Below, one piece after another: positions 1-64,000 of a DNA stretch of 64,000 nt (position 1 is the first letter of the stretch; every line of letters starts with the position of its first letter). This DNA is from Rhodopila sp. (lineage in GTDB: Bacteria > Pseudomonadota > Alphaproteobacteria > Acetobacterales > Acetobacteraceae), in assembly GCA_965277505.1 (NCBI GenBank), contig CBDIDA010000002.1:91629-155628 (forward strand), read 5' to 3'. Under the pieces are notes generated by a model. It did not search any database, was not told where the DNA came from, and saw nothing but the letters and a program-made list of their open reading frames with translations. The translations under genes and the position numbers were made by a program.

Positions 1-455
1 GATGGCCAGCAACAGCGTGGGCGATCCGGTATCAGGTGCGACGACTTAGCGCCTGTATCAACCGGCTCATTTTGTTACTTATCTTATATGATAACGATTT
101 CAGTTAGACAGGTGTCTTCTCACGCAATCGAATTTCAATTCGGCCACAACTGGATGTTTTGCTGTCCAGCAGGCGACAGCGATGATTGGGCCTCGTATAG
201 ACGTAGATGGTAATGGTAACAAATTTGTGAATATTGATCTTTGTGGATTACGCTCGCCTTCGCGCACGAATCCGTGTTGTGTTCCGTGTCGGACCCGGCA
301 TCGTGGCCGGAGGGAAACGATGTCTAGTTGGTAGCGGACACATTCATTTCTTGTTGGCAGAGGGCTGCGGTTGTAGGTGAAATGAGACCAGCAAGCCTTG
401 TGTTGATCTCTGCTCTGCTGTACCGCGGGGCGCGATCGGGCTGGAGCTTACGATC

Positions 456-2864
456 ATGAAGCTTTCTACCCGCCTGTTCCTGCTTGTATTAGGATGTCTG
501 CTGCCAATCCTGACGGCACAGGTGTATTCCCAGATCAATCTGTATGCTGAGCGCCATGAGCAACTGACTGGGCTGGTTCTGCGGCAGACGGAACTGGCCA
601 ACGCCGACTTGACAAATATCGTTGACGGCGTGCGTCAGTTGGGCGCGATGGCGCTGCAGTTTCCATCGGTTCGGGACCAGACAGACCGATGCGTCAGTCG
701 CCTGACCGGGTTGCGGCAGAACTTGGAGCAGTACCGGTTCCTGGCGATCTACTCGTCGCCAGATGGGGCATTGCTGTGCGCGTCGGACGACCTGCCGGCG
801 GCAATGCCGGCTGCCGAGCCTGGACGTCCTACCCAATCCTGGATGGGTGGCCTGCTTGCCACCACCGACCTTGCAGTAGGCCAGATGATCGGCGACGCCG
901 CAACACCCGATCCGGTGTTGCCGATCGCGGTCCGCCTGAAGGCCGATAGCGGTGACAGGATAATGGTTGCCGGTCTCAACACGACGTGGCTGGCTCGGCA
1001 CCTGGATGTCGGCAAGCTGGACCGCGCGCCGGTAACGGCTCGGGCGGCGCTGATTGTCGCCGACAGCGCCGGCAACATTGTTGGCCGGGTAGCGGAAGGC
1101 GACGAGTGGGCTGGAAAGGTTTTGCCAAACTGGCTGCGCCCGTTGCAGGCGCAGGGCAATCTGGCCGTCGCCACGGTCAACGATCCCTTAGGGCACACGG
1201 TGATTGCAGGGCATGTCAGAAATGCCATCCTGCCCGGCGGCCTGACAGTGATTGAGGCGCTGGTGATGCCCGACCTGACGATGGACATCGACCAGGCCAC
1301 CTTTCAGGATCTGCTGGTGATCGGCGGAGCGGCGCTGGCCGCGCTGATCCTGGCCTGGGTGGCCGGGCGGCGGTTTATCTATCAGCCCGCCGAAGCGTTG
1401 CTGCAGGCGGCGCGCAAGTGGCGTGAGGGCGACCTGGGTGCGCGGGTGACGTTGCTGGATGGGGGATCGGAGTTCTCCGCGCTGGCGCAGTCGTTCAATG
1501 CGATGGCGGCCGGCTTGCAAGCGCGCGAGATGGAACGGCGGATGCAATCAAGCTTCCTGGAGTCGCAGGTGGCCGAACGCACGCGCGAGCTATCCGAGAC
1601 CAACAACCGTCTACAGGTGGAAATCGCCGGGCGCGAGAAGACCGAGGTGGCTCTGCACCAGGCGCAGAAGCTGCAGGCGGTGGGTCAGCTCGCCGGCGGT
1701 ATCGCACATGATTTCAACAACATGCTGGCGACTGTCCTGGGAAACCTTGAGCTGATGGAGCGGCGGGTGTCGCAGGCCGGCGAGGACTGGACCGGCGGCG
1801 ACAGCGAACGGCTGCTGCGGCTTATCGAACGAGCAACGGGGGCTGTTACGCGCGGTGGCCAGCTTACCTCGCGGCTGTTGGCATTCTCCCGCAGGCAGCG
1901 GCTGGCGGCGCGGGCGACAGACATCAACGCGCTGCTGCGGGAGCTGATCACCCTGGCAACCAGTACCCTTGGGCGGCGGGTTCAGGTGGTGCCGGAGCTG
2001 GCTGACGACCTGTGGCCAGCGATGGTCGACCCAAGCCAGGTCGAGGCGGCTATCCTGAACCTGTGCCTGAACGCCCGCGACGCGATGCCTGAGGGCGGCC
2101 GGCTGACCGTGCGCACCTCCAACGTCAATGTCATGTCGAACACGGTCATCTATGGTTCCGACCACCACCTGGCAGTCGGCGCCTATGTGCAGGTGTGCAT
2201 ATCGGATACCGGCACAGGGATGGCCCCGGAAATCAAGGCCCGGGCATTCGACCCGTTCTTCACCACCAAGGGACCGGGCGCGGGATCGGGCCTGGGCCTG
2301 AGCCAGGTATACGGGATGGCGCGCCAATCCGGTGGTGGGGTGTGGATCGACAGCGCACCCGGCGAGGGAACCAGGGTCACCCTGTCCCTGCCCCGTGCAT
2401 TGGCAACGGTCGACGCTGGCGGTGCTCCAGCGGTAACTCTGGTTGAATTGCCACCTCCAGGCGCGGCGGGCGAGCTGATCCTGATCGTCGATGACGACAA
2501 TGCGGTCCGGCAGGTGACGGTCGAGATGGCACGCGACCTTGGTTGTGAGGTGGCACAGGCCTCGGGTGGCGAGCAGGCGCTGGCGCTGATCGAGAAGCTG
2601 ACGCCGAAGCTGATCCTGCTGGACTACGCTATGCCGGGGATGAATGGTCTGCAGTTGGCCCGGGCGCTGCGCGAGCGGAATGTAACTGCGCCCATCGCGC
2701 TGGTTACCGGGTACGCCGAGCTGTCAGAGGCGGACGTAGCGGCGGGTGAGCTTGCCGGGCTGTTGCGCAAACCGTTCACTATCCGCGAACTGCAGGCGCT
2801 GCTGACGCAACTGCGGGCGGCGGCCGAGGCGGATGGCTGCCTGGAGCCGTCCGCGACTCCCTGA
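456..2864 (+). CDS. hybrid sensor histidine kinase/response regulator (TM - periplasmic sensor - TM - HAMP - HisKA - HATPase - REC)
   Basis: 802-aa ORF with an N-terminal TM (LFLLVLGCLLPILTA) and a second TM near aa 295-315 followed by a HAMP-like segment. H-box IAHDFNNML. ATPase boxes DTGTGM and GSGLGLS. C-terminal receiver ILIVDDD...LLDYAMPGMNG...RKPF. Confidence 0.9.
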   Translation: MKLSTRLFLLVLGCLLPILTAQVYSQINLYAERHEQLTGLVLRQTELANADLTNIVDGVRQLGAMALQFPSVRDQTDRCVSRLTGLRQNLEQYRFLAIYSSPDGALLCASDDLPAAMPAAEPGRPTQSWMGGLLATTDLAVGQMIGDAATPDPVLPIAVRLKADSGDRIMVAGLNTTWLARHLDVGKLDRAPVTARAALIVADSAGNIVGRVAEGDEWAGKVLPNWLRPLQAQGNLAVATVNDPLGHTVIAGHVRNAILPGGLTVIEALVMPDLTMDIDQATFQDLLVIGGAALAALILAWVAGRRFIYQPAEALLQAARKWREGDLGARVTLLDGGSEFSALAQSFNAMAAGLQAREMERRMQSSFLESQVAERTRELSETNNRLQVEIAGREKTEVALHQAQKLQAVGQLAGGIAHDFNNMLATVLGNLELMERRVSQAGEDWTGGDSERLLRLIERATGAVTRGGQLTSRLLAFSRRQRLAARATDINALLRELITLATSTLGRRVQVVPELADDLWPAMVDPSQVEAAILNLCLNARDAMPEGGRLTVRTSNVNVMSNTVIYGSDHHLAVGAYVQVCISDTGTGMAPEIKARAFDPFFTTKGPGAGSGLGLSQVYGMARQSGGGVWIDSAPGEGTRVTLSLPRALATVDAGGAPAVTLVELPPPGAAGELILIVDDDNAVRQVTVEMARDLGCEVAQASGGEQALALIEKLTPKLILLDYAMPGMNGLQLARALRERNVTAPIALVTGYAELSEADVAAGELAGLLRKPFTIRELQALLTQLRAAAEADGCLEPSATP

Positions 2865-2895
2865 CCGGATCGCGGCGCCAAGCGGATGCGACCGT

Positions 2896-3762
2896 TTACC
2901 AGACAAAGCAGGGCAAGGTGGCGATGGGGGCAACGCCAGCTTCCCGCGCGGCAGCCTCAGCCTGGGCGGTGTCGAAGCTGCCGTCGGCACGCCGTAGATC
3001 GACCCGATGAATGCCATCAAGAACCCAGCAGGCGGCCAGATCGACGCCGACAGCTCCAGCGATATCGGTGCGCAACGAGTCGCCAACCGCCAGGACCTGC
3101 TGCGGCGGCAGGTCCAGTTGCTGAAGCACCGGCTGGTAGATTGCTGGATCCGGCTTTCCAAGCGAACGGACGTCGCCGCCCAGTTCGGTATAGCGGACAG
3201 CCAGCGCCCCGGCGCAGAGCACGCGGACGCCGCCGCGGATGACCTCCAGGTCCGGATTGGCGCAGATCATCTTCAGCCGGAGCTGCGCGCATTCAGCCAA
3301 TATCGGCTCGAACTCGGCAAGATCAGTGGGATTTCGATGATCGTCAGGGCCGGTGTTGAGGACGAAATCGGCCTGACTCGGTGAGTCCACGATCGTTAGC
3401 GGCAGGCCCTGCAGGGTAGCCCGGTCACGATCGGGGCCAAGATGGAAGACGCGGACCCCGAGTTCGGCCCACCACAGATCGGGTGGGTCTTGCAGGGCCC
3501 GGCGCACAGCCTCGCCACTAGTCAGGATACCGGTGTAAAGGTCGTCGGCGATACCCATCCGGCGCATCATTCTCTGTACTTCCTCGTTCGGGCGCGGCAC
3601 GTTCGAGAGCAGCAGGGTGCGCTTGCCGTGCTGCCGGAGCTGCTGCAGCGTCTGCACCGCATGCGGAAAGGCATTGACGCCGTCGTGGATAACGCCCCAA
3701 AGATCAAGGATAAAACCATCGTAGCGGCCGGCTAGCGGGGCGAAACCGGATAGGTGCTGCAT
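2896..3762 (-). CDS. HAD-superfamily class IIA hydrolase (TIGR01459-like)
   Basis: 288-aa ORF. Motif I DLWGVIHDG, LLLSNVPR, and C-terminal GDSLRTDI (motif IV). Its ATG overlaps the pyrD stop by 1 nt (TGATG). Confidence 0.75.
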   Translation of the reverse strand: MQHLSGFAPLAGRYDGFILDLWGVIHDGVNAFPHAVQTLQQLRQHGKRTLLLSNVPRPNEEVQRMMRRMGIADDLYTGILTSGEAVRRALQDPPDLWWAELGVRVFHLGPDRDRATLQGLPLTIVDSPSQADFVLNTGPDDHRNPTDLAEFEPILAECAQLRLKMICANPDLEVIRGGVRVLCAGALAVRYTELGGDVRSLGKPDPAIYQPVLQQLDLPPQQVLAVGDSLRTDIAGAVGVDLAACWVLDGIHRVDLRRADGSFDTAQAEAAAREAGVAPIATLPCFVW

Positions 3763-4838
3763 CAGGCTTGCTGCTCCGCCAACTGCCGGGCCCTGCTGCC
3801 CACGGCATCCTGCAAGGTGGTGTAACGCGCTTCGCGCATGGCGGCCAGGAGTTGAGTTTTTAGCCGGGGAACCAAGGCCGGGCCATGGAAGGCAAAGCTG
3901 GAGTAGAGCTGCACCAGGGAAGCGCCGGCCTCGATCTTCTCCAGCGCATCGGCGCCAGTGAACACGCCGCCGGCGCCGATCAGGACCAGCCGGCCACGCG
4001 CCAGCAGACTGGTTCGTGCAAGCATTGTGGTGGACAGCCGTCGCAGCGGTCGACCGGACAATCCGCCTACCTGATGGGCGTGTGGCGAGCGCAGGCCGGC
4101 AGGACGACTGACCGTGGTGTTGCCGACGATCAGGCCTTGAACACCCTGCTCCACGCAGGTCTCCACCACCGCTTCAAGCCCGTCCTGCGACAGATCGGGG
4201 GCCAGCTTGACCAGGATAGGCGGCCGGCTGGGAACAGCGGTCACGGCAAGCAGGATGGCGCGAAGCTGGGCCTCGGACTGCAGGTCGCGCAGACCCTGGG
4301 TGTTGGGAGAGGAGACATTAATGACCGCGTAGTCGACCAGCGAGGCGACGGCCTTGACCAGGGCGGGATAGTCGCGGACGGGGTCGGCACCCTGCTTGTT
4401 GATGCCGAGATTGGCGCCGAGCGGGATCGTCCGGTCTGACAAATGCGCCAAGTTGGCGAGGTAGACCGCAAGGCCAAGATTGTTGAAGCCCAGCCGGTTG
4501 ATCACGCCGCTGTCCGGCGTCAAGCGGAAGATGCGCGGGCGTGGGTTGCCGGACTGCGGGAATGGGGTGACGGAGCCGGTCTCAACGAAGCCAAAGCCCA
4601 GGCGCAGCAAAGGCGGCCCGCTAGCGGCGTTCTTGTCGAAGCCTGCGGCAAGGCCAATTGGGTTGGTAAACCGCCGGCCGAACGCGGTGACAGCCAAGGC
4701 GGGGTCATCGGGTGCGCAAACCGCCGGTGCCATCCCCCATGACAAAGCGCGCAAGGCAAGTCCATGTGCCCGCTCCGGATCAAGCAGGCGCAGCAGCGGC
4801 AGGGCGGCAGAGGCAATCGACAAGCGCATCGCCATCAA
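3762..4838 (-). CDS. pyrD: dihydroorotate dehydrogenase (quinone)
   Basis: 358-aa ORF with class-2 DHODH motifs NPIGLAAGFDKNA, GFGFVETGSVTP, GANLGINK, INVSSPNT and GVFTGADALEKI. Confidence 0.9.
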   Translation of the reverse strand: MMAMRLSIASAALPLLRLLDPERAHGLALRALSWGMAPAVCAPDDPALAVTAFGRRFTNPIGLAAGFDKNAASGPPLLRLGFGFVETGSVTPFPQSGNPRPRIFRLTPDSGVINRLGFNNLGLAVYLANLAHLSDRTIPLGANLGINKQGADPVRDYPALVKAVASLVDYAVINVSSPNTQGLRDLQSEAQLRAILLAVTAVPSRPPILVKLAPDLSQDGLEAVVETCVEQGVQGLIVGNTTVSRPAGLRSPHAHQVGGLSGRPLRRLSTTMLARTSLLARGRLVLIGAGGVFTGADALEKIEAGASLVQLYSSFAFHGPALVPRLKTQLLAAMREARYTTLQDAVGSRARQLAEQQA

Positions 4839-5006
4839 ATAGTTCGGCGGCTAACGGCCATGCAAGCAGTGAACGGCTGACGGTGGCATGCCGAGGATGC
4901 CGGAATCCATTCGTCTACCGCGACGATGGCGGCGGCGACCTGGGCGGCTATCGACCTGATAGTGTCTGCCAGCGTCTGAATACCCGCCGCGTCCGGCACC
5001 AGTGGG

Positions 5007-5392
5007 TCAGGTAATGAACAGGCCGCCGAGCAGCCTGCCCTTGATGTCCATCACCGGACAAACCAGCCGCTCCGACACACCGAACTCCATCACCCGGTTG
5101 CCGTCTGCGGGCCCCTTGCCGTCTGGTCCGGAATACGAGCATTCGTTAACCAGCAGCGTGCTAAGGTAGGAGTTCCAATCCGAAAGCGGTCGATTGGTCA
5201 GTAGGTTGCCGACGGAATAACCCTGGTTGGCGATTCCATTGGTGATGTCGAAGCGCAGCAGGCCGACGCCGGTCAGCCCGACATTGCCGTTGTGGATGAT
5301 GGCAAGGCGATGCGTGCGGCCGTGGGCGCCTTGGCCAGAGCGACCTTCATCAGGCCGTTCAGCACCTTGTCGCGCCGGGCGACGATGCGAAG
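5007..5392 (-). pseudogene. GAF-like small protein, paralog of 5621..6163, apparently frameshifted
   Basis: The C-terminal ~100 aa (frame of ORF 5007..5453) align with the paralog: RPLSDWNSYL vs QPISDWAAFL, and VCPVMDIKGRLLGGLFIT vs VHPVCDSQGRLVGAVFLTW. The matching N-terminal segment (DKVLNGLMKVALAKAPTAAR vs HRLINALLASLLRAAPPASR) lies in a different frame. The switch point is near 5305-5315. No in-frame start is available in the C-terminal frame other than the implausible one at 5453. Confidence 0.45.
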
Positions 5393-5617
5393 CTACTGTT
5401 GCATGGCCTCGGCGGCGCGGGGCTTGGTCAGCAGCGCTTGGATCGCCGGCCACAGGCCGCCCTCGCGGCCTGACATCACCGCCAGGATCAGGCTGGCCGA
5501 CAACAGGACTGTCATCAGCGGGCCGCGGAGCAGCACCACCAGGGGGGATGTCGATGTCGCCAAGTTACGCAGAAGGCGCAGGAGCAGAATCAGGTCCCAC
5601 AGGTTGATACCGAACAC
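5393..5617 (-). CDS. small hydrophobic protein (about 2 TM), unknown function
   Basis: 74-aa ORF starting 3 nt after the stop of 5621..6163. GC-rich third codon positions. Two hydrophobic stretches (LWDLILLLRLL, LMTVLLSASLILAVM). Ends in TAG directly before the N-terminal remnant of the GAF-like pseudogene. Confidence 0.35.
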   Translation of the reverse strand: MFGINLWDLILLLRLLRNLATSTSPLVVLLRGPLMTVLLSASLILAVMSGREGGLWPAIQALLTKPRAAEAMQQ

Positions 5618-5620
5618 CGT

Positions 5621-6163
5621 TTACGCCGCCAGGGCGAGAGTGGAGGCAGGATGGGCAAACACCTGCAGGCAGAATGTGAGTACTGCAGCCAGTTGGCGAA
5701 CGGCTTCGGCAGCTTCGTCTGTCAGTGCCGGGTGTTGCGCCTGTTGGGTAGGCTGCCTCCAAGCGCGCCAGGTCAGGAACACCGCGCCCACGAGCCGGCC
5801 CTGGCTATCGCATACCGGATGAACGGCTGTTTCACGGGCCAAGGGGGACTGAAGGCGTTGGTGCAGCAAGGATGGAGGAACATCATTCAGGCTGACCCAC
5901 CTGCCCTGCCCGGTTTGCAGCGCCGGCAGGAAGGCGGCCCAATCGCTGATCGGCTGGTTGCAAGGCAGCAGACTGCCTGGGCGCGCCGGATGCCTGGCGA
6001 GGCTGCTGATCAGGCTGTAGTGGGCGCAGGCGGCTTCGTCCCGCAGCTGTTCTATGACGGCGAGATAAGCCCTTGATGCCGGAGGTGCGGCACGAAGCAG
6101 AGAGGCAAGGAGCGCGTTGATCAACCGGTGTACCGCCGATGTCGATCCTGTTGGAATATACAA
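5621..6163 (-). CDS. GAF-like domain protein, unknown function
   Basis: 180-aa ORF. A GAF-type C-terminal strand motif (HPVCDSQGRLVGAVFLTW) and paralogy with 5007..5392. Confidence 0.5.
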   Translation of the reverse strand: MYIPTGSTSAVHRLINALLASLLRAAPPASRAYLAVIEQLRDEAACAHYSLISSLARHPARPGSLLPCNQPISDWAAFLPALQTGQGRWVSLNDVPPSLLHQRLQSPLARETAVHPVCDSQGRLVGAVFLTWRAWRQPTQQAQHPALTDEAAEAVRQLAAVLTFCLQVFAHPASTLALAA

Positions 6164-6661
6164 GTAATCAGATCCTAAAGGAGGCGCCGCTGCATCCGCG
6201 ACCGGATGGCTGATCAGCGGGTTCAGGTGGCGGCAAAGATGTCGATTTCTACGCGGTATCGGATCGTTCGCAATTTAGTTTGATAATGCGACAAGTGAAT
6301 GCTGATCATCAGTATATCAACGTGACACAAGCCTGGCATCGACCGGTGCCGCGCAGCAGCGCCAGCTATGCTTCCGCCACGTTGATCCGCGAGCAAAGGG
6401 TTCCATCGTCAGCCTCGCAACCCGATCAGTCCTCGTATCGTGGCGACTTCACGCCTCAGGACGATCAGAGCTCCATGCTATTTGATGTGGCCGGGATCGG
6501 TTCACTTGAAGCAGCACTGTCCAGATCGTTATGGCATGGCTGGAGATGAATAGAACCGGGTCCACATGGTCATCCCAATAGTTTGCGAATTACTACAGTT
6601 GTATAGACGATAATGGGTATGTTGACAGGACCGAGCTTGATCAGCACGCCGAATTTGAGAC

Positions 6662-6725
6662 CGCTATGCGCTATGCGCTATGCGCTATGCGCTATGCGCT
6701 ATGCGACATGCCGACATGCGACATG
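6662..6725. repeat. heptanucleotide tandem repeat: (CGCTATG)x6 followed by three CGACATG variants
   Basis: Read directly. Six perfect CGCTATG units span 6662-6703. CGACATG follows at 6704-6710, 6712-6718 and 6719-6725. It lies 9 nt beyond the stop of the minus-strand gene 6734..7486. Confidence 0.95.
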
Positions 6726-6733
6726 CCAATCGG

Positions 6734-7486
6734 TTAACGATAATCGGATGAAGGCATCTCGAGCGACCGCGCGGCGGGGCTTCCGCACAATGCGAGGCGC
6801 GACTGCGGATGGCAGGAGCTGTCGCCGGCTGCCGGCGCTCCGCCGCAAATCGCGCGCCTGTGCTTTAACCGAAGACATGCCGCGAGCGCCGGCACGGCTG
6901 CCACGGTAATGGCCGCGCGAGCGGCGATGCCGATGATGGCGTAGCTGATCACCTGGCGGGCGGGAAGCCGGGTTGCGAACGCTGCGGGGAAGAAGACCGC
7001 GCCGTCCAGCGTGTTGAGCACGATCATGAGCAGCGGTATGCGCACAAGTGCCGGTCGCGGCGATGGATGGTCCATCCAGCGGACGAACAGCGACTGCACC
7101 AGGTAGAATGCGACGATGCGGGCGCCCCCTAGCTGGATGTGCGCGTCAATCCACGGGCCGACGACGCCGCCGTCCTGCAGCAGGAACATTGACACCAGCA
7201 CGATCAGCATGGCCAGCAGCGCTTCGCTGATCATCCGGTATGCCCACCAGGTGCCATGGAACAAGTGGTTCAGGGCAAAGCCGTACATGACGATGGCAAA
7301 GAACAGGTTGCCGACGTTGGTGGTGTAGCCGAACATGGCGAACGGGAAGGTGCCGAACAGCGGCACGCAGATCAGGACCGCGGCGTTGTTAACTGCCAGC
7401 AGGACTGCGTGGCGGGTAGCCGCCAGCGTCGTCAACCCGATCAGGAAGAGCACCAGCAGGATGATGTTGATGTCCTGGTACGTCAT
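6734..7486 (-). CDS. VUT (YhhQ/queuosine-precursor transporter)-like integral membrane protein, divergent paralog 1
   Basis: 250-aa multi-TM ORF. Motifs resemble the VUT family: FFAIVMYGFALNHLFHGTWWAYR, ARIVAFYLVQSLFVRWMD, NTLDGAVFFPAAF. Its ATG overlaps the stop of the upstream small ORF (ATGA at 7483-7486). Confidence 0.5.
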   Translation of the reverse strand: MTYQDINIILLVLFLIGLTTLAATRHAVLLAVNNAAVLICVPLFGTFPFAMFGYTTNVGNLFFAIVMYGFALNHLFHGTWWAYRMISEALLAMLIVLVSMFLLQDGGVVGPWIDAHIQLGGARIVAFYLVQSLFVRWMDHPSPRPALVRIPLLMIVLNTLDGAVFFPAAFATRLPARQVISYAIIGIAARAAITVAAVPALAACLRLKHRRAICGGAPAAGDSSCHPQSRLALCGSPAARSLEMPSSDYR

Positions 7487-7689
7487 GTCATAGTCCGATG
7501 CCGCAGCCGCTTGAGCAGAAAATCAAAGCCGAAGCCCCCCATCCCACCCAGGGCACCGGACAGGATGATACCACACTGCGGGGCGTTGGCCGCCTGCGCC
7601 ATGACGGACCCGCCGAAGCCGGCACAGGTGCCCATCAGCATGACCAGGACAAGCTGTATGACGACCGATCTTGCACGTTGGTGTTTCAT
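7483..7689 (-). CDS. small membrane protein A1, holin-like (2 TM, glycine-zipper C-terminal TM plus basic tail)
   Basis: 68 aa taken from the internal ATG at 7689, which overlaps the stop of VUT paralog 2 (ATGA). Its C-terminus ILSGALGGMGGFGFDFLLKRLRHR matches the C-terminus of ORF 9479..9775. Confidence 0.5.
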   Translation of the reverse strand: MKHQRARSVVIQLVLVMLMGTCAGFGGSVMAQAANAPQCGIILSGALGGMGGFGFDFLLKRLRHRTMT

Positions 7690-8363
7690 GGACCGGCCTG
7701 TACCGCCGCCTGATCGGTGAGCACCCTGGGGCGCCTGCGGTGCAGGTGCAGGCAAACAGCCAGCATTGGCATGGCAAGCATTGTAATGATGACTTTGGTG
7801 ATAATGCTCGTGATAGCGAAGCCGGCGACAATTCGAGCTGGGACGCGCGGGAAAAATACGATCGGATAGAATATTATGGTGTCGAAGATCATGACCACGA
7901 CCAAGATTACCGGGACGCTGAGGACGGTCGGCAGCCCCCAGGGGCGGTCAAGCAGGTAGATCAGCAGCGCCTGCGTCAAGGAGAAGACCACCAACCGCGC
8001 ACCCATCACGTCGACACGCGCGCCGAATCCGGTGTTCAGCAGGTGCACGTCTTCGAGCAGGAACAGCGAGAGCAAGACGACGCCCGTGGCGACCAGGCAG
8101 TGCGTGACGGCCTGACGGGCGGCCCGAGTGCCGTAGATCACATGCTTCAACGCGACGCCGTAAAGCACAACGGGGTAATAGACGAAGCCCACATAGCCTT
8201 GATGGCCGTGTGCGGTATATGGCAGCGACTGAACGAGCAACGTGGTTATCATGATGGCGATACTGACGGCGACCAGCAAGCTACGCTGCCGCAGGGCGGT
8301 GATTGTCGTCACCGCCAGAAGCAAAGCCGCGATCAAGGCCAAGTTGAGATCGAGATGAGTCAC
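7686..8363 (-). CDS. VUT (YhhQ)-like integral membrane protein, paralog 2
   Basis: 225 aa with a GTG start. Motifs VYYPVVLYGVALKHVIYGTRAARQAV, ARLVVFSLTQALLIYLLDR, MIFDTIIFYPIVFF, ITKVIITMLAMPMLAV. About 70-75% identical to paralog 3 over the stretches I aligned by eye. Confidence 0.6.
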   Translation of the reverse strand: MTHLDLNLALIAALLLAVTTITALRQRSLLVAVSIAIMITTLLVQSLPYTAHGHQGYVGFVYYPVVLYGVALKHVIYGTRAARQAVTHCLVATGVVLLSLFLLEDVHLLNTGFGARVDVMGARLVVFSLTQALLIYLLDRPWGLPTVLSVPVILVVVMIFDTIIFYPIVFFPRVPARIVAGFAITSIITKVIITMLAMPMLAVCLHLHRRRPRVLTDQAAVQAGP

Positions 8364-8372
8364 GACCGTTCT

Positions 8373-9038
8373 CTAGACGGCACTGGAACCGGCACGTTTG
8401 GCGAGGTCTTTGCGGTGCAGGTGGAGGCAAACGGCCAGTATCGGCACCGCGAGCAGCGTGACGGTGATCTTGGTGACAACGCCGACGGCGGCGAAGCCGG
8501 CAACAGTTTTAAGCGGGTAACGTGGAAGAAATGTCATAGGATAGAATATAACGCTGTCGAAGAGCAGGCTCACGACCAGGACCATCGGAACACGGAGAAG
8601 CAGCGGCAGCCGCGAGGGGCGGTCGAGCAAGTAGATCAGCAGCGCCTGCGTCAGGCAGAACACCACCAAGCGGGCGCCCATGACATCGACGCGTGCCTCA
8701 AGGCCCGTGTTCAGCAGGTGGACATCCTCGAGCAAAAAGACCGAGAGAAAGACGATGCCGGTAGCGATAAGGCAATGAGCCACAGCCTCACGCGCTGCCC
8801 GCGTGCCGTAGATCACATGCTGCAAGGCCAGGCCGTAGAGTACGGCCGGATAGTAGACAAAGACGACATACCCTTGATAGCCATGCGCCTTGTACGGCAG
8901 ATATCCGACCAGCAGGGTGCTCAGCATGATCGCAGTGCTGACGCTGACCAGCAGGCTACGATCCCGCAGCGCGGCGAACGTCGTTACGGCAAACAGCGAG
9001 AAGGCGATCAGTGCCAGGTTTAAGTCGAGATGAGTCAT
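8373..9038 (-). CDS. VUT (YhhQ)-like integral membrane protein, paralog 3
   Basis: 221 aa with the same motif set as paralog 2 (VYYPAVLYGLALQHVIYGTRAAREAV; LLFDSVIFYPMTF; VTKITVTLLAVPILAV). Its stop lies 9 nt before the paralog 2 start. Confidence 0.6.
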   Translation of the reverse strand: MTHLDLNLALIAFSLFAVTTFAALRDRSLLVSVSTAIMLSTLLVGYLPYKAHGYQGYVVFVYYPAVLYGLALQHVIYGTRAAREAVAHCLIATGIVFLSVFLLEDVHLLNTGLEARVDVMGARLVVFCLTQALLIYLLDRPSRLPLLLRVPMVLVVSLLFDSVIFYPMTFLPRYPLKTVAGFAAVGVVTKITVTLLAVPILAVCLHLHRKDLAKRAGSSAV

Positions 9039-9151
9039 GACAGTTCACGCCCAATGAGTTTTCTGAGAATTATGTCGAGGCCGAACGGGGGCGGAGACGC
9101 CCAGCGTGCTGGACATTACGCTTCCTTATTCCTGGCACTCGGCTGCCCGCG

Positions 9152-9482
9152 CTAGGGCGGTTTCGATGAAAACCGCTGCGACAGCACGATGACGGCTGCC
9201 GACAGGATGCAGGCTGGCGCGGCGAGGAGTTCGGGAGCCGTCACGCGTGTGCTTTCTGCGCTGCGGGCAAGTCCGGACGTGACGCGAGCCCTTCGACCTT
9301 CAGCCATAGCTGGAGAGAAAGAAACACCGTCGACAAGACGACCACGCCCGTTCTGAAGACGGTGCCCAGATCCGTGCTGCGGCCGAACGGCAGCGTGACT
9401 GGTAGCCCTGCAGCGAGGCACAAGTAATCAGGCCGAGCAGAAACAGCGCCCACAAAATGAGGTCGAACCTAATGTGGGTCAT
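9152..9482 (-). pseudogene. decayed fourth VUT-like paralog (internal deletion plus frameshifts)
   Basis: It starts with MTHIRFDLILWALFLLGLIT, compared with MTHLDLNLALIA... in paralogs 2 and 3. Its ATG overlaps the stop of ORF 9479..9775 (ATGA). Downstream fragments in two other frames resemble VUT motifs: LPFGRSTDLGTVF, and ACILSAAVIVLSQRF at the C-terminus. The total span is about half the length of an intact copy. Confidence 0.4.
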
Positions 9483-9775
9483 TGGCCGGTGAGGCTCAGC
9501 AGGCGTTTGATCAAGACATCGAAACCAAATGCGCCGGATGCGCCGAGCGCGCCCGAAAGAACATTGGCCCACTGCTGATGATCGGTGGCCTGAGCCAGCG
9601 CCGTGCCCATGAAGCCCATGAACCCACCCATCACGATGATGAACAGGAAATGCACTGCGACCCAGCGCGCCCGGCCTTGCATAATTTCGGAGAACCAGCG
9701 CGCGGCGGCGCCCACGGCACCAACCAAGGTGCCGACGGCGCCGGCAGTAAGCTCCGGCCATGAGTTCAGTTCCAC
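9479..9775 (-). CDS. small membrane protein A2, holin-like (3 TM, basic loop, glycine-zipper last TM plus basic tail)
   Basis: 98 aa. TM1 AGAVGTLVGAVGAAA, then loop QGRARW, then TM2 VAVHFLFIIVMGGFMGFMG, then VLSGALGASGAFGFDVLIKRLLSL. The C-terminal motif is shared with A1. Confidence 0.5.
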   Translation of the reverse strand: MELNSWPELTAGAVGTLVGAVGAAARWFSEIMQGRARWVAVHFLFIIVMGGFMGFMGTALAQATDHQQWANVLSGALGASGAFGFDVLIKRLLSLTGQ

Positions 9776-10338
9776 GCTGCGGCGCCACAGGTCAGGCCGC
9801 AGTTGCGACAGCGAGGTTGTAATCGGCCAGACAGCGTAAGGCTAGCTAGTTGGTAAATGAAAGCAATGGGTTCTCGCTGCGAATGGTCGGTGGCGCTGCT
9901 TGCGCTGATGGCAAGGCGAATGACGCCGTCCGGCGTGCTCATGTTGAAGATCCTGCGGGAAGAAGCGTTGGACAGTTCATCGTGCGGGGGATGGAAGGTG
10001 TTCTTGGGGTTTCGGAATGACATCGGACGGGACTGACCGGCGACATTCAGCAGTGCCCATAGCTGAAGGCGGGTCAGATGGGTTGCGCGGGGGTCGTCTG
10101 GGGGTTGTGGGGGCTTGCATTCCGGCAGGTCTTCGGGAATGCAGGCGGCGTGTGGGATCAGCCATATCTTGAAACGTGCTGCCGCTCTGCGTTGCACCGA
10201 CTTTTTCTCAGCGGTCAGGCTGGGCGTCCGTCGGGCTTGATGGATCATCCTTGCCAAAGCCGGCTGCGCGGCATGGGCTTGTGCCGGCTGGGGGATGACG
10301 GGCGGTTCCGGATTTCCATTAGCGGACTTGAGCGTCAT
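9766..10338 (-). CDS. hypothetical protein (Pro-rich N-terminus, C-terminal CRNCGLTCG)
   Basis: 190 aa counted from the ATG at 10338 (a GTG at 10359 is also possible). Its 3' end overlaps the A2 start by 10 nt. I recognise no family. Codon usage is somewhat less GC-biased than in the core genes. Confidence 0.4.
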   Translation of the reverse strand: MTLKSANGNPEPPVIPQPAQAHAAQPALARMIHQARRTPSLTAEKKSVQRRAAARFKIWLIPHAACIPEDLPECKPPQPPDDPRATHLTRLQLWALLNVAGQSRPMSFRNPKNTFHPPHDELSNASSRRIFNMSTPDGVIRLAISASSATDHSQREPIAFIYQLASLTLSGRLQPRCRNCGLTCGAAAWN

Positions 10339-10581
10339 GGGAACGAGGTGCTTCCCCACAAACCATTAGCCAAATAGCGACCAGATCATAGCCATTGCGG
10401 CGTCGTATTCGACGTTGTCTCCGATTTTGGCAGATGCTTGGCCAACGTGTCGCGTATACCGCGCCGATGCTCCTTTATCGCCAATCACAGCGAAGGGATA
10501 CGTTTACATTATGCCGGAAGTGGCTGATTCATGGGGCGAAGCGTGGCTGCCACGGGTCTCCCGCTGCTACGCGATCGAATG

Positions 10582-10818
10582 CTAGGACAGCGGCGCGGTG
10601 ACGACCGTCTGGACGTCAGCCAGGGTCACGCACAGGATACGCGCACCATCAGTCGCGGTGATCATGATCAGGTCGCCTACGGTCAGCATGTCGCTGGCGT
10701 CGGCGAGGTAGTTGGCACTGCTGATCGCCTGCAGATTGTCCTTGGCCGATTTGTAGTGCCAAAGCGTGAAACCGTTCGCGTAAGCGAGCACCGACAGATT
10801 GCGGATGGCGAGGGCCAT
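10582..10818 (-). CDS. small conserved-looking hypothetical protein (78 aa)
   Basis: An internal ATG at 10818 is preceded by AAGGA about 6 nt upstream. Product begins MALAIRNLSVLAYANGFTLWHYKS. The extension of the longer ORF up to 10905 runs through a terminator hairpin and is unlikely to be coding. Confidence 0.55.
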   Translation of the reverse strand: MALAIRNLSVLAYANGFTLWHYKSAKDNLQAISSANYLADASDMLTVGDLIMITATDGARILCVTLADVQTVVTAPLS

Positions 10819-10834
10819 GGCGAGGTCCTTACAT

Positions 10835-10865
10835 AAAAAAAGCCGCGTCCTTTGGGACAGCGGCT
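10835..10865 (-). terminator. intrinsic terminator-like hairpin plus U7 tract inside the leader of the 78-aa gene
   Basis: The minus strand reads AGCCGC-tgtcccaaaggac-GCGGCT followed by TTTTTTT. It ends about 17 nt before the ATG at 10818. Confidence 0.6.
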
Positions 10866-10924
10866 GCTGGAGTTGAACGGGGGATGAGGCTATCGAAGGG
10901 CGCACCTCGCCCGTTGATACGAAT

Positions 10925-10954
10925 ACATTACGAGAACGATAGCCACTCTGTCAA
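10925..10954 (-). promoter_or_regulatory. sigma70-like promoter (TTGACA - 18 nt - TAATGT)
   Basis: Read on the minus strand within an AT-rich stretch: ttatcgTTGACAgagtggctatcgttctcgTAATGTattc. This predicts a transcription start near 10917-10919. Confidence 0.45.
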
Positions 10955-11084
10955 CGATAATTTTCCTATGATTGTTATTCTTAAGAAAGACAATATAGAT
11001 AACACATCGCAACAATTTTGCGGTGCTTTGTTAACGGCGGTGGTGATTCGGCTGGTCTCCCGATAGCTCTGCGGCCGCGGCCGC

Positions 11085-11537
11085 TTACGCCACGATCCCC
11101 TTGACGCGCAGTGGCCATTCCAAGCGCTCCAGCGCTTCGACCCAGAGTTGATGATCGCGCCTCTCAGCAGCCACTCGCGGGCATGGGGCGATCTGGCGCT
11201 CACCCCAGATGCGCAGGATACGGGCGTGCGTAAGGTCGATACGTTGCTGGCGGTATAGTCCGTCAAGACATTTGACCACGTCGTCGGGATCGCACGGGCG
11301 GGTCACCTGGCCTTTATTAGCGGTGTAACGGGCGCCGTCACGCCGGGCAATCAGCGCTGCCATGGTCCACAGCCAGGCATCCTCGCCGCTGCCAAACGGC
11401 TGTGTGCCGGAGACGCTGCGTGGATAGGAGGCGGCGGATTCGTCGGGCGCATCCGGTCGCTTGCCGAGGTGCAATGTGACGGACTTAGACTTGGTGGAAT
11501 GGGATGTCAACATGTTGGGGCGGGCGGCAAGCGGCAT
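11085..11537 (-). CDS. hypothetical protein (150 aa)
   Basis: The ORF shows coding-like composition. Its C-terminal half (LTHARILRIWGERQ...HQLWVEALERLEWPLRVKGIV) looks like a conserved small regulator, but I cannot name a family. It is transcribed divergently from the S24 repressor gene. Confidence 0.5.
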   Translation of the reverse strand: MPLAARPNMLTSHSTKSKSVTLHLGKRPDAPDESAASYPRSVSGTQPFGSGEDAWLWTMAALIARRDGARYTANKGQVTRPCDPDDVVKCLDGLYRQQRIDLTHARILRIWGERQIAPCPRVAAERRDHQLWVEALERLEWPLRVKGIVA

Positions 11538-11598
11538 GGCAGAGCGTTCCAGGTTGTTTCTCTACGCGAAAGTCCGCGCGTTAGCATATAACCATAGG

Positions 11599-11614
11599 TT
11601 GCATACAAATGCAA
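11599..11614. promoter_or_regulatory. candidate operator palindrome TTGCAT-acaa-ATGCAA in a divergent promoter region
   Basis: A perfect 6-bp inverted repeat read directly from the sequence. It lies between the divergent genes 11085..11537 (-) and 11731..12381 (+). Confidence 0.25.
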
Positions 11615-11730
11615 GTAAACCTGGTTGATTTTCCTATTTCCATCGGCAGCAATTCCTAACATAATCGCGCCACGACGATTCGCCGCCGTCAATCAAGGTT
11701 GCCGACGTGCCCGCGCACAGGAGTTGACTG

Positions 11731-12381
11731 ATGAAGCATGAGGATGTCTGGCGTGCCATTGATACTCTGGCGGCCGAAAATGGTCTGTCCGCCTCGGGCC
11801 TTGCCAAGCGATCCGGACTGGACGCGACGACGTTCAATCCGTCGAAGCGGCGGATGCCGGATGGGCGGGCGCGCTGGCCAAGCACGGAAAGTGTCGCCAA
11901 GGTGTTGGATGCGACGGGTGCGTCACTGGAGAGTTTCACATCATTAGTGTCCGGGGCGCGGGCGCTGGCCAGCAGCAGCACGGGCCGCGCCGTTTCACGC
12001 CGGGTGCCGCTGATCGGTCTGGCGCAGGCCGGCGGCGAAGGCTATTTCGACGACGGGGGCTATCCGGTCGGCGGCAGTTGGGACGAGGTCAGCCTGCCGG
12101 AGATCGCCGATCCCAACGCCTATGCGCTGGAGATCAGCGGCGAGTCGATGGAGCCGGTTTTTCGTGACGGCGACCTGGTGATCGTCTCGCCCACCGCGCC
12201 GATCCGCCGCAGCGACCGGGTGGTGGTGCGCACCGTGGGCGGTGAAGTGATGGCCAAGCAACTTGCCCGCCGCTCTGCCCGTCGGGTCGAGCTCAAGAGC
12301 CTCAATCCCGAGCATTCGGACTACAGCTTCGACCTGGCCGACGTTGCCTGGATCCATCGCATCGTCTGGGCTAGCCAGTAG
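11731..12381 (+). CDS. HTH plus peptidase S24 (LexA/phage cI-like) transcriptional repressor
   Basis: 216 aa. N-terminal HTH-like segment LSASGLAKRSGLDATTFN. C-terminal S24 fold motifs: ISGESMEPVFRDGDLVIVSP, and a Lys in EVMAKQL. Confidence 0.8.
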   Translation: MKHEDVWRAIDTLAAENGLSASGLAKRSGLDATTFNPSKRRMPDGRARWPSTESVAKVLDATGASLESFTSLVSGARALASSSTGRAVSRRVPLIGLAQAGGEGYFDDGGYPVGGSWDEVSLPEIADPNAYALEISGESMEPVFRDGDLVIVSPTAPIRRSDRVVVRTVGGEVMAKQLARRSARRVELKSLNPEHSDYSFDLADVAWIHRIVWASQ

Positions 12382-12525
12382 TGGCCGCGGACGGGCTGCT
12401 GGGTGCCGATGTGGGCGATCTCGGGCCGGCTTCACGGGTGCGCGCGCCAGGGTTGGATCAGGCTGGATTTCCTTTGACGAGGCGGCGCATTCGTGTGTCA
12501 GATCGTCGGCAGGAGGGCTGCTTGC

Positions 12526-13266
12526 ATGGGCCGGATCGCCTGGATGCCGAGTGCCGCGCTTATGCTGCTGCTGGCGGTGGCGCCGGCCCGAGCGGAAGAC
12601 GTCGACGTGGCGCTTGTGTTGGTGACGGACGTTTCGCGCAGCATCGACGACAGTGAGTTTGCCCTGGAGAAGGATGGCTATGCCGCCGCGTTCACCAGCG
12701 AGAAGGTGCTGGAGGCGATCCGCGGCGGCCCGAACGGCAAGATCGCCGTCTCCTACGTCGAATTTGCCAGCAGCTTTGAAGTGCGTACCGTGTTGGACTG
12801 GACGGTGATCCAGGACAAGGCCTCAGCCAAAGGGTTCGTCGATCGGCTGGCGGCGGCGCAGCGTTCATTCTGGGGCCGGACGTCGATCAGTGCCGGGATA
12901 GATCAGGCGATGCAACTGCTGTCTGAGACCGGGATGAATGCGTCCCGTCATGTCATCGACGTCTGCGGCGACGGCACCAACAACGCCGGTCGGGAAGCCG
13001 GGGAAGCACGGGATGACGCGCTGAAGGCCGGGGTCACGATCAACGGGCTGGCGATCATCAACGACCATCCGGTGTCGTGGACGTTCGCCCACGTGCAGCC
13101 ACCCGGCGGTCTGGCAAACTACTACCGTGAGAACGTCACCGGCGGCCCTGGGAGTTTCGTGCTGGAGGTGCATGATTTCTCCAGTTTTGGTGAAGCGATG
13201 ACCCGCAAGCTGCTCAGCGAGATCGCAACCGCCTCGCCAACGGGCAGGTTTGCGACGGGGCCCTAG
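12526..13266 (+). CDS. DUF1194 (vWA-like) secreted protein
   Basis: Signal peptide MGRIAWMPSAALMLLLAVAPARA. DVALVLVTDVSRSIDDSEF...VSYVEFAS...GRTSISAGI...IDVCGDGTNN...INGLAI is typical of DUF1194. Confidence 0.75.
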   Translation: MGRIAWMPSAALMLLLAVAPARAEDVDVALVLVTDVSRSIDDSEFALEKDGYAAAFTSEKVLEAIRGGPNGKIAVSYVEFASSFEVRTVLDWTVIQDKASAKGFVDRLAAAQRSFWGRTSISAGIDQAMQLLSETGMNASRHVIDVCGDGTNNAGREAGEARDDALKAGVTINGLAIINDHPVSWTFAHVQPPGGLANYYRENVTGGPGSFVLEVHDFSSFGEAMTRKLLSEIATASPTGRFATGP

Positions 13267-13505
13267 TGCCGCCTGTCGAGGGCGCGCGGCGGGCGGGGTT
13301 GGCTCGAAGTCGCCAAGGTATCCAGTTAGGTGCGTTGTGACGCTCGCGCTCTGGCAGTGGCGCAACGCGCTTCTGATTGACGCAACCTTGCTCAAGCTTT
13401 TTCATTGAGGCAGTGCGACGTGCCAGACCCCGGCATATCGGCGGCAGCACAGCCAGGCGTCTGATCTACTCACGATGAAGCCATTTGCGCAGCGGGGAGA
13501 ACCGA

Positions 13506-14501
13506 ATGGGACTGCTCATCAACGGCGTGTGGCAGGAGCATGAGACCGAGGTATCTAAGGATGGTCATTTCGAGCGTCGGGAGACCAGCTTCCGCGACTG
13601 GATCACGCCGGACGGCCGGCCGGGCCCGACCGGTCAGGACGGCTTCCGCGCGGTCGGCGGACGCTACCACCTGTATGTCTCTCTGGCTTGTCCGTGGGCG
13701 CATCGCACCCTGATCATGCGCACCCTCAAAGGCCTGCAGACGATCATCCCGGTGTCCGTGACGCACTGGCTTATGGCTGAACGCGGCTGGACGTTCGCCG
13801 TTGGGGAAAAGATAGTCCCCGACCCGCTGTACAACAGCCAGTATGTCTACGAACTGTATACGCGGGCAGACGAGACCTACACCGGGCGGGCGAGCGTGCC
13901 GGTGTTGTGGGATCACCACACCCAGACCATCGTCAACAACGAGTCGGCCGACATCATTCGCATGTTTGGGTCGGCATTTGACCAGGTCGGCGCAAAGCCC
14001 GGCGACTACTACCCGAAGCCACTGCGGGCGGAAATCGACGCGGTCAATCAGCGGGTCTACGGGACGCTGAACAACGGCGTTTACAAGTGCGGCTTTGCCA
14101 CAACTCAGGCGGCGTATGAAGCAGCGGTCAGTCCCCTGTTCGAGACGCTGGACTGGCTGGAGGACCGGCTGTCACGCTCCCGCTTCGTGTGCGGGGAGAC
14201 GCTGACCGAGGCCGATATCCGGTTGTTCACCACGTTGATCCGGTTTGATGCTGTCTACCACGGACACTTCAAGTGCAACCTGCGGCGGATCGTCGACTAC
14301 CGCAGCCTGTGGGCCTACACGCGCGACATCTATCAGCTCCCGGGGATCGCCGAGACCGTCGATTTCGGTCACATCAAGCGGCACTACTACATGAGCCACC
14401 GGTGGATCAATCCGAGTGGCATTGTTCCGTTGGGCCCGGTGCTCAGTCTTGATGCACCGGCAGAGCGTGGGCGGGACGTCGACAAACTGATCGTCTTCTA
14501 G
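13506..14501 (+). CDS. yqjG: glutathionyl-hydroquinone reductase (Xi-class GST, YqjG/ECM4 family)
   Basis: MGLLINGVW start like E. coli YqjG. GRYHLYVSLACPWAHRTLI is the CPWA active-site motif. NNESADIIRM and NGVYKCGFA are also present. Confidence 0.85.
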   Translation: MGLLINGVWQEHETEVSKDGHFERRETSFRDWITPDGRPGPTGQDGFRAVGGRYHLYVSLACPWAHRTLIMRTLKGLQTIIPVSVTHWLMAERGWTFAVGEKIVPDPLYNSQYVYELYTRADETYTGRASVPVLWDHHTQTIVNNESADIIRMFGSAFDQVGAKPGDYYPKPLRAEIDAVNQRVYGTLNNGVYKCGFATTQAAYEAAVSPLFETLDWLEDRLSRSRFVCGETLTEADIRLFTTLIRFDAVYHGHFKCNLRRIVDYRSLWAYTRDIYQLPGIAETVDFGHIKRHYYMSHRWINPSGIVPLGPVLSLDAPAERGRDVDKLIVF

Positions 14502-14660
14502 TGTGGTGGTTCCGAAGTCCGACATACTGGGGATCAGCCGCCGTCGTGCGAGCAGCACGCCTGTGGCGTGACGCGGAGTCCGAAAGCATAAACCACACTA
14601 GAAACAAACGTTCGCTAGTGTCCGTTGGACGCCCTGACACCAGAGCAATCAGGCCCGGTC

Positions 14661-15854
14661 TCAGATCGCTCCGGACTGCCGCAGCACGTCCAGCGCCTCG
14701 GTGCCGAGCCCCAGCCAGTCGCCGTAAATCTGCTGGTTGTGCTGGCCCAACGCTGGACTGGGCACGGGCGCGACGCCCTCGGTCCCGTGCAGGCGCAGCG
14801 GCGAGTTCGGCACCACAATCGGCCCCAGCGCAGGATGATTGATGCGCTGCAGCATGCCCCGTTCGTGCATGTGCCGGTCATTCATCACCTCGACCGCGTT
14901 GCGCACCGGGGCGGCAGGGACCTTGTGGCGCTTGGCCGCATCGGCAACCTCATGTTTGCCCAGGCCGATGGTCCAGGCGGTGACCACGGCCTCAGTGGCC
15001 TCCATGTTTTCGGCACGCGCCGGGGCGGTTGTGAAGCGGGGGTCGTCCTGCAGGTCGGTCCGGCCCATTGCCCGCAGCAGGTTCTGCCAGTGCGCCTCGG
15101 TGACGACGTGGATCGCCACCCAGCCATCACGCGTGCGAAAGGCATTGTATGGGGCGCTGGCCAGGCCGGCTTGGCGGTTGCCGGCGCGCGGTGGCACCTC
15201 GCCAGTCCGCAGGTGGTAATCGTAGCTGGAGGCGAGTGTGGCGTACACAGCCTCCTGCATGGCGACCTCGACCAGTTGCCCCTGCCCTGTCACCGTCCGC
15301 TGCAGCAGCGCGGTGACGACCGCGGCATACAGGTGGACGCCGCCCATGAAGTCGACCAAAGTCGGGCCGGCCTTCATCGGCGGCCCGTTCGGGTCGCCAG
15401 TGACGCTCATGATGCCGGAGGCGGCCTGGATGGTGAAATCCATTGCCAGGTTGTCGCGGTCAGGCCCGCTGATGCCGAAGCCGGTGCCCGTGGCGTAGAT
15501 CAGCCTTGGGTTAACCTGCGTCAGCACATCGTAACCGACCCCTAAGCCATCCATCGTGCCGGGCGAAAAATTTTCCAGCAGCACGTCGGCGCGGGTCACC
15601 ATTTGCTTCAGCAGGTCCTTGCCCGCGGTAGACTTGAGGTTGAGCGTCACGCCGAGCTTGTTGGCGTTCAGCATGGCGATTGGCAAGGTCGTCTCGCCGC
15701 CGGTGGCGATGATCCGCTTGCGCAGCGGCTCGCCGCCCGGCGGCTCGATCTTGATCACCCGCGCGCCGGCCTTGGCCATCAGCATCGTTGCATAGGGTCC
15801 CTGGTAGATCTGGCCGAAGTCCAGAACGGTGAGGCCTGCCAGGGGATTGGTCAT
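14661..15854 (-). CDS. CaiB/BaiF family (class III) CoA-transferase
   Basis: MTNPLAGLTVLDFGQIYQGPYATMLMAKAGARVIKIEPP, then ADVLLENFSPG, then the catalytic-Asp region. Confidence 0.85.
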   Translation of the reverse strand: MTNPLAGLTVLDFGQIYQGPYATMLMAKAGARVIKIEPPGGEPLRKRIIATGGETTLPIAMLNANKLGVTLNLKSTAGKDLLKQMVTRADVLLENFSPGTMDGLGVGYDVLTQVNPRLIYATGTGFGISGPDRDNLAMDFTIQAASGIMSVTGDPNGPPMKAGPTLVDFMGGVHLYAAVVTALLQRTVTGQGQLVEVAMQEAVYATLASSYDYHLRTGEVPPRAGNRQAGLASAPYNAFRTRDGWVAIHVVTEAHWQNLLRAMGRTDLQDDPRFTTAPARAENMEATEAVVTAWTIGLGKHEVADAAKRHKVPAAPVRNAVEVMNDRHMHERGMLQRINHPALGPIVVPNSPLRLHGTEGVAPVPSPALGQHNQQIYGDWLGLGTEALDVLRQSGAI

Positions 15855-15998
15855 TGCGTCTGCCTTGTGATCGATAGGTGCGGGCACGATAGGACATCCG
15901 CCGCGCAATTGGCGACAGGTGCCCTGGCGGCTGTGCAAAGGTTCATCCGACCCGTGCTGTCACGGGCCGGGATGCGCGGACGGCGCAGGTCTACGCTC

Positions 15999-16907
15999 TC
16001 AATCCGCCTCTTTGTTTTGGTTAAGCTTCAGGCGGTCTATCAGCCAGCGGCCGGCACGGCCTGGCGGGGTGGCGGTCGGATAGACCGTCATCATCGGCAA
16101 GACGAAGCCCTGCGGCGACAGATCCTCCAGCCACAGCCGCACCAGCCGGCCGCTTGCCAGGTCCGCTTCAATGGCGTTGCTCGGCATGCTGCCCCAGCCC
16201 AGGCCAGCGCGCAGGAAGGCAGCCTTGGCTCCGAGGTCCGCTAGTCGCCAGGTGCGCTGCGACATCACACCGAACTCCTGTCCGGCAGACAGCGAAGAGC
16301 GGTCGGTCAGCACCAACTGGACGTGTTGCGACAACACGCGAGCGGGCACCGGTGGCTTGCCAGTGGCCAGCGGATGCAGCGGTGACGCCACCATCTCCAT
16401 TCGCACGCTCAGCAGCCGCTCGGTCGTCATGGCGTTGGGCGCGGTCGGCTGCGAGCCCATGATGCCGAAGGCGCAGCGCCTATCCAAGACCGGCTGCAGC
16501 ACCGCGCCCAATGCCTCGACGTAGAGGCGCAGCGGCGTATTCGGAAACTCCACTTGGAACGCGCTGATCGCGACGGTCAGCAAGTCCATTGGGAACATCA
16601 CGTCGACGACCACCGACAGTTCAGCCTCCAGCCCGTCCGACAGGCTGCGCGCGCGTGCCTTGAACAGGTCCATGCCACTGACGACCCCGCGCGCCTCGGC
16701 GATCAGCGCCCGCCCATGCTGGGTCAGCACCGGGCGACGGCCGCTGCGGTCGAACAACTGTATGTGCAAATGGTCTTCCAGCGTCGCCAACGATTGGCTG
16801 ACGACCGATTGTGCTCGGCCCAGGCGGCGACCGGCGGCGGAGAAGCTGCCCGCATCGACGGCAGCAATGAAGGTCCGCACCTGATCCAAGGTCACGCCGT
16901 CCAGCAT
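15999..16907 (-). CDS. LysR-family transcriptional regulator
   Basis: N-terminal wHTH LDQVRTFIAAVDAGSFSAAGRRLGRAQSVVSQSLATLE and a ~300-aa LysR architecture. Divergent from wrbA. Confidence 0.9.
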   Translation of the reverse strand: MLDGVTLDQVRTFIAAVDAGSFSAAGRRLGRAQSVVSQSLATLEDHLHIQLFDRSGRRPVLTQHGRALIAEARGVVSGMDLFKARARSLSDGLEAELSVVVDVMFPMDLLTVAISAFQVEFPNTPLRLYVEALGAVLQPVLDRRCAFGIMGSQPTAPNAMTTERLLSVRMEMVASPLHPLATGKPPVPARVLSQHVQLVLTDRSSLSAGQEFGVMSQRTWRLADLGAKAAFLRAGLGWGSMPSNAIEADLASGRLVRLWLEDLSPQGFVLPMMTVYPTATPPGRAGRWLIDRLKLNQNKEAD

Positions 16908-17106
16908 ATCGCTCCAACCGATGGTAACGATCGAGATTTATAGGCTTTTTAGAGGGTAGGGCAAGCATAGGTTATGGCGGTCACTCAACATCTAGCCTAG
17001 GCCGCGCTGCGCATATGGCAGGAGGGACCCAATTGGCATGGCATTCATCGACCTGCTGCGCTGGTTCTGGCCTGACCGAGAACATGCAAACCAGAGGATC
17101 CCTGAA

Positions 17107-17706
17107 ATGACCAAAGTTCTTGTGTTGTATTACTCCAGCTACGGTCACATCGAGCAGATGGCCGAAGCGGTCGCCGCTGGCGCGCGGGAGACCGGCGCCA
17201 CCGTCGACATCCGTCGCGTGGCGGAGACCGCGCCCGAGGAGGTTGCCCGGCAGAACCATTTCAAGCTGGACCAGGCGGCGGCGGTGGCCTCGGTCGCGGA
17301 GCTGGAGCACTACGACGCCATTGTCTTGGGCGCACCAACACGCTACGGGCGCATGGCTTCACAGATGGCGAGCTTCCTCGACCAGACCGGTGGGCTGTGG
17401 CTACGCGGTGCACTAAACGGCAAGGTGGGTGCGGTGTTCACCTCCACGGCCAGCCAGCACGGTGGCCAGGAGACGACCCTGTTCAGCCTGATCACCAACC
17501 TGATGCATCTGGGTTTGATCATCGTCGGCTTGCCATACAGCTTTCAGGGACAGCTAACGCTCGACGAGATTACCGGCGGTTCACCCTACGGCGCCACGAC
17601 CATCGCCGCCGGTAATGGCGCTCGGCAGCCGAGCGAGAACGAGCTTGCCGGCGCGCGCTTCCAGGGCAAGCTGGTTGCGCAAACAGCGGCCAAGTTGGCT
17701 GCCTGA
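17107..17706 (+). CDS. wrbA: NAD(P)H:quinone oxidoreductase, type IV (WrbA flavodoxin-like)
   Basis: [19 protein letters not shown]...[24 protein letters not shown]...[14 protein letters not shown]. Confidence 0.9.
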
Positions 17707-17950
17707 CGCAACATCAGCCGGTCTGTCCGCTTCAGACCTCGCCTGCTGCGGCGGTGGCACAGGCACTCCCGGTCGTATGATCGGGAGTGATCTATCATGG
17801 ATTATGAAGATGCGATCTGAGACGATGTGATCAGATGGGTACCCACGGCCAGACCACGATCGTCTGAGATTTTCATCGGCTTATGGCGTTCGATCATGGT
17901 TCGAGCGGGCAAGGCGTATCTGAGGTTGAGGTCAACCCCAGACAAATGCA

Positions 17951-19045
17951 CTAAGGCACAGCCGCACCCTGGGTATTGACATACAGGGCGTAGACCGAGG
18001 TGCTGGCGCACATGTAGAGGCGGTTGCGCAACAGGCCGCCAAAGCACAGGTTGGCGCAGGTCTCCGGCAGATGGATCTTGCCGATCATATCGCCATTGGG
18101 GGCATAACAGCGTACCCCATCCTCCTTTGGATCACCCCAGCCCATGCTGGTCCAGACATTCCCCTCGATATCGAGGCGCATGCCGTCGGTGAAGCCGGGA
18201 AGGAAGTTCTCCGCGAAGACCTTGCTGTTGGACAGTTTGCCGGCCGCGAGATCGACATCGAAGGCACGGATGTGGGCGGGGCCGCCATCAGTTGCACCGC
18301 TATCAATAATATAGAGTTTCTTTTCATCCGGCGAGAAAGCCAGGCCGTTCGGCTGGACGAAGTCGTCGACCACCACCTTGACCTCACCGCTGTGCGGATC
18401 GGCGCGATAGACGTTGTGCTTGTCCTGCTCCTGCTGCGCCTTCAGGCCCTCGTAGTTGCCGTTAATGCCGTACGAGGGGTCGGTGAACCAGATCGAGTCG
18501 TCCGAGGCAACGACGACGTCGTTCGGTGAGTTCAGCTTCTTGCCGTTGTAGCTGTCGGCGATGACGGTGATGCTCCCGTCCAGTTCCGTCCGCACGACGC
18601 GGCGACCACCATGCTGGCAACTGATCAGGCGGCCTTGGCGGTCGGCCGTGTTGCCGTTCGAATTAAATGAAGGTGTGCGGAAGACGCTGAGGTGGTTGTC
18701 GTCCTCCAGCAGCCGCATCTGTCGGTTGTTGGGGATGTCGCTGAAGATCAGGTAGCGGCCAGCGCGGAAATAGGCCGGACCCTCCGCCCAACGCATGCCG
18801 GTGGCCACGCGTTCGACCGCACCGGTGCCTGGGCTGCCCTTGAATCGCTTGGCATCCAGCGCCTCGATATGCGGATCAGGATAGCGCGAGCCGGACAACG
18901 GGCCCAGCGGCATCTGGTCGTCGGGCGACACCGCCAATGGGTTGCCGGTCTCTCCCAGCAGGGGCAACTCAGCACCCGCGGCTGTCTGCAATGTCGCGGC
19001 GGCTGCGCCCACGGTGGATGTGGCCAGGAATGCGCGTCTGTTCAT
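17951..19045 (-). CDS. SMP-30/gluconolactonase/LRE-family protein with Tat signal
   Basis: Start MNRRAFLATSTVGAAAATL, preceded by GAGGAA. Beta-propeller motifs GPAYF..GRYLIFSDIPNN, NSPNDVVV..DSIWFTDP, PNGLAFSPDEKKLY. Confidence 0.8.
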   Translation of the reverse strand: MNRRAFLATSTVGAAAATLQTAAGAELPLLGETGNPLAVSPDDQMPLGPLSGSRYPDPHIEALDAKRFKGSPGTGAVERVATGMRWAEGPAYFRAGRYLIFSDIPNNRQMRLLEDDNHLSVFRTPSFNSNGNTADRQGRLISCQHGGRRVVRTELDGSITVIADSYNGKKLNSPNDVVVASDDSIWFTDPSYGINGNYEGLKAQQEQDKHNVYRADPHSGEVKVVVDDFVQPNGLAFSPDEKKLYIIDSGATDGGPAHIRAFDVDLAAGKLSNSKVFAENFLPGFTDGMRLDIEGNVWTSMGWGDPKEDGVRCYAPNGDMIGKIHLPETCANLCFGGLLRNRLYMCASTSVYALYVNTQGAAVP

Positions 19046-19209
19046 GTTCGTTTCCTCGTTCATTGCCCTTTGGCCAGGGCTTGTCTGCAGGCTGTCAACG
19101 CCGCCTGCGTCGCGCGGAGCGCCGCAGTCATGCGGCATCGCTCGTGACCAAAAGGTAAGCGTGTTGTGGTGGCGGATGTCTAGTCCGGGGGCAGCGACTT
19201 AAGGGCCAG

Positions 19210-20058
19210 TCAGGCTTCGGGAATTGCCTGTCGCCACAGGCTGGCGCGGGGACCGGTCAACAGACTGAGCAGCCACAGGCCACCGGCAACTAATACGATC
19301 GCCGGACCGGCGGGAATATCGAGGTTGAACGAGACTGTGAGTCCGCAGACCGAGGCAAGGCAGGCCAGCAGTACAGCAGTGCGGACCTGGCCAGCCAGGG
19401 TATCGGACCAGTGTTGGGCTGCGATTGCAGGCAACATCATCAGTCCAACCGACATCAGGGTGCCGAGGGCGACGAAGCCGGAGACCACGCACAGCACGAC
19501 CAGCATCAGAAAGACGAGGTGCCACAGACCCCCCTTCCCTGCCGTTGCTGCCATGAACCCGGGATCCAGGCTTTCCAGTATCAACGGGCGCCAGATCAGC
19601 GCCAGCACCGGCAAGGTCACGGTGGCGACGCCGGCCATGCCGAACAGGGCGGTGTCATCCACCGCCAGCACGTTGCCGAACAGGATGTGAGTCAGGTCCA
19701 GGCTGCGCTGGGATGAGATCAGCGCCACGCCAGCGGCCAGCGCCAGCAGATACATGCCGGCGAGTTGGCTGTCCTCCCGCCCACCGGTTCGCCGGGCCAG
19801 CCAGCCGGCGATGACGGCGACCCCAAGGCCGGCAGCGAGGCCGCCGAGGCCCATGGCCCAAACCGACAGGCCGGCGGTGATGGCCCCCACAGCGATGCCA
19901 GGCAGGACGCCATGCTGCAGAACATCGCTCATCAGGCTCATGCGGCGAAGCACCAGGAACACACCCAGCGGGGGTGCCGCGACCGAGAGGGCCAGGCAGC
20001 CTGCCAGTGCACGGCGCATGAAGCCCAGCGCAAAAGGCTCCAGCAGAAGCTCACGCAT
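19210..20058 (-). CDS. metal (Zn/Mn) ABC transporter permease (ABC-3 family)
   Basis: 282-aa multi-TM protein, MRELLLEPFALGFMRRALAG... Its ATG overlaps the stop of the upstream ATPase gene (ATGA). Confidence 0.8.
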   Translation of the reverse strand: MRELLLEPFALGFMRRALAGCLALSVAAPPLGVFLVLRRMSLMSDVLQHGVLPGIAVGAITAGLSVWAMGLGGLAAGLGVAVIAGWLARRTGGREDSQLAGMYLLALAAGVALISSQRSLDLTHILFGNVLAVDDTALFGMAGVATVTLPVLALIWRPLILESLDPGFMAATAGKGGLWHLVFLMLVVLCVVSGFVALGTLMSVGLMMLPAIAAQHWSDTLAGQVRTAVLLACLASVCGLTVSFNLDIPAGPAIVLVAGGLWLLSLLTGPRASLWRQAIPEA

Positions 20059-20720
20059 CAAGCCGCCCGACGTCCCGGGTCCGGCAATGCGTCCCAATGG
20101 GCGGTCTGGTCCTCCAGCCGGACGATGGCGGGAAAATGTCGATGCACCAGATCCATGTCGTGCAGCACCGCGACGACGGTCCGGCCCTGGATGCACCAGT
20201 CTTGGATGACGGATAACAGCAGCCGCGTGGTGTTGGCGTCGACGGCGGTGAATGGCTCATCGAGCAGGATCAGCCGGGCGTCTTGAACAATGGTGCGGGC
20301 GAACAGCACGCGTTGGAACTGCCCAGCCGACAGCGCCTGGATCGGACGGCTGGCCAAGTCGAGCAACCCGACCCGCTGCAGCGCCGCCTGGGCTGCGAGC
20401 AACCGGTTGCGGCCGACCGCCCGGAACGGACCCAGCCGATGCGCGGCCAGTGCCACCACATCGCGGCAGGTGATCGGAAATGAACGGTCAAGGTGGCTGC
20501 CCTGCGCCAGCAAGGCGATGTCGGCTGCCGCCAGTCCATGTCGGTCGATGCTGCCCGCAGCCAGTGGATGCAAACCGGCGACAGATCGCAGTAGGGTGGT
20601 CTTGCCTGAACCGTTGGCACCAATCAGCGCCGTCTGGCTGCCGGCGGGAAAACGCCCTGACACGGCTGACAGAATGGCCCGTGAGCCATGGCGCAATTCC
20701 ACGTCATCCAGCGTGATCAT
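20058..20720 (-). CDS. metal ABC transporter ATP-binding protein (ZnuC-like)
   Basis: Walker A GANGSGKTT, signature LSAGQFQRV, Walker B LILLDEP. Start is the ATG at 20720 (GTG at 20729 also possible). Confidence 0.85.
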   Translation of the reverse strand: MITLDDVELRHGSRAILSAVSGRFPAGSQTALIGANGSGKTTLLRSVAGLHPLAAGSIDRHGLAAADIALLAQGSHLDRSFPITCRDVVALAAHRLGPFRAVGRNRLLAAQAALQRVGLLDLASRPIQALSAGQFQRVLFARTIVQDARLILLDEPFTAVDANTTRLLLSVIQDWCIQGRTVVAVLHDMDLVHRHFPAIVRLEDQTAHWDALPDPGRRAA

Positions 20721-20818
20721 TGAGCCCACAGCACAATCCCCCAGACGCAGGTCAGTATTGCTGCCGCAAGCAACAGACGGGACAGCGCGCCGGCGACAGG
20801 GGAAAGCGGATCACTCAT

Positions 20819-20833
20819 GGTTACAGTATAACA
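20819..20833. promoter_or_regulatory. possible Zur-type box GGTTACA-G-TATAACA upstream of the metal ABC operon
   Basis: An imperfect palindrome about 90-100 nt upstream of the ATPase start. It resembles the proteobacterial Zur core TGTTATA-W-TATAACA with 2-3 mismatches. Confidence 0.3.
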
Positions 20834-20955
20834 TACACCCACTTCGACGAAAGATCGATGGCCGGACGAATGGTTCGATGAGCGACCAGTTTGCCGGGGG
20901 GTAAGTCCCACGTCGCGGTTGGACGGACGCTCGGCGGGCGCCTAAACAGGCGCCG

Positions 20956-22257
20956 ATGACTGAAGCGGCGAAGACCCGATCCGATCCTGACACGCTCGCC
21001 CGCCAGACGTTGCGTCGCTACCGGATGTTTGCCTCTGGCCTGCTGGCGTTGATGGCTGCGATCACACTGCTGACCTATGCTTTGCCGCCGAACTGGTGGA
21101 ACGGCCTGCTGCAGGCCGCGGCGAAGGCGGGTTTCATAGGCGGCATTGCCGACTGGTTTGCGGTGACGGCGTTGTTTCGTTATCCACTAGGCATACCGAT
21201 CCCGCATACCGCGATCATCCCGAACCAGCGAGCGCGCTTGGGTCAGGCGCTGGGGCGCTTCGTCGCCAACCACGTCTTTACTGGGAAGGAGATCTCGAAC
21301 GTTTTGGGGCAGCTTGATCTGCCCGGCATCCTGCACCGCTTTCTGGCTGATCCGGCGGCGGCGCATCCTGCAGCGGTGGCGCTGGCGGGTACGGTGCCCA
21401 AACTGCTGGCCTCCGTGGAGGACGGGCGGGCAAGACGCATTCTGTCTCGGGTGGTGCCGCGGATCATGGGCGGACCTGCGGCGGGCAAAGTGGTAGCGCA
21501 GGCGCTGCACAACCTGGTGGAAGGCGGCCGGCATCAAGAGGTTTTCGGCTTCATTCTGGGACAGTTGAAAGCGACGCTGGTGGGGCGGGAAAGCGCGCTG
21601 CGCGTGGCGATCGAGGAGCGGGTGCGTGAGCAAGGTGGCCGGCTGGTGGGCTGGGCGCTGGGTGCCTCGATCGCCCGGCGGGTGCTGGCGCTGGTAAATA
21701 CCGAGCTGGACAAGATGAGCCCGGACGGATCGGAGCTGCGGGCGGCGTTTGATGAATGGGTGCGTCGGGAGATTGGCCGCATGGAGACGGAACCGGCGCG
21801 TGCGGCCGAGGTCGGCGCAGCGATCCGGCGGGTGATCTCCCACGAGACGCTGCAGGCCTGGATGTGGGATGTCTGGACGCGGATCCGCGTCGGCGTGGAT
21901 GCCGATATCGCCAAGCCGAACGGTCGGGTGGTCAGCTACATTGAAGGTGCGCTGGGAAACCTGGGCAGCATCCTGGAGGCTGATCCGGCGGCGCGGGCGC
22001 GCCTGCAGGCGGCGTCGGAGGGCATCATCCGCTCGTTAATGCCGGCCGCCCAGTTGCGAATTGCCGATTTCATCGGCCAGGTCGTGGCCAACTGGGACAC
22101 CGCCACGCTGGTCGACCGGCTTGAGCTGCGGGTGGGCCGGGACTTGCAATATATCCGTATGAACGGGACCATCGTTGGCTTCCTGATTGGTGGCCTGCTG
22201 TATGCAGTGCTGGACACCCTGTTCGGACACGTCAGTTTCGGGCATCTGGGTTTTTGA
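20956..22257 (+). CDS. DUF445-domain membrane protein
   Basis: 433 aa. N-terminal TM, then GGIADWFAVTALFRYPLGIPIPHTAIIP, the hallmark DUF445 start. C-terminal TM INGTIVGFLIGGLLY. Confidence 0.7.
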   Translation: MTEAAKTRSDPDTLARQTLRRYRMFASGLLALMAAITLLTYALPPNWWNGLLQAAAKAGFIGGIADWFAVTALFRYPLGIPIPHTAIIPNQRARLGQALGRFVANHVFTGKEISNVLGQLDLPGILHRFLADPAAAHPAAVALAGTVPKLLASVEDGRARRILSRVVPRIMGGPAAGKVVAQALHNLVEGGRHQEVFGFILGQLKATLVGRESALRVAIEERVREQGGRLVGWALGASIARRVLALVNTELDKMSPDGSELRAAFDEWVRREIGRMETEPARAAEVGAAIRRVISHETLQAWMWDVWTRIRVGVDADIAKPNGRVVSYIEGALGNLGSILEADPAARARLQAASEGIIRSLMPAAQLRIADFIGQVVANWDTATLVDRLELRVGRDLQYIRMNGTIVGFLIGGLLYAVLDTLFGHVSFGHLGF

Positions 22258-22271
22258 GTGGAGCGAGGTGC

Positions 22272-23276
22272 ATGGTTCGGCTTTCGGTTCTCGACCAGTC
22301 CACCATTGTCTCCGGCCGGTCGCCGGACACCTCGATCCGCGAGAGCATTGCGTTGGCGCAATACTGCGAAGGGTTGGGCTACCATCGCTACTGGTGCGCG
22401 GAGCATCACAACTCCGATGGTCAGGCGGGCACGGCGCCGGAGATCCTGATCGCGGCGATCGCGGCGACGACGCGGCGCATCCGTGTCGGGTCGGCCGGGG
22501 TAATGCTGCCGCATTACGCAGCATTGAAGGTTGCGGAGCAGTTCCGCGTGCTGGAAGCGATCGCGCCCGGGCGGATCGATCTGGGACTGGGACGGGCTCC
22601 GGGGTCTGACGGGCGGACGGCCTATGCGCTGAACCCCAGGGCGGAGACAGCGGCGGACCGGTTTCCGGCGGACGTGCGCGACCTGCTGGCCTGGCTGAGC
22701 GGCGAGAAGCTGGTCGAAGGGCATCCGTTCCGCGACATCCGGGCCCAGCCGCAGGGTCCGACGACGCCGGCGGTATGGGTGCTTGGCAGTTCGGATTATG
22801 GTGCGCAGGTTGCAGCGTATTTTGGCTTGCCGTTCTGCTTCGCCCACTTCATTGGCGACGGCCAGGGCCTTGGCGAGGCCATGGCAATCTATCGCGAGGG
22901 ATTCCGGCCGAGCGCTGAGCTAGCCGCACCACATGCCGCGCTGTGCGTGTGGGCGCTGGCTGCGGAGACGCAGGAGGAAGCGGTACATCATTTCCGCTCC
23001 CGCGAGATGTGGCGGCTTAATCGCGACCGTGGCGTGTTCACGGCGCTGCTGTCACCGCAAGAAGTAATGCGCCACCAGCTTTCCGACACGGAGACGGCGC
23101 GGCTGGAGCGGTTGCGAGCACTCTCGCTTTATGGCACGGCGGATATTGTCGGCGGACGATTGACGGCGCTGGCTGAAGAACACGGCGTTGATGAGATCGC
23201 CGTCCTTACGACGCTGCACGACCCAGAGGCGCGGCGGCGGTCGTATGCGCTGCTGGCGGATGCGATGATGAGGTAG
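22272..23276 (+). CDS. LLM-class flavin-dependent oxidoreductase (YhbW/MsnO8-like)
   Basis: MVRLSVLDQS...SIALAQYCEGLGYHRYWCAEHHN...GSAGVMLPHY...RIDLGLGRAPG. Confidence 0.8.
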   Translation: MVRLSVLDQSTIVSGRSPDTSIRESIALAQYCEGLGYHRYWCAEHHNSDGQAGTAPEILIAAIAATTRRIRVGSAGVMLPHYAALKVAEQFRVLEAIAPGRIDLGLGRAPGSDGRTAYALNPRAETAADRFPADVRDLLAWLSGEKLVEGHPFRDIRAQPQGPTTPAVWVLGSSDYGAQVAAYFGLPFCFAHFIGDGQGLGEAMAIYREGFRPSAELAAPHAALCVWALAAETQEEAVHHFRSREMWRLNRDRGVFTALLSPQEVMRHQLSDTETARLERLRALSLYGTADIVGGRLTALAEEHGVDEIAVLTTLHDPEARRRSYALLADAMMR

Positions 23277-23324
23277 ACGGATCGGCAGACGATGCCGCGG
23301 CTGCCAGGGTTTATCCAAAGACCG

Positions 23325-23609
23325 CTATGGGCGCCAGACGTTTTGCCTGGAGCGCCCCATTTGTTGAGCACGCCATACGCGATAGCGAAACATGGCCCAG
23401 GCGACAACCGCGGCACCAAGGGCTACCGGCAGGACCAGCAACGCGAGCCATAGGGCAAATGCGGCGAACGAAATCCCACCCGCAATTATTGCTACGATCA
23501 GCGCCCACATCAGGATCCTGCTGGTAATAGGCGTCGCCGGCGGCGACACGAACTCACCATTCAGGGTCATGTCCAGTTCAGGTGGCCGGCGCGGGTTCAT
23601 GGAAGTCAT
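23325..23609 (-). CDS. small membrane protein, unknown function
   Basis: 94-aa ORF with two clear TM helices (ILMWALIVAIIAGGISFAAFALWLALLVLPVALGAAVVAWAMF). Start is uncertain. Confidence 0.4.
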   Translation of the reverse strand: MTSMNPRRPPELDMTLNGEFVSPPATPITSRILMWALIVAIIAGGISFAAFALWLALLVLPVALGAAVVAWAMFRYRVWRAQQMGRSRQNVWRP

Positions 23610-23687
23610 TTGGCTGCCCTTGGCGCCGGTTCAAGCCCGATCGTAGTCTAAGCCTCAGGCATGAAAGCGGTGCAGGGAGATCAGGCC

Positions 23688-24668
23688 ATGAAGGTCGGGC
23701 TTTTTATCAACACGCAGTATCCAGAAGACGTGAACGTGCCGGCGCAGATACCAGCTCTCGTCGAACAGGTGCGCGTGGCTCGGGATGCCGGATTCAGCTC
23801 GCTATGGTTTCCACATCACTGGCTAACGGCACCGATGCAGATGCTGCAGATCATGCCGGCAATGGCCTATCTTGCGGCGGAGGCCAAGGGGATGGTGATC
23901 GGACCAAACATCCTGATCCTGCCGCTGCTGAACCCGATGCATGTCGCCGAGGAATCGGCCACGCTGGACGTGCTGACCAGCGGAAACTACGTGCTGGGTG
24001 CGGGCCTGGGGTATCGCGAGCCGGAGTTCACCGCCTTCGGCATCCCGCTGGCAGAGCGAGCCGGACGGTTCACCGAGAGTTTAACGCTGATGCGCAAACT
24101 CTGGGCGGGGGGACGCATCACGCATGAAGGCAAGTTCTTTACCGTCCGCGATGCAGGGATCAGCCTGAAGCCGGCACGGGCGGGCGGGCCGCCTGTGTAC
24201 GTCGCGGGACTGGTCGACTCCGCGGTGCGGCGGGCCGCGCGGATCGGCGATGCATGGCTGATCGCCAACGCCAGCTCGATACAGGAGATCATGCCGCAGA
24301 TGCAGACCTACCGGGCAGCCTTGCAGGAATACGGCCGGCCGCCGCTGGAGTTTCCGATCGCGCGGGAGTGCTATGTCGGCAGCAGCCGCGAACAGGCATT
24401 TGCCGAGTGCAAGGCGGCGCTGGAGTACAAGTATGCCGCCTACGCCGCCTGGGGAATGACCAGCCCGCTGGAGGGCACAAGCTTTGAGGCATTTGCCAAC
24501 GACCGGTTCATCATCGGTGACAAGGCCTCGGTAAAGGCCGAGATCCAGCGCTATGTCGAGCTGCTGGGGGTCGACCACTTCATCATGCGCACACAGTGGC
24601 CGGGGCTGGAGCAGGAGAAAGTGCTTGGATCGATCCGACGACTGGGGGAGATATTTTCCTCTCTGTGA
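23688..24668 (+). CDS. LLM-class flavin-dependent oxidoreductase
   Basis: MKVGLFINTQ start preceded by GGGAGA. Luciferase-like TIM-barrel motifs (FSSLWFPHHW, GAGLGYREPEF). Confidence 0.75.
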   Translation: MKVGLFINTQYPEDVNVPAQIPALVEQVRVARDAGFSSLWFPHHWLTAPMQMLQIMPAMAYLAAEAKGMVIGPNILILPLLNPMHVAEESATLDVLTSGNYVLGAGLGYREPEFTAFGIPLAERAGRFTESLTLMRKLWAGGRITHEGKFFTVRDAGISLKPARAGGPPVYVAGLVDSAVRRAARIGDAWLIANASSIQEIMPQMQTYRAALQEYGRPPLEFPIARECYVGSSREQAFAECKAALEYKYAAYAAWGMTSPLEGTSFEAFANDRFIIGDKASVKAEIQRYVELLGVDHFIMRTQWPGLEQEKVLGSIRRLGEIFSSL

Positions 24669-24805
24669 CAGGAATACGGTGATTTTACGGGCCGGCGGGG
24701 GTGGTGCCGGCACAATCACCCGTGTCTAACGCCGCAGTCATCGCGGTATTGTCAGGATGGCCCGAAGCGGTGGGGCCGCAGCGCCCGGAAGGATAGCGAG
24801 TTTGC

Positions 24806-25405
24806 ATGCTGACCGATCTTCCCAATATCCTGACGCTATCGCGTATTCTTGCCGTGCCGGTGATCGTGATGCTCGTTGTGGTTTCGACGCCAGAGGGCGA
24901 TGCGGCTGCCTGCCTGTTGTTCGTGGCCGCTGCGATCACCGACTATCTGGACGGGCGGCTGGCGCGCTCCTGGCGGCAGCAGTCTGAGTTGGGACGAATG
25001 CTCGACCCGATCGCCGACAAGCTTCTCGTGGGTGGCGTTCTGATGGTGCTGGTCGGGCGCACGCGGATCTCCGCCTGGGGTCTGTATCCAGCGATTATCA
25101 TCATGTTGCGCGAGATCCTGGTCAGCGGTCTGCGCGAGTATCTCGCTAGCATCAAGATTGGCCTGCCGGTCACGCGGCTGGCCAAATGGAAGACCGGTTT
25201 CCAGATGACCGCGCTTGGCTTGCTACTCGCCGGCAACAGCACGGCGATGCTGCTGGGGATCGATTTCATTCCGGTCTCTCAGTTGGGCGAGGTCATGCTG
25301 TGGGTGGCCGCAGCACTGACCTTGATCACCGGGTGGCACTACCTGTCGGTGGGCATGAACCACATGGTGAACGGACCAGTAGCTCGCCCCTCGCTCAAGG
25401 AGTAG
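24806..25405 (+). CDS. pgsA: CDP-diacylglycerol--glycerol-3-phosphate 3-phosphatidyltransferase
   Basis: CDP-alcohol phosphotransferase motif DYLDGRLAR...GRMLDPIADKLLV. N-terminus NILTLSRILAVPVIV resembles E. coli PgsA. Confidence 0.85.
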   Translation: MLTDLPNILTLSRILAVPVIVMLVVVSTPEGDAAACLLFVAAAITDYLDGRLARSWRQQSELGRMLDPIADKLLVGGVLMVLVGRTRISAWGLYPAIIIMLREILVSGLREYLASIKIGLPVTRLAKWKTGFQMTALGLLLAGNSTAMLLGIDFIPVSQLGEVMLWVAAALTLITGWHYLSVGMNHMVNGPVARPSLKE

Positions 25406-25437
25406 CCGGAGGCACTCGGACACGGACTTGACTGAGC

Positions 25438-26334
25438 CTACAGCAGATCGGCCACAGCCTGACGGAATCGGGTAATGGCGGCGAGATGATCGGCCGCCGT
25501 ATGACCTGCGATGCGCTTGTGGTGGCCCATGGCGAAGGTTGTGTGGCCGGTCACATGGGTCACGCCGGCCTGCTTCCAGAAAGCAAAGTCACGATGCCAG
25601 GCTTCGTCGTCGCCGGACCCCAGCGACAGCCAGACCTCCAAGCCGACCTGGGAAGGGTCGCGGCCTTCGGCCTTGATCAGGCCGCGGAGCTTCTCGAACA
25701 CCGCGAGCGCCGACTCATCTGCGGGATACGCCAGCGGCATCCAGCCGTCCCCATACTTCGCCGTGCGCTGCAGCGTGGCTTCGGCGTGGCCGCCGAACCA
25801 GACCGGGATGTGGCCGGAAGCTGGACGAGGGTTTATGCCCGCATCATCGATGGTGTGGTAGCGGCCCTTGAAGCTGACGTGCGGCTGCGACCACAACGCC
25901 TGCATAACCTGCACCTGTTCCTCGGAGCGGCGGCCGCGGTTGGAGAAGACCTCGTTCAGGCCGGTGAATTCGACCTGATTCCAGCCGACGCCGACACCCA
26001 GCCGCAGGCGGCCCTGCGACAGCACATCCAGGCAGGCGGCCTGCTTGGCGACCAGGACTGCCTGGCGCTGGGCCAGGATCAGCACCCCGGGGGCGAAGCC
26101 CAGGGTGCGGGTGCAGCCGGCGAGGAAGCCGAACAGCACGAACGGGTCATGATAGGGATTTTCATTGGTCCCTACCCTGCCCTGGCCGGTGACAGTGGCG
26201 GGATTGGCCCCCAGCACGTGGTCAGGCGCCTGCAGGTAGTCGAAGCCCAGGCCTTCGACAGTCTGGGCGTAGTCGCGGATCTCTGCGGGGCCGGTGCCGA
26301 TATCGGCTACGGGAATGGTTGCGCCCAACTGCAT
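25438..26334 (-). CDS. LLM-class oxidoreductase (TIGR03619 'F420-dependent, Rv2161c-like' type)
   Basis: 298 aa with RBS AGGAGA. RLGVGVGWNQVEFTGLNEVFSNRGRRSEEQVQVMQALW. Tandem paralog of 26428..27327. Confidence 0.7.
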   Translation of the reverse strand: MQLGATIPVADIGTGPAEIRDYAQTVEGLGFDYLQAPDHVLGANPATVTGQGRVGTNENPYHDPFVLFGFLAGCTRTLGFAPGVLILAQRQAVLVAKQAACLDVLSQGRLRLGVGVGWNQVEFTGLNEVFSNRGRRSEEQVQVMQALWSQPHVSFKGRYHTIDDAGINPRPASGHIPVWFGGHAEATLQRTAKYGDGWMPLAYPADESALAVFEKLRGLIKAEGRDPSQVGLEVWLSLGSGDDEAWHRDFAFWKQAGVTHVTGHTTFAMGHHKRIAGHTAADHLAAITRFRQAVADLL

Positions 26335-26427
26335 AACTTGATTCTCCTGGTTCGGGTCCGCGGGTGCGCGCTGCCGCTTGCTCAGACCGATGCTTGTCAG
26401 GCCGCCTGATGACGATGCTGGCTGGCA

Positions 26428-27327
26428 TTACAGCACGTCAGCGACAGCCTCGCGATAGCGCTTCATCGCCGCGAGGTGGTCACCGACCGAGCGGCCAGGA
26501 ATGCGGCGGTGGTGCCGGCGGTTGAATGCGGTGGTCAGGCAGATGTGGCTGGCGCCAGCCCGCTTCCAGAATGCCACCTCGTTTCGCCAGTCGGCTTCGC
26601 TGCCCGCGCCGCAGGAAGTCCAGACCTCGATTCCGACCGCGGCGGGATCACGGCCGGCTTGTTCGGTCAGCCGGCGAAGCTGGGCGAAAATGTCGAGGGC
26701 GGATTGGTCAGGCGGATAGGCATTCGGCATCCAGCCATCGCCCCATTTGGCGATACGCGGCAGGGTGTGCTCGTGGTGGCCGCCATACCACAATGGAACG
26801 CGCCCGGTTGCCGGGCGGGGGTTGATGCCGGCGTCCTCAATGGTATGGTACCTGCCCGTGAAGGTGACGTGCGGCTGCGCCCACAGCGCCTGCATGACCT
26901 GGACCTGTTCCTCAGAGCGCCGGCCCCGGTTGTGGAAGTTTTCGTTCAGGCCGGTGAATTCGACCGGGTTCCAGCCGACGCCGACGCCGAGGCGGAATCG
27001 GCCGCCGCACAGCACCTCTAGGCAGGCCGCCTGCTTGGCGACCAGCGCGGTCTGGCGCTGCGCCAGGATCAGCACGCCGGTGGAAAAGGCCAACCTGGTG
27101 GTCGCGGCTGCAAGGAAGCCTAGCAGGACGAACGGATCATGGAACATCTCGTCAGCGACGATTCGGGTCGGATCGGCGTCCTTTCCGGCAGCCGGATTGC
27201 CGCCAAGGACGTGGTCGGGTGCTTCCAGGAAGTCATAGCCGAGGGCTTCAAGAGTCAGGGCGAAGTCGCGCACCAGCGAAGGCTCGCCGCCAGTGTCTGT
27301 AAAGGGGACGAGGGCGCCAAGTTGCAT
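26428..27327 (-). CDS. LLM-class oxidoreductase (TIGR03619-like), tandem paralog
   Basis: Start MQLGALVPF parallels the paralog's MQLGATIPV, with RBS AAGGA. RLGVGVGWNPVEFTGLNENFHNRGRRSEEQVQVMQALW. Confidence 0.7.
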   Translation of the reverse strand: MQLGALVPFTDTGGEPSLVRDFALTLEALGYDFLEAPDHVLGGNPAAGKDADPTRIVADEMFHDPFVLLGFLAAATTRLAFSTGVLILAQRQTALVAKQAACLEVLCGGRFRLGVGVGWNPVEFTGLNENFHNRGRRSEEQVQVMQALWAQPHVTFTGRYHTIEDAGINPRPATGRVPLWYGGHHEHTLPRIAKWGDGWMPNAYPPDQSALDIFAQLRRLTEQAGRDPAAVGIEVWTSCGAGSEADWRNEVAFWKRAGASHICLTTAFNRRHHRRIPGRSVGDHLAAMKRYREAVADVL

Positions 27328-28068
27328 GCTCTGTGTCCTTCGCAAGGGCATCCGCAGCCGCGCCCGGGGCGGAAACCATGAGCCGCAGGGCGGAGCGAGG
27401 ATTGATCAGGATACAAATCAACAGCGGCTTCCTGCCAAGAACAGGGTTATACGTTGCTGTTTGCACCGACTCGATCAGCGGGTTGATTTACAAGATGCAG
27501 GATAGTCTGTATTCAGGAGCCTGTCATGCTGGACTTGGCGCGACTGCCTAATCACCACAGTAGGCTGACACGAACCTGCCGCTGCTGGGCCCAGGTGGGG
27601 TGACGAGCGGTCTTTGACCAAGCATCCGCCTCAGGCAAACTATTTGGAAAGTTTTGGCAGAAGCCGCCGGCGCGTGTCAGCTATGGCGTGGCCAGCATCA
27701 GGCTACCAGCCAGGCCATGAACCGCATTCCGCCTTCACAGGCGGGTTCCAACTGTCCAAATCACTGATGCGCTTTTGATAAGCGCCACATTTTGGACACC
27801 ACCGCCAGTGTGGGGTTTCGATCCATTCGTGTTGCTTCTCGTTTGCCTTTGCCTCGCTGTTTGCGCACATGGCTGGACGCACCATCCCAATTGATCACCT
27901 ATCGCTACGAAGTTTCTCCTCGACTGGATCACCAAATCTGCTGATGTACGCAGGATTTTTTTGTGACGCTCAATGTGAACATCTGCGGGCCTGGGCAATT
28001 GTGACGTTGTGATTGAAACGATTTGTCAGCTTTAGCGAGCGAGACCAGGCTGTCCAACGGCCTTACCG

Positions 28069-30081
28069 CTAAGCCGCTTTAACGCCGGCAATGAAGTGGT
28101 TGGTTTCACTGCTGAGTTGTTCGGCCCGGCGCGACAGTTCACTGGCGGCACCAAGCACCTGGCTGGCGGCTGCTCCGGTTTCGCTGGCACCTTCGTTCAC
28201 CAGGACGATGTTCGACGTGACCTCCGCGGTTCCGGAGGCTGCCTGCTGGACGTTGCGCGCGATTTCCTGCGTCGCCGCCCCCTGCTGCTCCACCGCGGCG
28301 GCGATGCTGGCGGCAATGGCGCTGACCTCGGCTATGGTCGAGCCGATCGCCTGAATAGAGGCAACCGCTTCACGGGTTGCGGCCTGGATCTGGGTGATCT
28401 GCTGGCCGATGTTCTCAGTTGCCCGAGCGGTCTGATTGGCCAAGGCCTTGACCTCGGAAGCGACGACCGCGAAGCCTTTGCCGGCGTCGCCGGCGCGCGC
28501 TGCCTCAATCGTCGCGTTTAGCGCCAACAGGTTGGTCTGATTGGCGATCGTGCTGATCAAATTGACCACCTCACCGATCTTCTGCGCTCCGTCAGCCAGA
28601 ACCCGGACCACGCCGTCGGTTCGTCTGGTATCTTCCACAGCCTTCCCGGCAATGCTGGTCGACTGCGCCACCTGGCGGGCAATTTCGCTGATTGACGAAG
28701 ACAACTGTTCAGCGGCGCTGGCAACAGTCTGCACATTGGCGCCCGCCTGGTCAGCGGCGGCGGCGACAGTCGCGGCACGCTGCGTGGTCTGGCCGGCGGT
28801 CTCGCTCATGGATCCGGCGGTGACTTGCAATTCGGTGGCGGACGCCGAGACCTTGCCTATTAGCTGGCCCACCTTGGCTTCGAACTCTGCCGCCAGCGCC
28901 TGCATGCTTGCCCGCCTCTCCTCATTCACCCGCTGCTCATGGTCGGCCTGGGCCTGCCGCAACCGCTGTGTTTCCACGCCGTTCGTTTTGAAGACTGCCA
29001 CCGCGCCAGCCATGACCCCCAGCTCATCCTTGCGGTCGACACCGGGGATCGCGGTATCCAAGCGTCCGGCTGAGAGCTCTGACATCGCCCGAGTGATCGC
29101 GCCTACTGGCCGTGTGATGCCGCGGGCGATGAGCCAGGCGAACATAACGGCCAGCAACAGGCCGGCCGGCGCGATGACTGCCTGCGTATTCATGGTTGTT
29201 GCAATGGCCTGGTCGCTTACCTGCTTGGCCACGGTGAAGTCGCGGGTCTGGGACTCCACGGCAGCCAAAAGTTGCTGCGTCTGCGCCGCGATGACCGGGC
29301 GGACTTTTGTCTCAAACAGGCTGTGGCTTTCAAGCATGCCCGTGGAAACGTCGCCAAATACCTTGGCATAAGCCTGCAGCGCGGCCTTCACCTTGGCGAT
29401 CGGCGGGGCGATGCTTGCAGGAGCGATGTCATCGACGTCCGTGATCTGGCTGAATGCAGTAGCCAGGTTGGCCTTGAAGACTGCCAGCGACTGCTGGTCA
29501 GCCACGGCGATGAAGCGCCACGCTGCGGCCGGCACAACCAGTATTTTCGTTTCGACATTGCGGGCCGCCATCAACAGATCGTCGTTATACGCCGCTTGTG
29601 CTGCAGCGATCAGTTGCTCGGTCGCAGCCGTCAACTGCTCCCCACCTTCAGACAGACTGGCCTGGTCGGCTTGTAGCTTTTGTTCCATCTGCACCAGGTC
29701 AGCGAATCGAGATTTGATTGATGTGGTTTCCTGACGAATGGCACCATAGGTCTGGCGGCGGCTGTCTGAGGCTGCCTCAGCAATCGAGTTTGCCAGCAGA
29801 TCGTTGAGGGCAGCGTACGTCTCATTGAATTGACCAAGTGCGGCCTCATCCGAGGTCGCCATGTAAGAAACCGCCGATGTCTGCAGCCCTGCCAGAAGGC
29901 GCGCGGCAGTCAACGTGCTCTGGCTGTGCGCCGCGAGAGTTCCCATTAAGCCGACCTGCACGCTGGTTTGGCGGAACTGGGTAATGTCGACGCCAACGAG
30001 GCCGCCTGCAATGAGGATCAGCATCATGAAGCCGGCCCAGATCCGGGTGCCGATGCGAAAGCGGGCGAACAGGCGGTCCAT
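28069..30081 (-). CDS. methyl-accepting chemotaxis protein
   Basis: 670 aa: TM - large helical periplasmic sensor - TM - HAMP - MA domain, with the conserved hairpin [32 protein letters not shown]. Confidence 0.9.
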
Positions 30082-30287
30082 CTCAAGCTCCCAGGTCGCA
30101 GCGGCCGGTCAGATCCACGCGGAAGTGTCTGCCGACAAATATCTACCGAAACCTTAACTCGGCGGATTTTGTTACAATTCCATTTGATATCCCAAATCTG
30201 CCCAGAAGTCCGATGGCGGCGGGAACCCCTTGCCGGTTCGCAGCCGTCATGGACTGATGCATCCACGCTGGATTACAGGAGACCTTG

Positions 30288-31271
30288 ATGCCTTTGACAC
30301 CAACCCGCGACGCCCGGTTGCGGCGTCTGCCGGTCGCGGCACTTGTGTTGTGCGGACACCGCCGCCGGCTGAGCCGGGCATGGCTGCTCGCGGTATACGG
30401 TCTGCTGATGGTCATGGCCAGCAGCGGTTCCGTCTTGGCGGCGGCACCGCTTTTGCCCGCCCTGGAGGATCCGGCCTCCAGCGAACATGATCAGGGCAAG
30501 GTGATCTTCCTGCAGCTAGTGACGCCCGACCTCGCGGCCGCCAAGACGTTCTATGCCGGCCTGTTCGGCTGGGCTTTCCATGACATCCGGTTCGGCGACG
30601 CGCTCTATGCCGAAGCCTACGTCGATGAACAGCCGGTCGCTGGAATAATACAGCGACCGGTCGCTCCTGGTGAGCATGCGCAACCGGCGTGGTTGAATTT
30701 CATCTCCGCCACCAATGTCGATGCAATGACGAAGATGGTCGTTGCGCATGGTGGAAAGGTGCTGGTGGAACCACGGGCTGCACCGGATCTGGGACGTGAG
30801 GCCATTGTGGCGGATCCGCAGGGCGCAGTGTTTGCCCTGCTGGCCTCCAGCAGCGGGGATCCGCCGGAAAACCTGCCGGACCAAGGTGAGTGGATCTGGA
30901 GCACGCTGCTGACGCGCGACCCCGACGCTGACGCGGCGTTCTACCAGACCCTGTTCGGCTACGAGATCTTCGATTTGAGCGGGAATGACGTCGGTGGCCA
31001 CTATTTGCTGTCCTCCGGAGGCTACGCGCGAGCCAGCGTAAACACACTGCCAGGACGCATCGAACAGTCGCATCCGCATTGGCTCAGCTATGTTCGCGTT
31101 GTCGACGCGAGCAAGGCCGCGGCACAGGCCGTCGCATTGGGTGGACGGGTTCTGGTGCAGCCGCGGGTTGATCACCAGGGTGGCAAGATCGCAGTGGTCG
31201 CTGATCCAACAGGTGCACCATTCGGGCTGATGGAATGGGTGGACGACGCGGATGCCAGGGTGACGAAGTGA
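30288..31271 (+). CDS. secreted tandem VOC/glyoxalase-fold protein
   Basis: Signal-like N-terminus. Two VOC repeats: VTPDLAAAKTFYAGLFGWAF... and TRDPDADAAFYQTLFGYEIF... Confidence 0.7.
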   Translation: MPLTPTRDARLRRLPVAALVLCGHRRRLSRAWLLAVYGLLMVMASSGSVLAAAPLLPALEDPASSEHDQGKVIFLQLVTPDLAAAKTFYAGLFGWAFHDIRFGDALYAEAYVDEQPVAGIIQRPVAPGEHAQPAWLNFISATNVDAMTKMVVAHGGKVLVEPRAAPDLGREAIVADPQGAVFALLASSSGDPPENLPDQGEWIWSTLLTRDPDADAAFYQTLFGYEIFDLSGNDVGGHYLLSSGGYARASVNTLPGRIEQSHPHWLSYVRVVDASKAAAQAVALGGRVLVQPRVDHQGGKIAVVADPTGAPFGLMEWVDDADARVTK

Positions 31272-31645
31272 CCGCAACTTTCTCCCCGACCTGGCTTGCT
31301 CGCGGCCTCCTGGGCGTCGGTGTGCTGCTGATCTTCGGCTGTGACGTCCCGGTCAATTATGGTCCAGGGCCGGCGGGCGGCTACTATGAGCCGTATGGTT
31401 ACGACTATGGCGCGTGGGGGCCGGGCTTCACCGTCGCTCCCTATCGCCGCAACTTTGGGTTTGCCGGCGGCTACCGAGGCTTCCACGGTGCCCACGCGTT
31501 CAGGGGCGCTCCGCCGGGTCGTGGCGTGCCTTCGCTGCCGGGCGGACGTCCCGGTGGCGGGCGTGGCGGCGGTGGTCGGGGCGGTGGCGGCGAACGGGGA
31601 GGAAGCGGTGGACATTCCGCGGGTGGCAGCCGCGGGGGCCGTTGA
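31268..31645 (+). CDS. Gly/Arg-rich putative lipoprotein
   Basis: Its GTG overlaps the VOC stop (GTGA). Lipobox LLIFGC. The remainder is GY/GG/RGG low complexity, ending GGRGGGGRGGGGERGGSGGHSAGGSRGGR. Confidence 0.45.
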   Translation: MTATFSPTWLARGLLGVGVLLIFGCDVPVNYGPGPAGGYYEPYGYDYGAWGPGFTVAPYRRNFGFAGGYRGFHGAHAFRGAPPGRGVPSLPGGRPGGGRGGGGRGGGGERGGSGGHSAGGSRGGR

Positions 31646-31765
31646 CGCCGATCTTCCAGCCAGCCTACCTCCTGTCTGGATGACCGTTCGTCCACGCCGG
31701 AGGTTCCGCAGAGCGATGCGGCGGGGTAAGTAAGACTGCCACCCAGCCTGCAGGAGACCAGCCTG

Positions 31766-33157
31766 ATGACGGACGTGCAATCGGTTTACCAACGTGGGCT
31801 GGACGGTCCGCCGCTGGGGCCGAACCGCCGCGGCAACAGGCAAGTGGCGGTGATCGGTGCCGGTGCCAGCGGCCTGTGCGCTGCCAAATACCTGCTGCAG
31901 AGCGGCTTCGACGTCACCGTCTTTGAGATTGGCAGCCAAATCGGCGGCATGTGGTGCTACAAGAACGACAGCGGCCGGTCTTCAGCGTACCGGACGCTGC
32001 ACATCAACACCTCACGCGGCGTCACGCGCTTCAGCGACCTGGATTTTGATCCCGAAACACAGCCGTTCCCGGACCATTCCGACATGCACCGCTACCTGGT
32101 GCGGTATGCCGAGCATTTTGGCGTAACACCGCGCATCCGCTTTAACAGCCGGGTCACCGCGGTCCGCCCAGTCTTCGATCCGGCGCGCAAGCCACCGTTA
32201 TGGGAGGTCGCGCTGGCGGACGGCAGGACGCATCGGTACGAGGCCGTGCTGCTGGCCACCGGTCACCTGACCGCGCCGCTGCATGTGCCGGAGCTGCAGG
32301 GCTTTGGCGCCGGGTACCTGCATGCGCATGACTACCGTGAACCGGAACCGTTCGTCGGCAAGCGAATCTGCGTCGTCGGTGTCGGCAACAGTGCCTGTGA
32401 CATTGCCAGCGATGTCTGCGTAACCTCACGCCGCACCGTTCTGGTGGCGCGCTCCGGCGTGGTGATCTTGCCAAAGCTGCTGTTTGGCCGCGCCTTTACC
32501 GACATCACCGCAAAAATCCAGCGGCCCTGGATTCCGCGCAAGCTGCGCCAAAGGCTGATCCGCTTCCTGGTTTGGCTGGCGCATGGCGACATGACGGCGC
32601 TGGGCTTCAAGCCGGCTACTGCACTGAGCCATGTCACCTCCAACGGCACGGTCATCACCGACATCGCCTACCGCCGCATCTTCGTCAAACAGGGGATCAC
32701 TTTGGTCGATGGCCACACGATCCGCTTCGTTGATGGAACCGAGGAAACGTTCGACACCCTAATCGCGGCGACCGGGTATCGGATCGACCTCAACATTCTG
32801 CCGCCCGAGGTCGTGCGGGTCGAGGACAACAGGCTTGAGCTGTACATGCGGATCGTGCCGCCGGGCTGGCCCGGACTCTTCCTGATGGGGTTCTTCAATA
32901 CCGATACTGCGCTGAACATGGTGTTCGAGCATCAGGCGCGCTGGGTGCGAGAGTTTCTCCTGGGCAATGCTCACCTGCCGCCGGAGGCGGAGATGCGACA
33001 GGCGATCACGCAGCGCGCGGCATGGTATCGCAGCCGGTATCGACAGACCGCACGGCACACGATCGAGGAGGAGCACGTTCGCTACCTTACGGATTTGCGT
33101 ACCGCACTAAGGGCTGCGGCGGCGCGGGTAAAGAAGCAGCCGGCGCAGGCGGCGTAG
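31766..33157 (+). CDS. flavin-containing monooxygenase (FMO, class B)
   Basis: FAD fingerprint VAVIGAGASGL. FMO motif region YLHAHDYREPEPF. NADPH fingerprint VVGVGNSACDIA. ATGY near the C-terminal third. Confidence 0.85.
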   Translation: MTDVQSVYQRGLDGPPLGPNRRGNRQVAVIGAGASGLCAAKYLLQSGFDVTVFEIGSQIGGMWCYKNDSGRSSAYRTLHINTSRGVTRFSDLDFDPETQPFPDHSDMHRYLVRYAEHFGVTPRIRFNSRVTAVRPVFDPARKPPLWEVALADGRTHRYEAVLLATGHLTAPLHVPELQGFGAGYLHAHDYREPEPFVGKRICVVGVGNSACDIASDVCVTSRRTVLVARSGVVILPKLLFGRAFTDITAKIQRPWIPRKLRQRLIRFLVWLAHGDMTALGFKPATALSHVTSNGTVITDIAYRRIFVKQGITLVDGHTIRFVDGTEETFDTLIAATGYRIDLNILPPEVVRVEDNRLELYMRIVPPGWPGLFLMGFFNTDTALNMVFEHQARWVREFLLGNAHLPPEAEMRQAITQRAAWYRSRYRQTARHTIEEEHVRYLTDLRTALRAAAARVKKQPAQAA

Positions 33158-33183
33158 GGTCTGCTCGGCCAGGGAATCGGCGG

Positions 33184-34248
33184 CTAAAGCCGAGCCATGA
33201 CCAGACGAGAGAATGCCTCAGCCAGCCGCCACTTTGTCTCGTTGCCGACGGCGAAGATCATTTCCTGCAGCCCGTCATGCTCAAGCTGGCGGATCTGTTC
33301 GATCAGTTCGTCAGGTGTGCCGACCAGGCAGGTGTCACGGATCAGTTGCTCATCGATCAGCTCCGCCTCGCCCGGATGCAGGTCCGTATAATGGAATTCG
33401 TGCGTGCGGAAGTGCCGGTGCTCGGGCGGCGTAGCCTCGACCAGCGCGCAATACGGCTGCCAGATCCGCTGCAGGAAGTCGGGCGGGGGCAACCCGCGTT
33501 CGTAGACCATGTCGTAGAAATAGTAGACGCTTGCCATGACGTTGGCGCCAACCGCACGCTTGATCCGCTCTGAATCCACCGCTTCGCCCGGCTGCAGCAG
33601 CACAACATTGGTCAACGTCGCGTTGGCAAATCCAGCTATGTTGCGTCCGCTGCGCGCGGCGCCCTGGCGCGCGTGTCCAAGTGCTTCCTGCACCGATACG
33701 CCGCGCGGCGGGATCGCGAACACCAGGGCATCGCCATAGGCTCCGGCCAAAGCCATCGCCCGTGGTCCAAAGCCGGATACATATATTGGTATTCGCGGCA
33801 GCAGGTTCATGAACCGGGTCTCGTGCCGCAGCATCTTCACAGGGCGAGAGCGTCCTCCAAAGGTATAGTCTACGACCTCTCCGTGCAGCAGGCCGCGTAC
33901 GACCCGCAGATAATCCTCGAATGCAGCGATCTTCATCGGCTTCTGGTCCATGGTGCGCATGGCGGTGTTGCCGGTGCCGATGCCCATGAACACGCGCCCC
34001 GGCGCCATCCGGTTCAATGTCGCCATGGCCGCAACGTGCACTGGTGGAATGCGTGTGCCGGCTATGGCCGTGCCGGGGCCGATCCGCAGCCGCTTGGTTT
34101 GCTGGGCTGCCAGTGCGCAGACGGCGTAGACATCGGAGTACATCATCTGGCTGTCGGCGACCCAGGCTGAGTCGTAGCCAAGGTTCTCGATGAAGCTGAA
34201 AAAGCCGATTTCGTCGATGTCCGACATGATGCAGAAGCCGAATTTCAC
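33184..34248 (-). CDS. LLM-class flavin/F420-type oxidoreductase
   Basis: 354 aa. MKFGFCIMSD...LGYDSAWVADSQMMYSDVY...luciferase-like barrel. Confidence 0.7.
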   Translation of the reverse strand: MKFGFCIMSDIDEIGFFSFIENLGYDSAWVADSQMMYSDVYAVCALAAQQTKRLRIGPGTAIAGTRIPPVHVAAMATLNRMAPGRVFMGIGTGNTAMRTMDQKPMKIAAFEDYLRVVRGLLHGEVVDYTFGGRSRPVKMLRHETRFMNLLPRIPIYVSGFGPRAMALAGAYGDALVFAIPPRGVSVQEALGHARQGAARSGRNIAGFANATLTNVVLLQPGEAVDSERIKRAVGANVMASVYYFYDMVYERGLPPPDFLQRIWQPYCALVEATPPEHRHFRTHEFHYTDLHPGEAELIDEQLIRDTCLVGTPDELIEQIRQLEHDGLQEMIFAVGNETKWRLAEAFSRLVMARL

Positions 34249-34435
34249 TGCCGTCGCCTTCTTGCAATCCGCTGACCCGCCCAGCCTGCCGGACTTGGGG
34301 CACGACGGTCAACGCGCTGGCGGTCCTGACCCACCTTCCATAACAAGCGGTATCACCTATCTGCGAAGGGTGTTAGAAGCCGCTCACCAAATCTCGTCAG
34401 GTGAGGCGCTTGCTGACAAAAACGCCGAAGCCTAA

Positions 34436-36052
<1,617 letters not shown>

Positions 36053-36081
36053 ATCAACCGGCTGAATAAAATTGCTCCGGC

Positions 36082-36120
36082 GCGGGTCGGCATGGCAGGA
36101 AACGCGCCATGCCGACCCGC
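36082..36120 (+). promoter_or_regulatory. perfect 15-bp stem hairpin whose 3' arm contains the start codon of the next gene
   Basis: GCGGGTCGGCATGGC (36082-36096), a 9-nt loop, then GCCATGCCGACCCGC (36106-36120). The ATG at 36109 lies inside the 3' arm. No U-tract follows. Confidence 0.5.
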
Positions 36121-37074
36121 CGTGAGATTCTTGTCAATGCTGTAACAGCCGGCTTCTCAGCCTCGGCTTTCGCCAGCCAGCAAGAAGCGTTCGACAGCTT
36201 CCTGATTGGCGTTAGAGTCCAGGCTCGGCGGTCCGGCATCTCAGCAGCAACGTTGCAACGCGCGTTGACCGGCCTGTCGCCCAACCAGCGCGTATTGGAC
36301 CGTGATCGTCATCAGCCGGAGTTCAGCATAACCTGGGCGCGCTATCGCGGACTGGTCGTCACCGACAAGCGGATCGTCGAGGGCAAACAAGCAGTTGCTG
36401 CCAATCTCACGCTGTTCCAACAGGTAGAGCGGCGTTATGGCGTCAGTGCTGGCGTCATCGCCGGTATCTGGGGCCTGGAATCCAGCTTTGGCAAAGGCAT
36501 GGGCGACTTCCATGTGATTGAGGCGCTTTCGACGCTGGCCTGGGACGGCCGACGAGCCAGCTTCTTCCGCGGGGAATTGCTGGCCGCCTTGCGGATTCTC
36601 GATCAGGGCGACGTAGCACCGGCGGCGATGACCGGATCCTATGCTGGCGCCATGGGGCAGCCGCAGTTCATGCCCTCCAGCTATCTGCGCTACGCGGTCG
36701 ATTTCGAGGGCCATGGCCGTCGCGACATATGGACGAATAAGGCGGACGTGCTGGGGTCAATCGGCAACTACCTGTCGGCGTCTGGCTGGCGTGGCGATGA
36801 CCCATGGGGTCAAGCGGTTACCACACCTGCAGACGTGCCGATGCCGGGACGTGAGATCAGGCGCACGGTATCAGAATGGACGCGGATCGGGGTGCGCCCT
36901 GTCGGGGACCGATGGGTGGCATCGGACGATACCCAAGCGGCCTTGCTGGCACCGGACGGTTCAGGCGGCGAGACATTCCTGGTATTTGCCAATTTCGCCG
37001 CCATCCGCCGCTACAACCCTTCCGACTACTACGCAATCGCTGTCGGGCTGATCGGCGACCAGGTGCTGACATGA
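36109..37074 (+). CDS. lytic murein transglycosylase (MltB-like) with Tat-type signal
   Basis: MPTRREILVNAVTAGFSASAFA. GIWGLESSFG and GAMGQPQFMPSSY motifs. Confidence 0.85.
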   Translation: MPTRREILVNAVTAGFSASAFASQQEAFDSFLIGVRVQARRSGISAATLQRALTGLSPNQRVLDRDRHQPEFSITWARYRGLVVTDKRIVEGKQAVAANLTLFQQVERRYGVSAGVIAGIWGLESSFGKGMGDFHVIEALSTLAWDGRRASFFRGELLAALRILDQGDVAPAAMTGSYAGAMGQPQFMPSSYLRYAVDFEGHGRRDIWTNKADVLGSIGNYLSASGWRGDDPWGQAVTTPADVPMPGREIRRTVSEWTRIGVRPVGDRWVASDDTQAALLAPDGSGGETFLVFANFAAIRRYNPSDYYAIAVGLIGDQVLT

Positions 37075-38051
37075 GGGTCAGGGTGCGGTCGCAAGCCCCA
37101 CTGCTGCTAAGGGTCAAGACGTTACGCGGTATCGCCTTGCTGCCCCGATCGACATTTATCCTTCTTGTTGTGCTGCCGGCGTTCGGATGTAATCCGCCGG
37201 CAGCGGTCAAGCCCAATCCGCATTACGCGCTGGGCGATCCGTACAAAGTAGGTCCGATCTGGTACTACCCGCGAGAAACACTGGATTTCGATGAGACAGG
37301 TCTTGCCGCGGTCACCACGGGCCATGCCTCGCCGCTGACCGCCAATGGCGAGATGTTCGACCAGACCGCCCTGGCAGGCGGGCATCCAACGCTGCAGCTT
37401 CCGGCCATCGCCCGCCTGACAAACCTGGAAAACGGCCGCGAGGTGACGGTGCGGCTGAACGACCGGGGCTCCGGCAATCCGCGACGGCTGCTTGAAGTCA
37501 CCAGCCGTGCGGCTGCTCTCCTGCAGTTCCCGCCCGGCGGCGTTGCGCGTGTGCGGCTGCGGCTACTGCCTGTCGAGAGCCAGGCCGCCGCTGGTGCCTT
37601 GCCAGGATCGCCGACATTGGCTTTGACCGCGGCCCCGCGCGGCGGCATTCAGGTGGCGGAGCTGCCGCCGCTTCCGGGGCTGCGGATGGACAGCGGCGGG
37701 GTGCCGGGCGCAGCGGCGTCAATGATCGTCCGTCAGCCGCCGCCGTCTGCTTCGCCGCCGTTGCCGCCATCTTCCGCGCCCTTGGCGAGGCTGCCCGAGA
37801 CGGTAACGCAGACACAACCGTCACCCACGCGGCTGATGGTGCGCCTGGATACCTTCGACAGCTATCAGTACGCCGCGATGCAGCAAGCCAAGATGGCTGC
37901 CCTCGGCGCTTTCATTATACCGTTGCCGCAGGGACGCAGCCGTCAGTTCCGTGTTGAGATCGGCCCGCTGCCCGATGTTGCTCAAGCGGATGCTGTACTG
38001 GATCAGGCCCTTGCCTCTGGCATACCGGATGCCCGCATCATGGTCGAATAG
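37071..38051 (+). CDS. rlpA: septal-ring lytic transglycosylase RlpA-family lipoprotein with C-terminal SPOR domain
   Basis: Its ATG overlaps the upstream stop (ATGA). Lipobox LPAFGC. DPBB region LTNLENGREVTVRLNDRG. Pro-rich linker. SPOR-like C-terminus. Confidence 0.8.
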   Translation: MRVRVRSQAPLLLRVKTLRGIALLPRSTFILLVVLPAFGCNPPAAVKPNPHYALGDPYKVGPIWYYPRETLDFDETGLAAVTTGHASPLTANGEMFDQTALAGGHPTLQLPAIARLTNLENGREVTVRLNDRGSGNPRRLLEVTSRAAALLQFPPGGVARVRLRLLPVESQAAAGALPGSPTLALTAAPRGGIQVAELPPLPGLRMDSGGVPGAAASMIVRQPPPSASPPLPPSSAPLARLPETVTQTQPSPTRLMVRLDTFDSYQYAAMQQAKMAALGAFIIPLPQGRSRQFRVEIGPLPDVAQADAVLDQALASGIPDARIMVE

Positions 38052-38065
38052 GAGTTGATGTTGCG

Positions 38066-39274
38066 ATGCTGACCCGCCGTTCAGGCTTACTGGCGTCTGT
38101 CTTGACCTTGACCGGGACGTCTGCGATGGCGCAGAGGCACGTAGGCTTGCATGGCCTGCACAAGGGCAAGGATGCTGCCGCTCCGACCGGCAGCCCGGCT
38201 GATACGCCGTTGGGCGCGGTCGATACCGCCGCGCGATGGGCATACATCCAGGATTTCGACACCGGCGCGCCGCTGTTGGAAAAGCAGGCGGATGAGGAGA
38301 TGCCGCCGTCCTCGATGACCAAGCTGATGACAATGTACTTGGTCTACGATCAGCTTCACCAGGGCCGGATGAAGTTGCAGGATGAGCTGCCGGTGACCGA
38401 GAAGGCCTGGCGGATGCAGGGCTCCAAGATGTTCGTCCAGGTCGGCAGTTCAGTGCGGGTCGAGGACCTGGTCCGCGGTGTGATCGTCCAGTCGGGCAAC
38501 GACGCGGCGATCGTGCTGGCTGAGGCGATCGCCGGATCCGAGGAGCAGTTTGTGGAACGGATGAACGCCAAGGCCAAGGAACTCGGCCTGACGCACTCGT
38601 TCTTCAAGAACTGCACCGGATGGCCGGATCCGGAGCAGCACATGAGCTGCCGCGACATCGCCACGCTGGCCGGTGGCATCATCCGGGAATTTCCCGAGTA
38701 CTATCACTACGACGCTGAAAAGTCTTTCCGTTACAACGGTATCGACCAGGGCAACCGTAACCCGATGGTGCAGAAGGGCACCGCGGACGGGCTGAAGACC
38801 GGCCATACCGAGGCTGGAGGCTATGGCCTGGTGGCCAGTTCCAGGCGTAACGGTCGCCGCGTGATCCTGGTGCTGAACGGTATGGCGTCGATGCATGAAC
38901 GCGCCGAGGAGGCGGAGCGGTTGATGGACTGGGCGTTCGCCAACTATGAGGACGTGACGCTGTTCAGTGCCGCCGACCCAATCGAGCACGTGCCGGTGTG
39001 GCTTGGCGCGGCGCACAGCGTGCCATTGGTCGCCGGACGGGACGTTGTGGTGACAATGCCGCGCAACTGGCGCCAGAAGGCCGCCGTGAAGGTCGGGTAT
39101 GACACGCCGCTGACCGCACCGGTCCGCAAAGGTGAGACGATCGGCAAGCTGACCATCAGTGGTGACGGCGTGCCAAACCTGAATGTGCCGCTGCTGGCGG
39201 CAACCGACGTGCCGCGGCTGGGCCTGCCTGGGCGAGCAATGGCCGTACTGTCGCGATACGTGACCGGGACGTGA
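38066..39274 (+). CDS. D-alanyl-D-alanine carboxypeptidase (peptidase S11, PBP5/6-like)
   Basis: SxxK SSMTKLMT, SxN QSGNDAA and KTG LKTGHT motifs. Signal peptide present. Confidence 0.9.
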   Translation: MLTRRSGLLASVLTLTGTSAMAQRHVGLHGLHKGKDAAAPTGSPADTPLGAVDTAARWAYIQDFDTGAPLLEKQADEEMPPSSMTKLMTMYLVYDQLHQGRMKLQDELPVTEKAWRMQGSKMFVQVGSSVRVEDLVRGVIVQSGNDAAIVLAEAIAGSEEQFVERMNAKAKELGLTHSFFKNCTGWPDPEQHMSCRDIATLAGGIIREFPEYYHYDAEKSFRYNGIDQGNRNPMVQKGTADGLKTGHTEAGGYGLVASSRRNGRRVILVLNGMASMHERAEEAERLMDWAFANYEDVTLFSAADPIEHVPVWLGAAHSVPLVAGRDVVVTMPRNWRQKAAVKVGYDTPLTAPVRKGETIGKLTISGDGVPNLNVPLLAATDVPRLGLPGRAMAVLSRYVTGT

Positions 39275-39888
39275 CGCGGGGCCATTTCATCACGTTGGAG
39301 GGCGGTGAGGGGTCGGGCAAGACGACGCAGTCAGCCCTTCTGGCCGACGCCTTGAAAGCCCGGGGCCGCACCGTTGTACAAACGCGCGAACCTGGCGGGT
39401 CGCCAGGTGCTGAACTGTTGCGGGGCATCCTGCTTGGCGGGCCAGTGGACTGGTCTCCGCAAGCTGAGACGCTGCTGCACTTCGCAGCCCGGGCTGACCA
39501 CGTCGCGCGAACCGTCCGGCCGGCGCTGGAAGCCGGCGCTTGGGTTGTCTGCGACCGGTTCTACGACTCCACGCTGGCCTATCAAGGTCACGGTCAGCGA
39601 GCTGACATCGGCTTCATTGCCGAACAGATCCGGCTGTTGGGGCTGGACCCCGATCTGACCCTGGTTCTGGACGTGCCGGAAGTCGTGGCGATCGAACGGG
39701 TGCGAAATCGTGGCGGCCAGGCAGACCGGTATGAGCGGATGGATCCAGGCTTCCATGCCCGGGTGCGGCAGGCATTCCGTGCAATTGCCGCAGCCGATCG
39801 ACAGCGCTGCGTTCTGGTGGATGCCGCGTCCGCCGTACAGTTGGTTCACAACGTGATCATGCAATCCGTATTCGCGCGGCTGGGCTGA
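39271..39888 (+). CDS. tmk: dTMP kinase
   Basis: Its GTG overlaps the upstream stop. P-loop ITLEGGEGSGKTTQ and the DRF motif VCDRFYDST. Confidence 0.9.
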   Translation: MTRGHFITLEGGEGSGKTTQSALLADALKARGRTVVQTREPGGSPGAELLRGILLGGPVDWSPQAETLLHFAARADHVARTVRPALEAGAWVVCDRFYDSTLAYQGHGQRADIGFIAEQIRLLGLDPDLTLVLDVPEVVAIERVRNRGGQADRYERMDPGFHARVRQAFRAIAAADRQRCVLVDAASAVQLVHNVIMQSVFARLG

Positions 39889-39985
39889 CGAGTCAGGAAG
39901 CTGTTGTCACAAATCCCGGTTAGGTATCGCAGTCAGATGCGGTGCGTTATTGCTCCGGTTCATTGGGATCTGGGCAGGTATCCGT

Positions 39986-41023
39986 ATGCGTATCGTCTCT
40001 ATGGCTGGCCTTGCAGTCACCCTGGGGCTTGCCCTTGCGGGATCGCCGCGAGCCCAGCCGGCAGCCGCCGAACCCGCCTATGGACCGGAACTGCAGGGGT
40101 TCGACTATCCCTGGCCGGTGGCACACTTCCGTCTGGATACGCAGGGGATTACCCTGGACATGGCGTATATGGACGTGAAGCCGGCTGACCCGAACGGCCA
40201 AGTGGCTGTCCTGCTGCATGGCAAGAATTTCTGCGCCGCCACGTGGCAGGACACGATCAAGGCGCTGACCAGTGCCGGTTACCGGGTCATCGCGCCGGAT
40301 CAGATCGGCTTCTGTAAATCCAGCAAGCCGGCGCATTACCAGTACAGCTTTCAGCAACTGGCGGGGAACACCCGAGCCCTGCTGCAATCGCTGAATATCG
40401 GCAAGATGACGCTGGTCGGCCACTCCACTGGTGGGATGTTGGCGATCCGCTATGGGCTGATGTACCCGGATGATGTCAGCCAGCTCGTTCTGGTCGATCC
40501 GATTGGCCTGGAGGACTGGAAGGTCAAGGGTGTCCCATGGCAAAGCGTCGACGCCTGGTACCAGCAGGAGCTGCAGACCTCGGCTGAGCGGATCCGTAAT
40601 TACGAGCGGAGCACGTACTACGCGGGGACGTGGCAGCCCGGGTATGAGATTTGGGTGCAGATGCTGGCCGGGATGTACCACGGCCCTGGGCATGCGGTCG
40701 TCGCCTGGAACTCGGCGCTGCTGTACGACATGATCTATACGCAGCCGGTTGTGTATGAGCTGGCGGACCTGCGGATGCCGGTCCTGCTGATGATTGGCGA
40801 CAAGGATACGACGGCGATCGGCAAGAACCTGGCGCCAGCGGCGATCCGCCCGACCTTGGGCAACTATCCTGCGCTGGGACGTGAGGCCGCCGCGAAGATA
40901 CCAAATGCCCGCCTTGTGGAATTTCCGATGCTCGGCCATGCACCGCAGTTGCAGGATGCAGCGGCGTTTCACCAGGCGTTGCTGGATGGCATGCATGCGG
41001 CGGCGACAGGCAACAGAGATTGA
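39986..41023 (+). CDS. secreted alpha/beta-hydrolase
   Basis: Signal MRIVSMAGLAVTLGLALAGSPRAQ. HGKNF oxyanion region. Nucleophile elbow VGHSTGG. C-terminal GHAPQ. Confidence 0.75.
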   Translation: MRIVSMAGLAVTLGLALAGSPRAQPAAAEPAYGPELQGFDYPWPVAHFRLDTQGITLDMAYMDVKPADPNGQVAVLLHGKNFCAATWQDTIKALTSAGYRVIAPDQIGFCKSSKPAHYQYSFQQLAGNTRALLQSLNIGKMTLVGHSTGGMLAIRYGLMYPDDVSQLVLVDPIGLEDWKVKGVPWQSVDAWYQQELQTSAERIRNYERSTYYAGTWQPGYEIWVQMLAGMYHGPGHAVVAWNSALLYDMIYTQPVVYELADLRMPVLLMIGDKDTTAIGKNLAPAAIRPTLGNYPALGREAAAKIPNARLVEFPMLGHAPQLQDAAAFHQALLDGMHAAATGNRD

Positions 41024-41146
41024 CCTGCGTCGGCCGCCTCCGTATAAGCCGCCGCTTCCGACGGGACCGCATCGCGCGCGCCCGTTGACACGCGTAGAAG
41101 CGGCCAGGCCGTTGCGGCCGTCGTTTATTGGTTTCGGAGATCAGAC

Positions 41147-41281
41147 GTGAAGCGCACCTATCAGCCATCCAAGCTTGTTCGCAAGCGCAGGCACGGCTTC
41201 CGGGCTCGGATGGAGACTGTCGGAGGGCGGAAGGTGCTGGCCAACCGCCGCGCCAAGGGCCGCAAGAAGCTCTCGGCCTAA
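41147..41281 (+). CDS. rpmH: 50S ribosomal protein L34
   Basis: Absent from the ORF track because it is 44 aa with a GTG start. My own translation is [49 protein letters not shown] lies 6 nt upstream. Confidence 0.95.
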
Positions 41282-41298
41282 GATGTGGTCTCGCTGGT

Positions 41299-41670
41299 AT
41301 GCCGAGCGTGCCAGCCTCGACCGGCCAGCCGGCTGACAGCAAGGCCGGCCGACTAAAGCGGCGGCCTGAGTTCTTGCGAGTCGCTTCGGTTGGGCGGAAG
41401 GCAGCGGTGGGCGGCGTCGTGCTGCAGGCAATGAAGCGAATAGACGACCATCCAGCCCGGCTTGGCTTTACGGTAACAAAGAAAGTTGGCAACGCGGTGG
41501 TGCGCAACCGTACGCGACGCAGGCTGAAGGCAGCGGTCCAGTTGCTGCTGAAGGAGAGACCGATAACCGGCGTTGATCTTGTGCTGATCGGACGCGACAG
41601 CACCAGGACCCGTGATTTCATCGCGTTGCAGGGTGATATCAAGCGCGCGCTGGAGCGAACCGGAGTATGA
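41299..41670 (+). CDS. rnpA: ribonuclease P protein component
   Basis: RLKRRPEFLRV...RLGFTVTKKVGNAVVRNRTRRRLKAA. It follows rpmH directly. Start is uncertain. Confidence 0.85.
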   Translation: MPSVPASTGQPADSKAGRLKRRPEFLRVASVGRKAAVGGVVLQAMKRIDDHPARLGFTVTKKVGNAVVRNRTRRRLKAAVQLLLKERPITGVDLVLIGRDSTRTRDFIALQGDIKRALERTGV

Positions 41671-41954
41671 ACAAGTCGGTTCAGCGGGACGCTTGGCAAA
41701 CCGGGGTGGCGGGCCTGGAGATTGGCGCGATACGCGTCTACCAGTGGACAGTCCGCCCGTTCATTGGCCCGCATTGCCGGTTCTGGCCGAGCTGCAGCGA
41801 ATATGCTGTTGAGGCGCTGCGTCGGCATGGTCCGCTGGCGGGAACGGCGATGGCAGCAAGGCGGATCTTGCGCTGCAATCCGTGGCATGAAGGCGGTGTT
41901 GATCCGGTGCCTGAACATCAGGCGGCACGGACAAACCGGAATATGAGGCATTGA
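41667..41954 (+). CDS. yidD: membrane protein insertion efficiency factor YidD
   Basis: YQWTVRPFIGPHCRFWPSCSEYAVEALRRHG...RILRCNPW. ATGA overlap with rnpA. Confidence 0.9.
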   Translation: MNKSVQRDAWQTGVAGLEIGAIRVYQWTVRPFIGPHCRFWPSCSEYAVEALRRHGPLAGTAMAARRILRCNPWHEGGVDPVPEHQAARTNRNMRH

Positions 41955-43687
41955 TGGACCAGAAGCGGCTTTTCCTGGCGATTGCGGTTTCATTGGCGAT
42001 CCTGCTGGGCTTTCAGATGCTAATCGCGCCGCATCTGCCAAAGCCGCCGGCACGTCAGATCGCACAGACCGCTGAGCACCCTGTGACCACCCCATTGGAG
42101 GGTGCACCCGGCGCAGCGGTGCCCCCAGCACCGGTGGTCGAGCCACGCGATGTGCCACGGGTGAAGATCGATGCTCCCAGCGTCGAGGGCTCGATCAATC
42201 TGCTCGGCGCCAAGCTGGATGACCTGGTGCTGAAGGATTACCGTGAGGACATTGCGCCAAATTCGCCGTTGGTGCGCCTGCTGGAGCCGCGGTCGGACGA
42301 TCACCCGTATTATATTCAGTATGGCTGGACGGCCGCTCCGAATGAGAAGACGAAGCTGCCGGACAACAATACAATCTGGAAGGCGTCCGCCGAGGAGATC
42401 GCGCCGGGCAAGCCGGTGACGCTGTCTTGGGACAACGGGGCGGGGCTGACGTTTGAGATCGGCTTCTCGGTTGACGACCACTACATGTTCACCGTCAGCC
42501 AGGCTGTGCGCAACGCCACCGGTCAGCCGGTGAAGCTGTTCCCCTGGTCGCGCATCCGCCGCGACTACAAGCCTGTGGTCGCCGGCTATTATGTCCTGTT
42601 CGAGGGTCTGCTGGGCGTTGTCGACGGCACGCTGCAGGAGACGTCCTATGACAAGGCGAAGTCAGAAGGGCAGAAGCGCGATGGACTTGCCTATGACGCC
42701 GCCACCACCGGCGGCTGGGCCGGCATCACCGACAAATACTGGCTGACATCGGTCATCCCGGACCAGACACTGTCGACGAAGGTCAATTTCCGCCACCTGG
42801 ATGACCATGGCGACCGCTATCAGGTAGACACCATCAGCACCGATCCGGTGACCACACCCGCCAATGGCGACGTGACGATGATCAGCCATGTCTTCGCTGG
42901 CGCCAAGGTGGTGACGTTGCTGGACCGCTATCAGAGTCAATTGCATATCCCGAGTTTCGATAAGGCGGTGGACTTCGGCTGGTTCTACTTCCTGACCAAG
43001 CCGATCTTTTTCGCGCTGGATTTCCTGAACAGCGTGCTGGGCAATTTCGGCCTGGCAATCATGGTGTTCACCGTTTTCGTAAAGGCTTTGTTCTTTCCGC
43101 TGGCCAACTACTCCTATCGGTCCATGAGCAAGATGAAGCTGCTGGCGCCGAAGATGACTGCGCTGCGTGAGCGGCTGAAGGACGATCCGCAGAAGATGCA
43201 GCAGGAGATGATGCAGTTGTATCGGGCGGAGAAGGTTAATCCGGCATCAGGCTGCTTGCCGATGGTGGTGCAGATCCCGGTGTTCTTCTCGCTATACAAG
43301 GTGATCTTTGTCACCATCGAGATGCGCCAGGCGCCGTTCTTCGGCTGGATCCATGACCTGTCGCAGGTGGATCCGACCAACGTGTTCAACCTGTTCGGCC
43401 TGATCCCCGTCAATCCGGCGGCGTATGTGTCGCTTCTGCATCTTGGCGCGTGGCCGCTGATCATGGGTTGCACGATGTTCCTGCAGCAGAAGATGAACCC
43501 GCCACCCCCCGATCCCGTGCAGGCCAGGCTGTTTCAGTTCATGCCGATCATCTTTACCTTCATGATGGCGAAATTCCCGGCGGGGCTGATTATTTACTGG
43601 AGCTGGAACAACACCCTGTCGGTTGCACAACAATGGTTGATCCAACGCCGCACCCGCCTGGCCAAGCCTTCGCTGGCCAGGACCTGA
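41954..43687 (+). CDS. yidC: membrane protein insertase YidC
   Basis: 577 aa. N-terminal TM, a large periplasmic domain, and a C-terminal 60-kDa IMP core (GCLPMVVQIPVFFSLY, PAGLIIYWSWNN). Confidence 0.95.
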   Translation: MDQKRLFLAIAVSLAILLGFQMLIAPHLPKPPARQIAQTAEHPVTTPLEGAPGAAVPPAPVVEPRDVPRVKIDAPSVEGSINLLGAKLDDLVLKDYREDIAPNSPLVRLLEPRSDDHPYYIQYGWTAAPNEKTKLPDNNTIWKASAEEIAPGKPVTLSWDNGAGLTFEIGFSVDDHYMFTVSQAVRNATGQPVKLFPWSRIRRDYKPVVAGYYVLFEGLLGVVDGTLQETSYDKAKSEGQKRDGLAYDAATTGGWAGITDKYWLTSVIPDQTLSTKVNFRHLDDHGDRYQVDTISTDPVTTPANGDVTMISHVFAGAKVVTLLDRYQSQLHIPSFDKAVDFGWFYFLTKPIFFALDFLNSVLGNFGLAIMVFTVFVKALFFPLANYSYRSMSKMKLLAPKMTALRERLKDDPQKMQQEMMQLYRAEKVNPASGCLPMVVQIPVFFSLYKVIFVTIEMRQAPFFGWIHDLSQVDPTNVFNLFGLIPVNPAAYVSLLHLGAWPLIMGCTMFLQQKMNPPPPDPVQARLFQFMPIIFTFMMAKFPAGLIIYWSWNNTLSVAQQWLIQRRTRLAKPSLART

Positions 43688-44319
43688 CCGCGGACGAAAC
43701 GGCGGCGGCGCTGGAGGCTGGCCGCCTGTTGTTCGCGGCCGAATGCAGGTTCTTCTTCGGTGCGCAAACACTGGATCATCTGCCGCCCCTAGGGGCCAAT
43801 GAAGTTGCGTTCGCAGGCCGCTCGAACGTCGGCAAATCCTCGTTGCTGAACGCGCTGACCAACAGAGGTGGGCTGGCGCGGGTCTCTTCGGAACCAGGTC
43901 GGACGCGCCAGCTCAATTTTTTTGACCTGGGGCAGCGGCTGGTTCTGGTCGACATGCCGGGCTATGGCTACGCACGGGCGTCAAAGGAGATCAAGGCTGA
44001 CTGGCAAGGCATGATGTTCGACTATCTGCGCGGCCGTCCTAACCTACGCCGAGTCATGCTGTTGCTTGACGCGAGGATCGAGTTCAAGCAGGCCGACCAT
44101 GATGTTATGGATTTGCTGGACCGAGCGGCGGTCACCTATCAGGTCGTGCTGACCAAGATCGACAGCGTCAAACCCGTCGCCCTGCAACGGAAACGCCAGG
44201 CGACAGAGTCAATCGTCCAGTCGCACGCCGCGGCATTCCCACGCATAGTCTCGACCAGCAGTGAAACCGGTGACGGCATCGCCGCGCTCAGGGCAGAGTT
44301 GGCGATGCTGGCGGCGTGA
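43633..44319 (+). CDS. engB: ribosome-biogenesis GTPase YihA/EngB
   Basis: G1 AGRSNVGKSSLLN, G3 DMPGYG, G4 TKID. The start is uncertain: the ATG at 43633 overlaps yidC by 55 nt, and a later TTG is possible. Confidence 0.85.
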   Translation: MVDPTPHPPGQAFAGQDLTADETAAALEAGRLLFAAECRFFFGAQTLDHLPPLGANEVAFAGRSNVGKSSLLNALTNRGGLARVSSEPGRTRQLNFFDLGQRLVLVDMPGYGYARASKEIKADWQGMMFDYLRGRPNLRRVMLLLDARIEFKQADHDVMDLLDRAAVTYQVVLTKIDSVKPVALQRKRQATESIVQSHAAAFPRIVSTSSETGDGIAALRAELAMLAA

Positions 44320-44355
44320 GGCCGGTTCGGCCCGGGCATCTGAGAGGAAGCAATT

Positions 44356-46464
44356 ATGGCAAAGCGCAGCACGAATCCAGCTCGGGTGAAGAAGCCGGAC
44401 GAGGCCGCCAGCTTGCTGCGCCAATTGGCGGAGATGATGCTTGCCGACCATTTCTTCGATCCCGACAACGAGCAGGCTTACAAGCGGCTGCTTTCACAGA
44501 AGCGACCTGACGTGACGGGGGAGATCCTGCTGGATGAGGAGACGCTTGAGGTTGGCGGCTTGGACTGCACGCTGCGCATTGAAGCGCTGCGAAGCTGGAC
44601 GCAGTTCCGCGTGGTGATCATCCATCCGGCGTTTACCGCCTCGGTCGAGGGCGCATGGAGCTTCGAAAAGGAGGCGTTGGGCAACGTCAAAGTCACCCGG
44701 ACCGGCAAGGCTGACAAGGTTGAGGCCACGATTGAGGCTTTGATCCAGGCAATTGACGGCGACGGGCTGGATGATGAGGAATTCGCGGACTTTCTGCAGG
44801 GACTGGATGACGACGGATCTGTTCCATTAATTGGCGACAATCCGGCTGAGCCTCCAGCGGCTACAGCAATGGATCGCAACCGGCTGAAGGCCGTCATCAA
44901 GCGCGTCTGCCGCAGACCAGAGGCCGGGCTGAACCTGGAAGATCGCGGCTGGCTGGAGCAGACACCACAACTGCTGCCGGCAATCATCGACGGGTTGATT
45001 GATGCGGTCCGCAGCAAGGTCCGCAACGCTATGGTGGTGGAGACATACCAGATGCTGCTGTCGCTGGAGCTGGAGTTTGTCCGCTATCGGCAGGACCGCG
45101 GCTGGGACTGGGCAACCGCCATGCTGGAGGAGTACCAGCGACGGCTGATTGAACTTGGTATGGACGATACCGTATCGCGCGCAGACTGGTTCGGCATGTG
45201 CGCGGCGTTGACCGAGGCGCGCGTGCCGGTCAGCGATGCCATGCAGACCGCCCTGGCGGAAGCCGGCTTTAAGCCGGACGAGCTAGCCCAGCCGCCCGAC
45301 GAGATGATGCGAATGCTGCGCCAGTTCATGGACCAGTTGGCCGGCATGGTTGATTCCGCCTTTGAGGTAATCGACGCGCTGCACAGCTCTGCAGCCCTGC
45401 TGCCAGCGGCGCTGCGCAGCTTTCTGGCGACCGAGCTGGCACTTTCGCCGCATGAGGTGTTGCGGGATGCCGTGCCGCTGCTGCTGCTGGATGAAGACTC
45501 GGCGGTGCGCATGGCCGCCGCGGGCGCACTGGAGCAGATCGCGCATCCCAGCACACTGTCGCCGGATGCGCTGCGGCGGTCGATCATCCTTCGAAACTGG
45601 CTGCCGATGACGGATCGGCCGAGACTGGACGTAGCCATCCGCAAGGCGCGACTGGCTGGCGTCGAGATCGGCGCATGGCCGGAACCGGCGCGTGATCTTG
45701 AGTTCCACGCGTCAATGATCGACGGATCAGGTGCGCAGAGCATCCTGGGTGTCAGCCGATCCGGCAAACATGGCGTGTTTGCCGGGTTGCTGATCCGGCA
45801 TGGCACGGGGGTGGTCGATGGCTGGGCGGACCATGACTTGGCGCGTAGCAAGATCAGCAAGCTGCTGCGCGAAGCTCAGATGGCGGCGCCAAGCGTACGG
45901 GTGGACAAGGCGTTCGTCGACATGACGGTGCAGCACGCAGTCAGCACCTCGGTTGGGCAGAACGGCGTGCCGCCGACCACGCTGCTGGAAATGGCGGAGC
46001 TGTTCGGCGGCACCGAGTGGCGTGACCGCCGCCTGGATGCCATGGCCGAGGCAGACCGGATGTTCGTGGCACTGGAGGCAGCCAACCAGACGCCGGAGGG
46101 CGTCGAGGCCGCCTATCGGCGCGGCATCGAATGGATGGCGAAGGACGAAGTTTTCGGCACTTGGTTTGAAGATGGGCCGCAGGTGCATAAAGCCTTGGCC
46201 CCGTTGCCCCGTACCGATCAAGTCGGCATGACAGCAGTGGTCATGCAAGAGATCCTGCCCGCGAAACGCGCGCAGTGGACGGAGCGTTTCCTGATGCTGG
46301 CGCTATGGTGTGAGGCTGCAACCGACACGAGGCTGCGTCACCGGGTGCCCGATCTGGTGCCGGTGGTGCATGCTTTGGCCAAACAGACGCCGATCAACGC
46401 CATTCCGGCTATGCGTATGATCGCCGCGCAGACGGTGCGCGCTGCCCTGCTGGGCGGTTGGTAG
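44356..46464 (+). CDS. large hypothetical protein (702 aa) with an acidic linker and HEAT-like repeat region
   Basis: A good RBS (GAGAGGAAG) lies upstream. I recognise no catalytic motif. There is an acidic stretch DGDGLDDEEFADFLQGLDDDGS. HEAT-like segment: VPLLLLDEDSAVRMAAAGALEQIAHP. Confidence 0.6.
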   Translation: MAKRSTNPARVKKPDEAASLLRQLAEMMLADHFFDPDNEQAYKRLLSQKRPDVTGEILLDEETLEVGGLDCTLRIEALRSWTQFRVVIIHPAFTASVEGAWSFEKEALGNVKVTRTGKADKVEATIEALIQAIDGDGLDDEEFADFLQGLDDDGSVPLIGDNPAEPPAATAMDRNRLKAVIKRVCRRPEAGLNLEDRGWLEQTPQLLPAIIDGLIDAVRSKVRNAMVVETYQMLLSLELEFVRYRQDRGWDWATAMLEEYQRRLIELGMDDTVSRADWFGMCAALTEARVPVSDAMQTALAEAGFKPDELAQPPDEMMRMLRQFMDQLAGMVDSAFEVIDALHSSAALLPAALRSFLATELALSPHEVLRDAVPLLLLDEDSAVRMAAAGALEQIAHPSTLSPDALRRSIILRNWLPMTDRPRLDVAIRKARLAGVEIGAWPEPARDLEFHASMIDGSGAQSILGVSRSGKHGVFAGLLIRHGTGVVDGWADHDLARSKISKLLREAQMAAPSVRVDKAFVDMTVQHAVSTSVGQNGVPPTTLLEMAELFGGTEWRDRRLDAMAEADRMFVALEAANQTPEGVEAAYRRGIEWMAKDEVFGTWFEDGPQVHKALAPLPRTDQVGMTAVVMQEILPAKRAQWTERFLMLALWCEAATDTRLRHRVPDLVPVVHALAKQTPINAIPAMRMIAAQTVRAALLGGW

Positions 46465-46528
46465 TCAGCAGGATTGACCAGGCGCCGCCGCACCCGGAGA
46501 CTTGGCGAACCATCAGGTGGAGGAAGCC

Positions 46529-47977
46529 ATGCCGGCGCGCACGGGTGCACAGTATCTGGCCGGAGTGCGCGAACGCCAGACTGAGGTATGGCTGCGTGGT
46601 GAGCGCGTCGCCGACGTAACCACCCATCCGGGCCTTGCGGGTGGCGCACAAGCAATCGCCTCATTGTATGATCAGCAGAGCGATCCTGCCCTGCAGGAGG
46701 CGATGACATTCTGCTGCCCTGACAGTGGTGACCGACTCGGGCTGTCGTTCATCATTCCCCGGACACGTGAGGATCTGGTGCGGCGGCGGGTGATGATGCT
46801 GAACTGGGCCCGCTCGACCTGCGGCATGATGGGCCGCTCCCCCGATTTCATGAATGTCACCTTCGCCTGCTGGGCCGGAGCGGCAAGCTACTTTGGTCGC
46901 GGCAGGCCGGCGTTTGCCGAGAATATGCGGCGCTACTACCGCTACATCGCCGAGAATGACCTCGTGCTGACCCACGCGCTGATCAATCTGCAGCGAAGCC
47001 GCCACGTCAGCGGGATGTTCAATCTGCAGGAAGGCACGGCACTGCAAGTGGTACGGGAAAGCTCCAAGGGGCTTGTGGTGCGCGGCGCCCGCGTGCTGGC
47101 GACATTGGGTCCGTTGGCCGATGAGATCGCCGTCTACTCGCCCCGGCTGGCGCAGCATCAGGACCATGCCAGCCCATTCGCGCTGAACTTTGCCATCCCG
47201 TGCGACACCCCTGGTCTGCGCTTTCTATGCCGCGACAGTTTCGATCAGGGCAAGACATCGTTCGATCATCCGCTTGGATCGCGCTTTGAGGAGATGGACA
47301 GCATCGTCTTTTTCGACGACGTGCTGGTCCCGTGGGAGCGGGTGTTCATCCATGGCGACGTCGGGCTGTTGAACGGGACGGCATCGGTAACGCACTCATC
47401 GGCGCATACCGCGCATCAGGGCTGTGCCAAGAACCTCGCCAAGTGCGAGCTGGTGCTGGGGGTGGCGTTGCTGGTGACCGAGACACTGGGGAATGCGCAT
47501 CTGCCACATGCCGAGGAACGGATCGGCGAACTGGTGATGTACACCGAGCTGATGCGGGCATGCATGCGGGCGGCCGAGGCGGATGCAGAGCTGGATGAAT
47601 GGGGCGTGATGTGCCCTGCCCCGCTGCCGGCGGAAACCACGCGTAACCTGTTCATGACGGCATATCCCCGGATGGTGGAGATCCTGCAGCTACTGGGTTC
47701 GTCAAGCCTGATGATCCTGCCGACCGAAGCGGACATGCGGGGCACCCTGGCCAAGCCGATAGAGCAGTACCTGGCGACCGACACCAGCTCCGCCCACGCC
47801 CGGGTCAAGCTGTTTCACCTGGCATGGGATATCGCCTGCAGCTCGTTCGGCAGCCGGCAGGTGCTGTACGAACGTTTCTTTGCCAGCGATCCGCTGACGC
47901 GGGCCCGGACGCTGGCCTCGATGTTTCCCAAGCAGCAGGTCACCGATCGGGTATTGGACTTCCTTGGCCGAGACTAG
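46529..47977 (+). CDS. 4-hydroxyphenylacetate 3-monooxygenase oxygenase-component (HpaB) family protein
   Basis: N-terminus MPARTGAQYLAGVRERQTEVWLRGERVADVTTHP and the length (482 aa) are typical of the HpaB/group-D flavin monooxygenase family. No reductase partner is adjacent. Confidence 0.7.
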   Translation: MPARTGAQYLAGVRERQTEVWLRGERVADVTTHPGLAGGAQAIASLYDQQSDPALQEAMTFCCPDSGDRLGLSFIIPRTREDLVRRRVMMLNWARSTCGMMGRSPDFMNVTFACWAGAASYFGRGRPAFAENMRRYYRYIAENDLVLTHALINLQRSRHVSGMFNLQEGTALQVVRESSKGLVVRGARVLATLGPLADEIAVYSPRLAQHQDHASPFALNFAIPCDTPGLRFLCRDSFDQGKTSFDHPLGSRFEEMDSIVFFDDVLVPWERVFIHGDVGLLNGTASVTHSSAHTAHQGCAKNLAKCELVLGVALLVTETLGNAHLPHAEERIGELVMYTELMRACMRAAEADAELDEWGVMCPAPLPAETTRNLFMTAYPRMVEILQLLGSSSLMILPTEADMRGTLAKPIEQYLATDTSSAHARVKLFHLAWDIACSSFGSRQVLYERFFASDPLTRARTLASMFPKQQVTDRVLDFLGRD

Positions 47978-48033
47978 AGCGTGATCCGCGCAGGTGGCAT
48001 CGCACGGAGCGGTGAATCACGCGATCAAACAAC

Positions 48034-48519
48034 TCAGGCTGCGATCCATTCATCATCGCGCTGCACAACGGCTTCCAGCATACGCAGGATGTCGCTTCCT
48101 GTTGTAACCCTGGGCTGGCTGGAGCTGGCATCTGTCAGCAGATGCTCAAGCGGATCCGGCGACGCTGCGGTTGCGTGGCTGCAGAACCCCATCGCCCAAT
48201 CGGGGAAGCTGCGACGCTCGGTCGGGGTGAAGCTCAGGACGGTAACGCCTGCGTGACGAGGATCGCCGTTGATGCGCTCAAAGGTCTGTTCCACGATCTC
48301 GCGTGGGCCTTCCAGCACCTGAGCGAACCCGGACGCGGTGAACAGCAGCGCGCCGGTGACGCCGTTGAGCTTGTTACGCTCACGTGCCGCTGAGAGGATC
48401 GCGCGAACTTCCGTCTCCAGGCCTTCTTGTGTCGATGCGGTAGGGATCACCTGGGAAATGGTGTTACGGCTGCAGTAGATCAGACGGTAGAGTGAGTCGG
48501 AAAGGATCGGTCTTTTCAT
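48034..48519 (-). CDS. short BLUF-domain blue-light photoreceptor
   Basis: LYRLIYCS (photoactive Tyr), GVTGALLFTASGFAQVLEG (conserved Gln) and FPDWAMGF (Trp/Met). About 60 aa of non-BLUF C-terminal tail. Confidence 0.85.
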   Translation of the reverse strand: MKRPILSDSLYRLIYCSRNTISQVIPTASTQEGLETEVRAILSAARERNKLNGVTGALLFTASGFAQVLEGPREIVEQTFERINGDPRHAGVTVLSFTPTERRSFPDWAMGFCSHATAASPDPLEHLLTDASSSQPRVTTGSDILRMLEAVVQRDDEWIAA

Positions 48520-48592
48520 GATCAGTCACGCTTTCATGTTGCGGCACGGCTGCGTCCGGCTGTCTTCCAAGCGGGAGATCATGCCTTCAACC

Positions 48593-49660
48593 TCAATGGC
48601 AGGAATTGGGGGTCGGCTCAAAGACGCGCCAGGTCCGCTTGCCGGCGGACTTGGCGTCATAGAGGGCAACATCTGCATGCCGCAGCAGATCGTCCGCCGA
48701 AGTGCCGTGTTCCGGAAAGCAGGCAATGCCGACACTGGCGCTGATGTTGACGAGGTGGCTCTCGACAAGGAATGGCCGCGACAGGATGTCGATCAGCCGC
48801 GTGGCAAAGGTTTCAGGAGTGGTGACGTTGGGCAGCATGATGACGAACTGGTCGCCGCCCAGACGGGCCAGCACGTCCTGCTCGCGCGTCTCCCGACGCA
48901 GGCGCCGAGCAACCAGGCAAAGTAAGGCGTCGCCCACGGCGTGCCCCAGTGTGTCGTTGACCGGCTTGAAGCGGTCGAGGTCGATCATCAGGACCGCGTG
49001 TCGGGTTCCCGGTGAGGCCGCATCGATCATCACGCGGGAAGCTTCATTGAAGTGCCGGCGGTTGTTGAGTCCGGTGAGTGCGTCCAACCATGCGTCACCG
49101 GGCGCAGCGGAGGATTGCCGTATCTGTGCCAGCCCTCTTCCATCATCGACCATCAGCATCCAGCGTCGTCCGCCAAGGCTACTGACCTGAAAGCTGAGAC
49201 GCGCCTCTCGTCCAGTCGACAGCCGCAGGCAGCTTCCCGGATCCGCTCGGTCGCCTGCGTCAATCTGCTCGGTGATGAACGCGACAATTGCGTCGCGCTG
49301 GTGCTGCGAGAGGCTCGACACACCGGGAAGCAGGTCGCTCAGCGGCGGCATTGCCTCCGCCAGCATTGGCGGCATTGCGAAAAGTCCGCCGGCGTATTCG
49401 TTCCAGTACAGCAGCCGCATCTCATCGCTGATAACGGCGATTGCATGTGGCAACTGGGCCAGCATGGCGTTGGCCAGCCCCACGGTCATGCGGCTGCGCG
49501 GACGGGGACGTGACGCGGCAGGCAGCGGCACATCGTCGGAGGCTTGCAATCCGTCCGGCGCACAGATTGCCCCAGGTCTCGGCAACGTCTCAGTCTCCTG
49601 CATCGGCGACAGCGTTTCCGCGCTCACTTGGAAATGCTGCGGTTCATATTCGCGAGCCAT
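48593..49660 (-). CDS. PAS-GGDEF protein with degenerate active site (GGDQF) and intact RxxD I-site
   Basis: DALTGLNNRRHF...LMIDLDRFKPVNDTLGHAVGD...TREQDVLARLGGDQFVIML. REQD sits 5 residues before GGDQF. The N-terminal region is PAS-like. Confidence 0.85.
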   Translation of the reverse strand: MAREYEPQHFQVSAETLSPMQETETLPRPGAICAPDGLQASDDVPLPAASRPRPRSRMTVGLANAMLAQLPHAIAVISDEMRLLYWNEYAGGLFAMPPMLAEAMPPLSDLLPGVSSLSQHQRDAIVAFITEQIDAGDRADPGSCLRLSTGREARLSFQVSSLGGRRWMLMVDDGRGLAQIRQSSAAPGDAWLDALTGLNNRRHFNEASRVMIDAASPGTRHAVLMIDLDRFKPVNDTLGHAVGDALLCLVARRLRRETREQDVLARLGGDQFVIMLPNVTTPETFATRLIDILSRPFLVESHLVNISASVGIACFPEHGTSADDLLRHADVALYDAKSAGKRTWRVFEPTPNSCH

Positions 49661-49842
49661 ATCATCAGCCTAGGATTGCCGCGCAAATCCAGCGCTGCCG
49701 ATATTGTTCGAGAACACCAGATCTGGACGCTAACCCACAGGACTTACCGAACCGTTAACGAGAGGGCAGCTTCCGCACGATGGCCGCTTTGTGCGTGAGC
49801 TGGAACTTGACCCCTCGGCTCGCGTCGCCCTAAAGCCGGCGA

Positions 49843-50754
49843 ATGGAACTTGCAGAGCACCAGATTGCGGACATGGCCGCGGCAACCCAGCAGGCGCATG
49901 TCCTGGCCCAGGCCCTGCCCTTTCTGCGTCGCTATGCCGGGGCGACCGTTGTCGTGAAGTATGGCGGCCACGCCATGGGTGAAGAACACCTGGCCAAGCA
50001 GTTCGGCAGCGACATCGCGCTGCTCAAGCAGGTCGGCATCAATCCCGTGGTGGTTCATGGCGGCGGCCCGCAGATCAACACGATGCTGAAACGCTTGGCC
50101 ATACAGTCGACATTCGTGGACGGGCTGCGGGTCACCGACGCGGCAATGGTCGAGGTCGTGGAGATGGTGCTTGCCGGCACGGTAAACAAATACGTCTCCG
50201 GCCTGATTACCAAGGCGGGCGCACTTGCCGTCGGCATCTGCGGCAAGGACGGCGGGATGATCCGTGCCCGCAAGCTGCAGCGCACCAATAAGGATCCGGA
50301 CAGCCACATCGAGCGTGCGCTGGATCTTGGGTATGTTGGCGAACCGACCGCGGTCGACGCCAGGGTCATCCACGCGCTGACCGGCGGTGGACTGGTACCG
50401 GTCATCGCGCCGATCGGCATCGACGTCGATGGCCAGACCTATAACATCAACGCTGATACGGTCGCTGCGGCCGTTGCCGGCGCGTTGAACGCAACCCGGC
50501 TGCTGATGCTGACGGACGTGTCGGGTGTGCTTGGCAAGGACGGTACACTGATCCCTTCCATGACATTAGCCGACGTGAGCGGCCGGATCGCCGACGGCAC
50601 GATCACAGGCGGCATGATCCCGAAAGTGGAAAACTGTGTCGAGGCTGTGCGTCAGGGGGTCAAGGCCGCGGTGATCCTTGACGGACGCGTGCCGCACGCC
50701 TGTCTGCTGGAATTGTTCACGGAGGCTGGTCCCGGCACCCTGATCAGGCGCTGA
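49843..50754 (+). CDS. argB: acetylglutamate kinase
   Basis: VVVKYGGHAMG...VVVHGGGPQI...NINADTVAAAVA. The family is easy to recognise. Confidence 0.9.
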   Translation: MELAEHQIADMAAATQQAHVLAQALPFLRRYAGATVVVKYGGHAMGEEHLAKQFGSDIALLKQVGINPVVVHGGGPQINTMLKRLAIQSTFVDGLRVTDAAMVEVVEMVLAGTVNKYVSGLITKAGALAVGICGKDGGMIRARKLQRTNKDPDSHIERALDLGYVGEPTAVDARVIHALTGGGLVPVIAPIGIDVDGQTYNINADTVAAAVAGALNATRLLMLTDVSGVLGKDGTLIPSMTLADVSGRIADGTITGGMIPKVENCVEAVRQGVKAAVILDGRVPHACLLELFTEAGPGTLIRR

Positions 50755-50822
50755 CACCGAGGCGTGAATTGATGCAGGCCAGGAGAAATCCTACGGCGGC
50801 GGCCGCATCGGCACCTGTCGTC

Positions 50823-52070
50823 TCAGGACATCCGCCGCGGCGCCCAGGGCCGCGTCTGTCCCTCAGTCCCTAGGAAGGCAAGCTGCCACTGCATCTCCTC
50901 CTCTGACAGCGAGAAGCTGTCATCGGGCCGCGGCCGCAGAACCTGGTCAGGCGCTAGACGCCCCAGCATCAACTGCAGAGCAACGGCGGTCTGTGCCGTC
51001 AGGCCAGCTTTCCACGCCACGCTGACCAATGCCTTGGCGCTGCGTAGCCCACAGGCCCGTTCAATGATCGGCACCGCGACGCCAGCCTTGACCGCCAGCA
51101 TGGCTGTTGCCGAAGCTGTTGCATTGCGCCGAAGGGTGGCCAAGATCGCGGCATCGTCTAGCTTGCCGTTCTGATGCAGCATTTGCGCCTGCGCCAGCGC
51201 GGTTTTCGTGTCCACTTCCAGAACGGCCGAACCGGCCTGGCGACCAGGGGATGCGGACGGCCGAACCAGGTTTGCCCGGTTCAGTGCGATACGCAGTTGC
51301 TGCGAGACTTTCAGATCGAGGTCGGCGCGGGACGCCAGCGTTTCCAGCAGGTTGCCGGTCACGATTTCCGCCAGCATCCGCTGCGCCCGCGGCGGCAGAT
51401 ACGGACGTCTGACCAGCGGTTCCTGCCAGTCGGTCTGTTCCTCAGACTGCGCGGCCAGTGCGTCCAGCGTGGCCTCGCGAATCTGCGCAGTGTGGTTTGA
51501 CAACAGTGCGGTGATAGCGACGACGTTCTCCGTGCTGACGATGGCGTCCGAGACGGTCTCGCCAATTCGCGGCCGGTTGGCGACCGCTAGAATGGTAGAC
51601 GGCGGCGGCCCGGATGCAATCAGCGCCACCAAATCTTCCTGCGTCAGCATCGGCGAAAATCGGATTACCGGTTCACAGACCATGACTGCCGGATCGTGCG
51701 CTAACCGCAGGATGATGTCACGCGGACCGTCCGGCAAGTCGCGCACGGCCTCCGCCACGCATGTTCGTACCCGCAACGCCGCATCAGCGACCAGCGTTGT
51801 CAGGCTGGCGACCGCCTCCTCCTGCAGGCGTTTACGCGCCTGTGTCGGAAGCGTCGGGGTTAAGGCGTCCAGCTTGCGTCGGATGATTTTCTGCACCCGG
51901 ATGTCAGTGTCGGAAGCCAGGATCTGCGCCAGTTCCTGCGGCAGCGCCGGATTCATCGCCAAGCTGGCCCGTACTGTTACAGACGGATCGGATGCAAGTT
52001 CCCGCAGAATGTCTGGACTGGTGGTTTCGCAGGCACCCAACCGGACGCGCGTCGCCTCGTTCGGGTCCAT
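50823..52070 (-). CDS. DUF2336-like HEAT/LRV-repeat protein
   Basis: Repeats of the type SDPSVTVRASLAMNPALPQELAQILASD. The ATG at 52070 overlaps the upstream GGDEF gene's stop by 1 nt (TAATG). Family assignment is from memory of DUF2336 sequences. Confidence 0.5.
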   Translation of the reverse strand: MDPNEATRVRLGACETTSPDILRELASDPSVTVRASLAMNPALPQELAQILASDTDIRVQKIIRRKLDALTPTLPTQARKRLQEEAVASLTTLVADAALRVRTCVAEAVRDLPDGPRDIILRLAHDPAVMVCEPVIRFSPMLTQEDLVALIASGPPPSTILAVANRPRIGETVSDAIVSTENVVAITALLSNHTAQIREATLDALAAQSEEQTDWQEPLVRRPYLPPRAQRMLAEIVTGNLLETLASRADLDLKVSQQLRIALNRANLVRPSASPGRQAGSAVLEVDTKTALAQAQMLHQNGKLDDAAILATLRRNATASATAMLAVKAGVAVPIIERACGLRSAKALVSVAWKAGLTAQTAVALQLMLGRLAPDQVLRPRPDDSFSLSEEEMQWQLAFLGTEGQTRPWAPRRMS

Positions 52071-53476
52071 TAATCGCCTTCCAGCAAGGATACGCGCCAA
52101 TGGCCGCGGCCGCCTCGCTTGACTTCATACATTGCCATGTCAGCCCGTCTGGTCAGGTCCTCGATCGACTCGCGGCTGCCGACGCGTCGTGTGGCAATGC
52201 CGACCGACACGCCCAATCCGGTAATGGCCTCGGGCAGCAAAGCCTGGATCTCACTAGCAGCGGTACGGCACAGGTGATCGGCGCGCTCAGCCGCGGTCAG
52301 GTGATCGGTACTGCTGAGCCACACGGCAAACTCGTCGCCCCCCAGGCGGGCAATCAGATCGGCAGGCCGCACCAGCCTTTTCAGCATGTTTGCGACCTGC
52401 ACCAGAACCTGGTCGCCGACGGCGTGGCCTAACTGATCATTCACCGGCTTGAAGCCGTCGAGATCGACGAACATCAATGTTCCCGCCTCGGCGTCGCGAT
52501 CCAGACGAGCGATCTGCCGCTTGGTCTCCTCGAGAAAAGCGCGCCGGTTCAACAGGCCGGTCAGCGAGTCGGTCCGCGCCTGGTGCGCCATCTCGCGGGA
52601 GAATGCTTCATATTCCAGGATCATCCGGACGATGCGCACGGCTGATCCGGCGAGCAAGGTATCCTCTTTATCCCACAGGCGATCCTTGGCGTTACGCCAG
52701 ATAACAAGGCCAGCATTGGCACCGAAGCGGGTCTGGCAGCCGGCAGCCAGGACAAAGCGGCCATCGGGGCTGACAGCTTGGCCGGCTTCGGCGGCGTGCT
52801 GGCGCATGAAGCGGGCAGCGGCGGGCAGGATGGCGAAGGCGCCAGGGCCGCATTCATGCAGCACCTCAACCGGCGCCTCATCCGATGTACCGCCGACGAT
52901 GGCGGCGCCCTCCGCACCCAGGGCCTGGATCAACGCCCACAGCGCGGCATCCATCATCGAGTCGGTGTCCGTCTCCTGCCCGACACGGGCCAGGATGTGG
53001 TCAAGCACTTCGCCTCGCCGCAGTCGGCCGGCGATTTGCGAGCTCTGCGCGTCGCTGGCGGTGATGTCGATGCCAATCCCGCGGGCGCCGATCATCGCGC
53101 CCTGCGCGTCGTACAGCGGTGCGGCAGAGATCGACATCATTGCCAGTTCGCCGCTGAAGCGCCGCAGCCATGACCGATGACGGCGCATCTCCGCGATTGG
53201 CCGGAATGGGTTGACGATGGTTCCGGCACCGTCGTCTCCCACCAGAAGCTCTGACGGCTGGCCGATCAACGATCCGGCGGGCCAGCCCAGCGGAGTGTCG
53301 GGGATGACGAAGACAAAGCGGCCATTGGCATCGGTTTCGAAGGCGATATCGGCGGTCAGGCCGACCAGATGCTGCCAGCGCTGGCGGCTCTCGACCAGCG
53401 CCTTGCGTATCGGGTCGGAAGCGATCAGCCCTGTCGCAGAGGCTGGGACGGGCGTATCCAGAATCGTTTGAGTCAT
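52070..53476 (-). CDS. PAS-GAF-GGDEF diguanylate cyclase (canonical GGDEF plus RxxD I-site)
   Basis: DSLTGLLNRRAF...MFVDLDGFKPVNDQLGHAVGD...RPADLIARLGGDEFAVWL. Start is MTQTILD (an upstream alternative exists at 53518). Confidence 0.85.
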   Translation of the reverse strand: MTQTILDTPVPASATGLIASDPIRKALVESRQRWQHLVGLTADIAFETDANGRFVFVIPDTPLGWPAGSLIGQPSELLVGDDGAGTIVNPFRPIAEMRRHRSWLRRFSGELAMMSISAAPLYDAQGAMIGARGIGIDITASDAQSSQIAGRLRRGEVLDHILARVGQETDTDSMMDAALWALIQALGAEGAAIVGGTSDEAPVEVLHECGPGAFAILPAAARFMRQHAAEAGQAVSPDGRFVLAAGCQTRFGANAGLVIWRNAKDRLWDKEDTLLAGSAVRIVRMILEYEAFSREMAHQARTDSLTGLLNRRAFLEETKRQIARLDRDAEAGTLMFVDLDGFKPVNDQLGHAVGDQVLVQVANMLKRLVRPADLIARLGGDEFAVWLSSTDHLTAAERADHLCRTAASEIQALLPEAITGLGVSVGIATRRVGSRESIEDLTRRADMAMYEVKRGGRGHWRVSLLEGD

Positions 53477-53650
53477 GCGCGGCGCGTCCAAGAAGACCGG
53501 TCCGCATAAGAGCCACAAATGGGTTAATGAAAGGTTGCCGGCTCAGGATTTGACCGTCTGCGACCTGACCATGCGTGCGGAGGATAGCCCACTTCCCCGC
53601 CAAAACAGTCAGACGTTGCAGAATCTTCTTCGATTATCCGCGGCTTGTAG

Positions 53651-55048
<1,398 letters not shown>

Positions 55049-55166
55049 TTACCAACCGAACCATCAGCGCGCGACCGCCCACAGAGATCACCTTCATTTG
55101 AGAGCAAGATCGTTCGCCGGCGATCAGGGCCGCCCTACGTTCGGTTCACCAAGAAAAGGGTGCCGC

Positions 55167-55859
55167 ATGAAACATTTTCTCTGCCTCGCCGGGTTTTTGA
55201 CCGGCATGATGCCCGCCATGAGCCAGGCACAGGTGCAGACCTACTATCATGCCGGGGCGTGGGACGCATTCAGTGGCCGGACCGAGTCGGGCGCAGTTTG
55301 CGGGGTCGGCACGACGATGCCGCCGGACAGCCGCCGCCTGTCCATGCGGTTCGATATCGGCGGGACGCTGACCAGGTTCGTGGCAAGCAAGCCGGACTGG
55401 TCGATCCCGGGTAATGCCAGGGTGACGGTCGTGGTGCAGATCGGCCTGAACGCGCCGCTGACGGTTCAGGCGACCGGCCAAAGCCACCCATCCGACCAGG
55501 GTCATGGACCGGGTCCCGGCCAAGATTCCGGCGCGGCTGGCAATCAACGCGACGGTAACGACGCTGCGGCTGATGTCGGCCATGAGCTGACCTGGACGCT
55601 GGATCCGGATACCATTCAAGCGTTCGATCGACAGTTCCGCAGTGCTCCGTCGATGACGTTAGCCTTTCCGGACGGCAATGAGCGGCCGTGGACCGTCTCG
55701 CTCGCCGGCTCCACCGCGATCAGCGACACGTTCGGACGGTGCGTCCGCGACCTGACCCGACAGGTGCAGTCATTCCACCCGACGCAGGGCAACAATCCGC
55801 CACCGCAGGGTGCCACGCAGCCGTTCAGTCAGCCCAATGCGCCGCCGCCGCCGCAATGA
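55167..55859 (+). CDS. secreted hypothetical protein with Pro/Gln-rich C-terminus
   Basis: Signal peptide MKHFLCLAGFLTGMMPAMSQAQ. I recognise no family. It lies between eno and kdsA on the opposite strand. Confidence 0.5.
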   Translation: MKHFLCLAGFLTGMMPAMSQAQVQTYYHAGAWDAFSGRTESGAVCGVGTTMPPDSRRLSMRFDIGGTLTRFVASKPDWSIPGNARVTVVVQIGLNAPLTVQATGQSHPSDQGHGPGPGQDSGAAGNQRDGNDAAADVGHELTWTLDPDTIQAFDRQFRSAPSMTLAFPDGNERPWTVSLAGSTAISDTFGRCVRDLTRQVQSFHPTQGNNPPPQGATQPFSQPNAPPPPQ

Positions 55860-55914
55860 CCGCCGCGGCGCCGGCGGTGTCCCACACCCGGCCGAGCGGC
55901 TGGCTGGATGTGCC

Positions 55915-56018
55915 TAGAGCAACATCAGCCTGACTGGAACAGTCAGGCTGATGTTGCTCGCGAAAACAACGGGCTAGACCGCGCTGACTGTTCTAGTCAG
56001 CCTGAAAGCGGTCTAGCA
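55915..56018. repeat. palindromic intergenic repeat element, copy 1 (104 bp, CTAG-bounded)
   Basis: A perfect 19-bp stem AGCAACATCAGCCTGACTG-gaa-CAGTCAGGCTGATGTTGCT (55919-55959). A nested second hairpin follows: GCTAGACCGC...GCGGTCTAGC (55974-56018) with an inner GCTGACT/AGTCAGC stem. It is nearly identical to 60205..60311. Confidence 0.9.
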
Positions 56019-56027
56019 TGGCAGCAT

Positions 56028-56867
56028 TCAGAGGGGTTGCTTTGCCAAGCGGTCGAATGCCGCAAGCCTGGTGATCAAAGCCTCCATACTCGCCAGCGGA
56101 ATCATGTTTGGCCCATCGCTCGGGGCTTTGTCAGGGTCCGGATGCGTCTCGATGAATACGGCGGCCACACCAACGGCCAGCGCTGCGCGGGCCAGCACGG
56201 GCGCGAACTCACGCTGGCCGCCTGACGCGGTTCCCTGGCCACCCGGCTGCTGCACGGAATGCGTCGCGTCGAACACCACTGGATAGCCGGTTCGTGCCAT
56301 GATCGGCAGGCTGCGCATGTCGCTGACCAGGGTGTTGTAACCGAAACTCGCACCGCGTTCACACAGCAGGATGTTCTGGTTGCCGGTACTGGCGATCTTG
56401 GCGGCGACGTGCTCCATGTCCCAGGGTGCTAGGAACTGTCCTTTCTTGACGTTGATGACGCGCCCGGTTTGACCGGCGGCAAGCAGAAGGTCAGTCTGTC
56501 GGCACAGAAACGCCGGGATCTGCAGCACGTCCACCACCTGCGCCGCCACCGCGCATTGCTCCGCTGTATGTACGTCCGTCAAGACAGCAAGACCGGTCGC
56601 CTCGCGCACCTCCTGCAGGATCGCCAGCCCGCGGTCCATGCCGATGCCGCGCTCGGCGGCTGCGCTGGTCCTGTTTGCCTTGTCGTAGCTGGATTTGTAG
56701 ATGACTGGCACCCCAGTCCGTCCGGCAATCGCTTGCAATGCATGGGCTGTCTCAAGCGCATGAGCTCGGGACTCGATCTGGCAGGGCCCCGCGATCAATA
56801 CAAACGGTCGGTCGTTGCCAATCTCTAGGCCGCCGACCTTCACGTGACAGATGAGCTTCGGGACCAT
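56028..56867 (-). CDS. kdsA: 3-deoxy-8-phosphooctulonate synthase
   Basis: [12 protein letters not shown]...[11 protein letters not shown]...[11 protein letters not shown]. Confidence 0.9.
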
Positions 56868-57212
56868 GACAAGATTCCTTCGACAGAAAGCGGCCGCGGC
56901 AAGGAATTTTTGATCTGCCAACGGTAATCGGCTACGGGCAAGTTATGTTCTAATAATAAAACATGATCGCAGACGAACTAAATCCGATGATGACGAAAAA
57001 GTGCGTAGTTGGTCTTTCTGTGAACATTTCTTTGTCGGACAAACACCATTACAAGAAAAAAGGGTAATTCTTCTTATATATTCATCTTGTCCACAGGGGC
57101 AAAATAGCGAAAACCATTAACACAGATTAAAACCATCCGTCACCGGGTTGTCAGCTTCGCAACCCTCCTGTTACCGAAAGTTCGATCGGCGAACGGTGAG
57201 GGAACCAATTCG

Positions 57213-58016
57213 ATGCGGACATCTGGGGTGGGAACGACGGCGTATCTCTTCGCCTCCGCATTTATGGTCAGTCTTCCGCTGCTTCCCCAGCCAGCGCATT
57301 CCGCCGAAGCCGCACGACACAGTGAATCCACTTCCAGCACGGCCGATGTCATCTCTTCTCGCCCACGTGGAAATCGACTAGAGGTAGCATACCATAACCA
57401 GTTGATGCACGCACTGCCGGCACCGACCAAGCGCGAGGTGACCCGCCTGTACGGCATTTCCTGTGTCCCTTATGCCCGCCAGATTTCTGGCATCAACGTC
57501 ACCGGCAACGCCTGGCAGTGGTGGGCCCACGCCGCCGGCCGCTACGCGCGCGGCGACCAGCCAGAGATGGGCAGCGTGCTGAATTTCCGTCCGAACGGCC
57601 GCATGAACCTTGGCCACGTCGCCGTCGTCACCCGCTTGGTCAATCCACGCGAGATCATCGTCGATCATGCCAACTGGCCAAGCGGCAGCGGCTACGGCCA
57701 CATTTCCCATAACGTCACGGTCGTCGATGTGTCGGAGGCTAACAACTGGTCCGCCGTGCGGGTGGAACTCGGCCGCCGTGGCACCTTTGGTTCGGTCTAT
57801 CCAACCTACGGCTTCATCTACAATCGGCCTGACACCGGCGCGTTGGTTGCCAATATTGGCCGCCCGGCGCCGCTGCCCACAATCAATCCCGTACCGTCCG
57901 ACTTGCGTCCGGCAGCGGAGCGTCCGTGGCACGTGATCGAACAGGTCTCCGAGTCCCGAGAACCTGCTGGATCGGAAGCCAATCTGCATCCGACGGCAGT
58001 GTCTGCGCATCCGTAA
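57213..58016 (+). CDS. secreted CHAP-domain (peptidoglycan amidase/peptidase) protein
   Basis: Signal peptide. The catalytic Cys context is GISCVPYARQISG. LGHVAVVTRL...VDHANW carries the His. Confidence 0.75.
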   Translation: MRTSGVGTTAYLFASAFMVSLPLLPQPAHSAEAARHSESTSSTADVISSRPRGNRLEVAYHNQLMHALPAPTKREVTRLYGISCVPYARQISGINVTGNAWQWWAHAAGRYARGDQPEMGSVLNFRPNGRMNLGHVAVVTRLVNPREIIVDHANWPSGSGYGHISHNVTVVDVSEANNWSAVRVELGRRGTFGSVYPTYGFIYNRPDTGALVANIGRPAPLPTINPVPSDLRPAAERPWHVIEQVSESREPAGSEANLHPTAVSAHP

Positions 58017-58163
58017 CCACCTGACCGCAGGTGGCGGTGTCCTGAGATCCAGCAGCGCAAGCGGGCAGAGACATCAGCAGCCTGCCAGTTGATCTGGCCA
58101 AACCGCGACAGTGTAATTGACGTCAGAGGCATTGTCGCCTTTGCGCGATCTGGTCGAACATAA

Positions 58164-59012
58164 ATGAACGGACGCGTGCATGTCATCGGTGCCTCAGGGC
58201 GATCAGGCCGGTCTCTCTGCCGGTCGTTGATTGCCGATGGCACCGACATTGTTGCTGTGGTTCGGAATCCGGCCAAATACCAAGCAGCCGGATTGGCGGG
58301 TGAAACAAGGCTTGCGGATCTGCGTCAGCCGGGCACCCTGCGGATGGCGCTTGCCGATGCCCAAAGCGTGGTCTGCTGTGCTCATGCCCGCCATGCCGCC
58401 ACCATCGTGGCAGCCGCGCCCTCATCAGCGGTGCTGGTGCTCTTGGGCAGCACCAGAAAGTTCACTCAGTGGCCAGACCACCATGGCAACGGCGTGCTGG
58501 CCGGCGAAGCTGCCCTGCTGCAATCCGGGCGGCGCGGTGTGATGCTGCATCCGACGATGATCTACGGCGCGGATGGCGAGAACAACGTGCAGCGATTGGC
58601 GGCACTGCTGCGACGGCTGCCGTTTCTGCCCTTGCCGCGTGGCGGACGGTTCCTGGTGCAGCCAATCCATCAGTCCGACGTGACACGCTGTCTTCGAGCA
58701 GCGCTGCGGCACGAATGGCGCGGGCCGGAGAGCCTGGTGATCGCGGGTCCGCTTGCCGTCACCTATGCAGACTTAGTCCGCAACGTGGCAGCCGCGGCCG
58801 GACTGCGGAAACCGACGATCCTGCCGTTCCCCGCGGCCCCATTGATTCTGGCCGCAAGAATGACGCAGCACGTGACCACGCTGCCGGTGGTCAGGCCCGA
58901 GGAGATCCGCCGGCTGATGGAGGACAAGGCGTTTGACATCACCGCCATGCGCGACTTGCTCCATGTTGAGCCGATCCCGCTGCAACAGGGGCTTGCACTG
59001 ACATTCGCCTAG
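58164..59012 (+). CDS. NAD(P)H-binding SDR/NmrA-like protein
   Basis: Rossmann motif VHVIGASGRSGRSL. Length is about 280 aa. Confidence 0.65.
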   Translation: MNGRVHVIGASGRSGRSLCRSLIADGTDIVAVVRNPAKYQAAGLAGETRLADLRQPGTLRMALADAQSVVCCAHARHAATIVAAAPSSAVLVLLGSTRKFTQWPDHHGNGVLAGEAALLQSGRRGVMLHPTMIYGADGENNVQRLAALLRRLPFLPLPRGGRFLVQPIHQSDVTRCLRAALRHEWRGPESLVIAGPLAVTYADLVRNVAAAAGLRKPTILPFPAAPLILAARMTQHVTTLPVVRPEEIRRLMEDKAFDITAMRDLLHVEPIPLQQGLALTFA

Positions 59013-59046
59013 GAACAGGAGTCGCGCTGCCGTTCTGGAGACTACC

Positions 59047-60348
59047 ATGCCGATCATCAATAGCCTCGCCGACTTGCATCCGGAAATGACGGCCTGGCGG
59101 CGAGACCTGCACGCCCATCCGGAGCTGTCGATGCAAGAGGAACGCACCGCACGCGTCGTGCGGGAGAAGCTGGCGGCATTCGGCGTGGACGAGGTCATCA
59201 CCGGCCTGGCGAAGCATGGGGTAGTTGGGGTGATCAGGGCCGGCGGCGGTGACCGCGCGATTGGTTTACGGGCTGATATGGATGCGCTGCCAATTCACGA
59301 GGAAACCGGCTTGGTATACGCCAGCCGCCGGCCTGGCGTGATGCACGCCTGCGGCCATGACGGTCATACCGCAATGCTGCTGGGCGCGGCGAAGTATCTG
59401 GCCGAAACCCGGAACTTTGACGGCACCGTCTACCTGATCTTTCAGCCGGCTGAGGAGTTTGAAGGCGGCGCGCGGCGCATGGTGCAGGACGGGCTGTTCC
59501 AGCGTTGTCCAATGCAGCGCGTTTACGGGCTGCACAATTGGCCCGAGGCGCCGGCAGGAACCTTCCTCTGGCGCAGCGGCCCGGTCATGGCAGCCGTTGC
59601 GTTCTTCGACATTGTCGTCACCGGCCGGGGCAGCCATGGCGCTTCACCCCACCAGGGAATCGATCCGATCGTCGTCTCGGCGCAGATCATCAGTGCGTTG
59701 CAGACGATTGTTTCGCGCACCATCGAACCGATCGAGGGCGGCGTGCTGTCCATCGGCAGCATCGCCGGCGGCCATGCCCACAACATCCTGCCGGAGCAGG
59801 TGCTGATGAAGGGCACGGCGCGTTGGTATCAGCCAAAGGTCGGCGCGGTCATCGAAGCGACGTTGCAACGGCTGGTGCACGGCATTGCCGGAAGCTTCGG
59901 CGCCTCGGCCACGGTGCGGTTCTTCCACCACGCGCCGGCTACCGTGAACGACGCCGAGGCAACTGCCTTGGCCAGCGAAGCGGCGCTGTCAGTGGTCGGC
60001 GCGGACCATGTCAGCCACATGCGGGCGCCCTCGATGGGCGGCGAGGATTTCGCCTATATGCTTGAGGAGAGACCAGGCGCGTACCTCATGCTCGGTGCCG
60101 GACGAGCGCCCGGTGACGCGTTGCTGCACCATCCGAAATACGACTTCAACGATGAGATCCTGCCAATCGGTGCCTCATGGTGGGCAACATTGGTGGAGCG
60201 GCAACTAGAGCAACATCAGCCTGACTGGAATAGTCGGGCTGATAAAGTTGCTCGCGAAAACAATGGGCTAGACCGCGCTAACTGTTCCAGTCAGCCTAAA
60301 GGCGGTCTAGCCAAGCCGGGTAATACACCGCGCCTTCATTCGGCATAG
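59047..60348 (+). CDS. M20-family amidohydrolase (hippurate hydrolase/aminoacylase-like) with a repeat-derived C-terminal extension
   Basis: HPELSMQEERT, MHACGHDGHTAMLLGAAK and FQPAEE motifs. The last ~48 codons (from about 60205) are read out of the palindromic repeat element. Confidence 0.85.
   Translation: MPIINSLADLHPEMTAWRRDLHAHPELSMQEERTARVVREKLAAFGVDEVITGLAKHGVVGVIRAGGGDRAIGLRADMDALPIHEETGLVYASRRPGVMHACGHDGHTAMLLGAAKYLAETRNFDGTVYLIFQPAEEFEGGARRMVQDGLFQRCPMQRVYGLHNWPEAPAGTFLWRSGPVMAAVAFFDIVVTGRGSHGASPHQGIDPIVVSAQIISALQTIVSRTIEPIEGGVLSIGSIAGGHAHNILPEQVLMKGTARWYQPKVGAVIEATLQRLVHGIAGSFGASATVRFFHHAPATVNDAEATALASEAALSVVGADHVSHMRAPSMGGEDFAYMLEERPGAYLMLGAGRAPGDALLHHPKYDFNDEILPIGASWWATLVERQLEQHQPDWNSRADKVARENNGLDRANCSSQPKGGLAKPGNTPRLHSA
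60205..60311. repeat. palindromic intergenic repeat element, copy 2 (107 bp, degenerate first hairpin)
   Basis: It aligns base for base with 55915..56018, apart from a few substitutions and a 3-nt insertion in the right arm of hairpin 1. Confidence 0.9.
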
Positions 60349-61424
60349 TGGCGGACCGCCTCGGGATCAAAGCTGAAGCCCCAACCGGGCCTGGCGGGCA
60401 CTACGGCGTTGCCGTCCGCATCCAGTTCGATGCGCTCTCGATAGATCTTCTCGAACCAAGGCATGTGCTCAAGATAATGCCCCGCGGGCAGCGCCGCGAG
60501 CAGAGCCAGGCTCATTTCCGGAAACAGATGTGAGGCACACGGCACATGGAACGCCTCACACAAGTGGCCGGCCTTCAGAAACTCGGTCGGGCCGCCCATC
60601 CGCTGCAGATCGGGCATGATAATGTCGGCCGCTCCAGCCTGCAGCATCGCCAGCACGCCGCGATGCGTATAGACCGTCTCGCCCGAGGCGATCGGCACGT
60701 CGAGCGCGGCACGGATTTGCGCTTCGCCAGCATGGTCGTGGCAGATCACCGGCTCCTCGAACCAGGTCAGGTTCAGCGGTTCCAGCATCCGGCCGATCCG
60801 GATCGCCTGCTTGACGCTCATCTGCTGGTTGGCGTCGACCATCAGGGCGATATCAGGACCGATGGCCTCGCGCACTGCCGCGACGCGGGCGACCATGGTC
60901 AGCGGGTCGGTCGGCCCTACGCGGGTCTTCATGGCGCGGAAGCCGCGCTGCACGAACCTTGCTGCCTGCTCCTGCAACTGTGGAATGGTCGAGCCCAGCC
61001 ACAGGCCGCCGCTGGCATAGGTGGGCACCGAGGCGCGGCAAGCGCCGATCAGATGCGCGACGTTCAGCCCGGCTGCCTTGCCTCGCAAATCCCACAGGGC
61101 GTTGTCGATCGCCGCCAGTCCGACGATGGACACCCCCTCGTAGCCCAGGAAGTTCAGCTCCTGCCACGCTTTGGCGTTGAGTGCCCCGCCCAGACCCGGA
61201 TCAAGGCCGACGACAAGGTCTTCCAGCCGTCGGATCATGTCATAGATAACGCTCAGGCGACGGTTGTTGATCGAGAACACCAGACCTTCACCGGTCAGGC
61301 CTTCGTCGGTATCGAGCCAGGTCAGCACGCAGTCGGCCGAGCGGATCGATCCCAGGATCGCCGTCAGGATCGGCGGGTCGATGGGCAGGTGCACGACCTG
61401 GGTGCGCAGGCGGGTGATCTTCAT
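60336..61424 (-). CDS. mandelate racemase/muconate lactonizing enzyme family (enolase superfamily) protein
   Basis: MKITRL...KTRVG...ALMVDANQ...FEEP...ASGE metal-ligand pattern. RBS GGAGGA. Confidence 0.85.
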   Translation of the reverse strand: MKITRLRTQVVHLPIDPPILTAILGSIRSADCVLTWLDTDEGLTGEGLVFSINNRRLSVIYDMIRRLEDLVVGLDPGLGGALNAKAWQELNFLGYEGVSIVGLAAIDNALWDLRGKAAGLNVAHLIGACRASVPTYASGGLWLGSTIPQLQEQAARFVQRGFRAMKTRVGPTDPLTMVARVAAVREAIGPDIALMVDANQQMSVKQAIRIGRMLEPLNLTWFEEPVICHDHAGEAQIRAALDVPIASGETVYTHRGVLAMLQAGAADIIMPDLQRMGGPTEFLKAGHLCEAFHVPCASHLFPEMSLALLAALPAGHYLEHMPWFEKIYRERIELDADGNAVVPARPGWGFSFDPEAVRHYAE

Positions 61425-61464
61425 CTAGGGTCCTCCGAGCGGTTCCACCCTCCGTGGAACCGCT

Positions 61465-62409
61465 CTAGATGTCGAATCCAAGAACGTTGTTCAGTCTGGC
61501 GAAGGGCGTCATGTGCTTGATGCCGCTGTGGGTTCGGATGGTGTTGTAATCTGTCATGAAGGGTCTGAGCGCCTGGGTCCGCTGTAGTGATGTTTCGTAG
61601 GCCTTGGCATAAGCCCATTCGCGCAGGCTGGTTTGGATGAAACGCTCGGCCTTGCCGTTGGTGCGCGGGGTGTAGGGCCGGGTTCGCTTATGGCGGATGT
61701 CTGTCTCTGCCAACAGGTCGCGGAAGGCGAAGCTGTTATAGGCCAATCCGTTGTCGGTCATGATCCGCTCGACGCTGACGCCGAAGCGCTTGAACCAGGC
61801 CAGTGCGCGGCGGGTGAAAGCGACGGCGCACTCGGCTTTTTCGTTGGCCAGGACTTCGCTGTAGGCCAGGCGGCAGGCATCGTCGATGGCGACATGGAGA
61901 TATTCCCAGCCGGTGCCCCGTTTGTTGCTTTGGCCGGTGCGGTCGCCGGTGATGCGGTGGCCGACCCCGTTGATGCGGCCGAGTTTCTTGATGTCGATGT
62001 GGATGAGTTCGCCGGGTTTCTCGCGCTCGTAGCGGATGATTTCGGGTTTGGCCTCGAGCGCCCTGAGCCTTCCAAGGCCAAGACGGCGCAGCACCGCGCC
62101 AACTGTCGAGCGCGGCAGGCCAAGCTCACGGGCGATCTGCGGGCCGGTGCGCCGTTCGCGACGCAGCCGCTCGATGGCGGCCAGAGTGTCGGCGTCGGTG
62201 CGGTGCGGGCATCGGGCGGGCGCCGAACTCCTGTCCTGCAGGGCAAGTTCGCCCCCCGCCCGATGCCGCGCCAGCCAGCGAAACGCTTGTCGTTGAGAGA
62301 GACCGGCGGCGGCGGCGGCATCTCCCACCCGCCACCCATCGGTGCGGACACGGTGCACCAGCAAGGCTCGACCTTGCGGCGTCAGGCGCGCATTCTTGTG
62401 GACGTTCAT
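61465..62409 (-). CDS. IS481-family DDE transposase
   Basis: MNVHKNARLTPQGRALLV (HTH), then an rve-type core HIDIKKL...WEYLHVAIDD...TDNG. The stop codon TAG is supplied by the flanking CTAG. Confidence 0.85.
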   Translation of the reverse strand: MNVHKNARLTPQGRALLVHRVRTDGWRVGDAAAAAGLSQRQAFRWLARHRAGGELALQDRSSAPARCPHRTDADTLAAIERLRRERRTGPQIARELGLPRSTVGAVLRRLGLGRLRALEAKPEIIRYEREKPGELIHIDIKKLGRINGVGHRITGDRTGQSNKRGTGWEYLHVAIDDACRLAYSEVLANEKAECAVAFTRRALAWFKRFGVSVERIMTDNGLAYNSFAFRDLLAETDIRHKRTRPYTPRTNGKAERFIQTSLREWAYAKAYETSLQRTQALRPFMTDYNTIRTHSGIKHMTPFARLNNVLGFDI

Positions 62410-62498
62410 CTGGGGCTCCTGGGGCGTGCGGTTGATGGGTGTGGCAACCACAGCTTCACCCCTCCGCCCCGGATGAACAACCTTCGTAGCTTCGACAG
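61469..62498 (-). mobile_element. IS481-family insertion sequence (about 1.03 kb) flanked by CTAG
   Basis: Imperfect terminal inverted repeats: TGTCGAATCCAAGAACGTTGTTCA (left) against the reverse complement of the right end, TGTCGAAGCTACGAAGGTTGTTCA. CTAG sits at 61465-61468 and 62499-62502. One DDE transposase ORF lies inside. Confidence 0.8.
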
Positions 62499-62568
62499 CT
62501 AGTGCTCGATCGCAGAGAAGTGCTGCACGCGCTTCGCCGCGTGAATCGGCCACTTCAAGCCCAACCGA

Positions 62569-62595
62569 TGTATCGCCCTTCATTGATGGGCGATA
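62569..62595 (-). terminator. hairpin downstream of the glycoside hydrolase gene (9-bp stem)
   Basis: GTATCGCCC-ttcattgat-GGGCGATAC. There is no clear U-tract. Confidence 0.25.
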
Positions 62596-62634
62596 CTAGC
62601 GCGCCTGTCCCAGACAGCTTCCGGCGGATGGACT

Positions 62635-64000
62635 TCAGAAGCACGCAGGCTCGCCGGTGGGCATGTCCATCTGGGTGGGATCGTCCGCCTCACGCCCATG
62701 CAACAGCAACGCCACCAGACCGGTCCAGCCGGTCTGGTGACAGGCACCCAGCCCCTCGCCGTTGTCGCCATGGAAGTACTCGTGGAACAGCAGGTGGTCG
62801 CGGAACCGTGGGTCGGTCTGCAGCAATTTCGCCTCGCCGAATATCGGCCGACTGCCGTCCGGCCGCCGCAGGAACAGCCGCGTCAGCCTGGCAGACAGTT
62901 CGTCGGCGATCTCGCGCAACGCCAGGGTGCGGCCGGACCCGGTCGGATACTCGACGCGAAAGTCGTCGCCATAGTAATGGTGAAAGCCGTACAGCGACTC
63001 GATCAGCATGTAGTTGACCGGCATCCACACCGGGCCTCGCCAGTTCGAGTTGCCGCCAAAGGCTCGGCTGTCGCTATCGCCCGGAACGTAGCGCACGCTG
63101 AAATGCTGGCCATCCAGATCAAGCTCAAACGGGGCGTCAAGGTGCATGCGAGAGACGCTGCGCACGCCATACGGCGACAGGAACGCCGTTTCATCCAGCA
63201 TGCGCCGCAGCAGCGACTTCATCCGGCTGCCGCGCAGCAGCGACAGCAGCCGCCGCGACCCCTGCCCTTCCACATCCCAGTGCGAGACCAAGGCCGCAAG
63301 GTCGGGCCGATGGTCCAGCACCCATTGCAGCCGGCTGGCAAATCCGGGGCAGCGCGCGACCGTTTCCGGCTCCAGCACCTCCACCGCGAACAGCGGGAAC
63401 AGCCCGACCAGGGAGAACAGGCGCAGCGGAATGGCTGATCCGTCCGGACGCTGCAGCACGTTGTGGTAGAACTTATCGACCTCATCCCACAGGCCGCGGC
63501 GGCCGTTCTGGCGCGTCATCGCCTCGGCGATCGCCAGGAAATGCTCGAAGAACTTCGTTGCGGTGGCTTCGTAGACGTTATTGCGGGTGGCCAGCTCCAG
63601 CGAGATGCGCATCATGTTCAGCGCATACATCGCCATCCATGACGTACCATCGGACTGGTCGATGCGGCCGGCCACCGGCAGCTTCTGGCTGCGATCGAAG
63701 ATGGCGATGTTGTCCAGCCCGAGGAAGCCGCCCTGGAAGACGTTGCGGCCCTCGACGTCCTGTTTGTTGACCCAGCCGGTGAAGTTCATCATCAGCTTGT
63801 GGAAGACCCGCTCCAGGAACTCAAAGTCCGGCTGGCCGCGCAAATTGGCATCCATGCGGAACACGCGCCACGCGGCCCAGGCATGCACAGGCGGATTCAC
63901 GTCGCCGAACGCCCATTCATAGGCCGGCAACGCCCCGTTCGGGTGCATGAACCACTCATGCGTCAGCATTAGCAACTGCTGCTTGGCAAACTCGGGATCG
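62635..64000 (-). CDS. GH63-like/MGH1-like glycoside hydrolase (glucosidase), 5'-truncated by the window edge
   Basis: HPNGALPAYEWAFGDVNPPVHAWAAWRVF...GGFLGLDNI...(alpha/alpha)6-barrel family motifs. The reading frame remains open to the end of the window. Confidence 0.65.
   Translation of the reverse strand, partial: DPEFAKQQLLMLTHEWFMHPNGALPAYEWAFGDVNPPVHAWAAWRVFRMDANLRGQPDFEFLERVFHKLMMNFTGWVNKQDVEGRNVFQGGFLGLDNIAIFDRSQKLPVAGRIDQSDGTSWMAMYALNMMRISLELATRNNVYEATATKFFEHFLAIAEAMTRQNGRRGLWDEVDKFYHNVLQRPDGSAIPLRLFSLVGLFPLFAVEVLEPETVARCPGFASRLQWVLDHRPDLAALVSHWDVEGQGSRRLLSLLRGSRMKSLLRRMLDETAFLSPYGVRSVSRMHLDAPFELDLDGQHFSVRYVPGDSDSRAFGGNSNWRGPVWMPVNYMLIESLYGFHHYYGDDFRVEYPTGSGRTLALREIADELSARLTRLFLRRPDGSRPIFGEAKLLQTDPRFRDHLLFHEYFHGDNGEGLGACHQTGWTGLVALLLHGREADDPTQMDMPTGEPACF

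What the first reader, a model, noticed from the sequence alone, without database searches (positions are those of the whole stretch)
6734..10338. Translationally coupled array alternating holin-like small membrane proteins with amplified VUT/YhhQ-like permease paralogs
Seen in the sequence, minus-strand order: ORFan (190 aa), A2 (98 aa), decayed VUT copy, VUT3, VUT2, A1 (68 aa), VUT1. The junctions are:
- ORFan/A2: 10-nt overlap
- A2/psiVUT4: ATGA at 9479-9482
- VUT3/VUT2: 9-nt gap
- VUT2/A1: ATGA at 7686-7689
- A1/VUT1: ATGA at 7483-7486

A1 and A2 share the C-terminal signature LSGALGxxGxFGFDxLxKRL, a glycine-zipper TM followed by a basic tail. A2 also has the TM1 - basic loop - TM2 layout. 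From memory, this resembles the last TM plus tail of lambda/HP1/LydA-type phage holins.

The ~220-aa proteins carry motifs I associate with the VUT family: YP...IYGtraAR, ARLVVF..tQ, FD(S/T)xIFYP, TKxxxTxLAxP. VUT2 and VUT3 are recent duplicates, about 70-75% identical where I aligned them. VUT1 is much more diverged, and a fourth copy is decaying.

Established knowledge: VUT/YhhQ proteins are single-component importers (preQ0/preQ1 in E. coli), and I know of no small partner subunit for them.

Inference: the two gene types have been duplicated together and are stoichiometrically coupled. This could be a new two-component membrane module. Candidate roles are a transporter with an accessory subunit, a holin/antiholin-type release device, or a toxin/immunity pair. 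The adjacent S24 repressor and terminator-containing leader suggest tight, possibly stress-induced control.
Basis: partly seen in the sequence, partly recalled or inferred. Interest (0 to 1): 0.75.

Follow-up and report, generated by a model that had tools for sequence, protein, structure and literature searches.

The report
Holin-like protein paired with VUT-like membrane protein
A small phage-holin-like membrane protein and a divergent relative of the queuosine-precursor (VUT/YhhQ) transporters form a conserved, translationally coupled gene pair found in phages and in Rhodopila-like bacteria; this genome has amplified it into a partly decayed array, and the pairing appears undescribed with its function untested.

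Summary
Both family guesses hold as distant homology. VUT3 passes Pfam Vut_1. A2 and 24 of 26 relatives match the LydA-type holin family.

The 190-aa "ORFan" is not a gene. It is the antisense shadow of a conserved 75-aa gene on the plus strand.

The A-VUT pair is ancestral: syntenic Rhodopila-like loci carry one A and one VUT. All four distant A homologues with retrievable context are followed, with a 1-4 nt overlap, by a Vut_1-type gene. One sits in a podovirus-like contig after the virion genes. Another sits directly after an Rz-like spanin gene.

VUT was lost twice while A stayed intact, though A was then less constrained.

My best reading is a phage-derived holin plus a polytopic partner, antiholin- or gate-like, domesticated and amplified here. 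A Cid/Lrg-like two-subunit transporter is the main rival. The link to the S24 repressor is unproven. I rate it a new variant of a known kind, of moderate to high interest.

The parts
9479..9775 (-). A2: full-length 98-aa holin-like small membrane protein with three helices; first gene of the operon (GTG start)
   Evidence: It is an ORF. It matches Pfam PF16083 at 24.8 bits (E 2.5e-5) and PHROG 785 'holin' at E 1.5e-5. The AlphaFold2 model has helices 7-32, 36-63 and 67-96 at pLDDT 73. There are 23 homologues at 62-95% identity. dN/dS is 0.09.
9240..9482 (-). psi-VUT4: decayed VUT copy, with its N-terminus kept, an internal deletion and frame changes
   Evidence: It shows tblastn matches to the equivalent copy in L001 and to the L005 VUT. 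Its start overlaps the A2 stop in an ATGA.
9039..9230 (-). psi-A3: decayed third copy of the small protein, carrying a stop codon and a frameshift
   Evidence: It shows tblastn matches to the 83-aa A3 ORF of L001 (8598-8849), interrupted by a stop and a frame change.
8373..9038 (-). VUT3: 221-aa divergent VUT-family membrane protein
   Evidence: It matches Pfam Vut_1 at 31.9 bits, above the gathering score of 27.2. The AlphaFold2 model has pLDDT 81 with seven helices and a hairpin. The best fold matches are predicted viral VUT-like proteins, with TM 0.68-0.73. dN/dS is 0.13.
7686..8363 (-). VUT2: 225-aa paralogue of VUT3 (69-72% identity) with no A gene of its own
   Evidence: It matches Pfam Vut_1 at 21.3 bits, below the cut-off, and TIGR00697 at 21.5 bits, also below. 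dN/dS is 0.32.
7483..7689 (-). A1: 68-aa N-terminally shortened A paralogue that lacks helix 1
   Evidence: It is 47% identical to A2. It has ATGA overlaps on both sides. Orthologues exist in L001 and as P0030. dN/dS is 0.15.
6734..7486 (-). VUT1: 250-aa VUT-like protein, closer than VUT2/3 to the single-copy ancestral type
   Evidence: It is 40-46% identical to the single VUT of L002, L005 and L018, against 35% to VUT3. It has no Pfam hit on its own.
9776..10149 (.). Non-coding region between the A operon and the divergent 75-aa gene; presumed promoter and leader of the A operon
   Evidence: The ORFan frame here has dN/dS 1.10. The 58-aa sub-ORF (9766-9942) has dN/dS 1.38. The region is poorly conserved between loci. 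An inverted repeat lies at 10113-10146.
10150..10377 (+). Conserved 75-aa Cys-containing gene, divergent from the A operon; candidate local regulator (inference only)
   Evidence: It is conserved in all related loci at 60-88% identity. dN/dS is 0.22 and the third codon position is the most variable. It has no Pfam or PHROG match.
10582..10818 (-). 78-aa phage-type protein (PHROG 18004), part of the conserved island
   Evidence: It matches PHROG 18004 at E 2.1e-10. It is 77-97% identical across loci.
10835..10954 (-).
   Evidence: The terminator scan found it. It aligns across 9 loci. The consensus structure has 22 pairs, 7 of them with compensatory changes. It has no Rfam match.
11085..11537 (-). 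150-aa conserved protein of unknown function, divergent from the S24 repressor gene
   Evidence: It is conserved at 58-85% identity in all related loci. It has no Pfam, PHROG or PADLOC match.
11731..12381 (+). CI/LexA-like S24 self-cleaving repressor
   Evidence: It matches Pfam Peptidase_S24 at E 3.6e-22 and PHROG 4 'transcriptional repressor' at E 3.7e-28. It is 92-98% identical in seven of the eight related species' loci (79% in L003/L008).

Best explanation
**What it is (shown)**
- This is a phage-derived two-gene membrane module.
- Gene 1 (A, about 96 aa) is a small membrane protein with three predicted helices, distantly related to LydA-type (superfamily III) phage holins.
- Gene 2 (about 215 aa, seven predicted helices) is a divergent member of the VUT/QPTR (YhhQ, COG1738) family.
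- Gene 2 starts 1-4 nt before the stop of gene 1.
- The pair is the ancestral unit. It occurs once per genome at a syntenic chromosomal site in Rhodopila-like Acetobacteraceae.
- The pair also occurs in a podovirus-like phage after the virion genes, and next to an Rz-like spanin gene on another contig.
- In this window the unit was tandemly amplified to four units. Two half-units have since decayed, leaving A2, VUT3, VUT2, A1 and VUT1 intact and under purifying selection.

**How it most likely works (inferred)**
- A is the autonomous, oligomerising, hole- or channel-forming component, acting like a holin.
- The VUT-like protein is its co-translated, membrane-embedded partner. It binds A and sets whether or when A opens. 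That makes it an antiholin or gate, occupying the place LydB holds after LydA in phage P1.
- The chromosomal copies are a domesticated version that permeabilises the inner membrane in a controlled way, with no adjacent endolysin.
- It is probably not a preQ0/preQ1 importer.
For: **Family assignments**
- Pfam and PHROG matches support both families.

**Conservation of the pair**
- A single A plus a single VUT, overlapping or adjacent, sit at the same site in L002, L003, L005, L006 and L018. The site lies between the S24 repressor and pyrD.
- All four distant A homologues whose context could be fetched are followed by a Vut_1-type gene with a 1- or 4-nt overlap: P0041, P0047, P0043 and P0042, on contigs of 52-64% GC.

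**Phage and lysis context**
- L012 carries a virion structural protein, a DNA-ejection protein and an SLT-domain virion protein directly upstream of the pair.
- L022 has a PHROG 1275 Rz-like spanin lipoprotein (E 8.9e-11) 10 nt upstream of A.
- A holin followed by an overlapping partner is the lydA/lydB arrangement in P1, and the gp72/gp73 arrangement in phage JC1 (PMC9144972).

**A looks like the core component**
- VUT was lost twice while A stayed intact.
  - L004 keeps only a VUT remnant.
  - In the L010/L011/L024 clade VUT is deleted, yet that clade contains about 10 distinct intact A variants.
- No locus retains VUT without an A in the operon.

**The two proteins are functionally linked**
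- dN/dS of A rises to 0.46 where VUT is absent, against 0.09-0.17 elsewhere.

**The VUT-like proteins differ from characterised transporters**
- They fail the TIGR00697 and PRK11212 equivalog cut-offs.
- They lack the YhhQ-type GDxLTExYG motif.

**No fusion**
- An exhaustive HMM search found only 23 A-family clusters, all 55-138 aa.
Against: - No endolysin lies next to the pair in any locus examined.
- In the phage contig L012 the pair follows a hairpin and a promoter-like TTGACG in a 215-bp gap. That looks like an independent moron-type unit rather than part of a late lysis operon.
- The only demonstrated activity of the VUT family is transport.
- The partner-type VUTs keep intramembrane polar residues (Q131, and the DSxxF(F/Y)PxxF motif) across 16-30% identity. 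An inert antiholin would not obviously need these.
- The holin match of A2 itself is below Pfam's gathering score (24.8 against 28.4 bits).
- Fold search with the A2 model gave no significant hit (best E 0.2).
- If VUT restrained a lethal holin, losing it should be costly.
- No physical interaction between A and VUT has been shown or modelled here.
Confidence: 0.42

Rival explanations
1. The pair is a two-subunit transporter that works like CidAB/LrgAB/PftAB. The VUT-like protein is the substrate-binding core. A is a small holin-like accessory subunit needed for assembly or gating. Together they move a small metabolite, possibly a nucleobase or deazapurine-like compound, which benefits the host or the phage as an auxiliary metabolic module.
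For: - The larger proteins belong to the VUT family.
- Polar intramembrane positions and the DSxxFFPxAF motif are retained across very divergent pairs.
- In phage L012 the pair looks like a moron with its own promoter-like site and no endolysin.
- Constraint on A relaxes after VUT loss.
- There is precedent for a 'holin-like' small protein plus a polytopic partner forming a hetero-oligomeric transporter. Examples are PftAB in B. subtilis (PMC5626966) and LrgAB in S. mutans (PMC6790026).
Against: - A persists intact in many variants where VUT is deleted. An accessory subunit should then decay.
- No locus has a partner-type VUT without A in the operon.
- A spanin gene sits directly upstream of the pair in L022.
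- The proteins fail the queuosine-precursor-transporter equivalog models and lack the YhhQ-type acidic motif.
- No Q-pathway genes or preQ1 riboswitch lie nearby.
Confidence: 0.28
2. The pair is a conflict module. A is a small membrane-depolarising toxin or effector, and the VUT-like protein is its cognate immunity or antitoxin partner. Alternatively the pair is a superinfection-exclusion or abortive-infection moron. The amplified array then reflects diversification of toxin/immunity specificities, with orphan immunity copies.
For: - The window holds a tandem array with diverged paralogues: A1/A2 are 47% identical and VUT1/VUT3 are 35% identical.
- VUT2 is an orphan copy without its own A.
- A1 is an N-terminally truncated A copy, and other copies have decayed. 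This resembles orphan toxin-immunity arrays.
- The pair is phage-derived, and its placement in L012 is moron-like.
- It lies next to a CI-like S24 repressor in a phage-like island.
Against: - There are no matches to any PADLOC defence model.
- Paralogue and orthologue dN/dS values are 0.1-0.3, which is not diversifying selection.
- Most genomes carry a single pair at a fixed syntenic site, which suggests vertical inheritance rather than rapid turnover.
- Loss of the supposed immunity gene with retention of the toxin occurred twice.
Confidence: 0.15
3. The two genes have unrelated functions, or the region is a decaying prophage remnant. Adjacency would then be a historical accident.
For: - Two of the units in the window are pseudogenes.
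- VUT has been lost in some relatives.
- An IS110 element truncates VUT1 in L001.
Against: - The same gene order and the same stop/start overlap recur in at least five independent contexts, spanning 52-64% GC and 16-30% protein identity.
- Both genes are under purifying selection.
- Constraint on A depends on the presence of VUT.
Confidence: 0.04

Closest known systems
Phage P1 LydA/LydB and the LydA-like holin cassettes (Pfam PF16083, holin superfamily III), e.g. Burkholderia phage JC1 gp72/gp73
   Same: - A is a small, glycine-rich protein with three predicted helices and a basic C-terminal tail.
- It matches PF16083 and PHROG 785.
- The downstream partner gene starts within the holin's stop codon.
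- It occurs at the end of a virion module and beside a spanin gene.
   Different: - The partner is a polytopic VUT-family protein with seven predicted helices. It is not LydB, which the JC1 paper contrasts with its two-TM partner gp73, nor a two-TM second holin.
- No endolysin is adjacent.
- A2 itself scores below the Pfam gathering threshold.
- The chromosomal copies are vertically inherited and amplified.
CidAB / LrgAB / PftAB (holin-like small protein plus polytopic partner)
   Same: - The architecture is the same: a holin-like small membrane protein co-transcribed with a ~220-aa multi-helix membrane protein.
- Both are chromosomal and have no endolysin.
- Both raise the same dual question: holin, transporter, or both? 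(PMC5626966, PMC8805020, PMC5717393.)
   Different: - The families are unrelated. Neither LrgA nor LrgB appeared among the Pfam matches.
- The origin here is phage and Alphaproteobacteria, not the Firmicute LytSR/CidR regulons.
- The resemblance is by analogy only.
QPTR/YhhQ (COG1738, PF02592) queuosine-precursor transporters, including solitary phage copies such as Pantoea phage Vid5 ORF41
   Same: - It matches Pfam Vut_1 and has similar length and helix count.
- It shares the DSxxF(F/Y)PxxF motif.
- The best structural matches are predicted viral VUT proteins.
   Different: - It scores below the TIGR00697 and PRK11212 equivalog cut-offs.
- The YhhQ-type GDxLTExYG motif is replaced.
- Every member of this subgroup seen here has an A gene in the same operon, usually directly upstream. 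The L015 and L019 reference VUTs have none, and in Vid5 the VUT and the holin are far apart.
- There is no link to Q genes or riboswitches.

Membership tests
VUT / QPTR superfamily (Pfam PF02592 Vut_1) | Score at or above the Pfam gathering threshold (27.2 bits) over the Vut_1 domain | tested here: met
   VUT3 scores 31.9 bits. Six of 8 clade members match, best E 1.6e-14. The partner proteins of L012 and L021 score 40.8 and 66.2 bits. VUT2 scores 21.3 bits, and VUT1 alone gives no hit but is 35-46% identical to matching members.
Queuosine-precursor transporter equivalogs (TIGR00697; PRK11212 YhhQ) | Score above the curated equivalog cut-off (50.95 and 252 bits) | tested here: not met
   VUT2 scores 21.5 bits on TIGR00697. 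VUT1 scores 11.8 bits on PRK11212. VUT3 has no hit.
Queuosine-precursor transporter equivalogs (TIGR00697; PRK11212 YhhQ) | YhhQ-type FPxSYxxGDxLTExYG motif, and genomic or regulatory linkage to Q salvage (tgt, preQ1 riboswitch) | tested here: not met
   The motif is replaced in all A-partnered VUTs (alignment A9). There is no riboswitch or other Rfam hit in 6000-12500. No Q genes appear in the neighbourhoods. The 'YhhQ-type' motif is defined here from one reference sequence (L015) and my own knowledge of YhhQ.
Queuosine-precursor transporter equivalogs (TIGR00697; PRK11212 YhhQ) | Transport of preQ0, preQ1 or queuine | not testable with these tools
   This needs uptake or complementation assays in a queD yhhQ background.
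LydA-type holins (Pfam PF16083, PHROG 785) | Sequence match to the family model | tested here: inconclusive
   A2 scores 24.8 bits, below the gathering score of 28.4 (E 2.5e-5). Twenty-four of 26 relatives match at E<=0.01, best 7.3e-7. PHROG 785 gives E 1.5e-5 for A2, 1.5e-9 for the phage copy and 3.7e-7 for L023. This is distant homology, not clear membership.
LydA-type holins (Pfam PF16083, PHROG 785) | Small protein with two or three transmembrane helices and a charged C-terminal tail | tested here: met
   The AlphaFold2 model has three helices, at 7-32, 36-63 and 67-96. The interhelix loop is basic and the tail is KRLL, read from the sequence.
LydA-type holins (Pfam PF16083, PHROG 785) | Encoded in a lysis cassette with an endolysin and spanins | tested here: inconclusive
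   An Rz-like spanin lies directly upstream in L022. The pair follows the virion genes in L012. No endolysin is adjacent in any locus, and none is present in the chromosomal loci.
LydA-type holins (Pfam PF16083, PHROG 785) | Forms lethal membrane holes that release endolysin | not testable with these tools
   This needs a lysis-cassette complementation assay or a membrane-potential assay.
CidAB / LrgAB family | Homology to LrgA (small subunit) and LrgB (large subunit) | tested here: not met
   Neither LrgA nor LrgB appeared among the Pfam matches for any A or VUT-like protein. The resemblance is architectural only.

The most novel reading that the evidence does not exclude
A transporter-fold (VUT/QPTR) protein has been recruited by phages as a ligand-sensing, membrane-embedded partner of a holin. 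Lysis timing would then be gated by a small molecule. In the domesticated Rhodopila copies, the gated process would be regulated membrane permeabilisation or release. This would be a new class of antiholin or holin gate and the first non-transport role for the VUT fold. The alternative is equally new: the VUT fold can work as a two-subunit system with a holin-like protein.
Probability: 0.18. Interest if true: 0.8.

Novelty: new variant of a known kind. Interest (0 to 1): 0.6.

Why it matters
- VUT/QPTR proteins are treated as single-component queuosine-precursor importers. Here a distinct subgroup is, in every case seen, co-translated with a holin-family protein. That warns against transferring the 'queuosine precursor transporter' annotation to this subgroup.
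- It adds a second, unrelated example of the Cid/Lrg theme, in which a holin-like small protein is partnered with a polytopic membrane protein. This one has a visible phage origin and a domesticated chromosomal form. That makes the question 'holin, transporter, or both?' testable in a new system.
- If the large partner acts as an antiholin or gate, it would be a new kind of lysis regulator.
- The family is rare: 23 clusters at 50% identity among 1.84 billion representatives, and three GTDB species. Its ecological reach is therefore narrow.

Tried and rejected
- **Riboswitch or known RNA in the leader.** A permissive Rfam scan of 6000-12500 gave nothing relevant.
- **ORFan as a gene.** Rejected on frame-specific conservation and dN/dS. 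Its 58-aa C-terminal sub-ORF has a Shine-Dalgarno site but dN/dS of 1.38, so it was rejected as a conserved protein.
- **Shared TGCAT...ATGCA operator linking the S24 promoter and the A operon.** The count is no higher than chance.
- **Rosetta-stone fusions of A and VUT.** None were found among all A-family hits.
- **Cultured-phage database.** tblastn with the phage A, the phage VUT and two other distant A homologues gave no matches.
- **IMG/VR scans.**
  - Single distant A proteins found nothing.
  - The VUT profile found only the same phage plus a solitary YhhQ-type VUT with no A gene.
- **Metagenome scan with the VUT profile.** It added one more syntenic Rhodopila-type locus and one solitary VUT with no A gene.
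- **PDB.** There was no sequence or fold relative for the VUT-like protein.
- **Fold search with the A2 model.** Not significant.
- **PADLOC defence models.** No matches.
- **Weak A2 match to the ECF S-component family PF12822** (E 0.004-0.006 in 5 of 26 members). I treat it as compositional and did not use it.

Full report
**1. What is in the sequence**

On the minus strand of 6734-9775 lie the following ORFs:
- VUT1, 6734-7486, 250 aa.
- A1, 7483-7689, 68 aa counted from its ATG.
- VUT2, 7686-8363, 225 aa.
- VUT3, 8373-9038, 221 aa.
- A2, 9479-9775, 98 aa, with a GTG start.

There are ATGA stop/start overlaps at 9479-9482, 7686-7689 and 7483-7486, and a 9-nt gap between VUT3 and VUT2.

The paralogue relationships also hold:
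- A1 and A2 are 47% identical and share the C-terminal LSGALGxxGxFGFDxLxKRL signature.
- VUT2 and VUT3 are 69-72% identical.
- VUT1 is 35% identical to VUT3.

The stretch 9039-9482 is not one decayed gene but two. It holds a decayed VUT copy (about 9240-9482) and a decayed A copy (about 9039-9230), with a stop codon and frame changes. In the closest relative, L001 (A2 95% identical), that third A copy is still an 83-aa ORF. L001 also has an IS110-family element that truncates VUT1.

The array therefore descends from four A/VUT-type units: A2 with psi-VUT4, psi-A3 with VUT3, VUT2 with no A, and A1 with VUT1.

**2. The ORFan is not a gene**

I aligned the interval between the 78-aa gene and A across the window and five related loci. 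This shows one conserved block whose period-3 pattern fits the opposite strand.

The plus-strand ORF at 10150-10377 encodes a 75-aa Cys-containing protein (VWDQPYLETCCRSALHRL...). It is present in every related locus.

| Reading of the DNA, window against L001 | dN/dS |
|---|---|
| Plus-strand 75-aa frame | 0.22 |
| ORFan frame, same DNA | 1.10 |
| 58-aa C-terminal sub-ORF (9766-9942) | 1.38 |

Further points:
- Across eight loci, the variable columns by codon position of the 75-aa frame are 36, 24 and 62 of 68.
- The ORFan is frameshifted in L001.
- The 58-aa sub-ORF has a Shine-Dalgarno site and crude counterparts in some loci, but its dN/dS shows it is not a conserved protein.

A2 is therefore the first gene of the operon. 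The operon is transcribed divergently from the 75-aa gene across a non-coding region of about 370 bp.

**3. Family assignments**

For the 220-aa proteins:
- VUT3 matches Pfam Vut_1 at 31.9 bits, above the gathering score of 27.2. VUT2 scores 21.3 bits.
- Across the clade, 6 of 8 VUT-like proteins match, with best E 1.6e-14.
- They do not reach the curated 'queuosine precursor transporter' equivalog cut-offs. TIGR00697 gives 21.5 bits against 50.95, and PRK11212 gives 11.8 against 252.
The YhhQ-type FPxSYxxGDxLTExYG motif is replaced, while the DSxxF(F/Y)PxxF motif and a conserved Gln are kept.
- The AlphaFold2 model of VUT3 has pLDDT 81 and pTM 0.79, with seven helices and a hairpin.
- The model has no PDB fold relative; the best hit has E 0.4. 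No PDB sequence relative was found either.
- It does match predicted viral proteins, with TM 0.68-0.73. One of them is annotated as a putative vitamin uptake transporter.

For the small proteins:
- A2 matches Pfam PF16083 (LydA holin, superfamily III) at 24.8 bits, just under the gathering score of 28.4. It also matches PHROG 785 'holin' at E 1.5e-5.
- 24 of 26 A-family members match PF16083, with best E 7.3e-7.
- The A2 model has three helices, at 7-32, 36-63 and 67-96.
- A1 lacks the first helix.

**4. The genes are real and selected**

| Comparison | dN/dS |
|---|---|
| A2, window vs L001 | 0.09 |
| A1, window vs L001 | 0.15 |
| VUT3, window vs L001 | 0.13 |
| VUT2, window vs L001 | 0.32 |
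| A, between single-copy loci | 0.10-0.17 |
| VUT, between single-copy loci | 0.12 |

**5. The pair is ancestral and recurrent**

A-family proteins are rare:
- The word-indexed search found 23 homologues at 62-95% identity.
- An exhaustive HMM search of 1.84 billion cluster representatives found only 23 clusters. All are 55-138 aa long, so there are no fusions with VUT.
- Among GTDB species genomes, only three carry one: two Rhodopila MAGs and one unclassified alphaproteobacterial MAG. I infer that the window comes from a Rhodopila-like member of the Acetobacteraceae.

Every related chromosomal locus is syntenic. The gene order is:
- DUF1194 gene;
- S24 repressor;
- divergently, a 127-152-aa protein;
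- the 78-aa PHROG-18004 protein;
- the convergent 75-aa gene;
- A, then VUT;
- variable PAS, coiled-coil and GAF-like membrane proteins;
- pyrD.

L002, L003, L005, L006 and L018 each have one A and one VUT, overlapping or adjacent. The window and L001 lineage is the one that amplified the unit.

The decisive result concerns the distant A homologues. All four whose context could be retrieved are followed by a Vut_1-type gene with a 1- or 4-nt overlap.

| A homologue | Locus | Downstream Vut_1-type gene |
|---|---|---|
| P0041 | L012/L013 | E 3.7e-10 |
| P0047 | L021 | E 5.4e-18 |
| P0043 | L022 | partial, E 3.5e-5 |
| P0042 | L023 (52% GC) | partial; shares the VDSVIFFPLSF motif |

These VUT partners are only 16-30% identical to the window's, yet they share the subgroup's features. 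By contrast, the other VUT genes recovered in the scans (L015, a YhhQ-type copy, and L019) have no A-like gene upstream. In Pantoea phage Vid5, the VUT gene and the PF16083 holin are far apart.

**6. Phage origin and lysis context**

L012/L013 is a phage contig. Directly upstream of the pair lie:
- a virion structural protein (PHROG 6121, E 1.9e-49);
- a PAPS-reductase-like protein;
- an SLT-domain virion protein;
- a DNA-ejection protein (PHROG 26400, E 2.5e-31).

Downstream are convergent early-type genes, including a YqaJ/RecE-like exonuclease. The phage A copy matches PHROG 785 'holin' at E 1.5e-9.

In L022, the gene 10 nt upstream of A is a 78-aa lipoprotein. It matches PHROG 1275 'Rz-like spanin' at E 8.9e-11.

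A LydA-like holin whose stop codon overlaps the start of a second membrane-protein gene is the arrangement described for P1 lydA/lydB and for Burkholderia phage JC1 gp72/gp73 (PMC9144972).

Against a simple lysis cassette:
- No endolysin is adjacent in any locus.
- In L012 the pair follows a hairpin and a promoter-like TTGACG in a 215-bp gap, as a moron would.

**7. Which partner is the core?**

VUT has been lost at least twice while A stayed intact:
- L004 retains only a 79-residue remnant of VUT.
- The L010/L011/L024 clade has lost VUT completely, yet it contains about ten distinct intact A variants.

No locus keeps a partner-type VUT without an A gene in the operon.

In the VUT-less clade, dN/dS of A is 0.46. 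Its neighbouring genes there show 0.10 and 0.16. A can therefore persist alone, but it is less constrained without VUT. This indicates that the two proteins are functionally linked, with A as the more autonomous component.

**8. Mechanism**

*Shown:*
- a conserved, translationally coupled, phage-derived pair;
- a holin-family small protein and a divergent VUT-family polytopic protein;
- amplification and partial decay of the unit in this genome.

*Inferred, my best reading at 0.42:*
- A is a holin-like protein that oligomerises into holes or channels.
- The VUT-like protein is its membrane-embedded partner and gates or antagonises it, as an antiholin would.
- The chromosomal copies act as a domesticated, endolysin-less permeabilisation device.

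*Rivals:*
- **Main rival, 0.28.** A Cid/Lrg/PftAB-like two-subunit transporter. Those systems show that 'holin-like' pairs can be transporters, holins, or both (PMC5626966, PMC6790026, PMC8805020).
- **Toxin/immunity or exclusion module, 0.15.** This reading fits the array of diverged, orphan and truncated copies. It has no PADLOC support, and dN/dS values are low.
- **Accidental adjacency, 0.04.** The recurrence of the pair essentially excludes this.

**9. Regulation**

It consists of:
- a conserved promoter, with TTGACA at 10954-10949 and TAATGT at 10930-10925;
- an RNA of about 85 nt with a conserved 5' hairpin, a C/U-rich linker and a GC-rich hairpin followed by a run of seven T.

The RNA ends 17 nt before the ATG of the 78-aa gene. 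It is conserved in nine loci, with compensatory changes in 7 of 22 predicted pairs. It has no Rfam match.

The S24 protein is a CI/LexA-like repressor (Pfam E 3.6e-22, PHROG 4 E 3.7e-28). It is unusually conserved: 92-98% identical in seven of the eight related species' loci, and 79% in L003/L008. However, two genes and the convergent 75-aa gene separate it from the A operon. Its control of A-VUT is therefore conjecture.

The divergent 75-aa protein is the more obvious candidate for a local regulator. That is inference from position only, because it has no Pfam or PHROG match.

**10. Novelty**

I searched the held literature for YhhQ, VUT or COG1738 together with holin or phage. I also read the 2024 survey of QPTR diversity. 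Neither turned up any description of a holin-like partner for VUT-family proteins.

The components belong to known families. The architecture of a holin-like small protein plus a partner is also known. The specific conserved pairing is new, as are its phage-to-chromosome domestication and its amplification here. I rate it a new variant of a known kind, with interest about 0.6. The family's narrow distribution and the untested function limit the score.

Noticed in passing
window 10835-10954 (-): There is a conserved sigma-70-like promoter (TTGACA-N18-TAATGT) followed by an ~85-nt RNA. The RNA has a conserved 5' hairpin, a C/U-rich single-stranded linker and a GC hairpin with a T7 terminator. 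It ends 17 nt before the start of the 78-aa PHROG-18004 gene. It is conserved in nine loci, with compensatory changes in 7 of 22 pairs, and has no Rfam match. It is a candidate new sRNA or attenuator leader.
   Followed up: partly
window 10150-10377 (+): This is a conserved 75-aa Cys-containing protein gene (VWDQPYLETCCRSALHRL...). dN/dS is 0.22 and it has no Pfam or PHROG match. Gene callers missed it in most related loci. A 16-nt inverted repeat (10113-10146) lies just upstream of its start.
   Followed up: partly
window 11731-12381 (+): The S24 CI/LexA-like repressor is 92-98% identical in seven of the eight related species' loci (79% in L003/L008), even though synonymous sites in those loci are saturated. 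That is far more conserved than any neighbouring gene in the island, which suggests a role beyond silencing a prophage remnant.
   Followed up: no
window 6662-6727: Two adjoining heptamer tandem arrays (CGCTATG x6.3 and ATGCGAC x3.6) lie immediately downstream of the VUT1 stop codon.
   Followed up: no
window 4992-5554 (-): The homologue of the ~236-aa membrane GAF-like protein found downstream of the pair in relatives is split into two frames here. The tblastn pieces are 5554-5303 and 5309-4992, so it is probably a frameshifted pseudogene. A paralogue at 5621-6163 is intact.
   Followed up: no
L001 10398-12389: In the closest relative, an IS110-family transposase insertion truncates VUT1 after about 37 codons. 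The same array is therefore decaying differently in sister lineages.
   Followed up: no
L012 1-14294 (also L013, L014, L016, L017): This is an uncultured podovirus-like phage contig with 63% GC. It has Bcep22-like virion genes: an acyl-CoA N-acyltransferase, a PAPS reductase, an SLT virion protein and an ejection protein. It carries the A-VUT pair as a separate unit after a hairpin and a promoter-like site. It has no match in the cultured-phage collection.
   Followed up: partly
L005 7935-8784; L004 7877-8804; L018 3231-3647: In several single-copy loci, the A-VUT pair is followed by a small PAS-domain protein and a ~130-aa membrane-anchored coiled-coil protein. Both are conserved across loci but absent from the window. 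They may be further components of the island.
   Followed up: no
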